From assembly GCA_964106645.2 (NCBI GenBank), contig OZ067047.1: a stretch of 64,000 nucleotides of DNA, one strand, 5' to 3'. Shown here piece after piece: positions 1 through 64,000 of this stretch (position 1 is its first letter; every line of letters begins with the position of its first letter). Made by a program: the position numbers and the translations under genes. The notes under the pieces are model-generated. The model worked only from the letters and a program-made list of their open reading frames with translations. It had not been told where the DNA came from and did not search any database. The stretch comes from Podarcis pityusensis. Its lineage: Eukaryota.

Positions 1-426
1 CCACAACTGAGCAGTCCCACAACTGGCATATTAGATAGGGACTCTGCATCTACCACCTGGAAAAGAATGAAGCATCTGAGGATCAGGGTCCTCTTCCCTC
101 CACTAGAATGCTATGTGCCATGTAGGGCAGGCGATACAGTCCAATTTTCCTGCTGAAAGAAAGGAAAATTCCCTTTCCCCATTCCCTTACTTTTTTTTTG
201 TTTTGCCAGGCAGCAGATACCATGAAAGAGGGTGGAAGTTTACTCTTTGAAATCACTGTTCCACCCCTGCTTCATCTGGCTGGGAAGGAGATATAAAAAA
301 GTGCTCCCCTTTACATAGGATGACTGCACTGCTTCCTTCTTTTTTGGGAGCCTTGCATGAAACAAACGGATAAAGCTCTCTACCTCCATTTTCACTTTAC
401 ACAGAGCCTCATGGGGATTTCCGTAT

Positions 427-930
427 TGTTACAGGCCCCCTCAATCCTAACCAAGCCATGCACAAGATTGCGGGGGTCTTTGCCCTCAACCAGGGTCTGT
501 GCTCCTTTGGGGCACTGAAGACACAGTGGAGGCTGTCATAGCTTTAAGAAATATGTTTTATTCACATATTTACACCTGAATTTAGATGGAGGGAGTCCAG
601 ATCTTACAGCATGGTCATCTCAAGAAGGGCTTATTCCCTGCACCAGTGCAGCACTGGAGTCCAAGGCATCTCTCCCAGCCTGCCTTCAGCCAGCCTGCCC
701 AAGATGGACCTCTCTCTTTTTTCTCTCCCTTCTTCTCTCTAGTACACCTTGCTAAAGACACTCTTTTCCTGCCACCTGCCACACTAACCCATTCACTTTG
801 GCAGACTCTTTTTAGACTCTTCTTCTTAGATGGGCCATCAACCCCTTTTTTCATGATAGCGGCTTGGCTTATCCCTGGCTAGCTATGTGACGCTGCCTCA
901 GCTTATGATCCTAAACTGAATGCAACAGCC
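427..930 (-). mobile_element. Possible old LTR remnant (boundaries approximate)
   Basis: TGTTACA start, minus-strand AATAAA at about 558-563, pyrimidine-rich interior; no TSD found. Confidence 0.3.
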
Positions 931-1244
931 CTTGGTTTAGTTTTAATTAATCAAACTTTGCTTCATGAATTTATAAGTTTGATCAAATTCTAGCTCTTTA
1001 CTGAATCTTTCCCCCATACTCATAACAATATTATTTTACTTATTTTTATTTAGGAATGAATTTGGATAGCGATATTTGACATCTGAATGATATGAGATTA
1101 TGGTATATTGTATGAGTCCAATCCCCCAGTAATCCATAACAGCTAATAACCTATTACTGTACTGTACATATTTAATCAGAAGATGATTTCAGATGAATTT
1201 ACCTACAATCCAATTTGAATCAGATTGTTAAGCACCCAGTAATG

Positions 1245-1246
<2 letters not shown>

Positions 1247-1284
<38 letters not shown>
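1247..1284. repeat. (TA)n microsatellite
   Basis: Read directly. Confidence 0.95.
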
Positions 1285-1290
<6 letters not shown>

Positions 1291-1530
1291 ATGGGTGTGT
1301 CATTTTTATCAAACGTTTAACTTTATGCAGAGATATGTTTCGATTTTGCAGCAGTAGTCTAACAGTAGCTACTAAGAACAATATCAGAATTGATGTGCCA
1401 TTTTTACTTCTTCAGTTATTAGTATTCAGTTGGCTATGAGAGGATAGAAACTCCAGCATTTGTTATTAAAAAATGTATATTTTCCACATAAAATACAATG
1501 CATTTGAAACCTGCGTATTTTCTCTTAAAG

Positions 1531-1648
1531 GCTTTAGCTGAAAAATGCCATCAGATTGTGTCTGTTGAATTTAATGAATCCCCACATGTTTCTGATGCAG
1601 CTTTTAAAGCACTTGCTAAATGTAAACTTGTCAAGATGAAAATACAAG
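1531..1648 (+). CDS. FBXL13: FBXL13 internal coding exon (LRR region), ALAEKCHQIVSVEFNESPHVSDAAFKALAKCKLVKMKIQG
   Basis: ttaaag acceptor and gttagt donor; cysteine-containing LRR; 118 nt, phase 0 to 1, matches next exon. Confidence 0.88.
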
Positions 1649-1827
1649 GTTAGTGATGACATAGTATAATAGTTCCTGCAAAATAGTTGTATGTGCTACC
1701 TTTTTACCATGGCGTTGGCTCTTTGACATAAATAGACGTGTGCATAAGTAGACACGCTTTTTGTGACTGAAAAAGCTATTGACTTCAGGCCAAATGTAAC
1801 CTAATTGTTGTTTTGTGATTTCAATAG

Positions 1828-1990
1828 GGAGTAATCAGATTACTGACCTAACTTTCAAACTCATAAGCAAATCCTGGCCTCATATGAAACACCTTTGTGT
1901 GTCTGACTGCCAGAAGATAACAGATTTGAGTCTCAAGATGATTGCACCGCTGCCTGATATTGTTGTACTGAAATTATCAGATTGCATAAG
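1828..1990 (+). CDS. FBXL13: FBXL13 coding exon, SNQITDLTFKLISKSWPHMKHLCVSDCQKITDLSLKMIAPLPDIVVLKLSDCIR
   Basis: caatag acceptor and gtattc donor; LRR_CC repeats; 163 nt, phase 1 to 2. Confidence 0.9.
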
Positions 1991-2141
1991 GTATTCCGTT
2001 ACATTCAAATGACTGTGTGGGTTATTCATTTTAACAAAATTGCAAATTAGCAAAAAAATGTGTTAGCCTCCATGCCTGCAAATAAGCACACAGAACAGAG
2101 AAAAGGTCTGTGCCCCACTGTAACACCACAATATGCCAGAC

Positions 2142-2408
2142 CAGGGGTTGGCAAGGTTTACCTCGCCTGGACCAGTTCACTCCAGCGGAGATCCCTCCGT
2201 GGGCTGGATTGCACCCGCGATTTCCGGCGTCTGCGCAGACACGATTTCCGGCACCACAAAAGCGAGTCCCCGCTCCGCACTGCGCCGGTTTAGCGCAGCA
2301 TGCGGGGACTCACCGAGTGGGTGGCTCAGTTCGGGGGCGGCTTGTGGGTCGGTTAAACAACCCCCATGGGCCGCTTGTGGCCCATGGGCCTTAGGTTGCC
2401 TATCCCTG
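2142..2408. mobile_element. hAT-type MITE
   Basis: Imperfect TIR CAGGGGTTGGCAA / TTGCCTATCCCTG; 8-bp TSD TGCyAGAC. Confidence 0.8.
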
Positions 2409-3325
2409 TGCTAGACCAACCAGCACATTATATTTGTAGAACAGGACATCAACAGCTTCCTTCCCCAGATGTAGTGCAGCAACAGTGATAAAATGTAGAC
2501 TGCAACAGAGGACATGGCAGAGACAACAAGACTGGGGGTGGTGTGGGCAAGTGTCTACCACTTAAATGCATTACAGGGCTACTCTAGTAAAAGCATCATA
2601 AAGCCACCCATTTGAGTGAGACCACAAGAACCACTTATTCTTGTATAGTCCTACTGAAGTTAGTGGACTACTGTTCAGTAAATTATTTCAATTTAGTGGG
2701 TGACATTCCATACATACCATCCTTGTGTTTGCAATAGAAATCTACTTGTGCAGTGGGATTTTGGGATTCTCTTCTCTCTTTCAGTCTCCTGTGTGCTTCT
2801 GACCATATGGAGTTGAGGGACTGCGGGAGGCAGTGGGGAGGAAATGGAAGTCCTGTTGAATGAATGGATTACTGCTCACACTATCTTGACTCTCACCCAC
2901 AGTGAGAGTCATAGGTGTCAACTCCCCAGAGCCTGGGTGCCTGAGTACCCACAACTTTCAGCGCCAGGGCCATGCAAGCTGCATGGCACCCACGGCCCCA
3001 GGCACCCACGGTCATGGAGCCAAGTTGGCACTCCTGGTGAGAGTCAAGTTTTGGAAGTAAGTCCAATTCATTTTAATGAGACTTCCTTCTCAGAGAACAT
3101 TGCCATTTAGCTATCAGATGGAAACAGGTTTCCAACAATCTCATTGTTTAGCTTGTAGTTCTGAAAAAAACTAGCATTGTAGCACCCACTTTTGTAATAG
3201 ATGCAGAGACAAATATTGACTGCTGTATAGTTTAGTTATAGATGATCTTGCATTCAGATGCTAGTTTTTAGGACATTATTAGAATTGTGACATATATCAG
3301 ATAACTTATTTTCTATTTGTTTTAG

Positions 3326-3445
3326 AATCAGTGATGGAGGACTAAAAGCATTTACTGATGGTGCTTCAGGCTCAAATATACGAGAACTCAGCTTGGCCAA
3401 TTGTTCCTATATCACTGACAGTGCTATCACAAAAATAGCCCACAG
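3326..3445 (+). CDS. FBXL13: FBXL13 coding exon, ISDGGLKAFTDGASGSNIRELSLANCSYITDSAITKIAHR
   Basis: ttttag acceptor and gtacca donor; 120 nt, phase 2 to 2; LRR. Confidence 0.9.
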
Positions 3446-4715
3446 GTACCATAATGCCATATATATTATTTGTTTGGTGAAACGTAACAGATACGTTTCA
3501 GGAATGTTGCTTCAAAATTCTTGTTAAAATCAATCTTGTTTCTGATATCTAGCTTAGGAAAAGATGTTGTGCATAGTACATACAGCAAAGTGAGTTGTTG
3601 TGACTAAGCCCTGTTGAAATCAATGGAATTCACAGCTCAGTTGTAATGTTTTAGGAGTCATTTCAATGGAGCTTCTTAAGAACTGTTCATAGAATTTAGG
3701 TTGGAATCCAATAATCACCTGTGAATAAGCCCCATTGAACTCAGCGAATCTTACTTCTGAATAGACAAGCACAGGACTATAAATAATTTAACCGTGAATC
3801 ACATACCCATTAATGTCTCAGCTATTTTTTTCTGTCACTTTTTGCAAAACTGACAACTTAAAAATGATTCATAGGATTCAATGTTCAAAATTTCTGATAT
3901 TCTACAAGTGTTTAGAAAATTATTTTTCTTCCCTAATACCTGTAGATAATTTTATTTATTGCTGGTTTTTATATGGCTGTGTGTGTGTATCTATATTTAT
4001 GCATAATTTGTTTTTCGTTATAATTATCAGATAATCAAAACACAGAAGTTTTGTTTTGGGGATCCAAAAGGCCATATAAATTCTATGTATCAAATAGGCT
4101 TTGGGCTTATGTTCTTTGAGTATACATGGCAAACTACTTTTGAAACTCTGAGAATGTCTCAAAACAGTTGGAAGGGCAGGTGGGGTGGGAGTGGGGGTTA
4201 TTACTCAAAGGGAAAAGAGAAAAATTCCACTGGGTATATGCAAGTCCCAGGCATACCTGAAGTTGCTTTTTTACAATCAGTGTCTGTGTTCTAGTACCTA
4301 ATAATAACGACAATTTCCATTTATTGAAAAAGGATCTACTTACTGGTCTCCTTTGGCTAATTTGTTCCTGCGAATGTTCCATATTTTATTTTGAAGCTGA
4401 GAATGCCTGACATGAACAAAACTGTCAAAAGAGGAAATGAGAAAAGCTTGAAAAAACATTTTACATGTTTTTAAAATACTGAACAGGAATAGTGAGGCAG
4501 GCTACAATACAGCCTAACACTGAAGTGCTCAATAACTAATTTAAAACAATATTTATAGGATGGTCTTAGTTAGTATCTTAGGGTATCCTGTTTTGTGAGC
4601 AGGTAAATGAACATTTTTATTGTAATTTTGGAAGTGTCCTATGAAAACCTAAGCCAAAAGTTGCACAGGTATGGCATAATAAGAAAAGAAATAACAAGAT
4701 CTATTGTTTTTTAAG

Positions 4716-4842
4716 GTGCCACAATCTGATTTATCTGAATCTGCGTTATTGCCAATCTGTGACGGATGCTGGAATTGATGCTTTAACACAGATCTCCTCA
4801 CTTGCATATCTTAATATTTCTGGAATTAATGTCACAGACCAG
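4716..4842 (+). CDS. FBXL13: FBXL13 coding exon, CHNLIYLNLRYCQSVTDAGIDALTQISSLAYLNISGINVTDQ
   Basis: tttaag acceptor and gtaaaa donor; 127 nt, phase 2 to 0; LRR. Confidence 0.9.
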
Positions 4843-6103
4843 GTAAAAATGAAATCACAAAGGCATGGCAATGTGTTCCTGTATGCTCTTAATATTGCCG
4901 TGCCAGCAATTTCTGTGAGTCACAGTGATATTTTCTGTATTATTCTCAATTTCTTTTCTTAATTCTTAACATCCTCTTTGCCTTTTGGTCACTGTAGCAC
5001 ATTGGAAGGAACAAGAAATAGAACAGCATTCAAAAATAAGGGATTACCTCAAGATAATAATATGAGCTAAATAGGATAAACTGTAAAGTTTGTGGGTTGG
5101 GTTATTGAAACATGAGATAACTGGGAAAATTGTTTTTTATTAATCTAATAATGTTCATGCTAAGGTTCTTCAGTTAACACAACCAATCTTTCTTACATGT
5201 TCACTGTTGACTTATAAAGGTTTGAGACCAAGTATACACAGCAGTAGCAAAACAGAGTCTCTTTGGAGTGCAAGGCATGGAAGATCATGGAACTAAGACT
5301 AGTTCATGACTTACAGTATTGAAATATTGATATCTGTTACCCCAGAGGCTTAATACAGCCATTTTAAAGCTTGTAAGTGTTCGAGAAACTATTGAAAGTA
5401 CAGATAGCAGCATATGGCGACAAGGAAGTACAGTCAATGGCTAAACTAGATGTGATGTTAATTGTATGAATGCAACAATGTGAACATATTTTAAAATATA
5501 GATTACAGTCATGCGGTGTCCTGAGTAGCATTGGGACTGTAGGAGGTAGGTGTTTTCTCCTTCTCCTGTGAAACACCCTCCCTTTCGAAATTGCTATTTG
5601 CATTCAAAGGGGAGTTTATTTTTGGTTACTGTCCTCCCCACCACCTGAGGGTCTGATGTACACCAGGCTGTTTACATTTTAAAAACCATATATGTTAACT
5701 GGATATATGGGAAACCATGTTCAATTGTCTTAACAAAGTTGATAAAATGATACCATGTCGTATAGAAGGGGTAAGTCCAGGGGCGTAGCTAGCTCCTCCG
5801 GCACCCTTTTGTGAAATGGCTACTTTGTCCATAAGCATGATGCCCCATACTTGCAAAATCCAGGCTTCAAAAAGATTTGCATTTAAAGTTTTCTCTCCCC
5901 CCCCCCCTTTTGCAATCACATATTTAGTTGCAGTTAATAAATGGAGGGTGTGATTCATTCCAGTGTTATGTGCAAACCAGCACTTGTGATTGGTCTCTTT
6001 CCAGACAAACCTTGAGCTGTGAGCCAAGAACAAATCTGTTCAATCATAGTAAGCCACAAACCATGCCTTATTGTGATGTATGAACCAGCTCAGTGAAGCA
6101 CTT

Positions 6104-6141
6104 TATCTGTCTATCTATCTCTATCTATCTGTCTATCTATC

Positions 6142-6188
<47 letters not shown>
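6104..6188. repeat. (TCTA)n microsatellite, imperfect
   Basis: Read directly. Confidence 0.95.
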
Positions 6189-7757
6189 ATCTTCTGTGTT
6201 TTTAGAACAAGTCTGTTTTACTTTTAAAAACAGCCATTTCTGTTAGTTTTCTCTTTCCCTTGTGGAAGATGGAAAGCTGTATTGCATTTAGGGTGTCTTT
6301 TTATACCTGTCATGCAAAGTTCATGTAAGCTCTAGTCTAACATTCTTGTGCCTTAAGTTTTTCATTAAAATGGATGTAAGGATGTTTGATCTTTCTAGTG
6401 GCAAGCATGCTTCAGTTCAGAAAGATATCGTCCTGAGCTCTCTGGGAGCATAAATATCTAAAAATAAGTTTTGGAAAAAAATACATCCTACATACTAATA
6501 ACTTTCTAGCATACTTTGTTGACTTAAACAAGAAACAATGTTTATAATTTGAATAATATGCAACATATGAGATACTAAAGATAAGAAATATTCTTGCTAT
6601 GTGGAAATTAATATTTTGCCATGACCCTTTTTCTTGAAAAAATAACTGTACTACATTTATTCAGTGTTTGCTTCACTTTTATTTTGGCTTATAATCAAAG
6701 ACACAGTGAAATACAAGAACTGATACATTACTAAAAGCAAAGGGCTCAGAATGGATGTCATTGTTGTAATTGTCACAGTGGAGGCTGTATATTTTAACAC
6801 AATCATATCACAATATTGTTTGCCTTTGGAAAAATTAATTATCCAGCCGTATTCAAAATCTACCCCTCCCCTAATCATTTTCAACTGGCTACTCTTCCAA
6901 CACTGCTGACCTTTTTCTTTTTCATATGTCTTTTAAAAAATTCTTAACAATATACAGTATTTAGGATTACACTTGTCAAGATGGCCCTGCCAAAGGTCCC
7001 AAATATTCTCAGAATCTCTTATCTTCAGAGGCACTCTGATAGGATCCTTGCTTGGAAAGTTTGGTTGCCCTAATTTCATCACAGGATCTCTTTATATTTA
7101 TATTGTACATTCTCCAGTGGACAGTAGGACATCCCCAAATGGAATATTAAGTTACTCCCATTTTGCAAGGCAGGAAAATGTCACCACTCCAATGGAATCT
7201 GTTTGCCCCCTCCCTTGGAGTGGCAGTTCATTTTTACTGCCTAGTTTGACATAGTATTACATTAGCCCAGCTCTCGCGATCTGCATTCTAGCCAATAATT
7301 TCATCAATTTCAATAATTTCATCAATTTCATATTTTCAATTACCTTTGTGCACGGTGTGACTGCTGAAGTGATTGCCTGAGAGTGTCATTTTAATTATTT
7401 ACTTCAAACCAATTATTTGGAGTGTGTGTGAAACTATACATTTTCTTCCTGGCTGTGGCTTTAATTTCCTTTCTCAGTTGAGAGAAATCATAGTGGTCAG
7501 TATTTTTAACCTGAATGCCCTATCTTTAGGCATCTAAACTTGTACTGATGTATCAAAACATAGGGATTGACGTCCAGATGTACTGAACACGTAAGCTTTC
7601 CTTTGATCTTATATCCTGTGAAAAATTGAGCTGCTAATTTTAATAAAGCACAACATCTGAATCAAATTTGGAGACTCATTTGTTGCCCAAGGCAATAAAG
7701 TAAAGATATGTAATACAAGTAAGGGGGCTCACATAGCCTTGTGGGACATATTTTGGA

Positions 7758-7758
<1 letters not shown>

Positions 7759-7800
<42 letters not shown>

Positions 7801-8228
7801 TTATTATTTGTACCCCGCCCATCTGGCTGGGTTTCCCCAGCCACTTTGGGCGGCTTCCATAGAAACCAAAAATACAGTAAAATATCACACGTTAAAAACT
7901 TCCCTGAACAGGGCTGCCTTAAGATGTCTTCTGAATGTCAGGTAGTTGTTTATCGCTTTGACATCTGCTGGAAGGGCGTTCCACAGGGCGGGCGCCACTA
8001 CCGAGAAGGCCCTCTGTCTGGTTCCCTGTAGCTTTGCTTCTCGCAATGAGGGAACCGCCAGAAGGCCCTCGGCGCTGGACCTCAGCGTCCGGGCAGAACA
8101 ATGGGGGTGGAGACGCTCCTTCAGGTATACTGGACCAAGGCCGTTTAGGGCTTTAAAGGTCAGCACCAACACTTTGAATTGTGCTCGGAAACGTACTGGG
8201 AGCCAATGTAGGTCTTTCAAGACCGGTG
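7759..8228 (-). mobile_element. L2-clade LINE 3' fragment with a trinucleotide tail ((AAT)n on the + strand)
   Basis: ORF2 C-terminus LHWLPVRFRAQFKVLVLTFKALNGLGP...RAFSVVAPALWNALP. Confidence 0.85.
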
Positions 8229-9245
8229 GAAAAGCCTAAGGAGGAAGCCCTACACAAATTTGGAGTAGAGTCCCTAAGATGGTTGTATGGGTCCTTGGAC
8301 CCCTTCTTCTGGCAACTCCTGCAGCCAAGCTGCTGCCAAATGTATTGCTCTGCTTTCCTTTGGACCACATCAATGAGGCAGGGTGTGTGTCTTGTCATCT
8401 GGGCATCCCAGAACCTCCATATACACTGCCCAGGCTTGCACCCCAGGGTGCTGCTAATGCACCCCGGAGGCGCACTCCATTGTCTCTCAAGACAAATGGA
8501 TGCCAACAATAGGTGTGAATTGTGAGACTTGTCTTTCTTCCAGATCTGCTTCCTCTCCACATGCCAGTCATTTCATTTATGTTTTCTAATTTAAAAGGCA
8601 AGACCAAGCTTGTTCTTTTGGTTAAAGAACAAATGCCATATAGACTTTTAAATCACCTGAAGACTTGCTATTGAAAAGCACATAAAACACAGTAGAGCCT
8701 TAAGCAAAGTGTAATGTTTGAGGAGGAGTAATATTCAGTACCGTAAGCGTTAGAAGCATGTCCCTAATGTCATTTGTGGCGTGCTGGAGGGTACGCTTAT
8801 CTCAGACATACAGTAAACCTAACTGTAAGGGTGGCTGAGTTTTTATCAATAGTATCTCTTAGAGTGGTGAATGGCACTATTTAGCAGGAAGAGACTCGAA
8901 TGAAAATCCTCGCTATTACATATATTTACATGGCTGTTTATTTGTATATATTTTAAAATTTTATATATGGATGTTTTATAATGGCCTATATTTGTAATGC
9001 CTAATAAAGGTTTGGCAAAGTGGAAGTAAACAGTAAACCAGTACAGATTTGGCATTGGCCTTTTTAGTGGAGAATGCATAAATTCTTTTACTCTCTCCAC
9101 ACTCCCAAATGGTGAAAACTGCCATAACTGAAAGTCCAAGGATTCCTTTGACATAAGGCTATTTGCCCTGTATCCCAAATGATTTAGTCAAGGTTTAATC
9201 GTTATGTATTCTACAGAAGTTGGTAGTAAGTAGGGAGTCCTTATC

Positions 9246-9247
<2 letters not shown>

Positions 9248-9281
<34 letters not shown>
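9248..9281. repeat. (GT)n microsatellite
   Basis: Read directly. Confidence 0.95.
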
Positions 9282-9283
<2 letters not shown>

Positions 9284-9739
9284 ATGGATTGAATTATGAA
9301 AACAGGCTGTTTCCTTCTGCTTTTTCATTCATACTTTGTTTCCTTCAAACATGAAAAGCTGTCAAAAGACCTTTTATTATGCAGTAAAATTTTACACATA
9401 TACCATGAACATGTCCTACTTTTTCCACGTAATAATGTTATTAACATGCACTACATTTTGTTCTTTCAGCTAACCATTTCATGAGCATTTTCACAACACG
9501 TTTTTCTCTCTTGGTTGGATTCAAGGAATTAGTACAAAAGCAATACGCTTCCTTATTTACAGATGTGAGTGGGTGTTTACTGATATACTTGGAATTCACA
9601 ATTTAACTCGCTGATAATGCAGTAGCTTCCTCTCTGTTGAAGATAAGTGTCACAGAAATTGTAGCAGGAGTTCAGAGACATAGGCGTCCCTTGAAAAACC
9701 CACTTTTTCCCTTTACAAACCAGCGCCTTTCCCTTCTAT

Positions 9740-9981
9740 GAGAAGTGAGGCTACAGGGAACCAGACAGAGGGCCTTCTCGGTAGTGGTGCCCACCCTGTG
9801 GAACGCCCTCCCATCAGATGTCAAAGAGATAAACAACTACCTGACATTCAGAAGACATCTTAAGGCAGCCCTGTTCAGGGAAGTTTTTAATATGTAACGC
9901 TGTATTGTTTTTAACACTTGATTGGAAGCCGCCCAGAGTGGCTGGGGAAACTCAGCCAGATGGGCGGGGTATAAATAATAA

Positions 9982-10023
<42 letters not shown>
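9740..10023 (+). mobile_element. L2-clade LINE 3' fragment with (ATT)n tail
   Basis: High similarity to the reverse complement of 7759-8050. Confidence 0.85.
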
Positions 10024-10024
<1 letters not shown>

Positions 10025-12388
10025 TACAGCAACCTCTTCCTTGCAATAGTGAGCGCCTTGCAGAGCCATGCAGAGACCTAATTCAGTGCCTCCCATCAGG
10101 CCCACGCCAGGCAGATTAATGGGTTCTGCTGTAAATTGAGGGCATGCACCATACACGTGTCTTACCCACACACTGCCTGGAAAGGATAACTTCATAACTA
10201 TGTTTTGTGAATGGAAAACCGTGTTTTATGAATGAAACTCATGTCAAATGATACAGTGAACCAGAAGGTGGGCAGGAGAGTAGTGTTTTGCTCATATTTC
10301 ACCCCAGCAGCCACCTCCAAAGTCAGTAGACAGGAAAGTTGGAAACTACTCAACGGGCTATGAATGTGTCAGGGGGTTGCTTGTCAGTAGAAGACAGGAA
10401 CTGCCAAGCAGCGGAATTGGAGCAAGACCAAGAAGAATATATCTGGGAGGGAGAAGGAGATGGGTAGTTGAAATGGCTGGAGAGGTAAATAAAATGTGTC
10501 TGAATATGAATGGCGGTTTGAGGCAGGCAATTCACAAAGTATCATGCTAGACAAGTTTGGGAACTATGTAACCATGCAGAGAGGCGTAGCAAGGTCAGCT
10601 GGTACCTGGTGCAGAATTTTTTTTGTCAACCCCCCCAATTTGAAATTATTAAAAGAAGGAAAAATAAGATACTTACAGTTGCAAGTGTTATTTTCTGGTT
10701 TATTTGCTTAACATTGTGAGCATAAGCACTTAAAACCCCTGCAGACTCCGTGGCTTCGATATCAGCCAGAAACAAATTTCTTCTAACCCACCACCCCATT
10801 GCTCTGTTCACTGGCCTGATGGTAGAACTTGAACCTTGCACTCTATTTTGCAATAGGTAGGCCTAATAATGGAATTGCCCTAATAAGGATGTGTGTTTTC
10901 CTTATGCTTTGGTGCAGCTCCCTTTACTTTTACAATGCCTTTTAAAACAGGTGGCTAATCTGTGTCCCTCCAGGTGTTGCTGGACTACAACTCCCATCAT
11001 TCCTATTGGCCATACTAGCTGGGACCAGTGGGGGATGTAGTCCAGCAACATCTGGAGGGACACAGACTAGCCCCCCAGCCCCCTGTTTTAAAGCTGACCG
11101 TGTAATGCACCATATCAGAAGCACAAATCCCTTTCAAGGGGCCATTTCCTCTACTCCTTCTTGTGTTTTTTCTTAGTATCTGCCCTGAACAACTCTGCAA
11201 CTCAAACGCTTGCTCATTCTTTTGAGACATTTGAGTTAGTCCTAATAAAGTATTGTTCAACTTCAACTATTGGGCTGTTGTTGTTGATTTAATTAAACGG
11301 ACCATTTCAAAAAGAAACGGATGTTCTTAGGCTGCAGTTCTACACCTTCTTTCCTGGGATGAATTCCCATGGAACTCAGTGCAGCTTACTTCTAAGTAGA
11401 CATGCAAAGAAGGGCACAGATGTGTAAGCACCGTCTCAGCAGCTCACTGAAGAATGACAAACAATTTTCATGCTAACGTGAATATATTCTTATATTAATT
11501 CTCTCCTGAAATGGTGATGTATGGATCTTAACTTGTGTTTCTTTGGGGTGTTAGGCGGCACTGATGTATCTCTTGGCTTAATCAAACTGAGAACGCATCA
11601 TCCAGCTTCTGTGTTTGAAAGAAATGCTTGTTTATTATTTTTATTATTAGTTGCTGAATACCTGGCACACATGGACCGCAATAATCATATGGACATAGAA
11701 AAGCGGGGGGTAAACGTCTTGGTAGCTTTTTTGTAAATATCCTTCTACGTAAGAATAGCCTTGCCTGATCAAACCAAAGGGTCCTGTTCTCCCCCTCTTG
11801 TCCGTCTCCAGCTAAGGCAGAGAAAGTGGCGGAGTTAGCTGTATGGGTGCCCAGAGCCCATTCTGTGCACTCGGGGGGAGCTGTGCAGGGGGGCAACATG
11901 ATCGGCCGCAGCAGCGGGGTGATCCGCTGCACGTGAAGGTGGCATGTTCTGCCGCTCACAGGACAGCTGGGTAAGCCCCCTGCGGTGTGCCTTTTTGTCA
12001 CACCCCCTCAGGGAAGACACCCAGGGCGGACCGCCCCCCCTTCCTACGCCCCTGACCACACACGCTCCGGTTTTGCTGAACAACTCCTATGGTGTTTTGT
12101 GATGTTTTCATTACTTTTTGTTTCAACTGGGGCAGTTATAGCAGACTAGGATTATGCAAATTGTAGGGGGAAGGATATACAAACAAGCGAATGCACAAAC
12201 CCATGGCATGTTCCTAAGTTTCCAGCTATGTTTTGTTTTGGTAAAAGAATACATGTTTTAAAAGGTAATGGGGGGCGGGGACCTACAGCACTGAATAACA
12301 GCAAAGCAAAATAAATACATTATGTAGTACAACGGGTTTTTTTACATATGTGTGCCAATAAACTAATATTTGTCTAAAATATTTTTAG

Positions 12389-12472
12389 GCTTTGGATGCT
12401 CTTGGCAAACTCTGGAAAATTAAGGAGATTATTATATCAGAATGCAGGCTGTTAACTGATACAGGAATTAAG
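12389..12472 (+). CDS. FBXL13: FBXL13 coding exon, ALDALGKLWKIKEIIISECRLLTDTGIK
   Basis: ttttag acceptor and gtaaaa donor; 84 nt, phase 0 to 0; LRR. Confidence 0.88.
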
Positions 12473-13639
12473 GTAAAATAAGATCCTATGTTATGTATGT
12501 TACAAGCATCAGTACATGTATGTCACTCTTGAACACATCTGATTTACAATGAAATAGTAAATATGCTGAGGTTTTTTCTTAAAATTGTTGAAACATGTTG
12601 CCATTAGGAAAATGTGCTCAAGCCATGGCTGTTTTCCTTTACATGCCAGCATGGGCTGTTTAATTGTCCTTTCAGCTCCAGACCATTATGACCTTTTTAT
12701 TTTACAACAGTTTTTATATTGCACATTATTGTGTGCTACTTTTATTATTTTCATAGCTTTTAGCTTTTGATATATTGTGTATTTACATTTTCATTGTTTT
12801 ATTCTTTTTGTAAACTGCCGTGGAAATATAATTGAAGGGCTGTAAAACCACTTTACATAAATAAATAGTGGCTTGCGTAGAGTGTTCCAGGAAATTTAAG
12901 GATGAGTTGAGATTTGAATTGGCGGTTTCAGTTTCTTAGCTCATATTGTTAACCACTGCACTGCTCCCGCTCTGAACTCCTGAGCAAATGTGGGCAAGTG
13001 AAGCTACAGTGACTGAGAGTTTTGGAATGTGGAAAGAGATAATATTCACCCCAGGAAGGGAGATTTAACTAGAACATTTTAAGAAGTGAAAAATGTCTCT
13101 GCACAGCAACCAATGGCAGTTTTGCCTTTACTTTTTAGCAGGGCTTATTTAAAACAGGATGTGTTTTTGGCAGTGGCTGCTATGCAGCCCTCATGGGATT
13201 CTGATAAGATGGCTGAGACAGAAAACAGATTGTGGATAGAAAACTGCAGCTTTGCAATAAAAATGGTGTCCCATCCTTTGTGTCTGGTGTATGCTAAAAA
13301 GAGAGAGAAAGGACTGAGGACAGATTCCTGGGGGGAACGCAGCAGAAGGAAGCTGAAACGACCATCACAAAGGAAGTAACTATTTCAAGAACAGGAGGAA
13401 ATCTTAAACACCTATAATGTTAGTAGTTGAGGAGAAAGACTTGTGCAAGCATAGAAAGACACTTTGGTGAATTAAATCTAGCAAAATATCAACCCTGCAT
13501 TAGCAATAACATGGTTTCACTACAAACTTATACAGTTGTTATATTTTTTAATCTATATTCCGAAAAATGCCCAAAAACCTTGCACAGAAATCATCACATT
13601 TTATCAAGTAACGACTACGAAAATAATGACTATGCTATC

Positions 13640-14047
13640 TGTGATGGGACGATGAGCTGCTTGTGTGTAAAATCCAAGTCCCTCAGAGTTTGGTCAAGTT
13701 TGCAAACCTCTGTCTGTAACGGAGCCCCTTAAACATGGCTCCGTCAGTCGCTGGCAGATTCCGACAGTGGTTGCTTTCGGAATCGCTTCCAACATAAAAG
13801 CTCCTTAACGGAAACACGTCTTCTGGACTCTCTGCGTGACAGTTTCCGGCGAGGAGTGGGTGTCCCTACAGGAGGTCCTGAAACCTCCCCACTGTTTTCG
13901 CTGGAAGTGTCTCTGAGCCATCCCTCCAGCTCACTTTCCCTCAGCTCAGCTCCTCTCCCCCTACTGGTTCCCTCTTCAGCTGCTGAGTCTCTCCCAACCT
14001 GTGTGAGCCCTTTCACTTCCCTTCCTTCCGATGGCAGTTCCCTGACA
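13640..14047 (-). repeat. 3' LTR of the Gypsy element
   Basis: Direct repeat of 18723-19130; preceded on the minus strand by the PPT GGAGGGGAGGTGGA (14048-14061). Confidence 0.97.
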
Positions 14048-17000
14048 TCCACCTCCCCTCCAGGGCCCCCTTCATCCCCTCTCGCCCCCTCCTCTACGGG
14101 CGGTGAGGAGGCAAAACCCCGGAATGAACTTCCTTCATCTTCCGATGTCTCGAACACTTCTCTCCACCTGTTGCGGTTCCTGGTCTCGAAGTACTCCTCC
14201 TCCTCAGAGTCCATCTCCCCTTCCCCTTCCGAGTCCGAGAATCCTTCCAACTCCTCCTCCTCATCGGTGGTCCCAAAGTATTCCCTCCGGAACCTCTCCA
14301 CAGGCTGAGGTTTCCTTGGGAACCTTTGATGGAACGTTTCTATCAATACCTCGTCATTGATATCTTCTGCCATTACCCAAGTGTTTTCTGACTCCGGTTC
14401 TCCTTCCCACGCTACCAAATACTCCACCTGATTCCCCTTCCACCTGGCGTCGAGGATTTCTGCCACATGGCTACTGCATTCCCTTTCTTCTATGACCGGT
14501 CCCCGAGTGGCCATCCCTTCTCGTCCCCCCTCATACGGTGACAGTAACGACCTGTGAAATACTGGGTGCAGTTTCATGTGGTTGGGTAACCGGAGCCTGA
14601 AAGCCACTGGGTTGACCTGTTGAATGACCTCAAAGGGACCCAATCTCCTGGGTCTTAATTTCTTACAACCTCCTTTGAACGGCAACCCTTGGGTTGACAG
14701 CCACACCCTATCTCCCACCCTTATGGTTTCACCTTCCCTTCGGTTCTTGTCTGCCTGCCTCTTGTATTCTTCCTTCGCCCTTTCTAAGTTGAGTTGGAGC
14801 TGACGATGGATTGCTTCCATTTCTTCTACAAAATGCTCGGCTGCCGGGACGCTCCATCTCTCCCCTTCTCCCCCTGGGAAAGCCCTGGGATGACACCCAT
14901 AATTAGCCAAGAAGGGGCTCATCCCTGTGGACACATTCTCGGCATTGTTGTAGGCAAATTCCGCCAGCGCCAACTTTTCTACCCAGTCATTCTCTCTGTC
15001 ATTGACATAACACCTCAGGTATTGCTGGAGGACACCGTTTGCTCTTTCCGCCTGCCCGTTGGTTTCAGGGTGCCGGGCAGTCGAAAAGTTGACCTCCACC
15101 TGCAGTAAGCTCATGAGCTTCCTCCAGAACCTGGAAGTAAATTGTTTTCCTCGGTCTGAGACCACCCTCAATGGCACCCCGTGCAACCTAAAAATGTGTT
15201 CTACAAATAACTTCGCTGTCTCTTCCGCCGTGACTGCATGCGAGCAGGCTACAAAGTGGCACATCTTTGTTAGTAGGTCTACCACCACCATGATGGCTGT
15301 TTTCCCCTTGGACTTCAGCAGATCAGTCATAAAATCTATCGACACTGCCTCCCAAGGTCGTTTTGGGGTTGGTAAGGGTTCTAATAGCCCCGCCGGTGCC
15401 CGCCTCTCCCCTTTGGCTTGCTGGCATTGCTCACACCCTCTTACATACTCCCGTACATCTTCCCTCACCTTAGGCCACCAAAATTCCCTGGTGACCAACC
15501 ACATGGTTTTGTGTTGTCCAAAATGCCCCGCCGTGGGGTTGTCGTGCAACTGCTTGAGTACCCTCCCCCTTAAGTCTCCTTCAGGGATATACAGTGCCCC
15601 TTTGTAATACAAAGCTCCATTTCTTTCCTCGAAACCCCCTGGTTCCTCTCCCTCACCCCTAAGACCTCTGAGCTTATTCTGGGCGTATTCATCATTCTCT
15701 GTTTCCTCTACCAGTTCTCTTTGTCCCACCAATGCCGCCCCACACACCCAGCAGTCCTCTGGAATGACATGTCTCTCTTCGGGTGCTCCCTCCCCCTCCA
15801 AATATTCAGGTTTGCGTGAGAGAGCGTCCGCCCTAATGTTCTCTGGGCCTGGCACGTAACAAATCTCAAAGTTAAATTTGGAGAACTCCTGGGCCCATCT
15901 CACTTGCCGTTGGTTGAGCACTCGTGCCGTCCTCCAATACTCTAGGTTCTTGTGGTCAGTGCACACTTGCACCTTATGTTGTGCGCCAATTAGCAGGTGC
16001 CTCCATCTCCGGAACGCCTCATGAATGGCTAGTAGTTCTCGGTCATACACCGTGTAGTTCCTCTCGGATTTGTTCAGCTTTCGCGAAAAAAAGGCACACG
16101 GTCTCCACTCTGACTCCTCCTTCCCTGGCTGCAGAAGCACCGCCCCAATCGCTCTGTCTGATGCGTCAGTTTCCACTCTCATCGGTTTTTGTAAATCCAC
16201 ATGCAGGAGTTGTTGTTCCGAGGCGAAGGCCCTTTTTAGTTCCTCAAATGCTCGCTCCGCCTCCTCAGTCCAAACGAACTTCTTCTTACTGCTGAGACAG
16301 TCCGTAATGGGCGCCGTCAGGTGGGCAAAGTTTCGGATGAACTTACGATAGAAGTTCCCAAATCCTAGGAACCTCTGCACATCCTTCCTTGTTTTGGGTG
16401 TTTTCCATTCCAGCACCGCCTGGACCTTGCCGGGATCCATGGCCAATCCCTTGTCTGACAGGCGATACCCCAGGAATTCCACCTCCTTGGTATGAAACTG
16501 ACACTTCTCCAGTTTCACCCACAGCTGGTTGGCTTGCAGCCTGCTCAACACTTCTCTGACGTCTCTCACATGCTGCTCCTCATTCTCAGAATACACCAAC
16601 ACGTCGTCTAAGAAGGCCACACAATTCTTGTAAAGCAAAGGCCCCAGGACGTGGTTCATAAACGATTGAAAGCATGCGGAGCCTCCTTGTAGGCCGAAGG
16701 GCATAACTAAATATTCAAATGCCCCTAAAGGGGTGAACATGGTGGTTTTCCATTCATCCCCCTTCCTTATTCGTATCAGGTTGTACGCCCCCCTTAGGTC
16801 CAGCTTTGTGAAAATCTTTCCCTTCCGCACCCTTGTCAAAATGTCGTCAATCCTGGGCATAGGGAAAGCCACTGGTTCTGACACTGCATTTAAGGCCCTG
16901 AAGTCACACACCAGCCTCGGCTTGCTCGTGTTTTTTTTATCCACAAAAAACACTGGGCTGCCCCCCACCGCCCTGGACTCTCTGATGAACCCTCTCTTCA

Positions 17001-17720
17001 GGTTCTTGTCAATGAACTCTCTTAGCTCCTGCATCTCTCTGTCTGACATGGCGTACAGCTTGCCTACAGGGAGCTGTGCCCCAGGGAGTAAATTGATTTG
17101 ACAGTCAAAGGGTCTATGCGGAGGTAGTTGGTCAGCTTCCCTTTCGCTGAAGACGTCGCGGAGATCTGCGTATTGTCGTGGTACCTTCACGTTCTCCGTT
17201 ACTTCAGTCCCTGCTAGGGTGGCTTGGGCCCCTGCCAAACCCTTTCCCTCTTTGCAGTGTTCTAAGCAATGTGCTGAACCAAAAGAAACCACTCTCTGAT
17301 GCCAGCCCACCAGCGGATCATGTAACGCTAGCCAGCTCATCCCCAATATAATGGGAGCTCCTCCCAAGGTGGCCACATTAAACGCTATCAGTTCGGTGTG
17401 CCTTGCCACCTTCATTATCATTGGGACGGTCTGCAAGCTGACTTCTCCTCCCAACAGCTCCCTGCCATCGATCGTGGTCACCTGCAGGGGGTTGCTTAAA
17501 GGGATCGTCTGTATCTGGTGTTCAGCTGCAAACTCTTTGCTCATGAAATTGCAGGAGCTGCCTGAGTCCAACAGCGCCTTTATCTTTAGAGGGTGTCCGT
17601 TTGGCAGCTCTAGCGCCACTTCTATCACTAGGGCGGGTTTAGGAGGTTCTGGCGTGGGCACTTTCACTGCTCTTTGGCCTGGCTGCTGTGCCCCGACGGT
17701 GGCAGCCAGGCGTTGGCTTT
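13744..17720 (-). CDS. pol: Pol (protease-RT-RNase H-integrase-chromodomain-acidic/basic tail), probably expressed by -1 frameshift from gag
   Basis: LLDSGS protease; FLDD RT; ETDAS RNase H; HDNPTAGH...CEQC and DDE integrase; GPF motif; chromodomain YLVAWEG...NTW; no internal stops. Confidence 0.95.
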
Positions 17721-18677
17721 TACTTGCTCCGGTATTTCTTCCTCTCTTCCCTCCACAGCTCCTACCATCCCTTGCCATTCCTTCCTCTGGGGGCAGACTC
17801 TGGCAAAGTGACCTGGCTGTTGGCAGAGATAGCATTTCCGGGCGCCTTTTCCCTCCTTCTTTCCCCCCTCACTGGGCTTTGAAACTGCGCGCGCGCGCGC
17901 TGTTCCGATTTCCATCGGCTCTGCCGGCGGGAAAGTTGGCTCTGGAATGTCTGGAATGCGGAACTCCTTCCAACGTTCCCCCTTCCCTTCCCGCCTCTCC
18001 AATGCTCTCGCCTCCTGGCGCGCTCCTATGGTCAGCGCTGATTTGGTCAGCTGGTCCATAGACTCCGCCCTGGGCGCCCGGGAAAGTTCGTCTTTCACAG
18101 CCGAAGAAAGCCCTTCTTCAAAGAGCATTTGAATGGGTTCCGCCGATAGATCCCACCCCAATTTATGGATCAACATGGTGAACTCAGTCCAGTACTCACG
18201 GACAGATCGGCTCCCCTGTTTGCAAGCCATTAACTGTCTGCGGACCACTCCCTGTTCAATATCGCTGGAAAACATCAGATCCATGGCGCGAAAGAACTTC
18301 ATTGTGTCCTTTAGGACGTCACTATTCGCTGCCATCAGGGGTCTAACCCAGTCTCTCGCCCCCTTTTCAAGATGCCCAATCACGAAAGCCACTCGTGATT
18401 CCTCGTCAGGGAATTCATCAAACTGCAGATTGAGGGCATATTGCATCTCTGTCCGAAAGCCATGATAGTCTTTGGGCTCCCCCCCAAACTTCTGCACCAA
18501 TCCTGGTACCTTTCTGGCGAGCTGGGTGTCTTTCCCCTTTTTGTCTGCATCCTGAGCCCTCCTCTCCTCAAGCCTCGCCGTCTGCAGCGCTAGCTGGACC
18601 TCCAACACCCGGTACCTTTCTTCCAGGCTTGGACCCGCCCCAGCTCCTGCTTCTCCGGTTCCGGCTGGGTTGCTCAT
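17664..18677 (-). CDS. gag: Gag (sushi/PEG10-like capsid plus CCHC zinc knuckle), 337 aa
   Basis: Open ORF; QGSRSVREY and EGLSSAVKDEL capsid motifs, EPMEIG, CYLCQQPGHFARVC. Confidence 0.95.
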   Translation of the reverse strand: MSNPAGTGEAGAGAGPSLEERYRVLEVQLALQTARLEERRAQDADKKGKDTQLARKVPGLVQKFGGEPKDYHGFRTEMQYALNLQFDEFPDEESRVAFVIGHLEKGARDWVRPLMAANSDVLKDTMKFFRAMDLMFSSDIEQGVVRRQLMACKQGSRSVREYWTEFTMLIHKLGWDLSAEPIQMLFEEGLSSAVKDELSRAPRAESMDQLTKSALTIGARQEARALERREGKGERWKEFRIPDIPEPTFPPAEPMEIGTARARAVSKPSEGGKKEGKGARKCYLCQQPGHFARVCPQRKEWQGMVGAVEGREEEIPEQVKANAWLPPSGHSSQAKEQ

Positions 18678-18722
18678 GATGCCTTCTCCTGCACAAGCTG
18701 CTCACGGAGACTGTCGGAATGC

Positions 18723-19130
18723 TGTGATGGGACGATGAGCTGCTTGTGTGTAAAATCCAAGTCCCTCAGAGTTTGGTCAAGTTTGCAAACCTCTGTCTGT
18801 AACGGACCCCCTTAAACATGGCTCCGTCAGTCGCTGGCAGATTCCGACAGTGGTTGCTTTCGGAATCGCTTCCAACATAAAAGCTCCTTAACGGAAACAC
18901 GTCTTCTGGACTCTCTGCGTGACAGTTTCCGGCGAGGAGTGGGTGTCCCTACAGGAGGTCCTGAAACCTCCCCACTGTTTTCGCTGGAAGTGTCTCTGAG
19001 CCATCCCTCCAGCTCACTTTCCCTCAGCTCAGCTCCTCTCCCCCTACTGGTTCCCTCTTCAGCTGCTGAGTCTCTCCCAACCTGTGTGAGCCCTTTCACT
19101 TCCCTTCCTTCCGATGGCAGTTCCCTGACA
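18723..19130 (-). repeat. 5' LTR of the Gypsy element
   Basis: Direct repeat of 13640-14047 with one mismatch (18807 C vs 13724 G). Confidence 0.97.
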
Positions 19131-21251
19131 CTATCCTATGAATTAGTACCTTTCTGTCGTAAAATTTGAGCATCCATCAATCTATTGTTGTATAAATGTA
19201 TCATTCATTATCTACAGCCACACAGAGTTGGTTTGAATTTTGCTGCTCTGTATGCATGTGATAATGCACAAGCACACATTTGACAGAATAATTTATTCTT
19301 TGGAGAATAGTTATGAATGGAGTTTCCAGTGTGCCTCCATGTTCCTAGTTTATTGTAATGTAAAGAGCAACTGTGTTAAAAGTACAGATATCCTGTCTAA
19401 TTTATGGAAAGCCATTATGTAGTCATCTGGGCTTTCATACAGACATCAGGAAAAGCATTTAGAGAAAGCTGTGTGGAACTGAAACTTTATTTAAATGGGA
19501 TTAACAATTTCTCTTCCACAAAGTCAATTCCTTAAAGCTAATCAAAATTTCCAAGGAACATGTCTTTTTTGCTTGCTACAGTGACTTTAATCACTTCTTT
19601 ATAAGTGGTGTAACATCTTCATATAGGATGCAACTTGGATCCATCTGCTAGGGGCCATGTGAGCCAATACGATGATTTTAACATTTTGCGGGGAACACAC
19701 CAACAGCATGTGCTGCGTTTCTCTTTCTCAATTCCTTCTCAAAGAGATAAGTCCTCGCTCCAAGAATATCCTGATATTTATAAACAAACCAAATCTTTAG
19801 AAAATTACTACCTCCCAACACCAATAATCATCATTATTTTTCCCAGGGATTGTATTTTTGTGTGTGTAATTTTAATTCTTTCTTCTTGTACATTATTGGA
19901 GGATACGTTCCGCTTAAATAAACAAGAATGAAAAAACCCCCTATTTTTGTATGCCTCTCTTAACTGAGCAAATAGAAACTTGAAGGAGCTGGTTTACATG
20001 GGGGACACAGTGGCTAAGATAAGATTAACACTTCTCTTCCAGAGTAGTTGCCCCAACTCAATTCAGGGATGCTTTAAAAAGAAGGGAAATCTGGTCGTCT
20101 AGTTTGGACCTATATTTCCAGGCTGAATTAGCTCCTACATTGTGAGATGGGCTTTGAAGCCTTGTCTAGAGTATATTCTAAAAATAACCAGGTTACTAAA
20201 TAAGAGTGTTATTTGAAAAAAGTATACAACAGCTGTTTTCTATCACTTTTATGTGTTAAGATTGCCAGATTATGTTTGGTTCACCAGTGTTGCCAAGGCA
20301 GTTTCACTGAATTATTTTCCCTCTACAAACTGATCAGCTATAAAAATACAAGTTTGAGACAATGTGATTAATTAGCACAAGTACTTTTTGAAAGCAGGAA
20401 GAACTACGGATATGATCTTTTGAGGTTTAAAACTATTCATCATCAGTTTAGTAAGTTTAAGAGTCTCAAATGAGCACCTTTTTCTCAAGCAGTGAGACAT
20501 TCCAGGGGTCTAAGTGCTTCACAGCGTTTGGTTTCCTTTGGAAGAAAGGATCTCTGGAAACTTATGTCAATTTGCAATATTGAAATTTATTTACTAACAT
20601 ACACATACTGGGTGGTCAAGATAAAAATACAGTTGTGAAGACTGCACATTTTCTATCTGCAGCATCTGATGAGAGGAGTAATTTCTTGAGAGAGAATGTT
20701 GTGTCTTATCAGGGAGATTTAGAAATTTAGGTTTGTTTTATATATTTTTTCATTTAGGTTTTACAAAATTTTATTCAGATTTGCACACATCCATTTCATT
20801 TTATACTTGATCAGTCCACTAAGTTCTTTCTCTGGTCAGTCACCACCAAGTTCAGACCCTGTTATCATATATATTTTTGTCCTTGTGTGCATCACCTAAC
20901 ACTTGTTTACACTGAATCACATTTTATGCCCTTTCACCAAGCTTGAAGCAATTCTTTCTTTCCTTGCAGTCCCTTTTTGTTCTTACCACTATGAAAAATT
21001 AATAAATCAAATCCAAGAGCAGTTTGGAGGCTTGAAAGAGCACAGAGGCATGTAGAGATCATTCAAATGAGCTTTTCTTGACTGCAACCAGTAGATAACT
21101 TAACTCATTAGGGGATGGAAGCAGCTCAGTTCCACAGCTCATACTTTGCAAGCAGAATGTCCCAGGTGTGATTAGAAAAAAACTCATTGGTGAAACCCTG
21201 GAGAGCCACTGTCCATCCATGCCAATGATAGCTGGGCTAGATGGGCCTATG

Positions 21252-21415
21252 CAGGGCTTTTTTTAGGGGGGACTCACAGGAACTCAGTTCCAGCACCTCT
21301 CAGGTGGGTTCTGGCAGTTTCAGCACCTCTCTGGTAGGCTCCATTGCCATTCTAAGAGAAGAGGGAGGTGTTCATGGTGAGTTCCAGCACCTTTTTTCCT
21401 AGAAAAATAGCACTG
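21252..21415. mobile_element. hAT-type MITE nested in an older SINE-like repeat (~21110-21458)
   Basis: Imperfect TIR CAGkGCTwTTTTT; perfect 8-bp TSD GGCCTATG. Confidence 0.8.
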
Positions 21416-21588
21416 GGCCTATGGTCTAGCTCAGTATAAAGCAGCTTCCTATGTTCCTTTTAATATTTTTTCCAGCCATTTGATGAGAGAAAAAGTGCAT
21501 CAAGTGTTTGGAGAAGATTAGCAGATTATCTTCAGCATGAGTGCATTGTGAAACCTTAAATCTAAGTGCTCTAGGTAAATTTGAGAAT

Positions 21589-21612
21589 GATTGATTGATT
21601 GATTGATTGATT
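21589..21612. repeat. (GATT)6 microsatellite just upstream of an FBXL13 splice acceptor
   Basis: Read directly. Confidence 0.9.
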
Positions 21613-21629
21613 TGTGACTTCTGTTCCAG

Positions 21630-21764
21630 AGATTCTGCCTTGATTTAAGACGCCTAGACCACATTGATTTATCTTATAACCAGCAGTTAACAAACAATTC
21701 ATTAAAAAATTTGGCATTCAACTGCCACAGAATTACAATTCTAAGTGTGACTGGTTGTCCCAAG
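21630..21764 (+). CDS. FBXL13: FBXL13 coding exon, RFCLDLRRLDHIDLSYNQQLTNNSLKNLAFNCHRITILSVTGCPK
   Basis: ttccag acceptor and gtatgt donor; 135 nt, phase 0 to 0; LRR. Confidence 0.9.
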
Positions 21765-21881
21765 GTATGTATGAAAAGAAAGACAACTTGTATTAGAAAC
21801 TCTGTTACTGAACATATAGACATTGTTCTGTTAAAATCATTGTCAGTGTTGCTAGTATTAGTGCTAAAGGCTTTGGTGGTA

Positions 21882-22217
21882 CAGTGGTGCCCCGCAAGAC
21901 GAATGCCTCGCAAGACGAAAAACCCGCTAGACGAAAGGGTTTTCCGTTTTTCGATGCGCTTCGCAAGACGAATTTCCCTATGGGCTTGCTTCGCAAAACA
22001 AAAAAGTATTGCGAGTCTTGCAATTTTTTCCCCTCCCCCCCTTTTTCTAAGCCGCTAAGCCGCTAATAGCCTTTTAGCCGCTAAGCCTTTAATAGCCGCT
22101 AAACCGCTAATAGCGCTAATCCGCTAAGCCGCTAATAGGGTTGCTTCGCAAGACGAAAAAACCGCTAGACGAAGAGACTCGCGGAACGGATTAATTTCAT
22201 CTTGCGAGGCACCACTG
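21882..22217. mobile_element. Tc1/mariner MITE, family B (CpG-rich, internal GCCGCTAA repeats)
   Basis: TIR CAGTGGTGCCyCGCAAGA; TA TSD. Confidence 0.88.
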
Positions 22218-22336
22218 TAATGCCTTAAATATACCTTAACTATTTTATGAGCTTACTAAAACTTTACTTCTCTTGGCTGTCGCTAATAATTCCTTATTTC
22301 CCCCCAAAAAACGTATCTTTTTTGCTTCATTGACAG

Positions 22337-22500
22337 GTCACTGATACCGGCATTCAGTTTGTGGCGGCAGAATGTCCTTTTCTGCACTATTTGGATATTT
22401 CAGGCTGCATGTGTATTACTGACAGAACACTTAAGTGTCTGTGGAAAGGTTGCCTTCAACTTCGAATTCTTAAGATGCTGTACTGCCCAAATATTACCAG
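22337..22500 (+). CDS. FBXL13: FBXL13 coding exon, VTDTGIQFVAAECPFLHYLDISGCMCITDRTLKCLWKGCLQLRILKMLYCPNIT
   Basis: tgacag acceptor and gtaagt donor; 164 nt, phase 0 to 2; LRR. Confidence 0.92.
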
Positions 22501-23804
22501 GTAAGTTGTTCTTTAGAAGTCTAGTTTTTATTTATTTCACAAGATTTATATACCCCTTGATTGTAATAAAAACCTCAAGGTGGTGTACAAAAAGAATAAA
22601 ATTATTAGTAAAAAAAACCCAACCCAGTTAAAAACTACTATTTAAATCATTCAGAGTTAATTAAAATCAATGATAACAGATTGTAAAAACAGATTGTAAA
22701 ACATGTCAACATTCTACAAGTCTGAATACGCTTCCCTAAACAAACATGTTTTTAGTGTACAGTGAAGGTGTCTGATTCATGTCAACAATCAAGTTGTGGA
22801 TGAGCTTGGTCTTCTTGTGGACTAATCTGTTTGCAGATCACCACATAAGCTACTTAATAAATGTATACATCATGTACCAAAAGAGTCATCGCAATAGCAT
22901 TCTTGTTAACAAAATAGTCCCAATGATCAACCAGATGCCTTCATCTACCCCAGCTGCAACAAAACATGTTCCTACAGCCACAGCAGGCGCTGTAACTCTC
23001 CAGGGGTTTGATTTCACCCCTGAAGGCACACTCTTCCATTGTCTCCCAAGACAGACAGATGTCAACCAACCAAACTTAGGTGCAAACCTATACACACTTT
23101 TCTGGGAATTAAGTCCCATCGAACACAATGTCTGACCCCGACCACTAGGGCTTCATAGACACATCCATCTTATTGGGGGAAAACAAAGCTACATTCTGTG
23201 AAGAACTACTTCTAACTAAATCTTATTAAAATGAACAAAGATTGTGCATATGATGTACCTTCTGAGTTCAGCAGGGTTGAAAGGTAAGAACCCACAAGCA
23301 CCCATTAGCGCTATTTGCTTTCTAAAAGCCAATCACTCAGTTGCAATTTATATGAACAGCATATTGTATAGTCCAGCTTTTACTGTCCTCTCCGGCCAAA
23401 TTGTTCTTGCCATTATATGCATGTTTTGTTATATTAATCCCACTCCCTCCGGCCGTAAAGCTTGAGTTGCTCAGGGACATGGGGTGAAGGAGAAATGCAA
23501 ATCTTTTTTTCACTGCCAAAGTCTCAGCTAAAATTGCATCTCCTGGCACACTATTTACATTTCATGGGAAGCTTCCATCAGGACAAATAGGAAGTTCCCT
23601 TGGAAAGCAAGTAGCATATTTGGAGAGGATTTTTGTTGTTCTGACTATGGTCTGGTGGATGCTTCAGCTGCCCCAGGGCTATTTTCAAAAAAATGCATAT
23701 ATCTATAACAAAACCACACACCTCTTTCCACTTGCGGGCACCCTTCTGTCTCCGGGGGTGGTGCACCAGTGACGACCCTGGGGTGCAAGCCCAGGCAGTG
23801 TATA

Positions 23805-23990
23805 ATAACAATAATAAATTATTATTTACATGCTGCCCATCTGACTGGGTTGCTCAGCCGCTCTGGGCGGCTTCCAACAAATTAAAACATCAAACATTAA
23901 AAACTTCCCTAAACAGGGCTGTCTTCAGATGTCTTCTAAAAGTCAGATAGTTGCTAATTTCCTTGACGTCTGATGGGAGGGTGTTCCATA
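23805..23990 (-). mobile_element. L2-clade LINE 3' fragment
   Basis: Similar to 7790-7985. Confidence 0.75.
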
Positions 23991-24501
23991 GTTGTGAGGA
24001 CATCCCCCCCACCTCAGCCTCGCTGATGTGATCCAAAGGAAAGTGGACCAATAGGTTTGGCACCAGCTTTGCTGCAGGAGTTGCTGGATCTTGCCATTTC
24101 GCATCTGTAATACTTAACGATGGTGGTGTTCTTTAAAAACCTGTTATTTATTCTATAGACAACTTCAAGTATGTGTACAGTATATGTAATGGTTTCATTA
24201 TTTTTGTTGACCTCTTCAAGAAGCATACCACCTGGAAGTTGTGTTACAAGTATTAGTGTATGTTAAATTGTATTCATTGAATGAGTGCCAAGTTGTTTGG
24301 CCCTCCGAACCTATACAATTTTTCTAAATTATTGCTGCTATCATAGTCACTATGAACAATTACAGTGTTTGTGAATATTCTATGACACAGTCCTGAAAGT
24401 GGGTTAGAAGCTCAGACACACAGCTGGTTTTAGGGTCCTCTAGTTTTTTGCTATATTATTTATGTTTTACACAAGAGATTCCTTCAGAGGAAAGACTTAT
24501 A

Positions 24502-24727
24502 CAGTGATACCTCAGGTTACATACGCTTCAGGTTACAGACTCCACTAACCCAGAAATAATGCTTCAGGTTAAGAACTTTGCTTCTGGATGAGAACAGAAA
24601 TCGTGCTCTGGCAGCGCAGCGGCAGCAGTAGGCCCCATTAGCTAAAGTGGTGCTTCAGGTTAAGAACAGTTTCAGGTTAAGAATGGACCTCTGGAATGAA
24701 TTAAGTACTTAACCTGAGGTACCACTG
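24502..24727. mobile_element. Tc1/mariner (Tigger-like) MITE, family A
   Basis: Terminal inverted repeat (TIR) CAGTGrTACCTCAGGTTA; TA TSD. Confidence 0.88.
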
Positions 24728-24766
24728 TATGTACATTAATAGTGTCTGTCCATCTATCTATTTCAG

Positions 24767-24986
24767 ACATGCAGTTTCAAAATTTGCACCAAGGCTCCAG
24801 AAATACGAATACAACGATGAAGAACCTCCTCAGTGGTTTGGTTATGATACCAAGGATGACACACCCATTCCAAAGAAACATAAAAAACCTCGGCCAAGCA
24901 TAGAACCAAGTATAGAGTCCAGTACACCCTCCATGTTATCCCCTTCAGCAGAAAAAAGTGTGGAATTCAGTCTCCCCCCACAATAG
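24767..24986 (+). CDS. FBXL13: FBXL13 terminal coding exon, HAVSKFAPRLQKYEYNDEEPPQWFGYD...SLPPQ-stop
   Basis: tttcag acceptor in phase 2; PPxWFGYD motif recognised as FBXL13-like; TAG at 24984-24986. Confidence 0.85.
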
Positions 24987-25173
24987 AACCTCCACAGAAT
25001 ACTGGTAATCATATATGTTTAATAGCCTTAAGCACAAAGAATTGAAATGGAAACTCAATTTTGTTTTGTTTAAGAAGATAATGATACATTGTCTTAAGAT
25101 TGTTTTTAGTTTGATAGCTAGTACAAGTCATCCTAGAAAACACTGTTACTGTCTTTCCTAATTAGTTCAGCCA

Positions 25174-25179
25174 AATAAA
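25174..25179 (+). terminator. Probable FBXL13 polyadenylation signal AATAAA
   Basis: AATAAA about 190 nt after the stop, followed by a T/GT-rich tract. Confidence 0.5.
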
Positions 25180-26369
25180 TGTTATTTTGTTCAGTTCTTC
25201 TTTGAACACCAGTCAACAAAGAGCTTAGTTTTCTCTACAAATAATTAACATAATTTGTGTACAGTTTAGTGCTATGTACATTTAAGAAAATTAAGTTCGT
25301 ATTTTTCTGGTTGTTGAAGACAGCATTCTGCCCCTTAGTAAGCTCAGAATTCTCCAGCTGTCATTCCAACTAAGGAGGCCTTAAAAAGAAAAAAAGGCGC
25401 AGCACAGCATTTTATGTATGGAGTATTAGGTGTATCTTGCATTGAGATAGTTTGTATGCCAATCAGTTTCACCCACACGTTACCTAAAATGCACTAGTGA
25501 AACACACATTCCTCAAATAATAAACATTCTTTATTGTTTACTTATTACATAGGTGTCCTGCCTTTCTTCAATAATGGAACCCAACATGGTAGTATTTCAC
25601 ATTCACTGACTAAAGGCAGAACTGCTTAGCTGTATCATGTGCCTTATGCCATGCAGCTTTGCAAATGATAGTCTTGCTTCACTCGTTCTGATACTACTGT
25701 TGTTTATGTGATTGTATCGTACAAAGCTTTTTAAAGCTATTTTGAGAGAATGGGGGGGGGGCTACAAAGTGATATATCAGTATTTTTAGTAAATAAATAA
25801 TTGAGGGAGTCGGTGCATGAGTGCAACAGACTATTGCTTGGGCAACTGAGCCTTCTTTTCCTCCTGTGAGCCACCAAAATCTGCTCTGGAGATTTAGGAG
25901 ACCCTCACAGCAGATTGGGAGCTGTTTGACTCACCCCCTCCAGATGACCGAGGCCATCCTTGTAGGCTGGCAAACGTGGGCCTTCATTCTTTCTGTCACT
26001 TGCAGAGGCCTCAGGAATGCTGATGGGTTACCACTGTGGGTGTGAGTGCACACTGGGGAGATCTGATCTAACGCCAACCGTCTGTCCTATGGGTGAGGAG
26101 AGGTGGTGATGACTCCCAAGGTCTGCTGGGAACACCTCTGGCCTCCACTGTGTTATTCTGGCTCTACTCAAACCTGCATTGAGTGGAGGCTTTCTTGCAC
26201 TGCATCGTCCTCAGTGACTTGCTATCCAATATTCCTATAAAAAGGTGGGGGACCAGTGTGGGGAGAGGCCTTGCTCCGCCATGGTGTCAGAAGCAGTGAG
26301 GGAGAGAACTGGGGCTAACCCCCTAGAAGAAAGGTGGAGGAAAGCAAAAAACAACAAAGGATTAAGCAT

Positions 26370-26375
26370 TTTAAT
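26370..26375 (-). terminator. Candidate FAM185A polyA signal ATTAAA (alternative AATAAA at 25530-25535)
   Basis: ATTAAA on the minus strand followed by a T/GT-rich tract. Confidence 0.4.
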
Positions 26376-26587
26376 CTTCAGGGTATTTGTTGAAAGTTTG
26401 GCTGCTTAAAGTGATCAATAAAAAAGTTAGGGGGGAAAGGTTGTTTCCATTGATTTCTGAGCATTTGAAGCCAAAGACACCAGAAACACTAAAACATGCC
26501 TCAGTGCATTTTATATGCAAACAATGGGCAAGATTTACAGTAATCTTTCTGCATTGTTTCTTGATTAAGTAAAGATTATTCACTCCA

Positions 26588-26703
26588 TCATGAGGCCTTC
26601 AGTTTCACAGACTGGAACCAGGTTTGACTTTTGAGATGAACTGTGCCATTTTCTGTCTCTGCTTTAATATATTTTCCTTGTTTATCCTGTTGATTCATAT
26701 GGC
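26588..26703 (-). CDS. FAM185A: FAM185A terminal coding exon, GHMNQQDKQGKYIKAETENGTVHLKSQTWFQSVKLKAS-stop
   Basis: atttag acceptor; WFQS-x-KL C-terminus; total CDS 1200 nt = 399 aa plus stop. Confidence 0.9.
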
Positions 26704-27015
26704 CTAAATGGACAAAAGAAAAATTATGGTAGTTAATTTCACAAATTGATTCTGGGACCTTTTTCCAAGCAGATTCATTTTTACCTTCATGGAAATTTTT
26801 ACTGGAATAAATCATGTCCTGCGGCTTGGTTTCTTCCTTGACATCATACGATGACTCATCGCAGCAAAGCCCCAGCAGAATAGATTTGGGGAAGAATAAT
26901 GTGTCTTTGCATTATGTTGATTTTAAATCAAGCCTACTGATAGTCCATGATTATAGAAACATGTTTTCCCAATGCAAACCCTGTGGGTGCAGAAAGCTAG
27001 CTCTTAAATTCAGGT

Positions 27016-27817
27016 TGTGATTCGAGGACCCGATCCCTGCTTGGGGAATAAAGACATGTGGACACAGAATGTAAGGTTAATGGGTAAGGTAAAGGCCACA
27101 ACTTTATTGATTACAGCATGTGAGAAGGTATTGGCTTAGGCATTAGACCACGGAACATTAGACTCCACCCACTTGTAGAGGGGTGAATCTGAGGAGGGGT
27201 TAACCACCAGTAGGGGAAGCCTGTTGATGCTAATCCAACTATAGGCTCTCTTCCTGATGTCACCGAGGGTCGTGCCATGGCCCCCCGCCACACGGGCATC
27301 GGACAGGATCCACGACCGCCGGATTCCTTTAGCGGAATACCCAAAATTGTCGGCGAAGGCGATGGCCACACCTTGCTCCCCGAAACACCAACAACACATT
27401 CCAATGCCTAACCGCCAAATACCACGAAAGTTGTGACGGTTGCTACGAGGTAGGCGAAAAAAAACCAAGAGGCTGGGCCAGTTTAGCCAATTGGAAAAAA
27501 CTCCTACCAGGCCCCCTGGTTAAACAGGGCGACCAACCAGAGGTCCATAGCAAAGTCTCAGGAACAGCTAATCTAAAGGGAGTGGAGGGTGGGTGACTCG
27601 AAGAAAATGTGTGTGCAATGGTGGGGATGGCTGGCGCGGCTGCGTTTGAGCAGCAAGCCACGCCCCCGCCGAGCTTCCCTATTGGGTGCCCAACCAGGGA
27701 GGGGCGTGGCACCAGCCCTGGAGTTGAGGCAGGGGGCGGAGCGCCCCCTGCATGACGCGGGAATTGTCTCCCGCTCACAACCCCTCCCCTCCTGGGAGGA
27801 GGAAAGGCTTTGTCACA
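27016..27817 (-). mobile_element. Probable solo LTR (~800 bp, ERV- or Gypsy-like)
   Basis: TGTGA...TCACA termini; CpG-rich interior; minus-strand AATAAA at 27103-27108 near the end; no clean TSD. Confidence 0.55.
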
Positions 27818-30800
27818 ATTCCTAGTTTGGGACTCAGTCTCTGTTGCTGGCCATAAGCTGAGTACAGCTGTAGCAGGCTGAATGAATCACTTTCTTGCCA
27901 CTCCATGCAAACTAGAATCCATGGACTTCTATGCTTTAATCTTATCTTCCAAGGCTAAGCTATGCTCCAAAATCTATTTTCAGCCTCTGGATTTAGAAAA
28001 CAAAGCAGAACTGTATTCCAGAGGTAACCTGGGTAAGCCTCCAAAAGATGAAAATGAACGAGTAGCTAAGTTGGAAGGATATTATGTGCATAAAACAATT
28101 TAGCGCCTTTGTTTGAACTCAAATGATTTATGGGAAAGCATTTAGTTTAGGCATCTGTTCCTTCCCCTAAGAATATTCTGTTGAAATTAGTCATATCTCA
28201 TAAGTGCAAACTACAGTGGACTGTCCTTGGAGGAAGTAAAAGTTAGCATACCACTCACAGGAAAAATGGCCAAAATTATTTACTTAAGTCAGAAAATGTA
28301 CAACTAAAAACAGTATAAGGAGGCCTACTGTATTTGAAGCAATACCGATCTTTTTCCTGATGGATTTAAGGTTTTCTCTGCCACTATATAAACCAGGTGC
28401 CAGTGACAGAGTCTCATAGTGTACAGAACACTTCTCAAACTCATGACTGTTCGTTTTATTTTTACACCTGAAGGTCTATTTCCTCTTTAAAATTCAGCAC
28501 AATTTATGTACTCAGGACCTGGCTCTCTCCATCCAAAACACACGGTAAATGAAAAACGCATAGCTTTCTAGAAAGGCCTTCTTTCAGCTGTGGCTGTTTA
28601 GCATCTACACTTGAGTTATTAGATTCTCCGTGTTTTGGAGTCACTTCAAGAATTTAATCCACAAGTGAAAAGGCAACAGGCTCTGGTGAAGACTGAAACC
28701 CTTCTTAAGTGGTAACGTATTATTGCCTCCTTTATGTTACATTAATACCACATCATTTTTTATGCTGGGTTCAGAGTTCAGAGCGCCATTAATTTGCGGA
28801 GGAGAGCAAGAAGAAGACAGGAAAGTGCACAGGGACTCTACTGAGCTCCAATGACAATCCCTCTGTGGTGGTGCAGGATCATGCTCCAGGTCAGGAGTAG
28901 TGGTAGCCTCCAGATGAGCTGAACTACAACTCCCATGATGCATCTCCATTTGCCGTGTTAGCTGTTGCTGATGGGATCGGGAGTCCAATAACATCTGGAA
29001 GGCACCCACATTGGCTGGTCCTACCCCAAGTATAAATGTGTAAAGCGATCTAGCGCATGTGAGACCTCTGAAGAAGTTGAGCTACTATTACATACACATT
29101 TCAAGCGCCGTTACCCTTCAAGAGCACTAGAATCCTGGTGATACCAAAACCAACATCTGGACCCCTTATTCAGTCTTCTGAATGACTGCCAGTCATCTAT
29201 GCTATAAGCACACAGTTGCCATATTTTGTATCTCTGTGTCCCGTAGTGCCAAATTTTGTGCTAGATACGGCACTAAGGCTGGCACCAGACATATAATGGG
29301 TGAATATAAATCACCAGCTTATGAAGTGGTTAATGTGTGAAAGTTTGCTTACTTCTTAAATGTGTGCTATCAGGTGTGGCAAAGTGCATCCATACAGACC
29401 ACTGTGGCCAGATTATTTCTATTCTGATGTTGTTGCTTCACTCCTAGTCACTCGGCTGTTACTGAAGGAAGACCTCTTCCTCAATACACTCAATACACTT
29501 TTATTTTGCTTTGTCATTTGGAGAAATAAATGATTCATCTGTTCTCACAGTCTTAAAAGTTTATTCAAAGAAGTCTATAAAACATTTTCTGCTTTCTTTG
29601 AATTTATTCTCTTTTTCTTAGGAAAAACATTTGCCTGTTTCAAAAAGTGCCTTTAGGTCTTTGATGCCATTAAGATCTATAATGCTCACACCTCACCTAG
29701 CCCCCTCATCTCCAAGGTATGGCTACATTTTCTCAATAATAATTTTTAAAACCCTAAAGCACACTACAGTAATCTGACCAACATGGTACCCTCCTATCAC
29801 TGTGAGCTGGAACAAGACTCCACACTTTTCTCTCTCTCTATTTCTGCCCAGTGTATTCAAACAGTAAATGACCATCTTAGTATGGAATAAAAATCATGAA
29901 TGTTATATATTAAAATACCTTATTAAAAGGCCTTATCACCTGATAAACCACCCAGCCTTTAGCATGCATTAGAATTCACACCGCGGTGGGTTGTGTGTGG
30001 AAATCTCACCATGCTTTGATCAATACTGATGGCCAAAAAATCCCAGGGTTGGAAAACATTCCCACTGCAATGGGTCTGCAAAATGCCTGAAACAGGTACA
30101 GAAGATCATACTATGGGATGTTTATACAACTAGTGGAGTTTAAAGGTCCATTTCTAACACGATTAAAATGTGAGTCATTTTGTAAAACAAACTATTTAAC
30201 AATATGGCTGCTGCATGCTTGCTGGGTTCCGTTGATAGACTGGCTAGACTCTCCATCTTTGAAAATGCCTTGGCTCACCTCCTGTTTTCTTTGGAATATA
30301 TGAGCAGGGTGCTAAATATAGATGGGGGAATCTATTTTTTTAATTTGCAGTTACTACAGCACTGAGATTTATAGGGGGAGCATTAAAAACGTAAATGGCT
30401 CCTTTGCTTGTTCTGCCCACTCCAAATGTAGCTGCCAAGCTTGTAATTTACACAGCCTGACTCCATATTAATAAATGGAGTCTAAGATATACAGCATCTT
30501 TGCCCCAGATCTTTTGGGGGAAAGAATGCCCTGGCTAGCTTCTTGCAGTTGCGTCTGGGAAGCCTCTTTGCTCAACTGTCCTAAGGGTCTTCTCCTGCGG
30601 CTGGTTTATTTTTACGTTTGCTACATTCATTTTCCAAAACAAAGTTTTTCTTTGTTGATATGAAGGCTACAGAATACTTAGCTGCACTTCAGGGCCATCC
30701 TTCCAAAACCAAGAGAAGGCAAAGTTGCTCCCTTGCTCTTAACAGGGACATTCCTTCTCAGTGACACAAAGGGTCGAGATATTTTAATCATCACAACTTG

Positions 30801-33107
30801 TGCAAATATAATGGGCTTCATGAGAAACACCAGAGGTGGAGAACTCACTCCACGACCCTTTAAATGAAATTGTGAGGAAAATCCCACAGGAGCTTGTTTT
30901 AATATGGAAGCAAAATTACTTGGCTGGAAAACACTACATATAGAAGTTAAAGGCTGGTGGGAAATAGCTAAGTCATGTAAAAGCTGCTGAAGACTTGCCT
31001 TGACATAAACATGTCTTTTCTTTTATTCAATTAGATAAATATATCAAATGTATTAAGTGATCAACCATTTGATCCAACAAGTTAATAATACAATGAGAAT
31101 GATGTCAACATTGGCTAAAATATTAAAATGCTCTCTCTATAGACCACTTCATATGCAACTCTAAGTCATAGTTCAGTGCTGTGTAAACAACCCACGGGCT
31201 CCCACACTTCCCCATTCCCTTTCACCTGCCACAGGAGACTGAAAGCTACCACTTCCAGTTTTAAATTAACCAAAGTTCCCTGTTGCATCTGAATGCAGCG
31301 AATGCTGGATAGCTTCAACTGTTGTCCATTCAAAGAAAGAGAGATCAATCGTGGTTTATATTCCTGGCTTGCTCACTAAATATAGTGAAGGATGGAGAAG
31401 AATTAATTAAATTAAATTAAATTAAAATTAATTTAAAATCCAGCAGATCCTTGGCTGCTACCCCCATTGTTTCACCCTGTTTTGGGGCCTCCAGTAGTTT
31501 CACAGAAGACAACTGTTTCACATAGTTCACAGTTTGTAGTATTCCACTGAGTACGGGTCACTGACTCAGTCTCCAACTGGTGAGCCACTAAAATGTTTTC
31601 CCTACAAAGTTCTGCAAGTTTTATTTTTTACTTCAGTTCTCCTTCCCACATACTGGGATTATCTTGCGTTGTTAAGAAGAGCATGGCTTGCTTCTGAACC
31701 AACGAAGCAATCAAATTTGTGTTTCGATGAAAAGTTACAAACATGGGCATGCAATTATTACATCTATTCTAACCTGCAGCAGAGAAAAGCCTGAACAAGA
31801 ACAAAATTAGTTTCAATCTCTTCCATCAACCTAAGTGGCTTCTTAAATAAGAAGGTCTTTGATAGACTAGGATAGAGAGGCAATGATGTAAGAAGAAAAC
31901 CGGCCAGGTGGACTTCCCTAACATTGATTCTTCATCAGGTATCCTTTCTGACTCTCCTATGACCTTGCCTGAGCTCAGATAATTGTGTATTGGGCTGTGT
32001 CTGTGTATATTTGTGTCATCAAAGGCTGTTTAGATTAGAGGAACAAAACACAAGTGCGTAGCTTGGAAGTGCAGTTTGGAGCAGCCTCCTCAGTTATGCT
32101 TTGACTGTCCAAGCAAAACTGGTGCCAGCCCTTGGATATATAAAGGCCCTTGATGTGGTCCATGGATATGACGAAGCAAAACCCAAACGAGCGTTCTTGA
32201 CTCAATGGTAACAAATCACTCTTTCCTGCAGTTTGCCAGGGAACAAGTTATTGGACTGCTAACAAAAGGAAATAACCTATACCAGTAATCTAAAGGAAAA
32301 AAAACCAGAGTATCAAAGGGATGTTTGTCCCTAGGACTTGAAAGCTGTACTGAAGGTGTATTATTTTATTATGTTTGACTGAAAATAACTTAGGTTTATA
32401 AAAGTAAATCAACCTTCCATGTCTCCCATGTATTCTTCGCCTATAGCAAGCAAGGCAAACTTTGGATTTATGCTAGCATTCCTTTTGTTTCTAAAGTGCT
32501 ACATCAGCAAAGGGTATTGAGAAACACAGTAATTACATCTGGCAAGTCTAAACCAGAACTTATCTATTCTTTCCTTCTTCCCGGCAGAAAAAAATCAATC
32601 ACCCCCAAGATACACATCATTTGAGCCATTCTCCAAGGAGCCGCTTATTTGTGAAGCAAGCTCTTACTTCAGAAGACTAAAATAGAGACAATGTGCAGCT
32701 CTCGGTGAGAATTTTCCATTTAGCAAAGTAGGGTAGCTCCCCCTCCCCCACCACTGAATCTCATGATGTTTTGTGCAGTTCAAGCATGAATTTATGCTCT
32801 CTGTACTTAGAATTGTCCATCACAGCCCCAGTGCAGATATCCCATGACTAAAAGCTCTAGAGTGGACAACAAGATTGCTTCTCCCCACCACATCCCTCCT
32901 CCTAGGTTAACCCCACTTAAGCATTGCCTAGGCACTGGCATTAACTACAGTTTAGGCTAAAAATGATGGGGAGAAATCTGATACAAACATAATTTGCACC
33001 CATGCAAAGGGTTGCAAACCTGACTGCATACACTTAATTAACAAGTAATTTGATTCATACCTAAAAGCAAAGTTTTATGGTGAGAGTGTCTACAAGACAA
33101 GACTCAC

Positions 33108-33242
33108 CTGTAACTGTTATGCGGTCCTCCCTGGAGGCATTCTGAGTCTCCTGTAACTGGATCTCTGGGCTCACCTCAACCTTGCTCCCAGATAACTGCA
33201 GATAAGCTTGAAGAGTTGCAGGTACCTTGACAGTAATGGAGC
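33108..33242 (-). CDS. FAM185A: FAM185A exon, GSITVKVPATLQAYLQLSGSKVEVSPEIQLQETQNASREDRITVT
   Basis: aatag acceptor and gtgagt donor; 135 nt, phase 1 to 1. Confidence 0.9.
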
Positions 33243-33552
33243 CTATTATACACAAGAACAAAAGGATTTGTGTTAAGACAATTCAAGGTGACAGGCATAA
33301 GCCACTTTGGGTCAGAGAACCCCCCCCCCCAAAAATTTAAACAGAGTTCCATGAGAAAAGTGGGCTTCCTGTTTTTACCCAGCAAAAGGAAATCAATATG
33401 GCAGCTCCAGATCTTTTAGACTCCAGAGCCCATCTTCCCCAGCCAGTATAGGCAATGGTCAGGGACGATGGAAGCTAGAGTCCACAACATCTGGAGGGCA
33501 GAATTGGATGCCCCTGTTCCAAAGTAATGTGCTGGCTGCTTTCATCAACATA

Positions 33553-33794
33553 CAGTGGTACCTCAGGTTACATACGCTTCAGGTTACATACGCTTCAGGT
33601 TACGGACTCTGCTAACCCAGAAATAGTGCTTCAGGTTAAGAACTTTGCTTCAGGGTGAGAACAGAAATCGTGCTCCGGCGGCGTGGCAGCAGCAGGAGGC
33701 CCCATTAGCTAAAGTGGTGCTTCAGGTTAAGAACAGTTTCAGGTTAAGGACAGACCTCCAGAACGAATTAAGTACTTAACTCGAGGTACCACTG
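33553..33794. mobile_element. Tc1/mariner MITE, family A
   Basis: TIR CAGTGGTACCTC; TA TSD. Confidence 0.88.
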
Positions 33795-34707
33795 TATTAG
33801 TATGCTGCCTTTCCATAGTTAAAACCATGCTCAAGGCGGCTTACAACATGAAAATCTTTATGTAATTACCAACAAAACGAAAGTAGCCATAAGAAATAAA
33901 ACACATCAAAAACTACATGAACCATTTCCACACAAATCATAACATCTAAAAATTAAAGGTGCAAATATAATTAATAGCAACAATAGCAACAAGACCCCCT
34001 AAGCAATCCCCTGCCCAAGAGTCTGTTCAACATTCTCAGCTTTCATAGCTGGAGTCAGTCATGGCTCCTCCCTCCCAGGCCAGGTGGGAAACGGCCTGCA
34101 AGGCAATGAGCAGGTCCCCCAGGACTCACAGCGAAGATGCTGCCGGGCCTCTTCAGCAGCCTCAGCTTTTGTAGCTGGAGTCAGGCAAGCAGGCGGGCAG
34201 CGCTCCACCCTCCTGGGCCAGGTGGAAAGTGGCTACTAAAGCAGGGATCAGATCTTCCAGGACTCACAGCCCATATTGGACAACAAATCTTGACTCTATA
34301 CTGTTTGTGTGTGCGAAGTCTGGATGTTGCAGAGAACACCTAAGAAGTTATTAGGATGATGATCCTCATGCCACCTCTGCTTTTTCTTGTTGGAAAGGGT
34401 TACTCTCTTCATACTTTATCGGGAAGCCCTGATTGACCTCTACAGTTTGAGAGGGAGGTTAACTTCATTTCTGCCATAGTAATTTAAGTGACTCACTCAG
34501 CACAAATGTAAGAAAGAACGAGAGGGAGCAGAAATCATATTTTCCACAGAGTTGAAGTGCAAATTTCAAGAACTTTGCATATTGGTTATTTACACGTAAT
34601 GCTACATTTAGTTTGGCCCCAAATCCCATTGAAATCAGAAGAACCTGCTGTTGAGTAAAAGTGCTTCAGCTGTAAAAGCTTCACATACAAAATTACTATT
34701 TACTAAC

Positions 34708-34806
34708 CTTCCTGAGATTTCAGATCCACTTCCCCCTTTTGATTGATAATGTAAACATCTATCTCCCCATGATGTGTAGAAGCTTTCAGGAATCCTTCAG
34801 AGGAAT
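34708..34806 (-). CDS. FAM185A: FAM185A exon, DSSEGFLKASTHHGEIDVYIINQKGEVDLKSQE
   Basis: cttcag acceptor and gttagt donor; 99 nt, phase 1 to 1. Confidence 0.9.
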
Positions 34807-35889
34807 CTGAAGAACAAAAGAATGAAAATATTTTGAGCCGTGTGGGTTCCAATGAAATAGTATGTATATTTTGTGAGTCCCATATTAAAAGGCTGTTTCT
34901 GAAATGTTTGCTCCTAGGGCGAAAGCAGTGCCGTGGAGTTTTTGTGGGGGAAGAGAGAAGAAGGGACACAATGTTCTCTCTATATTTAAACTTTAATAGA
35001 TAGTTTGAGACTCACTGAACATCTACATAGAAAGAACATCTGCAGTTGTTCAGAGATGGTAACATAGCTTAGTTCTTCTCAAAATGTTCATGATAACCAC
35101 GTAGATATTTTTCACCAGACATTTTCATTTTTCCTCCTCTAGGTTCACCAAAAGCAAAATGATGCATGGATGATTCTAAAAGGAGCATGTTTTCAAAGGG
35201 TACAAAGATAACAAACCTAACATTGTTTTCTAAACTGTCTCTGCATGCTATCCAGGCTTTTGATGAATGTTTCCCCCTACATACATACACTGAAAGAAAA
35301 GCTTGCATTTAAAAGTTGTTCCAAAGCTATTTTGCACAAACTCTAGGGAACAAAGGTTGCTTGTTATTTTTTGTAAAAAAAATCAAACCCTATATTAAGA
35401 GAGTTTCAGAATACATCTGAAGCTGAACCCAGAAGCTAAACAACAGGAAATGCTCTAAAAATCTTTGCAGATTATGGCTGAATTGCCAGTATTTTCCCCC
35501 AACATGTACTTATTTTATCCAAAGGATTTATTAACAAGGAACAGAAAACGTCATGGCGGTTTGAAAGCTAAATCTCAGAGATAACCAGGCAACTAGACAA
35601 AAAAAGAAAGAGCTATTTGAAAGAGTTTTTTAACTAGTGGAAACCAAAAGCTTGATTCAGGCTTTGTTCCTCAGGTTTCCAGGGTTTGTCCTGTAGCAAT
35701 GATAAATGTATTTAACTTGTTCATAGTTTTTCTTTTAACAAAGCTCTTGGGCCATGTATGTGACAGATCACCCCTCCCAGAAAAAGAGCAAGAATGTGCT
35801 ATTATAGCCTGTGTTTGCTACACACACATCAATGTGGACCCCAATCCAGGTGCACATGGAGGAAACTGATCCGAGCAGAGTTTAGGCTC

Positions 35890-36810
35890 AGTTTTTGGCA
35901 CAGAAACTGCCCTGGTTGCCTCAGAAGAGAGACATGAGCAATGTGTCCCTGCTAATCCTTCTTGACCTCTCAGTGGTTTGAGATACCATCGGCCATGATA
36001 TCCTTCTGGAACGGCTATCCAAGTTGGGAGTGGGCTTTGTGGTGGTTCTGATCCTACTTGGATAGTCATTTCCAGGGTGATGCTTGGGGTTCCTCAGGGT
36101 TCAATATTATCCCCCATGCTGCTTAACATCTACTTGAAACCACTGAGTGGGGTCATCCAGAGTTTTGGAGTGCGCTGTTATCAGCCATATGCTGATGGGA
36201 CACAGCTCTATTTCTCCTTTACATCTGCAGGTATGGCGGTTGGCAATTGTGCCAGACCGTTGTCTTGCCTCCGTAATGAAATGGATGAGAGCCAACAAAC
36301 TGAAGCTCAACCCAGATAAAACTGAGGCACTGTTAGTGGGTAGTTTGCTTGAACAGATGGATGGGAGGTGGCCTGCTCTTGATGGGGTAACACTCCCTCT
36401 GAAGGAGCAGGTATGCAGCTTGGGGGGTACTCCTGGATCCATTGCTGTCACTTGAGCCTCAGGTGGCTTTGGTGGCGCAGAATGCCTTCAACCAGCTTCA
36501 GCTACTGTTCTCTATGCTCTGGCAACCTCTAGGCTAGATTACTGCAACATGTTATATGTGGGGCTGCTTTTGAATATGTTTCAGAAACTTAGTGGCCAGG
36601 CTGCTCACTGAGGCAAGATGGTTTGAACATGTAGCACCAATCCTGGCTCAACTGCACCGGCTGCTAAGCAGTTCTTGGGCCCAATTCAAAGTGTTGGCTG
36701 TAAAGCTTTAAATGGCTTTACATACCTCAAGGACTGCCTTTCCCTATATGAACTGAGCTAGACCCTGTGATCACCATTTGAGGCCTTTCTTTGCATGCCG
36801 CCTGCATAAA
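35890..36810 (+). mobile_element. Degenerate L2 LINE ORF2 (RT) fragment
   Basis: GVPQGSILSPMLLNIY, YAD(G)TQLY and WMRANKLKLNPDKTE motifs interrupted by frameshifts. Confidence 0.8.
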
Positions 36811-37362
36811 GGGAGATATATAAATTGAATGAACACCACCACCACTGTGCCCCCCCCAGTGACCACTTTTGTCATGATGATCTCTCATCATGTCTATCAC
36901 TTGGTCTTTGAGAACAATTTGTTCTTGCAATTAGGCTTGAAAGCTCGCTGCACCAAACATTCCATTTTTTATTCCCAACCAACTTTTGCGGCAATCATTT
37001 CTTCAGAAAACGCTACCACTGTAGAAGCCGGCAACGGATGTTTGGACTGTATCACTGCACCGGCCATTTCAGAGTAGGATCCTGGCCTTGTATGTCCACT
37101 GTTAAGAAGTACCCCTAAAATCCAGCTTTTGCTAGAATTACAGGAGCCTGCACCTAAGAAGGGAAGTTCTGTTTTGACCTGCAGAGGCAAGGAAAGACCC
37201 TCCATTACTAGCAACTCAGGTAAGGTATGTTCAAGCAAGCACCTCTTGCATAATCCACTAATTGCCACCTCTTTTCACTGTAAATCTTTGCCATGTCAAA
37301 AGTAAACAAAAGAGCATCAGACTCCTTCTGGAAGCATTAAGCCAACATGTGATCACCCAATG

Positions 37363-37722
37363 TGTCACTCCTTGCTTCTTCCCTAAATGGCTAATGAAGA
37401 AGTTACAGGAGGCAGAGATGAGGCAGGCTGCTGAAGAATCCAGGGAGTCTCTGCCTCTTGCTGCAACCAGCTCCCCTCCCCCTGGTCTCCCAGAACACGC
37501 AGAGAAATGAAGAGGGAGGCACAACAAGAGGCAAGATGATGAAGCCTCAGGGTACTGGGGAAGGAGAGCGGTGGGAAGGCAGGGACCTCCAGTCCTTGCA
37601 ACTGCCTTGTTGGCAGAGTTGCTGGGATCACTATGACTGAGCTGTTTTGTTCTTTGAATAAAGAGTTAACTTCACTGCCATTGGGTGCTTGATTGTTTTA
37701 TCGCTGACTCCAGCTCCTGACA
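37363..37722 (+). mobile_element. Probable Gypsy-type solo LTR (360 bp)
   Basis: TGTCA...TGACA termini; flanks CAATG/CCATG (4/5 TSD); AATAAA at 37657-37662. Confidence 0.6.
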
Positions 37723-37949
37723 CCATGCAAACTCCCTTCCACCTCCGACATCTTGCCCTTTTCTCTCTAAAGCGAGTGGTCCAAGCCTCCTTGTTTTACC
37801 ACCTTTACCCCTTCAGCCAACATTTGTCACTCTCTCATTGCCCTGCCCAGTTTTACTGCATCCTAGTTCTTCCATGTGTTTTCAGGCATGCTTTAGAACC
37901 GCGAGCTCAGATAATTAGTTTTAACTTGCTTATTCACTGTAAGCTCTTT

Positions 37950-38166
37950 TGGCTTCAAGTTACAAACATCAGGAAGAACTTTCTGAAAGTAAGAACTGTT
38001 CAACAGTGGAACAGACTTCCTTGGAGTAGTGGACTCTCCTTCCTTGGAGGTTTCTAAGCAGAGGTTGGATGGTCATCTGTCATGGATGCTTTAGGTGAGA
38101 TTCTTGCATTGAAAGAGTTTGAACTAGATGTCCCTTGAGGTCCCTTCCAACTCTACAATTCTATGA
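37950..38166 (+). mobile_element. CR1 LINE 3' end
   Basis: RKNFLKVRTVQQWNRLP; terminus GGTCCCTTCCAACTCTACAATTCTATGA. Confidence 0.8.
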
Positions 38167-41123
38167 AACTTAGCCTGTTGTTAGTGTACAGTTTAGGAAG
38201 GTCTGTGTCAATTCACATCTCTTCACATATATTCAATATGTATGCTAATTCCCTTTTGATATATTAGAATTACCTTTGATGTCATAGTTTACTCTTGGAG
38301 TGTGCTCAGCTCTCCGTGTCAAAAGATCCTATAAAAGTGTCAGGGTTCCATGTAGAACTCCAGCCTTAAATGCAAGCTGCACCATTCAGAAAGGCACTCT
38401 GTTCTTAACTGATGCACTGGAAGTTGCTCACACAATTTCATGCGCTTTCAGTTCCAGGGGTACATGACAACACAGCTGGATAATATGCCAAGGAATGTGA
38501 ATGAAATAAGGGAACACAATCTCTTCCTGAGAAGAAAAGCAGAGCTGCCAGAGCAGGTCATTTGAAAAAGTGACAGCATCTTTTTGGCTTTGAAAAATGG
38601 TAAACAACCAATGATGAGAAGACAGCTTCAAACGTGGCCTTGTCCCACCCAGCCTAAAAGGAGTTTTGATACGTCGGCCTGTGAGAGAGACTGGAACGCA
38701 GCCACTCTGGTTCATTGGTTGAAAAAAAACAACGGGATTTGGGGTTGGGGGTTTTTAGTCAGTATCCGTAGAAAACATAGAAGGAGCTTAAATGGAGTAG
38801 CCAGATTACTGAAGGTGGCTGTTGCTGTGCAAAACTTTGAAATACGCTCAGGCCATGATAAATGATGAATTAAGTCAGAAAATGACTGCGTTCCCAGTCT
38901 TCAGATTAATAGGGCGTCTCCCATCTGGAATGCTGTTGGGAGCGTTTCCTAAAGCTGGACAACTACATTTCCAGGACAGGAATTTAAATTAGAATACATT
39001 TATAAAGTCAGCATTTGGGATGTGCAGCTTCTTACAGGTGTTATCAGAGAACCCGGAATGAAAGAGGGACAGGAAATATGCTTTCTTAGTTTCCTTTTCT
39101 TGTCCTGTCCCAGAGATTCATTGTGGACACAGAGGATCCAATATATACGAAAGATCAAAGATACTATCAACCCAGTCCTGGGACAACACATGTGGAAGTT
39201 TTACATCCACAGTTTTAGCTACACTACAATCCAAACCTGCCTTACGTGGGCTGCAGCATCTCACCAGCTGCCACAGTGATGCTCGTATCACCTTGCTGGC
39301 ACAAGCCTTCCCCATCCACCTGTTGAACATGCAGGTGTGGAGCTTGCCAGCCATATTCCCACCAGTGGAGCCTAACAAAAGGCCCAGAAACAGGACATTC
39401 TGAACCGGCCTGGGATCAGCTAGATTCCAAGCTGCTCTCGCTGCTGGTGTCAGCCAGCAGAAGCCCTGATCCAGGCCCAACTGCTACAGAAGCCTAAAGA
39501 AGGCACAGGGATCAGGCCCAATCTTCTCTCTCCCCCCCTTCCGCTTCTGGGCTAGGGATGCACTTACAACTCCACACCTCTGCAAAGCCTCAAGATTGCT
39601 CTGCTACAAGGGGAGGGCATGCGTTGTTCCCCTCCCCAATCCAACAGTTAAGGCTGTACACATGGAGCTGTTCGTTTTTTAAAAACAAAGATCTACTATT
39701 TTGACCCCCAAAGAAGAATGGTCCTCTTCTTTCCTGTTGAAGAGCCGGGTAGGATTTAAGTGTGTTTTGTCCCAAAAAAGAGCTCTGGAACTTGCAGCCT
39801 CAGCTTCAGCACCTGCTCCATGTTGGAGGGGATATATACTATGTTTGCATGTCAACCTTGAAACTGTAGCTGCAAATAGAGGACACTGGGCACAATCTAG
39901 CCAAAAGGTTAGTTAATTCCCACTGGAATCAAAAGAACTTAATCACCGTCCTGGTTCCATACCTTTCCATGAGTCTAACTTGCAACTAAGCTTAGCTGCA
40001 TTGCACTGATTGTGAATAAAATGAGACGAGCTTAAATTCAACCGTTTTTAGGGCAGCCCTCTAGGGAAGGCAGAGAGCAAAACTAAAAGGTACAGATGGC
40101 TGTGATAAACGATGTGGTGCTCCTGAGATATTTCAGAAACTTGGTTTTGATGAGCACAGAAGATGAAGTGGAAGGAACAGTTTTGATAGATTTGCTTCAG
40201 TTTATGAAAGACAGATTTCTGGGGCTAAACACACAACTGATGCAAAGCCCATTTTTGTTCAGCTTTCTAAGTTGTAACAAAGGAAGCTAAGGTTTATGGA
40301 GAAAAGGGGGAAATAATCTGCAGACCATTTGCAGCGGTTGTTTTTGGATTTTTAATCACAGCAGCCTTTAAAATGAATTAAATTTAAGTTGGTAAGGAAG
40401 CTTAGGGTTCTCTGATGAAGAGCTATTTAGGGTTTGATATGCTAAGGAAAGAGACCAATGTATGAGTTGAGCACTCAGAATAATGAGAAAGAGGACTCCT
40501 TTCCCAATCATAAATAGGATTCCAGTTGATCTGTTTCTTCCTGCTTCCCTATTTCCACTGGTGAGACACATCAGATGCAGCAGTCATCGAATTAAGAGGA
40601 AATCAAGTGTAGCAAATCAGTTTAATATGACCAGAGTTTCTCAGCATGATCTTGCAAACCTTTGGCGAGAGCAGGGCTTTTGTTTTTTGTTTTAACAGCC
40701 ACAGCTGTTGAACTGATTTAGATGCTGGCCAGGGGGCGGGGACAACAATGCTGGTAACTGGGCACATTAGTGGTCAGAAACAGCACTGGGACTTACTGAA
40801 TCACACTGTGAGGTAATAAATATATGAGTTCCAGGCTCTAGGAATCTGAAAAGTTGTTGCTACTCTTGAGAACTGGGCTATAACAGTCTCGTGTTTCCAG
40901 TAAAGCTTGCTGCCCCCACCCCATGTGGCCCCTCACTTCTACCTGTGGGCAAGAGCAGGGTTATAAGAGAGTCTCAAGGAAGTGAGCCATGCTGGAAATT
41001 ACAGCTGGAATATGCTAATGAGAAGGACCCACCTCTCTCCCTCTGTGTTTTATTTCTGACTTGCATTGGGATCCAGATGTTCCTCCAAAGAGTTGCATTT
41101 TGCCTGCCCCTTTCTCTACTGTT

Positions 41124-41479
41124 GGGACACGGGTGGCGCTGTGGGTTAAACCACAGAGCCTAGGGCTTGCCGATCAGAAGGTCAGCGGTTCGAATCCCCA
41201 CGACGGAGTGAGCTCCCGTTGCTCTGTCCCAGCTCCTGCCAACCTAGCAGTTTGAAAGCACATCAAAGTGCAAGTAGATAAATAGGTACCACTCCGGCGG
41301 GAAGGTAAACGGCGTTTCCATGTGCTGCTCTGGTTCACCAGAAGCGGCTTAGTCCTGCCACATGACCCGGAAGCTGTACGCCGGCTCCCTCGGCCAATAA
41401 AGCGAGATGAGCGCCGCAACCCCAAAGTCGGTCATGACTGGACCTAATGGTCAGGGGTCCCTTTACCTTTACCTTTACC
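41124..41479 (+). mobile_element. Sauria SINE (Squam1/POM-like)
   Basis: tRNA-like head GGTGGCGCTGTGGGTTAAACC with B box GGTTCGAATCCC; (ACCTTT)n tail; TCTCTACTG repeated on both flanks. Confidence 0.9.
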
Positions 41480-42900
41480 TCTCTACTGCCTGTAAGATCA
41501 CTAAGAACATCTGCAGAAATTCTACTTATAGTGCTGTACCTTACAAACTGCTATAGAGCGGTGACCATAAAACAGGCATTTCCTGCTCTCACTCCTCTAT
41601 TATGGGATGCCCTTCCCTCTACAATAACTGGCATTCATCAGCTGCATCAGACATCTTATAAAGACTTTATCTTTTTGCCCAGGCCTTTCCTTACCCACAT
41701 GATTGGACCCTGTTTCTGTCCGTGCGAATTCATCGAATTCCTTTTTTATTTCATAGAATTGTAAAGTTGGAAGGGACCCCCAGAGTCATCTAGTCCAACC
41801 CCCTGCAATGCATGAATCTTTTGCCCAGCGTGGGGCCTGAGATTAAGAGTCTTCCCCAGGCTCCATCACCAGTTCAGATCCCATTAGCACATAAGTGAAG
41901 TTCAGGGTTTTGCCCCAACGTGCATTACTTTACACTTGCTTACACTGAATCACATCTAATGCCCATTCACCAAGTTTGGAGTGATGCTTTTAGAGCTCTT
42001 TGCAATCTTTTTTTTGTTCCTGTCCTGAAAAAAATGGTGTCAGCAGCAAATTTGGCTATCTTACTATTCACCGCTAATTGCTCACTCACAGGTTTGCATA
42101 TTTATCACCCAGAATATTTTTTTTTAAAGGCAGCAGGATCCATAAATCATAAATTAGAAACACAAAACACACTTTGGGCTTTCTTCTTAGCATTATTTTT
42201 GTGCCAAAGTTTTCCATTTCGCTTTCAGTCACTGCCAGGACACCCAACAACCACACTGATCTGCTTAAAAAACAAAAAAAAAAAACCCTGGAGATTCTGG
42301 GTTCACAAACTGAGAGGAAAGTTGCTGAACGTGCGTGTAGGGGGGAAAGCCAATCTGACGTGAGCGTCCTTCTGGATCACATTATTTGAAGCTTGGCAAA
42401 TATTCTACAGAGCAGTGAGCCATATGAACCTCACTAAGTCTGGGAAACTGATACAAGAACAGAATATAAACCACAGCCATGAAGTCAGCACAGAATGAAA
42501 CGCTTTATGAAAATTTGGAATGTTTTGCATCTCAGGAGGGAATATACAGTCCTGACAATCAATCCCCACCCCCACCCCCCAGATACGCCATTTCTGCCAT
42601 GAAAATGTTACAAGAAATTGTGTTTGGTCTTTAAAGCAGAATATTTACCAGGGAGTGGGAAGTTTTCTACCTCTTTCAAGAACCCATTTCCCCAGTCTGA
42701 TTTCTGATATTCAAAATCAAAGCTGATATAGGAGATGAAGTAAAAGAGCAGCTTTCTTGAGGAGAAAATGCCCCAGCATCAAATGTTATTGCTTCAGTGG
42801 CTGTTTTGAGTGGTTGTACAGAAGGGCCCAGGGGAAAGTGTTGTTCCTGGGAAACTCCTCTACTGCCTTCTTCTTTTTAAATGCCTATATACAATTGTTA

Positions 42901-43244
42901 GGGATGCAGGTGGCACTGTGGGTTAAACCACAGAGCTTAGGACTTGCCAATCAGAAGGTCGGCGGTTCGAATCCCCGCAATTGGGTGAGCTCGGTCCCAG
43001 CTCCTGCCAACCTAGCAGTTCAAAAGCACATCAAAGTGCAAGTAGATAAATAGGTACCACTCCAGCGGGAAGGTAAATGGTGTTTCTGTGCGCTGCTCTG
43101 GTTCGCCAGAAGTGGCTTAGTCATGCTGGCCACATGACCCGGAAGCTGTACGCTGGCTCCCTCGCCCAATAAAGCGAGATGAGTGCCGCAACCCAGTCAG
43201 CCACGACTGGACCTAATGGTCAGGGGTCCCTTTACCTTTAGCTT
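42901..43244 (+). mobile_element. Sauria SINE
   Basis: Same consensus; TATACAATTGT repeated on both flanks. Confidence 0.9.
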
Positions 43245-44611
43245 TATACAATTGTGTGCCCAAAGAAGATACGGCACAATTGTGCACCTCCAACGAGTGA
43301 AGAGATAATCTCTCTGCTAAGGGAGTGATGAGACATCATATGGATCTCAATAAATACAAGAAGCAGATACAAGAATGAACCACCACAAACAACAGCGTCT
43401 TCATACATGCCTTTAAAAAATGACTACACTGTGTGTGTGTGTGGGATTATTCCCACCCCCAAGCAAGTCCAGCTTCTACCTACCTTCAACAAATATTGGG
43501 TCTTCAAGATGGTAGTCAACGAAGTTTTAAGGGGTCTAACTTACTTTATTGTGATGTCATAACCCCCAGCCAATCAGTACATTCTACAGCCAACTTCTGG
43601 TGTAATCAGAGAGAACCTTCCCCACCCCATTTTAATGATCATTAAAATAAGGAAAATTATGGATTTTCAGCCTCCCAAGACTTTATTCATTCCAGTGGGG
43701 TTACCGTGCAGGTTTTATAAATTATTGATTCTGAATTTAGGGCAAATCTTGCCAGGAGCAGCATACACATTTTGTTGGTGGCCAGGATGCAAATCACAAA
43801 TTCAAGGTTCCTATTCATTAGGTGTCCTGGATAAAAATAGCAGGCATTGATGCTGAATGAAATACATGCCATCAAGGCTGGAAAAAGTATTACAAATTCA
43901 TTTTGATAGCCCAGCTGAATGGAAATTATTGCCTGCATGAGGTTGAACAATCTGGATAGAATTATGGTTGAGTGTCTTGTTACACACCAGATGTCTGGAA
44001 TGTATATTACACAAGGATCGTCTTTCATTTTTTGACTCTGAGTCGCAATGCTTTGTCTTCCCTATTGATTACGCTCTTTAGATGCCTATATGGTCGCTAC
44101 ATCCCAAGACAAAAATGTATTCATTTAAGAACATCTCCTTTTATGAGATGTTCTTAAACTTTTAATTTATGCTGTATCTTATTCCCCCGCTAAGACAATA
44201 TATATAAGTTCACGGCTGTTCCAAAAGAGTTCCAGACCACAGTGTTAAAGAGTTAACAGGCACAAGACAGCAGGAGTCAGTCATGCTGAAATCTAAGGAA
44301 CTTAAATATCTAACTCTCTTTCGCACCACTGATTTCAGTGGAGCTCGGGAACGTCTAAGGTGAGCGGAGGAAAGCTTCAGAAGAAGAGTTTTGAAGGAGC
44401 TTTTCAGGCTCCCCTGATCAACAATGTCTGCAAACACGCTTTTGGCTGAGTTGGGTTTTTACCTGCTCCATACCTGATGTCGTTTATGAAATAATAATAA
44501 TAATAATAATAATAATCGTTCAGCAGCTACACAATTAAAAGTTGCCCAGGGGCTGAAAAGCTGCCCACACGTGACATCTGCACAGGTAAAAACGAACACC
44601 CTTCAACTTAC

Positions 44612-44653
44612 CTACTGTGATGTTTCCTGTTTTTGTTTTAAGGGTTGTGTCTC
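44612..44653 (-). CDS. FAM185A: FAM185A short exon, GDTTLKTKTGNITV
   Basis: ttttgcag acceptor and gtaagt donor; 42 nt, phase 1 to 1. Confidence 0.85.
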   Translation of the reverse strand, partial: ETQPLKQKQETSQ

Positions 44654-45630
44654 CTGCAAAAAAATTAAAACAGTAGTTTGAAGCTTGGTGTACGACGGTT
44701 TTAATTCACACAGTGAATGAGCAAGATGTTGAGTGGTCCTGAGGCCAATTATCAGGCCCAGCCCATCCATGAGGCAAGGTGAGGCGACTGCCTCAGGTGA
44801 CAGGATCCACAGAGGCAGCAGATCCTGAAGCAGATCTTTATTGCCCCCTTGTTGCTGTTGCAAATCTTCACTCACTCCTTCTTCCCTGGTGGGGAAGGAG
44901 ACACCATTTTTCCCTCAGGTGCTAAAATGTCTTGGGCCGGCCCTGCTAACTATAAATCGCCTCTTATTTGCAATGTGCTGACACACCCAAAGCAGAAATT
45001 AATGCCATCTATAGTCTATCTTTTTAAACATTTTACAGAGGTGGCTTATATGAAAAAAAAAAAGCAAAGAATACTGTTCCCCAAAATATCCAGAGCTGAT
45101 AACTATTTCATTTTGGACCAACCCACTCACCCCTGCCCAATTGTTTTACATGGAGGGGGAATAGTGATTAGAATGACTTCAATACCACCCTTTTTATGGA
45201 TAGTCCCAAACAGTGTACACAACAGATTACTAGCAAGTTACAAGAAATACATCTCTCAGCAAATAATGGAAAATATTTTCTAGATTGTGAACATGCAGAG
45301 TTGGTGACATTTTTCCACTCCCCCACCTCAATCTGTGTCCCGTCATGTTATTCTGCAGAACTGCATTTTGCTTAACTTTCCATCTGAAGATGAATCGCAG
45401 TTCTGCAATTTGCCTGGCAGATCCTGGGTAGAAATTGTTCTGATACTCTTGGCTAGTGATAGAGAGAAATGGAGTCTGGTCATCCTTGCCCACAATATCT
45501 CCAAGGTGCCACTGTAGTATGGAGCTCTGCATGGTACAGAAAACTCGACTGCGACCAAGTCAAATAGCCTAAAATGAAACTATGACGCCTAGAATGAAGC
45601 AATGGGAGAGCAGGCCCAGATCTGCAGCCT

Positions 45631-46088
45631 TTGTTGTTGTTGTTTAGTCGTGTCCAGCTCTTTGTGACCCCATGGACCAGAGCACGCCAGGCACTTCTGT
45701 CTTCCACTGCCTCCCGCAGTTTGGTCAAACTCATGCTGGTAACTTCGAGAACACTATCCAACCATCTCGTCCTCTGTCGTCCCCTTCTCCTTGTGCCCTC
45801 CACCTTTCCCAACATCAGGGTCTTTTCCAGGGAGTCTTCTCTTCTCATGAGGTGGCCAAAGTATTGGAGCCTCAGCTTCAGGATCTGTCCTTTCAGTGAG
45901 CACTCAGGGCTGATTTCCTTAAGAAAGGATAGGTTTGATCTTCTTGCAGTCCATGGGACTCTCAAGAGTCTCCTCCAGCACCATAATTCAAAAGCATCAA
46001 TTCTTCAGTGATCAGCCTTCTTGATGGTCCAGCTCTCACTTCCATACATCACTACTGGGAAAACCATAGCTTTTACTATACGGACCTT
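45631..46088 (-). mobile_element. RTE-BovB LINE 3' fragment
   Basis: LKLRLQYFGHLMRREDSLEKTLMLGKVEGTRRRGRQRTRWLD; (CAA)n tail. Confidence 0.9.
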
Positions 46089-46933
46089 TGTTGGCAAGGT
46101 GATGTCTCTAGAATCAACCAAATAAGTCACAGCTGTGTCCCTGAGCCTTGCCCACATGACTCCTATTAATTCAGTGCAATGCTTATGTGTGCCAAGTAAA
46201 TGCTGGATGTTACCAGTGTCAGATATCTGGTGAGATGGCTATAAATCTTCAGTTTTAATCATCCTGGCAAGATTTCATGCTTCAAAATAGTAAGCAATTA
46301 AAACCAGCGGAACTGAAAGCTGCCTTCGCTTGGCATGTAACTAGCTCATCTGCAATTCTGTCCAGAATCTTGTCTTACCAGGAGCAGAGCAAATGGATTT
46401 GTATCACTGAGCTGGCCAAATCTGTATTCTGCTTTCATGGTACAAAGTGGTGTCTGACAGCTGCTCTGGGACATAAAGGGATTCTGGGAAACAGGAGATA
46501 GGGTTATGTGCGTTCAGTAGAGAGTCCATCTCCTCCTGACTTCTGGTTTGCAGAGATTTCTTGTAAATAAAAGGGAGGGAGCGTGGAAAAGCTCTTAGCA
46601 GAAATCTACCTATTATAGGCAGAAAATGAAGTGCTGTACTCTTGCAGGATTCCTGATTGCACCAATGACCCTACTATGTTGATCTGCCTTCCAATTCTAC
46701 TTCTACTTCCTTGATTTATGATCCCACCTGTGTTCTTCCTTATTGCGAAACTTTCTCGCTATGTTATTACACTGTGATCTATCCCAGCCTCCAACTAGGT
46801 TTTATAATTTAAGCACAACTCGCCCCCCTTCCAGAGACTTCCAAGATGTGATGCATTTAATATTTCAAGGCTTCTTGTAGCCCTGTACTTTGAGGGTCTA
46901 GCAGTGGTTCTGAGCCCTCCTAAAGTATTTTAA

Positions 46934-47274
46934 GGGGACGTGGGTGGCGCTGTGGGTTAAACCACAGAGCCTAAGACTTGCAGATCAGAAGGTCGGCGGT
47001 TCGAATCCCCACGACGGGGTGAGCTCCTGTTGCTAGGTCCCAGCTCCTGCCAACCTAGCAGTTCAAAAGCACGTCAAAGTGCAAGTAGATAAATAGGTAC
47101 CGCTCCGGCGGGAAGGTAAACGGCGTTTCCGTGCGCTGCTCTGGTTCGCCAGAAGCGGCTTAGTCATGCTGGCCACATGACCCAGAAGCTGTCTGCGGAC
47201 CATAGAGTGAGATGAGCACCGCAACCCCAGAGTCGGTCACGACTGGACCTAACTGTCAGGAGTACTTTTACCTT
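46934..47274 (+). mobile_element. Sauria SINE
   Basis: Same consensus; 13-bp TSD TAAAGTATTTTAA. Confidence 0.9.
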
Positions 47275-48459
47275 TAAAGTATTTTAAAAGGTCTTGCCAT
47301 GTGTTTCTTACTCCGTTCTACGGCTTAACACTCCCCACTTGGAAGCTGCTGGGGGGGGGGGAGGGATGTTTTTGTGTGACATTGTGCAACCTTGGGGTCA
47401 CAAGAATTCAAATGTGCCTCCCATGCGTGGTGCCCTGCCCAGGGAGGTGCAAACAACCTTAGGTATGGAAAAGAATGAGAATCCTGAATCAGCCAGGCAG
47501 AGTAGCTGGTGGGATTGGAGTGCCAGGATACTAACCACCCCTAAGTTTGCAACCTCCTCCAATAAGGTCTGGTGCCCAACTAACTCCTCCGGAGTAGCAA
47601 ACTTGGTGCCTTCCAAATGTTGTTGGACTCCAACTCCCATCAGCCTCAACCAGCATGGCCAATGATAACGGATGATGGGAGGTGTAGTATGGCAACATAT
47701 GGAAGATATCCCATCGACTATGCCTGGCTATCTATGCCATGTGGAAAGCTTTAGAGGCCTAGAGATTCATACTCCTTCACTCCTCTGGTAAGTCTAACCA
47801 TCTGCATTCAAGTTGTGGCCAGACTGGAGCACAGTTTATGAGGTCCTTGGGGATAACGACAGTCACTCTTTGGGGAGAGGGAATTATATCTTGCAGGGTG
47901 GGGACTATCTCAGGAAGTCAGGTGATTAGATCGTGTACAGGTGTCAAGGCATTTACCCAACAGCTCTGAAGTCCTTGCCACAAGGTCCACTCCCTGGGAC
48001 TTTTAGAAACCTCCATCCCAGTCCATGCTCTAGTCACTACTTGATGCTAGGGTCATGACACGTATGTTCCTGATCACATGGATCACACAGATGCATATAT
48101 TGACACTTGTATGGAGATGCTCTGTATTCAGGGCCTTTCATCTACTAAGAAGACCTGACAATCTCTTCAGGGACAGTTATTTCACAGAAGTGTTTTGAGT
48201 AGGATATAACATTTCAGTTTCTTCTGAACATTAGTTCAGTTTCTGATCCCATCCTGTATGTAGGTCTCAGATTCAGACTGCGATCCAAAAGCATACTGTG
48301 CCCCTGTCAGGAGCTCAAATAAGAGGACCTTCGGATTCATTTAAGCTGCCACAGAACTACAAGTTACAGCATCTGCCTAGGAAGCAAGTATCCTCAAGTC
48401 TGGCCCTGCCCATCCTGGCTGGCCAATGGACTCTCCCAGACAGGAAGGACTTCCTGTTT

Positions 48460-48880
48460 CATAGAATCACAGAATAGTAGAGTTAGAAGGGACCTCAGGG
48501 GTCATCTAGTCCAGTGTTTCCCAACCTTGGGCCTCCAGCTGTTTTCGAACTACAATTCCCATCATCCCTGACCACTTGTCTTGCTAGCTGAGGATTATGG
48601 GAGTTGTAGTCCAAAACAGCTGGAGGCCCAAGGTTGGGAAATGCTGATCTAGTCCAACCCTTGGATTGCAGGAATCTAAACCAGATCATACATGACAGAT
48701 GGCCATTCAACTTCTGCTTAAGAACCTCTGAGGAAGGAGAGTCCACCCAACTCCTGTGGGAGTCTGTTCCACTGTCAAACAGCTCTTACTGTCAGAAAAG
48801 TTCTTCCTGATGTTCAGTTGGGATCTCCTTTCTTGACTTGAATCCACTGATTCAGGTCCTAGCCTCCAGGGCAGCGAAGC
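48460..48880 (-). mobile_element. CR1 LINE 3' end interrupted by a hAT MITE
   Basis: CATAGAATCACAGAAT...GAAGGGACC terminus; sequence resumes after the insert. Confidence 0.8.
48512..48646. mobile_element. Palindromic hAT MITE (135 bp)
   Basis: Near-perfect foldback; perfect 8-bp TSD ATCTAGTC. Confidence 0.85.
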
Positions 48881-49706
48881 ATTACTGTGTGACCTTTCGA
48901 TTCGGACTCTTGATTCTTACTCCTTGGGCCTGCCTACTCATTTGTCCCTCTTTCCTCTTTGGGCCTGACTTCTGGCTTCACCCTACAGCTCTGACTCCTG
49001 GCTACTCCTTGATTTTGGTTTCTGATAATTGCTCTTCTCTGATTCCTGCCTTGCTCTTCAGCTCCAATTCCCCAGCACATCTCCCAGCTCATCTCAGGCT
49101 GATGCCTACAGCTCATTCCCAAAGCCAGACCATTTGCTGACAGTCTTTTAGAATGGCATGTATTCTGTTCTCCACTTTCAAAAACCACATTGTTTTGTAA
49201 AAATATTCAGATCTTCTCAAATAAGATTTACCACCTCATTTGGTTTATGGACTTTCTAAAGATACCCATAAAGAATGAGAAACATTTTAAGATCAACAAA
49301 GGTCTCGCAAATCACATTATCTGAAGCAAGTTCAATATGCTGCTTTAGAAGAATTGTGTGGTCATATAATTGTTCCACCAATACCAGTGCTTAATGAAGC
49401 CTATAATTTTTATGCTAACCAACCCTCAAATCGAGATATTCTGGGGAGAGGGAAAAGTCAAATTCTAGCCAAATTGTTTATTCTGAACTAGTGCTGACAT
49501 CCAGGAATTACAGAGGTTGGGCAATGTATCATTGATAAAAGCAATTCAAGCTTTCTTCATTTTTGCTCTTTATGAAAACCGGAAGCATTTTTATAAAGCC
49601 CACATTTTGTTTATCTGTACATAGTAAGATACAAGTCTAAGTTTCAGGATCAGGCTGGGACAATATTGGTTCCAGAACCTGATGACTATGTCTCTGCTGT
49701 GCTATA

Positions 49707-49943
49707 CAGTCGTACCTTGGATCCCAAACACCTTGCAAGTCAAACGTTTTGGCTCCCAAACGCCACAAACTCGGAAGTGAGTGTTCTGGTTTGCAAACAT
49801 TCTTTGGAACCCGAATGTCTGATGTGGATTCCATGGCTTCTGATTGGCTGCAGGAGCTTCCTGCAGCCAATTAGAAGCCACACCTTGGTTTCCGAACATT
49901 TTGGAAGTCAAACGGATTTCGTTCGACTTCCAAGGTACGACTG
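49707..49943. mobile_element. Tc1/mariner MITE, family C
   Basis: TIR CAGTCGTACCTTGGA; TA TSD. Confidence 0.85.
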
Positions 49944-52059
49944 TATTCTTTGAGTTTCTGACTTAGGATCATCATCAGATGCAAGATTAAATACAGAGGA
50001 AGGCTCCAAGATACAAGCTCAATAATCCATATTGCTTTTAGCCATGATGTGGGAAGCCACAGATATCTACTAATGAGCAAAAACAGAGACATCTGAAAAT
50101 ACTTAGGTTTCCTTCCATTTATGTTGCAAGCACTGCACAGAGAGATGACTCTGAGCTTGTTGGTGTTGTTCCTCCCCACCCCCAGTTCTATGTAGATGGG
50201 TCTGTGGCTACCAGATACCTGTCCTACTCCACCCCCAAAATATATGCCTAAACTGGTTGATACTTCCAGAAAGATTTAGGGTGGCCCATTAGAGGCCCCA
50301 TGACACCATCTGGAAGGAATCACCACTCATTGCAAAACTCATTCATTTTCTATTTGCTTTTTCTACAGCGTTTTAATTTCCCATAAAATATGAATACAGT
50401 AAAATAAACACATTCACAGTGCATTCCTTGACACATTAACTCTGAAGTAAGTCCTACTCCATTTAGTGGAGTGTATTCTCAGTGAGGTGTATATGACTGC
50501 AACTTCAATATGACTTACTTCTGAGTAGGCATGTATAGGATTGTACTGTCAGAAGTATGTTTCATTTCTGATGACTCTAAAACTTTTTATAGAAAGAACA
50601 CTTGTTTAAAATAACAGAACGTCCCAATAACATTTCACTAACAGCATTCTGAAAATAATCATGGAGCAATGTTAAGGTTATCTTGTTTAAACTGGATACA
50701 ACTCTATTTGCCTTTTTACTGCACCCTGGAAGAAAAATACAACACATTTTTATAGGAAGTGTTGTAAAAGTAACCTAAAACACAACACAAGTACGAAAAC
50801 AAGTTTAAAACATCCATAATAGGCCTTTGTGAACAAATTAAGAACCTATTAGTTAGGAGCTTCGAATTGGACACTGGCAAATTTACATCAGTGTACTACA
50901 TGGCAGCTAAATATAGTTCATACTTCCACAATTTTTAAAATCAAGTTGTATTTATTTATTCATTCAAGACTGTGTGTGCCCAGTCAGCCTGGCTCTATTC
51001 TGAAGGCTGGGATGACAGCCAGGAGTTTAAGTTAGCAGCCAGTTCACTATGAAAAAATAAAGAGAGGCATACATCTAGGGACTGGGGTGGGTGGGGCAGA
51101 AAGGACTAATGGCATTTGAAGCAAGATGGACACTTGTTGGGAGCTGACAGCTTGGTGCCATAGTGCTGAACTTCTGTGGCCTTATAAAGATGGGTAGTTT
51201 TCAGATTCAGTATAAGCTTCTGAATCACCAAGGCTGAATACCTCAAGCCCATGGAAAGTCTGCACACCAGGAGTGGTAAATTATGACTAGAGGAACTGCA
51301 CACCCACACTCTGACCACCAACCTAAGCAACATGAAGGATTAGTCATCTGCCCAAGAACAGATGAGAACCACTGGACCAACACATAGGATGCTCTTGACC
51401 AAGAATGGAATTGGCAGTGCCTTGGTTGGAGTGCACCATGCCAGCCCAAACACCCAGAGAAATGTTTCCAACAAATCAGCACAAACACAAGTCATCGTGA
51501 CACTAATTTGTATCAAGAGACACTAACCCCGCTGATTTCTGCAAAGATTTAGATCCAGTTCATAAGGGAGAGCTCCAAGTTCCTTCCCAAACTGGGAATA
51601 TACATGGCCCCAGGAAGGGCAACACTGGCACAAGAAAGAAGCATGACATTTTCCTAGCCCAAATATTTCCACTGCCTGTCGTTGCTAGAATGGCCACAGT
51701 GAAGCAGCATTCACATATAATTACAGTAATGAAGGAACAGATCCTGTTTATGAAGAAAATATTGTTATGCCAGTGGAATTCCTCTAGCTAAGAGTATTGC
51801 GTTTTCCACCTATTGTTGGTGTAGTTATAGGGTACTTCCCTTAAGATACCACTTTATCTATATAATATTTTAATGCAATCATTTAACCAAAAAGCTATAG
51901 CTTGCTAATAGTGGCTGTCAGTGTAATAGTTTATAGTTTTGAGTATGGTTTATTAATCTGCCATGCCTGGAATTAGGTATGGCTGCAATCCTATATACAC
52001 TTAGCTGGGAGTTCCACTGGCTGTTTACCACAGATCAGAAATGGTATCACCCTGGCCAA

Positions 52060-52610
52060 GAAGATGCCAGCACGCTTAACAAGCAGAGCCAAAGAAGCTA
52101 TTACAGGCAAGAAGGCCTCCTTTAAAAAAACAGAAGTCTTGTCCAAACAAAGAGAACAAAAGGAACACAAACTTTGGCCAAAAAAATGCAAGCAGACAAT
52201 AAAGATTGCTAAAAATAATTTGAGAAGCACATTGCTAAAAATACTAAAACCAACAACAAGAATTTCTTCAACTACAGTTGTAGCAGGACATCTGCTAGGG
52301 AAGCAGTTGGGCCCTTGGATGATAAGGGAATCTGAGGTGTGGAAAAGGAGGATAAAGTGATTGCACAGAAAGTGAATTTTTGTGTGTGTTTGTCTTCATA
52401 GTGGAAGATAAAGGGCAGATCCTGGTGCCTGAACTAACTTTTGCAGGAAGGGAGTCTGAGGAACTGAGGCAGATAGTGGTGGCAAGACACAAAGTTCCAG
52501 GCCTTATTGAAAAAATAAAAACTGACATATCGTGGCATTTAGCTGGCATGTACCCAACAGTTCTCAAAGAACTCAAATGTGAAATTGATGACCTTCTATC
52601 ACAAATATTT
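52060..52610 (+). mobile_element. Degenerate CR1-like ORF2 fragment
   Basis: Remnants such as YPTVLKELKCEI and NNKNF; many disablements. Confidence 0.6.
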
Positions 52611-52668
52611 AAAAAGGCATTTGCTAAACAAAATGTAGCTCTAATTGCAGACCAATTTGCTATCTTAC

Positions 52669-52807
52669 CATGAACATTCCCCAGCAGAATGTCACCAGCT
52701 GTTGAAGAGAGCAATGAAGATTCTGCATAAAGATATTTGGCTTTTAATAAGCCGTTTTTGGTAGAAATGTGAATAGATGACCCTTGTAGCTTTTCTATAT
52801 TCACACT
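52669..52807 (-). CDS. FAM185A: FAM185A exon, SVNIEKLQGSSIHISTKNGLLKAKYLYAESSLLSSTAGDILLGNVH
   Basis: ttacag acceptor and gtaaga donor; 139 nt, phase 0 to 1; adhesin-like beta repeats. Confidence 0.9.
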
Positions 52808-54125
52808 CTGTAAAAGGGGGAAAATGAATAAATTAATATAAGAGAATTACAGCCAAGAAACAGACAAACATCAGTTCATCTTAATGATATATTAAGCTAC
52901 ATCTTTCACATACACATGTTCATAGAGCTCCAGATATCTGCTAGCTAGAATCTTCAGAATAGACGGGAGGTGGGGATGAATATTCATCCAAGGATGGTAT
53001 AGAATGTCTCCAATTGGTTTTATTTTGCAGGTAGGATTCGGGCCCATACTGTAAACGTAGCCATAAAATTAAAGCACTCTGTCACAAATCCACTTTAGAA
53101 ATAGAACTGGACTTTTTGCAGGTTGGAAAGTGAAGGGAAAATGCATTGAAAAGTTTAGAATGAATAAATGACTAACAAGAGGACGTAAAAACACCCCACA
53201 AGCAAATCGGGAAATGCAGAGTGAATGCTCATTGTCATATAACTGCCCCACAAACAAATCAGAATAACTGTTCAATAAAGATGGAGTATTATCTAACCAT
53301 GTAAGTCTTGTGCAAGCAAATCAGGATGAATGCTCAATAACTAGATTGTCTGGAGAAGCCCATAGAAGATATTAACTATAAAAGGTTGAAATTATTGTTC
53401 AAGCAGAAAACTGAAGCAGAGGGAGGAAAGAAGGTTATCCAGTCACTTTTCCACCACAGAAGTTCAGAAAGCGGTGACAAAGGAACATCAAATACACAAT
53501 ATACAAGCAAATGCCTGATAATGTCAGTGCCAATGACTGAGGAGAAGTGAAGCTGTACCTAAGCTGAGGGGAAGGGTGAAGACAGCATGAGATTCTGTGT
53601 CTGGCTCCTCTCTGCACCAGTCCCATGTGGCTTGTCCATGTGGAAACCTGGGAAGCTAGTCAACTAAATTTTACTCAGTAGATTAAGTAAAATTAATGGC
53701 TCTAACGTCATCATGTTCACTAATTTCAATGGGTCTACTCTGTGTAAAACTTAATTGGCTACCGCAGTTGATACCTATGGTTCTCTTCACGTTGTCAACA
53801 AAGACAGACAAAGCTTGCAGCTAGAAGTTATGCACCAGAAAACAGGTGCATTGATTTACAAAATTACAGTCTGTGAAATTTCATAACACTGAATTAGCAT
53901 TAGAGGTTGAAGTACTCCCTTGATGGTGGGACAAATGGCCAGAACTGTGGTTGTGGGCATGGATAACGTATACAAAGGAGAGTAAGAAGCTAGAAGATAT
54001 ATGGCACTGCAAGTAAACAGGTAAAGCAACATCTACTTTTTTGAAGAGTCTGCTACGTTCATGTAACAGCTGGTCGCAAAAAGTGAAAAACTCATTGCCT
54101 GCAGCAGAGCATTTGACTGGAACTA

Positions 54126-54367
54126 CAGTGGTACCTCGGGTTAAGTACTTAATTCATTCTGGAGGTCTGTTCTTAACCTGAAACTGTTCTTAACCTGAAG
54201 CACCACTTTAGCTAATGGAGCCTCCAGCTGCCGCCATGCTGCCAGAGGACGATTTCTGTTCTCATCCTGAAGCAAAGTTCTTAACCCGAGGTACTATTTC
54301 TGGGTTAGCGGAGTCTGTAACCTGAAGCGTCTGTAACCTGAAGCATATGTAACCAGAGGTACCACTG
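54126..54367. mobile_element. Tc1/mariner MITE, family A (opposite orientation)
   Basis: TIR CAGTGGTACCTC; TA TSD. Confidence 0.88.
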
Positions 54368-54728
54368 TACAGCTTTAATGATTGCTAAAGCCCAGTGTCA
54401 CCATCAAGGCCCAGGTGTGTGGATTTCTGTCTCTAGTGCAGTGGTGGGAGTATTTTTGGCCCAGTAGGCCAGATTCTCCTGTGGCCCAATTTCAACAGGT
54501 GGGTGGGATAACCCACCTGCCAACCACCTAGCATCACTATGGTATCATATGACTGACAGGTGAGTTGCCTCACTTACTTGTCAGTCCATGGTGCAGCACT
54601 TCCCAAGAGTCCAACAGCCACCTGGTTGTTGGGTGCTTGCGAACTGCAGAGAAAGGGGCTTTGCTGCTCTTGCAGCAACAAGCAGTTTGCATTGAAACTG
54701 CTGCTAAAATGGAGGAAAGAAACTAATG

Positions 54729-54864
54729 CAGGCTTCCTCAACCTCGGCCCTCCAGATGTTTTTGGCCTACAACTCCCATGATCCCTAGCTAGCAGGACCA
54801 GTGGTCAGGGATGATGGGAATTGTAGTCTCAAAACATCTGGAGGGCCGAGGTTGAGGAAACCCG
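54729..54864. mobile_element. Palindromic hAT MITE (136 bp)
   Basis: Foldback; perfect 8-bp TSD AACTAATG. Confidence 0.85.
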
Positions 54865-56204
54865 AACTAATGGCTCAGCCCCAGTTGCCTCATTGGCTGC
54901 AGCTGGAATAAATTAGCAAGCTCTTGGGAAATCAGAACAATTTACATCAAAAATTCAAGAGCCTCAACACTGGAGCTGTTAGCTTAGGTCTTTGGTCTTC
55001 CAGCTTGGCAGTCCATGGTTGTACCCTGGACTGCCTTCCTAACCTGGTTGGTATTCTGCCTAGCTTGTTTGCTTGTGCTGGAGAACAAGGGCTATATTCA
55101 AGAAATGGTCTGGCATTGGCTTATCCCAGGAATCCCTGGCAAAAGTATCACTCTGCAAGGATGCGCTTGGGCACACCATCTGGTTTTGATTTGGCTCTGG
55201 CCACAGCACAGTTTTGTCAGTGTGCCTGACAAGAAGACATATATTATGCCTGATTGTTGCAAAAGTGTAGTAAGGCTGGAAAAGCAAAGGAACAATAACA
55301 TCTACAGAATATCTGAAATCATGACCATATGATTTCAGCCCTCCCACTCATTCATGATGTTAGGGTTTCCCTAAAACTGATGCTCTGTAGAAGGCTGCCA
55401 ATAGTGGAGAAGAGGGTCAGTAGATTAACACCAGTCTCCCAGCAGGATCAAATGGTGGCTCAAGACAGATGTGGATGGAATCAGCTGATAAATTCTCCAT
55501 TTTTTAAGAGACGAAGAAGGATACAGCAGGCAGCCAGAGCAAGAGCCAGGATAATAAAAGTCTAAAGATGTTTTACCAAACGAACAGTTTCTACAGTCAC
55601 ATTGGAACTATTGTAAACACGAAGACTATAATAGATACTAATACCTTATCAAATTTAATTGTGTTCTACTAAGCTCGGTTTGACTTATGCTGCAATAAAA
55701 CATTCAGATGCTTTTAATTTTCCGGTTCAGTCCTGTCTCATATGCAATTTTGTGACCCAGCATGCCTATCTGATTTAAAGCTGTGTATTAATTTGGCTTA
55801 AAATCTGCTCTAGCATTTCAGCACGATCTATCACAGCCTTATAAAATGAAGAACTGTATGATGTAGTCAAGCTGCTGACAATTCCTCCGAAACAAAGAAG
55901 ACTCTCGACCAGATGCTCAGCAACGCATCACACCTCTCTACGGAACACAGTATCTCTTACTTTCAACCACTGTTAAGCAAGACTCGGGTATCAATTTGAC
56001 CCCATGTCAGCCTGCTTATGTGTACGTACGCCAGATAACTGGGGTCAGACATCAGCACTGAAAAATCATGCAATTACTGTCTACAAGGCAGTTTAGCGCT
56101 TCCATCCCTTGGTCAGTTGGGTACACACACCAGTAGGTACGATGTGATAAGGAGAATTGGGTGGGGAACCACATCTGAAATGCCAGTGGGATTTTAGTCT
56201 AGCC

Positions 56205-56340
56205 CAGGCTTCCTCAACCTTGGCCCTCCAGATGTTTTGAGACTACAATTCCCATCATCCCTGACCACTGGTCCTGCTAGCTAGGGATCACGGGAGTTGT
56301 AGTCCCAAAACATCTGGAGGGCTGAGGTTGAGGAAGCCTG
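56205..56340. mobile_element. Palindromic hAT MITE (136 bp)
   Basis: TIR CAGGCTTCCTCAACCT; TSD GkCTAGCC. Confidence 0.85.
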
Positions 56341-57170
56341 GGCTAGCCTCTCTGTGGAGAGAGGCAGCCCCAGGAAACAGTTGCTGCTTGTTTTTAGCTG
56401 CTAGTTGGGTTAACCCCATTTTATTTCTTAAAATTAAAAACAAAGCATTTGAATTAATCTGCAGGTTTTTAAATGTTCATCCCAATCTCTCTCTCTCTGT
56501 CTCAATGTTTTAAGCATTTGCCCCAGTGACTGAAGTAGAAAGTGTCCAGTTTCATTGCCAGGGGAATTATAATGCACAGCTACAAACCTCTGACAGTCTT
56601 GGTTTACACTGGAAACGCTGACAGAGCCCTAGCTACATAATGATGACTGTAGTCGATGGAACAAAATTGTCATAAAAGCCCACATGGCAGATAAAATACA
56701 GGCTGATTGCTAACAGAAATGGCTCTTCGAGAAAGCAAGCCAAACTTCTTCCTCCAAAAAGTTGGCTGCTCTGCTATTGTGCTTGGAAGATAAGTGTTAT
56801 ACATGTCAGTTTTGACGCTTAATTCTACAGCTGTGATTTTGCTGGTTTATATGTAGGGTTTACACACCGAGACACACACCACAGAACATTATATGGTCAC
56901 TGCAAGATAAATTAGTATATTATAAATTCTATGTTTCTCATCTGGATAAAAAAAATCTTCAAAAGAACATGTGAAGTTAATCACTAGCATACAAATCAGG
57001 TCTGTAAACAAAGGATGAGAATACACTCAATGAAGGGTTACTGCGCAAAATGCAATCCTTTGTCAATTTCTTCCTCTTTCCTCCTACAATATTGAGGCAC
57101 TGTTAGCTACATTGTCATTGTATTGTACATTTCCTCATGTATGAACATATCACTGGTGAGGAAGGGTAAA

Positions 57171-57507
57171 GGTAAAGGTAAAGGGACCCCTAACCATTAG
57201 GTCCAATCGCAGACTCTGGGGTTGCAGCGCTCATCTCGCTTTATGGGCCAAGGGAGCCAGTGTACAGCTTTCCGGATCATGTGGCCAGCATGACTAAGCC
57301 ACTTCTGGTGAACCAGAGCAGCACACGGAAGCACCGTTTACCTTTCCGCCGGAGTGGTACCTATTTATCTACTTGCACTTTGATGTGCTTTCGAACTGCT
57401 AGGTTGGCAGGAGCAGGGACCGAGCAACGGGAGCTCACCCCGCCATGGGGATTTGAACCGCTGACCTTCTGGCTCTGTGGTTTAACCCACAGCGCCGCCC
57501 GCGTCCT
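57171..57507 (-). mobile_element. Sauria SINE
   Basis: Reverse complement of the consensus; flanking repeat TGGTGAGGrAGGGTAAA. Confidence 0.9.
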
Positions 57508-58567
57508 TGGTGAGGGAGGGTAAATGAGCCTAAATGCTATGGGGCCAAATGTTTGGCAATGTCCCCCAGTCAAGCTGAGCCTTCCCCAATCCAGTTCCCT
57601 TCAGATGTTCTTTACCACAACACCCATAATCCCCAGCCATTGCTCATGCTTGACTTGGGATGATGGGCATCCCAAAGCGTCCAAAGCGTCTTGAGGTTGA
57701 GGAGGGTTGGTCTAGCGCCACTCACTGCTAAGTGCTGACATGATGTCGCTGGCAGCTGCAGAAGTGACTAGTGGGGGCAGGCAAATCAGCTCTGAATATC
57801 TCTTTGGACCCAAGACCTGATGCAGCCAACCTCCTGCATTGCAGGGCAGGAGGTGGACTAGATGAGCCTTGGGGTCCCTTCCAACTCAACACTTCTATGA
57901 CATTGCCTTACAAACACTGCTAAAACTGCTTTGTATACTAAAATATATTTATACAACTTAAGCAAGTTTACTAAAATTAAGTCGCACTGAGTTCAAAAAG
58001 GACTTCGCAGCAATCTGATACACCAGACGTCTCCATCCTGGGACCATGACTCCACCAGCTCCAGCCAGTTTAGCAAAAGTAAAAGTTGATGGGAATTGTA
58101 CTTCAAAATATCTGGGAAGCACCATGTTGGGGAAGGCTTCTGCAGTTGGCAGTTACCTGGGAGTAAAGGAAGTCAATGGGGCTTCGTTCTGAGCATAAAT
58201 GTATAGCATTTCAATATGACTCCCTAGCACGGTCAATGTTTCAGCTTGCAATTATCTACGGATCATGTCCAATTCTTATTTTCTAGACTTTTCCAGTTTG
58301 ATATGTGAAATTTTTCACGCCATTCACTTTTGTTTCCTGATTTCCACTTCCTGAAATATGGCAGCCCTACTTTAGTATCTCCCAGCCAGAACTGGAAGTG
58401 TGTATTTTCCTATACTATCTATTAAGATTCTTATGGCTACCGCAATAACCCTACTTATTGTACTTTCTTGCTTTATCAGAGATTATTACATATGCTGAAA
58501 TACAACTCCCGGCTGTCTTTTAAAACAGCTGTATGTTAACACAACAGTGAGTTCTTCACCCAGTGTA

Positions 58568-59289
58568 CAGTGGAACCTCGACTTATGTACGGCTCTACTT
58601 ACATACAATTCCAGTTACGACCTTCAGTAGGTGCTTCGACTTATGAACTTTCCTCTAGATACAAACAGAGGCCTTGCCAGCAGCCCAGAGCTCTCCCAGC
58701 CAGCTGTGGTGCAGTGCTGGGGCCTCCGCCGCTGGGGAGAGGCCTCTGGTTTTCCGGAGCTCACCCCGCCAGCTGCGGAGCAGTGCTGAGGCCTCTGTTG
58801 CTGAAGAGAGGGCCCCCATCCCACCCCCAAAGCTGTGGAAGAGGTGCCGCCTGCAAGAGGCACAGCAGGGCACACTGAGGCCCCAAACCCTGCCGAGGAA
58901 CCAACCTGTGAAAGTCCGGAGAAGAACCTGGCCTGGCAAGAAAAAAAACTGACCCTGGCCAAAGTGAATCAGGTCCTTACTGACCCTTGCCCCACCCCCA
59001 GCTTGTAGCCAGATAAGCCCACCCACCCTCAGTGCACGTAAGAAAAAAAATTAATGTTAATTTTTTTCATCTACAATACTGTCTTATTTATTTTATAGTA
59101 CAGTACATTGATTATCGCCTTTATTTTATGGATCTATGGTCTCGTTAGAAAGTAAAATCTGTGTTAAATTGAACGGATCAATTCACTTTTCCATTACTTT
59201 CTATGGCAAAGCGTGCCTCTACTTATGTATGTTTCTAGTTATGGCCGGACCTCTGGAACAGATTATGGTTGTAAGTAGAGGTTCCACTG
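58568..59289. mobile_element. Tc1/mariner non-autonomous element, family D (722 bp)
   Basis: TIR CAGTGGAACCTCkACTTA; TA TSD. Confidence 0.85.
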
Positions 59290-60235
59290 TATTCTCAACA
59301 AAGTAAAATGAAGCAAAAGTCCTATAGCCAGGGCTTACTCCCTTGTAAATGCAGTTAGGATTGCAGCCTTAGTCTCTCTGATCAATTCATCTTGGCTGAG
59401 GTAAGCCAAAGGAGGTCGCAAATAATCTCTATGCTCTTACAAATTCACTTTAAATTATTTCCAAGGAACTAGCTGGAATTATTATTCCTGCAAGCAATTC
59501 CAGCAATAAACTAAGCACACTTGAGATATCGCTCTTTTCTTGCAGGCCTTGAATGGATGGGAAAATTCTCTGCTGTCTACCTATGAGATATTTATTTACC
59601 CCTCGGTGCTGCTCAAGTCAGGGTCACATTATACACATCTCAAGGAACAATAACACTTTCCAATAACAAAGCAAACAAGCCAAAGGCGCCATCTTCTGGA
59701 AAATACCTGGAACTAACTGAAGTTTCAACACCTCACCTGCATTTCCACAGAAGACGTGAATTTCAGTTGTGTTTACAATACTGTTGCCTTGGGATAATTA
59801 GGGGGAATTAACATCCATTGAATGCCATCTCAGCCATGTGCCCATTTAAAAATTATGGCCCTACATTTTGAGAATAGCTTGCCTACGACTGGGATATTAA
59901 ATCCAAATCTAAAAGCGGATTCATTCTGCAGGGTTTAACTTCCACTTGCCGAAGAAGTTATACTGAAAGCAATTTGACATTTGTAGAGAAAAAGGAAGCA
60001 ACAGCATAATGTATGTGTCTAATTTCAGAGACCTATAATAGAAGCACGTTCAGCTCAAATTCAGTTGCTGGAATCGCAATCACTTTTCACAGAGTCAACT
60101 TGTTGTTGCATTATGCTAAATGGGGCTTGCCCAAGACATTTTGCTGCCTGAGGCAAAGGGAAAGATTGTGTTCAACACACACAAACACACACCATTCCAT
60201 TTAGAAAAGCTGCCCAGACTGGCTGTTGAATTTTT

Positions 60236-60565
60236 GGCCTCATCTGCACCATGCATTTAAAGCAGTATCATAACACTTTAATCAGTCCTGGCTTTCCCCC
60301 CAAATAATCCTTGGAAATTGTAGTTTTTTTAAGGGTGCTGAGAGTTGTTAAGAGACCCCATTCCCCTCTCAGAACTACAGATCCCGGAGTTTCCTGGGAA
60401 GAGGGATTGTTAAACGACTCTGAGAACAGCAGTTCTGTGAGGGGAATAAAGGCCTCCTTACAACTCACAACACTCTCAAACTAAAATTTCCAGGATTTTG
60501 AAGGGAAAGCCATTACCGTTTACAGTGGTATGATACTGCTTTAAATGTATAGCACAGATGGGGCC
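60236..60565. mobile_element. Long-TIR foldback MITE (PIF/Harbinger-like)
   Basis: Imperfect TIR of about 45 bp, GGCCyCATCTG...CATTTAAAGCAGTATCATA; TTT/TTA flanks. Confidence 0.65.
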
Positions 60566-61118
60566 TTAGTTCAAGATTGGCAATGCGACGGAATTCCACC
60601 ATTGCATCTGAAGACAACAGGGTCTCTTAAGGGGTGTGGAGAAGGACATGAAGAGCACACACAGTTCTGTCCACTCCACACCCCTCAGCATCTGCCACCT
60701 GAGGTAGCTGCCTCACTCTGTCTCACAGTAGGGCTGGCCTTGATGCTAAATGTAATAATATTTGCTTTATAATAGGCATTGCTAGTTTCTACAAATAGGT
60801 TTTCCACTCCACACCCTGGTCTATCCAACGTAGGCGCTATAACTTTAACTTCAACGCAAGCAGGTGCAGTTTTCCCAGTCCAGAGAGACAATGAAAGGAG
60901 AACGGTACTTGCTGAATTTTTCCTGCCCCACAGCTGTCAAAGACACAAAGCCTCTGTCTGAAAAAAAACCTGCAATAGTCACAGAACTTGAAAAAGTGAA
61001 GACACATATTCTCACGAAGATTTTAAAAGCCCATAATGTTATTTTTGTAATGTATTTCTTCAATGTATTTTATAGGTGACCCAAATAATAGTAGTCCACA
61101 CATTTTAAAAATGCTTAC

Positions 61119-61211
61119 ACTTTCTTGTGACACATGAATATCAGCATTTCCTTGAAGAGTTCCCAGGCAGATAACTTTCCCTCCTTTAGCTTGAATGTCA
61201 ATTTTCTGACT
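61119..61211 (-). CDS. FAM185A: FAM185A exon, SQKIDIQAKGGKVICLGTLQGNADIHVSQES
   Basis: tttcag acceptor and gtaagc donor; 93 nt, phase 0 to 0. Confidence 0.9.
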
Positions 61212-61503
61212 CTGAAACAGAATTGTATACATGTTAAAAGAGTTCAGTTCTTATTTTTTTGAAGACAGTTATGATGGGCCCTAACTAGGATTTCACCTGC
61301 ATCTCTTGGCTGTTATTATGGAAAGTGATACGTCAATTAATTCTTGCAGGACCCACAATTATATCTGCATGGCTAAAAGAGTTCCAGGTCTGAATTTCTA
61401 CTTATTATGCAGTTGCAGGAGAGGTCCCAAGAAAAGACTTGCAAAAAATATATACAAGAGGATAGAAAACACAACTCTTGTACTCTTGTATCTATACTGG
61501 TAC

Positions 61504-61613
61504 CTTTATTGACCGCAAGATGCTCGTTCCCTTTTCTGTCTCTATTCTGCAGCTGTTACATTCAATTTTCTCAGTCTTCACACAGCCATTCCCTGTTGTC
61601 TTGATATCCAAGT
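61504..61613 (-). CDS. FAM185A: FAM185A exon, DLDIKTTGNGCVKTEKIECNSCRIETEKGTSILRSIK
   Basis: AG/GT boundaries; 110 nt, phase 1 to 0. Confidence 0.9.
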
Positions 61614-62304
61614 CTAAAATCAATTTTAAATAGTGGAGATAAATAGAAACAAATTCAATGCAAAGCAATCTAAAATTTTGGTTTCCTTTAGCAAAACAAT
61701 GTAACAGAGTGAAAAAAGAAGCACCCCACTTTCAAAGCATGTCCTGAGTCCCCCAAACAAACAATTAGTGTCACATGTCTGCATCTGAAGTGTTAAGGAA
61801 AAAATACATATTACAGCGATGTGTAGGAAGGACAAGGAATATATTTAAAATATACCCAGGTTACGGAGCCAAATTATTAGCAGTTATGACATGTGTACGC
61901 TACTCTTCCCCCAAGGACAGCATATATGGAGCTTATCTAATGATTTTATTGACAATAACCCTGTGAGACTAATAAAGACTGTGACTGGCCTAAGGTTACA
62001 TGTTGAGCTTTGCGAATGGCAGGATTGGAATGCAAGTTTCCCCAATCCAAGTCCAACAGACTACCCACCAAGTGACTTCACCATAATAACTGTCAAAGAA
62101 AGGAAAGATGCTTTCTGGGTTTAGCCTGGTGATAGTAGCAGGAAAGAGAAAAGCTGAGCTGACTAAACAGCTGGGATTTAGCCAGCGTTCCTAATTTTGC
62201 CAAGACATCTTCCTGAACTCTGGCCTTGCAGCAGAAGCTTTTGAGCTGCAGTAGTAAACATTATGACTCCTGTCAATAGCAACACTGGGTCTCTTATCGG
62301 TGTA

Positions 62305-62520
62305 CAGTGGTACCTCGGGTTACATACGCTTCAGGTTACAGACTCCGCTAATCCAGAAATAGTACCTCGGGTTAAGAACTTTGCTTCAGGATGAGAACAG
62401 AAATCACATGGTTGGCAGCAGGAGGCCCCATTAGCTAAAGTGGTGCCTCACGTTAAGAACAGTTACAGGTTAAGAACAGACCTCCAGAACGAATTAAGTT
62501 CTTAACCTGAGGTACCACTG
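62305..62520. mobile_element. Tc1/mariner MITE, family A
   Basis: TIR CAGTGGTACCTCrGGTTA; TA TSD. Confidence 0.88.
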
Positions 62521-62691
62521 TATCTGCAAAAGCTGGGAAGTAGCAACTTGAATGGGCCACATTATCTACTATGGCATGCCAAACTGAAATTCACAGCTGA
62601 AGAAACGGCCATCCTAACCGCTCACCACAGAGCATGGGGCACTTCTTAAATGTCACAGCAGTGCCTCTTTTTGACCAGTTGCTGCACATAC

Positions 62692-63157
62692 CAAATTTTA
62701 CGGGGGTCCTCACATCCACAGAGACTGCGCTGTCCATGTCTTCTGAGATTATCGTAATCTCCTTTCGCACCTCATCATACTTCACATGCAAACTATCCAA
62801 ATCTGCACCCTGCACGGGGCCAGCGGTCGCCCCACGCACCGTCACGAACACCCTGTCCGCTTGGGGGTACTTGTGTGGGTCCAGAGGGTGCACAGAGACA
62901 TGGCAAGGGAGCCGTGCCTTCAGGAGGCCATAGGGGCCAACAACCAGAGTCCACTCCTTGAGAGGCTTGCTGCCCTTCCGCTTGCTCGCTTCGGACTTGC
63001 TGCAGCGACAAGGACTGGCAGCAAACCAGCGAGGCTGCTGGCAGCTGCCAGTCCACGACCTTCGCCCAGTGACGCCTTCGCCCTTCAGCAACCGATGCCA
63101 GCTCCCGGCCACTGTCCTCGCTGCCGTGCACCAGCCTCTTGGGGCCACAGGCCGCAT
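62692..63157 (-). CDS. FAM185A: FAM185A first coding exon (Arg-rich, presequence-like N-terminus; KEWTLVVGPYGLLKARLPCHVSVHPLDP...VRTPVKF)
   Basis: ATG at 63157; upstream acceptor ttctttgcag at 63214-63223; gtatgt donor; 466 nt, phase 1; peptide recognised as FAM185A. Confidence 0.85.
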
Positions 63158-63357
63158 CCTGCACTGCCTTGAGGCTGCTTTAAGGGGTCCTTCTGACACG
63201 CAACACCCCAGCCCTGCAAAGAAGAAAATGAAAGTGCAAAGGGAGAACTTGCGCTCCAGGCTCTGGGCTGGGCATGGGACACCCCCTTCCCCCCCCTCCC
63301 CAAGACCCTTTAGGGCAGAGGTATCTGCATTACGGGGACCCCCCTCTGCCCACTTAC

Positions 63358-63480
63358 AAACCCATCCTGGAAGTTTCAAAACAACAAGCGCAGAACCGGT
63401 GAGCTGTACTAGCAGCGATTGGCCAGTCCAGTGGCGCCGAGGTGGCTGCTGGGAATTGTGGTTCTCTGCTGACGTCGGAG
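63358..63480 (-). other. FAM185A: Probable non-coding exon 1 of FAM185A (5' end approximate)
   Basis: Strong donor gtaagtg at 63357-63351 pairs with the acceptor at 63214 (144-bp intron); lies inside the CpG island. Confidence 0.5.
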
Positions 63481-63800
63481 CGTTGACGGAGCCTGAAGGC
63501 CGAACTACAAGTCCCGAGAAGCTGAGCGTCTCCCGGGGAAGCTTTGGCCCATGAGCGGCTGGGGGAGGCGGATGTCTCCCTGCCTCCCTCAGGACAGGAT
63601 GGAGTCTTGCGGCTGCCCAATAGGAAGCGCGGAGGGCGGGACTGGAAGAGGAGAGCCGGTCTCCATGGCAACGCAGGGCGCTGACGGGGCTCCAGCCTCT
63701 CCGGCGGCGGCGGCGGCGGCGGCGGCGGCGTCGAGGTTTCCCCGGAGGGAGCGGGGCCGCGCGGGGAAGGTAAAGGAGCAGGCGCGAGCTGGTTTAAAAA
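63400..63800. promoter_or_regulatory. CpG-island promoter, probably bidirectional: CCAAT (63418-63422 -, 63617-63621 +), ZNF143-type motifs (63447-63463 -, 63504-63515 +), CRE-like TGACGTC (63470-63476), GC box (~63634), RFX X-box GTCTCCATGGCAAC (63659-63672)
   Basis: High CpG density; motifs read directly from the sequence. Confidence 0.75.
63702..63730. repeat. (CGG)9-10 trinucleotide repeat in the CpG island
   Basis: Read directly. Confidence 0.95.
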
Positions 63801-64000
63801 GGAGGGAAGGAAGCCTGCTCTGGGCGCGAGGGGAGGAGTCGTGGGATTTGAAGAGATGGAAGGGGTCCCCGAGGGTCATCTAGACCGACCCCCTTCAGTG
63901 CAATGACGCGGGAGAAGGAAGCGGAGCAATGGCGTCTGGAACTTGGATTCGTCCGCCCCAGAATGTGTTTCAAGGGCACAAGCAGCCCAGAGAACCCCAC

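Follow-up and report, generated by a model that had tools for sequence, protein, structure and literature searches.

In the Tf1 retrotransposon of Schizosaccharomyces pombe, the 11 bases at the 5′ end of the element RNA serve as the primer for reverse transcription after their release by RNase H cleavage between nucleotides 11 and 12 (PMC7175516). The Tf1 fold comprises three duplexes arranged as a 'pretzel', and self-priming has been presented as a feature shared by the Tf1/sushi group (bioRxiv 2022.12.06.519325). A primer copy is retained in approximately half of the Tf1 cDNA, and untemplated bases are present in most of the cDNA (PMC11042837). The original prediction for the locus described here had noted that self-priming was already proposed for the vertebrate members of this group, and the literature agrees: the mechanism has been 'implicated' from fungi to vertebrates (PMC4600332, PMC6317226), and Butler et al. 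(2001) are cited as having predicted that vertebrate chromoviruses self-prime through the 'pretzel' fold (PMC4600332, PMC6317226, bioRxiv 2022.12.06.519325). In these sources, self-priming is demonstrated only in the fission yeast Tf1, and for vertebrates it is predicted or implicated.

The window, that is, the whole 64,000-nt stretch of Podarcis pityusensis DNA that was analysed, contains a 5,491-nt LTR retrotransposon on the minus strand, the strand of all the features described below, and the self-priming site under study is its 5′ end. The 5′ LTR (18723..19130) and the 3′ LTR (13640..14047) are both 408 nt long and differ at a single base (18807); the 5′ copy has the form TG...CA (TGTCAGG...CATCACA). 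A 5-bp target-site duplication, GATAG, flanks both element ends (19131..19135 and 13635-13639), and a polypurine tract lies at 14048..14072. The gag ORF (17664..18677, with its ATG at 18677) encodes capsid and CCHC knuckle domains. The pol ORF (13744..17868) is in the −1 frame, overlaps gag between 17664 and 17868, encodes protease (PR), RT, RNase H, integrase (IN), SH3 and chromodomain regions, and runs through U3 into R of the 3′ LTR. The chromodomain at the integrase C-terminus was recognized by PF00385 (E 1.2e-9), together with SH3_Tf2-1, and was also found at E < 1e-9 in nine of 12 other family representatives. The TG...CA LTRs, the 5-bp target duplication and the order PR-RT-RNase H-IN are Ty3/gypsy traits, and from its sequence we classify the element as a young Ty3/gypsy chromovirus.

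The closest named records to its RT were Podarcis muralis UniRef proteins (93-97% identical), followed by amphibian, fish and fungal proteins at 40-54%, one of them named Tf2-like. PEG10 was the only solved relative of Gag, and Ty3 the closest solved relative of Pol. In an RT tree that was midpoint-rooted, held no reference Tf1, sushi or outgroup sequence and left out three families with broken or missing RT, the element grouped with fish and amphibian records; RT identity among the related families was 55-85%. The element most likely belongs to the vertebrate Tf1/sushi group.

The genome holds 1,155 LTR-leader junctions of the window's family, and the best 30 matches differed from the window at 0-6 of 531 bases. 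An older copy (L173) has a single open frame of 1,643 codons upstream of the 3′ primer copy. On C1, junctions L225-L228 and L252-L253 are spaced about 5,083 and 4,800 nt, a spacing that suggests tandem element arrays with shared LTRs, as in integrase-independent Tf1 insertions (PMC11042837). Contig C19, possibly a repeat-rich sex chromosome, carries many matches of several LTR families, including a regularly spaced array at 0.53-0.96 Mb. Elsewhere in the window, a CpG island at 63400-64000, with a GGC repeat and long ORFs without a Pfam match, is probably a host gene promoter; it also contains a ACTACAAGTCCC motif, which we take to be ZNF143/SBS-like.

The CA end of the 5′ LTR is followed by a 2-nt spacer, GC (18721..18722), and then by the primer-binding site (PBS), ATTCCGACAGT (18710..18720), so that the sequence read from 18722 to 18710 does not begin with TGG, as had been predicted. 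The spacer is GC or GT in all 12 families compared and is likely the dinucleotide trimmed by integrase, trimming of the LTR-terminal dinucleotide being a general activity of integrases. The PBS is not tRNA-like and was exact in 96 of 97 usable copies. A sequence check also confirmed its exact 11-nt complement inside the LTR, ACTGTCGGAAT (18841..18851), which begins 129 nt from the LTR end. This segment is the predicted self-primer, that is, the predicted first 11 nt of the transcript, with a pyrimidine-A, initiator-like start. The three following nucleotides of the transcript (12-14, CTG, 18838..18840) form a candidate cleavage context: nucleotide 12 (C, 18840) can pair with the first spacer base (G, 18722), leaving 18721 bulged. 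This pair could form in 12 of 12 families and the next two pairs in eight of 12, and a C:G pair beyond a one-base bulge is a possible cleavage-site context.

To assemble a comparative set, chromovirus families were gathered from the genome with gag queries and one Pfam profile search. Among 60 fetched stretches and the window, the LTR end could be set from an LTR pair, independently of the primer-PBS pairing, in 46 elements, and 15 were dropped for lack of a pair or of a CA end; 31 copies come from a single family, which dominates the sample. In 44 of the 46 elements, at least 10 of the 11 bases past the 2-nt spacer were matched in the LTR of the same element, and in 35 all 11 were, as against three of 598 control 11-mers that reached 10 matches. 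The two misses were one LTR homology that ended early and one misplaced LTR end. It is barely credible that the LTR complement is a product of chance or of passive inverted duplication with no role. The whole region folds no more stably than shuffles (z −0.99), as such an origin would allow, but this geometry recurs throughout the sample, an exact 11-mer complement at any of six start offsets arose in just 14 of 20,000 dinucleotide shuffles of the LTR, and the covariation described next largely refutes it.

The sample contained 12 primer types, each represented by one element in which the primer was located by searching past a CA-G-pyrimidine motif for the best match to the LTR. These 12 families have 12 different primers, among them ACTGTCGGAAT, ACTGACGGATT, AGTCTCTGCAA, AGAAGCGGCAA and AGATGGAGCTT, and 131 of their 132 primer-PBS pairs are Watson-Crick. 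When the PBSs were shuffled among the families, a mean of 66 pairs was obtained, and 131 was never reached in 100,000 trials. The covariation that the original prediction had proposed to look for across family members was therefore found, with double-sided changes at 10 of the 11 primer pairs in an eight-family alignment. Moreover, the helix has sharp ends, position −1 pairing in one of 12 families and position 12, in register, in none. Sliding the partners by 1-3 columns lowered pairing in the eight-family alignment from 94% to 27-42%, in a test whose structure was taken from the window, which favours the window's register over the slid versions, and whose families are related. Within family E, two of the copies L111, L113 and L114 carry the same change in primer and PBS and the third carries it in the PBS only; the latter copy is a possible intermediate.

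Changes on both sides were also observed in other species. In runs X2 and X3 (organism B, two studies) and X14 (organism C) the PBS was changed at 18713 and 18719 and the primer at the partner positions 18848 and 18842. Both changes are compensatory, from G-C to U-A and from A-U to U-A, and no other primer or PBS position was listed in these three runs. The PBS side of these data consists of 1-3 contigs per run, and each contig covers at most one of the two sites, so that primer and PBS changes are paired by run rather than by molecule. In runs X18 and X22 the window's PBS was kept, with primer variants at 6% or less. A search for the cross-species PBS variant in the window's own genome gave 0 matches.

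These data also bear on the source of the primer. When the PBS was compared with a partial set of 33 lizard tRNA predictions, which represent 13 anticodon types and derive from 30 of 54 Rfam hits, the longest complement was 5 nt, so that no better match than the LTR was present in the tested subset. The tRNA-primed class was rejected, as the PBS does not start with TGG and matched no tRNA 3′ end among these predictions. It could still be argued that a host tRNA, a tRNA fragment or another small RNA primes at the PBS, with the LTR complement serving as a decoy or regulatory strand, given that half-tRNA primers occur in other LTR lineages (PMC6317226) and that our comparison covered just 33 predictions. 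We consider this very unlikely. The twelve families have twelve unrelated PBS sequences, each tracking its own LTR, which is a stronger argument against a tRNA site than the partial tRNA search, and single-base changes are mirrored between species and between family E copies, a behaviour that host RNAs would not follow. In comparison with tRNA-primed LTR elements such as Ty3 and the retroviruses, the lizard element shares the layout LTR-PBS-gag-pol-PPT-LTR but has a PBS that lacks TGG and a complement in the partial tRNA set, differs by family and follows the LTR.

A second stem, of 12 pairs in 13 positions, had been predicted between U5 and the leader. The stem is present (U5 strand 18736..18748, leader strand 18692..18704) with one central A-A mismatch; its outer two pairs are not conserved, and what stands is an 11-bp core (18748-18738 with 18702-18692) that covaries. 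In eight families 87% of the cells of this core were paired, with double-sided changes at six of 11 pairs. By energy alone the stem gave p above 0.05 against shuffles in four of 12 families. A candidate third duplex pairs 18768-18761 with 18733-18725 (18725..18768), its loop holding the U5 strand; it occurs in the minimum free energy fold, with p 0.27 against shuffles. Candidates for such a duplex, between the LTR end and an upstream LTR segment, were found in all 12 families and none exceeded shuffles (p 0.08-0.88). Two of the three duplexes of the Tf1 'pretzel' are therefore supported by the lizard sequences.

The primer helix and the U5-leader helix cross, forming a pseudoknot, so ordinary folding cannot display both. 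With an RNA starting at 18851 the pairing probability of the primer helix was near 1. In pseudoknot-free folding the primer duplex had a probability below 0.1 in four of 12 families, where it is probably outcompeted by the crossing U5-leader stem. An 8-bp U3-R hairpin (18867-18860 with 18847-18840) could mask the 3′ primer copy in the window's family. As a general masking device this hairpin was set aside, being inconsistent across families, and when upstream sequence is included in the fold, pairing with the PBS is still preferred.

Next, we considered the properties of the putative transcription start at A18851. In 11 of 12 families the first primer base is an A preceded by a pyrimidine; the remaining family has a 10-nt primer, with GATAAAG located 30 nt before its start. 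The original prediction had pointed to a weak TATA-like TTTTATG (18876..18882, at −31) and to an alternative TTTAAG downstream; as promoter elements, neither is conserved. An A/T run at about −30 is present in six of 12 families and absent in the other six, and in the 3′ LTR TTTTATG reads as the pol codons Leu-Leu-Cys-Trp, so that a role as a TATA box is improbable. Conservation at −26 resides in the in-frame Cys-Trp codons (TGYTGG in five of 12 families, Asn-Trp in two more). Because pol reads through U3 into R and it is the Trp codon that is conserved, not the A/T run, the motif is weak evidence for the start. The alternative TTTAAG, located at 18816-18811, was not conserved in the eight-family alignment and was likewise rejected.

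In most families the pol frame crosses the whole of U3 and terminates 19-25 nt inside R (window 13744-14047, L119, L123, L128, L132, L140), with a tail that is acidic and then basic and carries a conserved Cys-Trp or Asn-Trp motif; within the 3′ LTR the primer is protein-coding. The window's family (18782-18768) and its nearest sister family (L132) lack AATAAA and have ACCAAA in the column where six other families have AATAAA; transcripts of the window's family may end at a non-standard or flanking signal.

The start is placed indirectly, by the bases just past the PBS. The MMLV RT copying capped RNA adds +CAA, +CCA or +CC, and the C has been attributed to the cap (PMC6885630). In the lizard elements the first base after the PBS (PBS+1, 18709), which we predict to face the primer's m7G cap, was C in 44 of 44 elements, whereas the next seven positions vary. 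Genome-wide, two copies of the window's family had a base other than C here. This C cannot pair with the genomic −1 base, and it may be partly inherited, since the 12 families are related. It is followed by a mutation hot spot (18705..18708), likely the end of the plus-strand primer copy with its untemplated additions, whose variants include CA, CC and CAA.

Scars at PBS+2 were predicted from the copying of a capped primer and then searched for. PBS+2 deviated in 20 copies, 12 of them CA, six CC and two starting with G; fifteen were young copies and five belonged to older subfamilies. The change from T to A was seen with each of the two common leader types and in four or more background haplotypes, whereas 0 copies varied at a leader T used as a control. 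The other control site, 18704, had 130 variant copies, and all 100 among the matches listed shared one haplotype, so that this control reflects a subfamily and not a rate and is uninformative. In the 100 of 1,155 junctions used for haplotype counts (80 young, 17 older, three dropped), the 4-nt interval starting at PBS+2 was the most haplotype-rich of 1,424, with five haplotypes as compared with four for nine other intervals.

Family B, chosen by gag similarity, had 11 junction haplotypes in 27 copies more than 95% identical, and at most five in any interval elsewhere; slippage at the adjoining A run could add to this variation. Six of 30 copies of this family have C at PBS position 11 and still A in the LTR, the pattern expected if transcription began one base later. 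Family E is also variable at the junction, but less so than at a homopolymer tract located beyond it. More generally, the hot spot lies in an unpaired linker, where relaxed selection could contribute to it. We also looked for captured cDNA ends, consisting of a 3′ LTR, a primer copy and unrelated DNA, and found none among 20 matches; 19 were 5′ LTRs continuing into the element and one (L215) was mis-oriented.

The invariant C and the hot spot fit a capped primer whose 5′ end is exactly A18851. We think it fairly probable that the DNA of these lizard chromoviruses is a fossil record of self-priming, with a cap-templated C after the PBS followed by untemplated scars, which would reveal both the start site and the real use of a capped self-primer in vertebrate Tf1/sushi elements.

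This footprint is also relevant to a reading in which the pairing is functional and the RNA starts upstream of 18851. The pairing would then belong to a packaging, dimerisation or translation structure, or the primer would be cut from a longer RNA or supplied in trans by a co-packaged RNA. No conserved TATA box fixes the start, the primer duplex of the window's family still forms with a probability of 0.83 after the addition of 40 upstream bases, and priming in trans and in cis are indistinguishable by sequence. However, the paired segment is constant in length and ends abruptly on its 5′ side at a pyrimidine-A, the invariant C and the hot spot start immediately past this boundary, and no other primer site adjoins the LTR; this reading is therefore improbable.

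Tf1-type self-priming, as originally proposed for this locus, is supported by the covariation among 12 families and in other species, by the lack of a tRNA match in the tested subset and by the fixed C and hot spot past the PBS. We regard it as highly probable that the capped 5′-terminal 11 nucleotides of the element's RNA serve as its primer for reverse transcription. RNA polymerase II would start at A18851. Nucleotides 1-11 would pair with the PBS and, at the same time, U5 with the leader, giving the pseudoknot. The element's own RT/RNase H would then cut between nucleotides 11 and 12, and RT would extend the 11-mer through the GC spacer, U5 and R. Later, plus-strand synthesis would copy the retained primer up to its cap, producing the PBS, then a C opposite the m7G and then untemplated bases, mostly A or C, which would sometimes be fixed after strand transfer. 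Since such copying would transfer primer mutations into the PBS, primer and PBS would drift together.

The mechanism is of a known kind. Like Tf1 and Tf2 of S. pombe (and Tj1, Tosmo1-3 and Tcry1), the lizard element is a chromovirus with an 11-nt LTR segment complementary to the PBS and a U5-leader duplex (PMC7175516, bioRxiv 2022.12.06.519325, PMC4600332). The likeness to Tf1 extends to the copying of the primer onto cDNA ends with untemplated additions, observed directly in Tf1 (PMC11042837) and suggested on the lizard side by the genomic footprint. Unlike Tf1 and Tf2, the lizard element has a vertebrate host, carries gag and pol in separate frames, and has a pol that runs into R, so that its primer also encodes protein in the 3′ LTR. 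With the vertebrate Tf1/sushi elements, as they are represented in the sources cited, it shares the vertebrate chromovirus type and the predicted self-priming. What our data add to those predictions is the strength of the covariation, across 12 families, and the cap-type scar. A search of literature listings, to which the primary Tf1 papers and Butler et al. (2001) contributed less than their full text, returned neither a lizard description of such an element nor a cap footprint past the PBS.

A dozen lizard families whose primers drift freely and yet are always complementary to their PBS constitute strong comparative support for self-priming in vertebrates. Over a thousand near-identical copies make the question directly testable by sequencing of RNA 5′ ends and cDNA ends. 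If the cap origin of the footprint is true, the invariant C and the scars let genomes reveal the primer type and the start site of their elements, and the footprint would provide a general test of self-priming versus tRNA priming for any many-copy LTR family. Moreover, host control through tRNA fragments that act on the PBS would presumably not reach self-primed elements.
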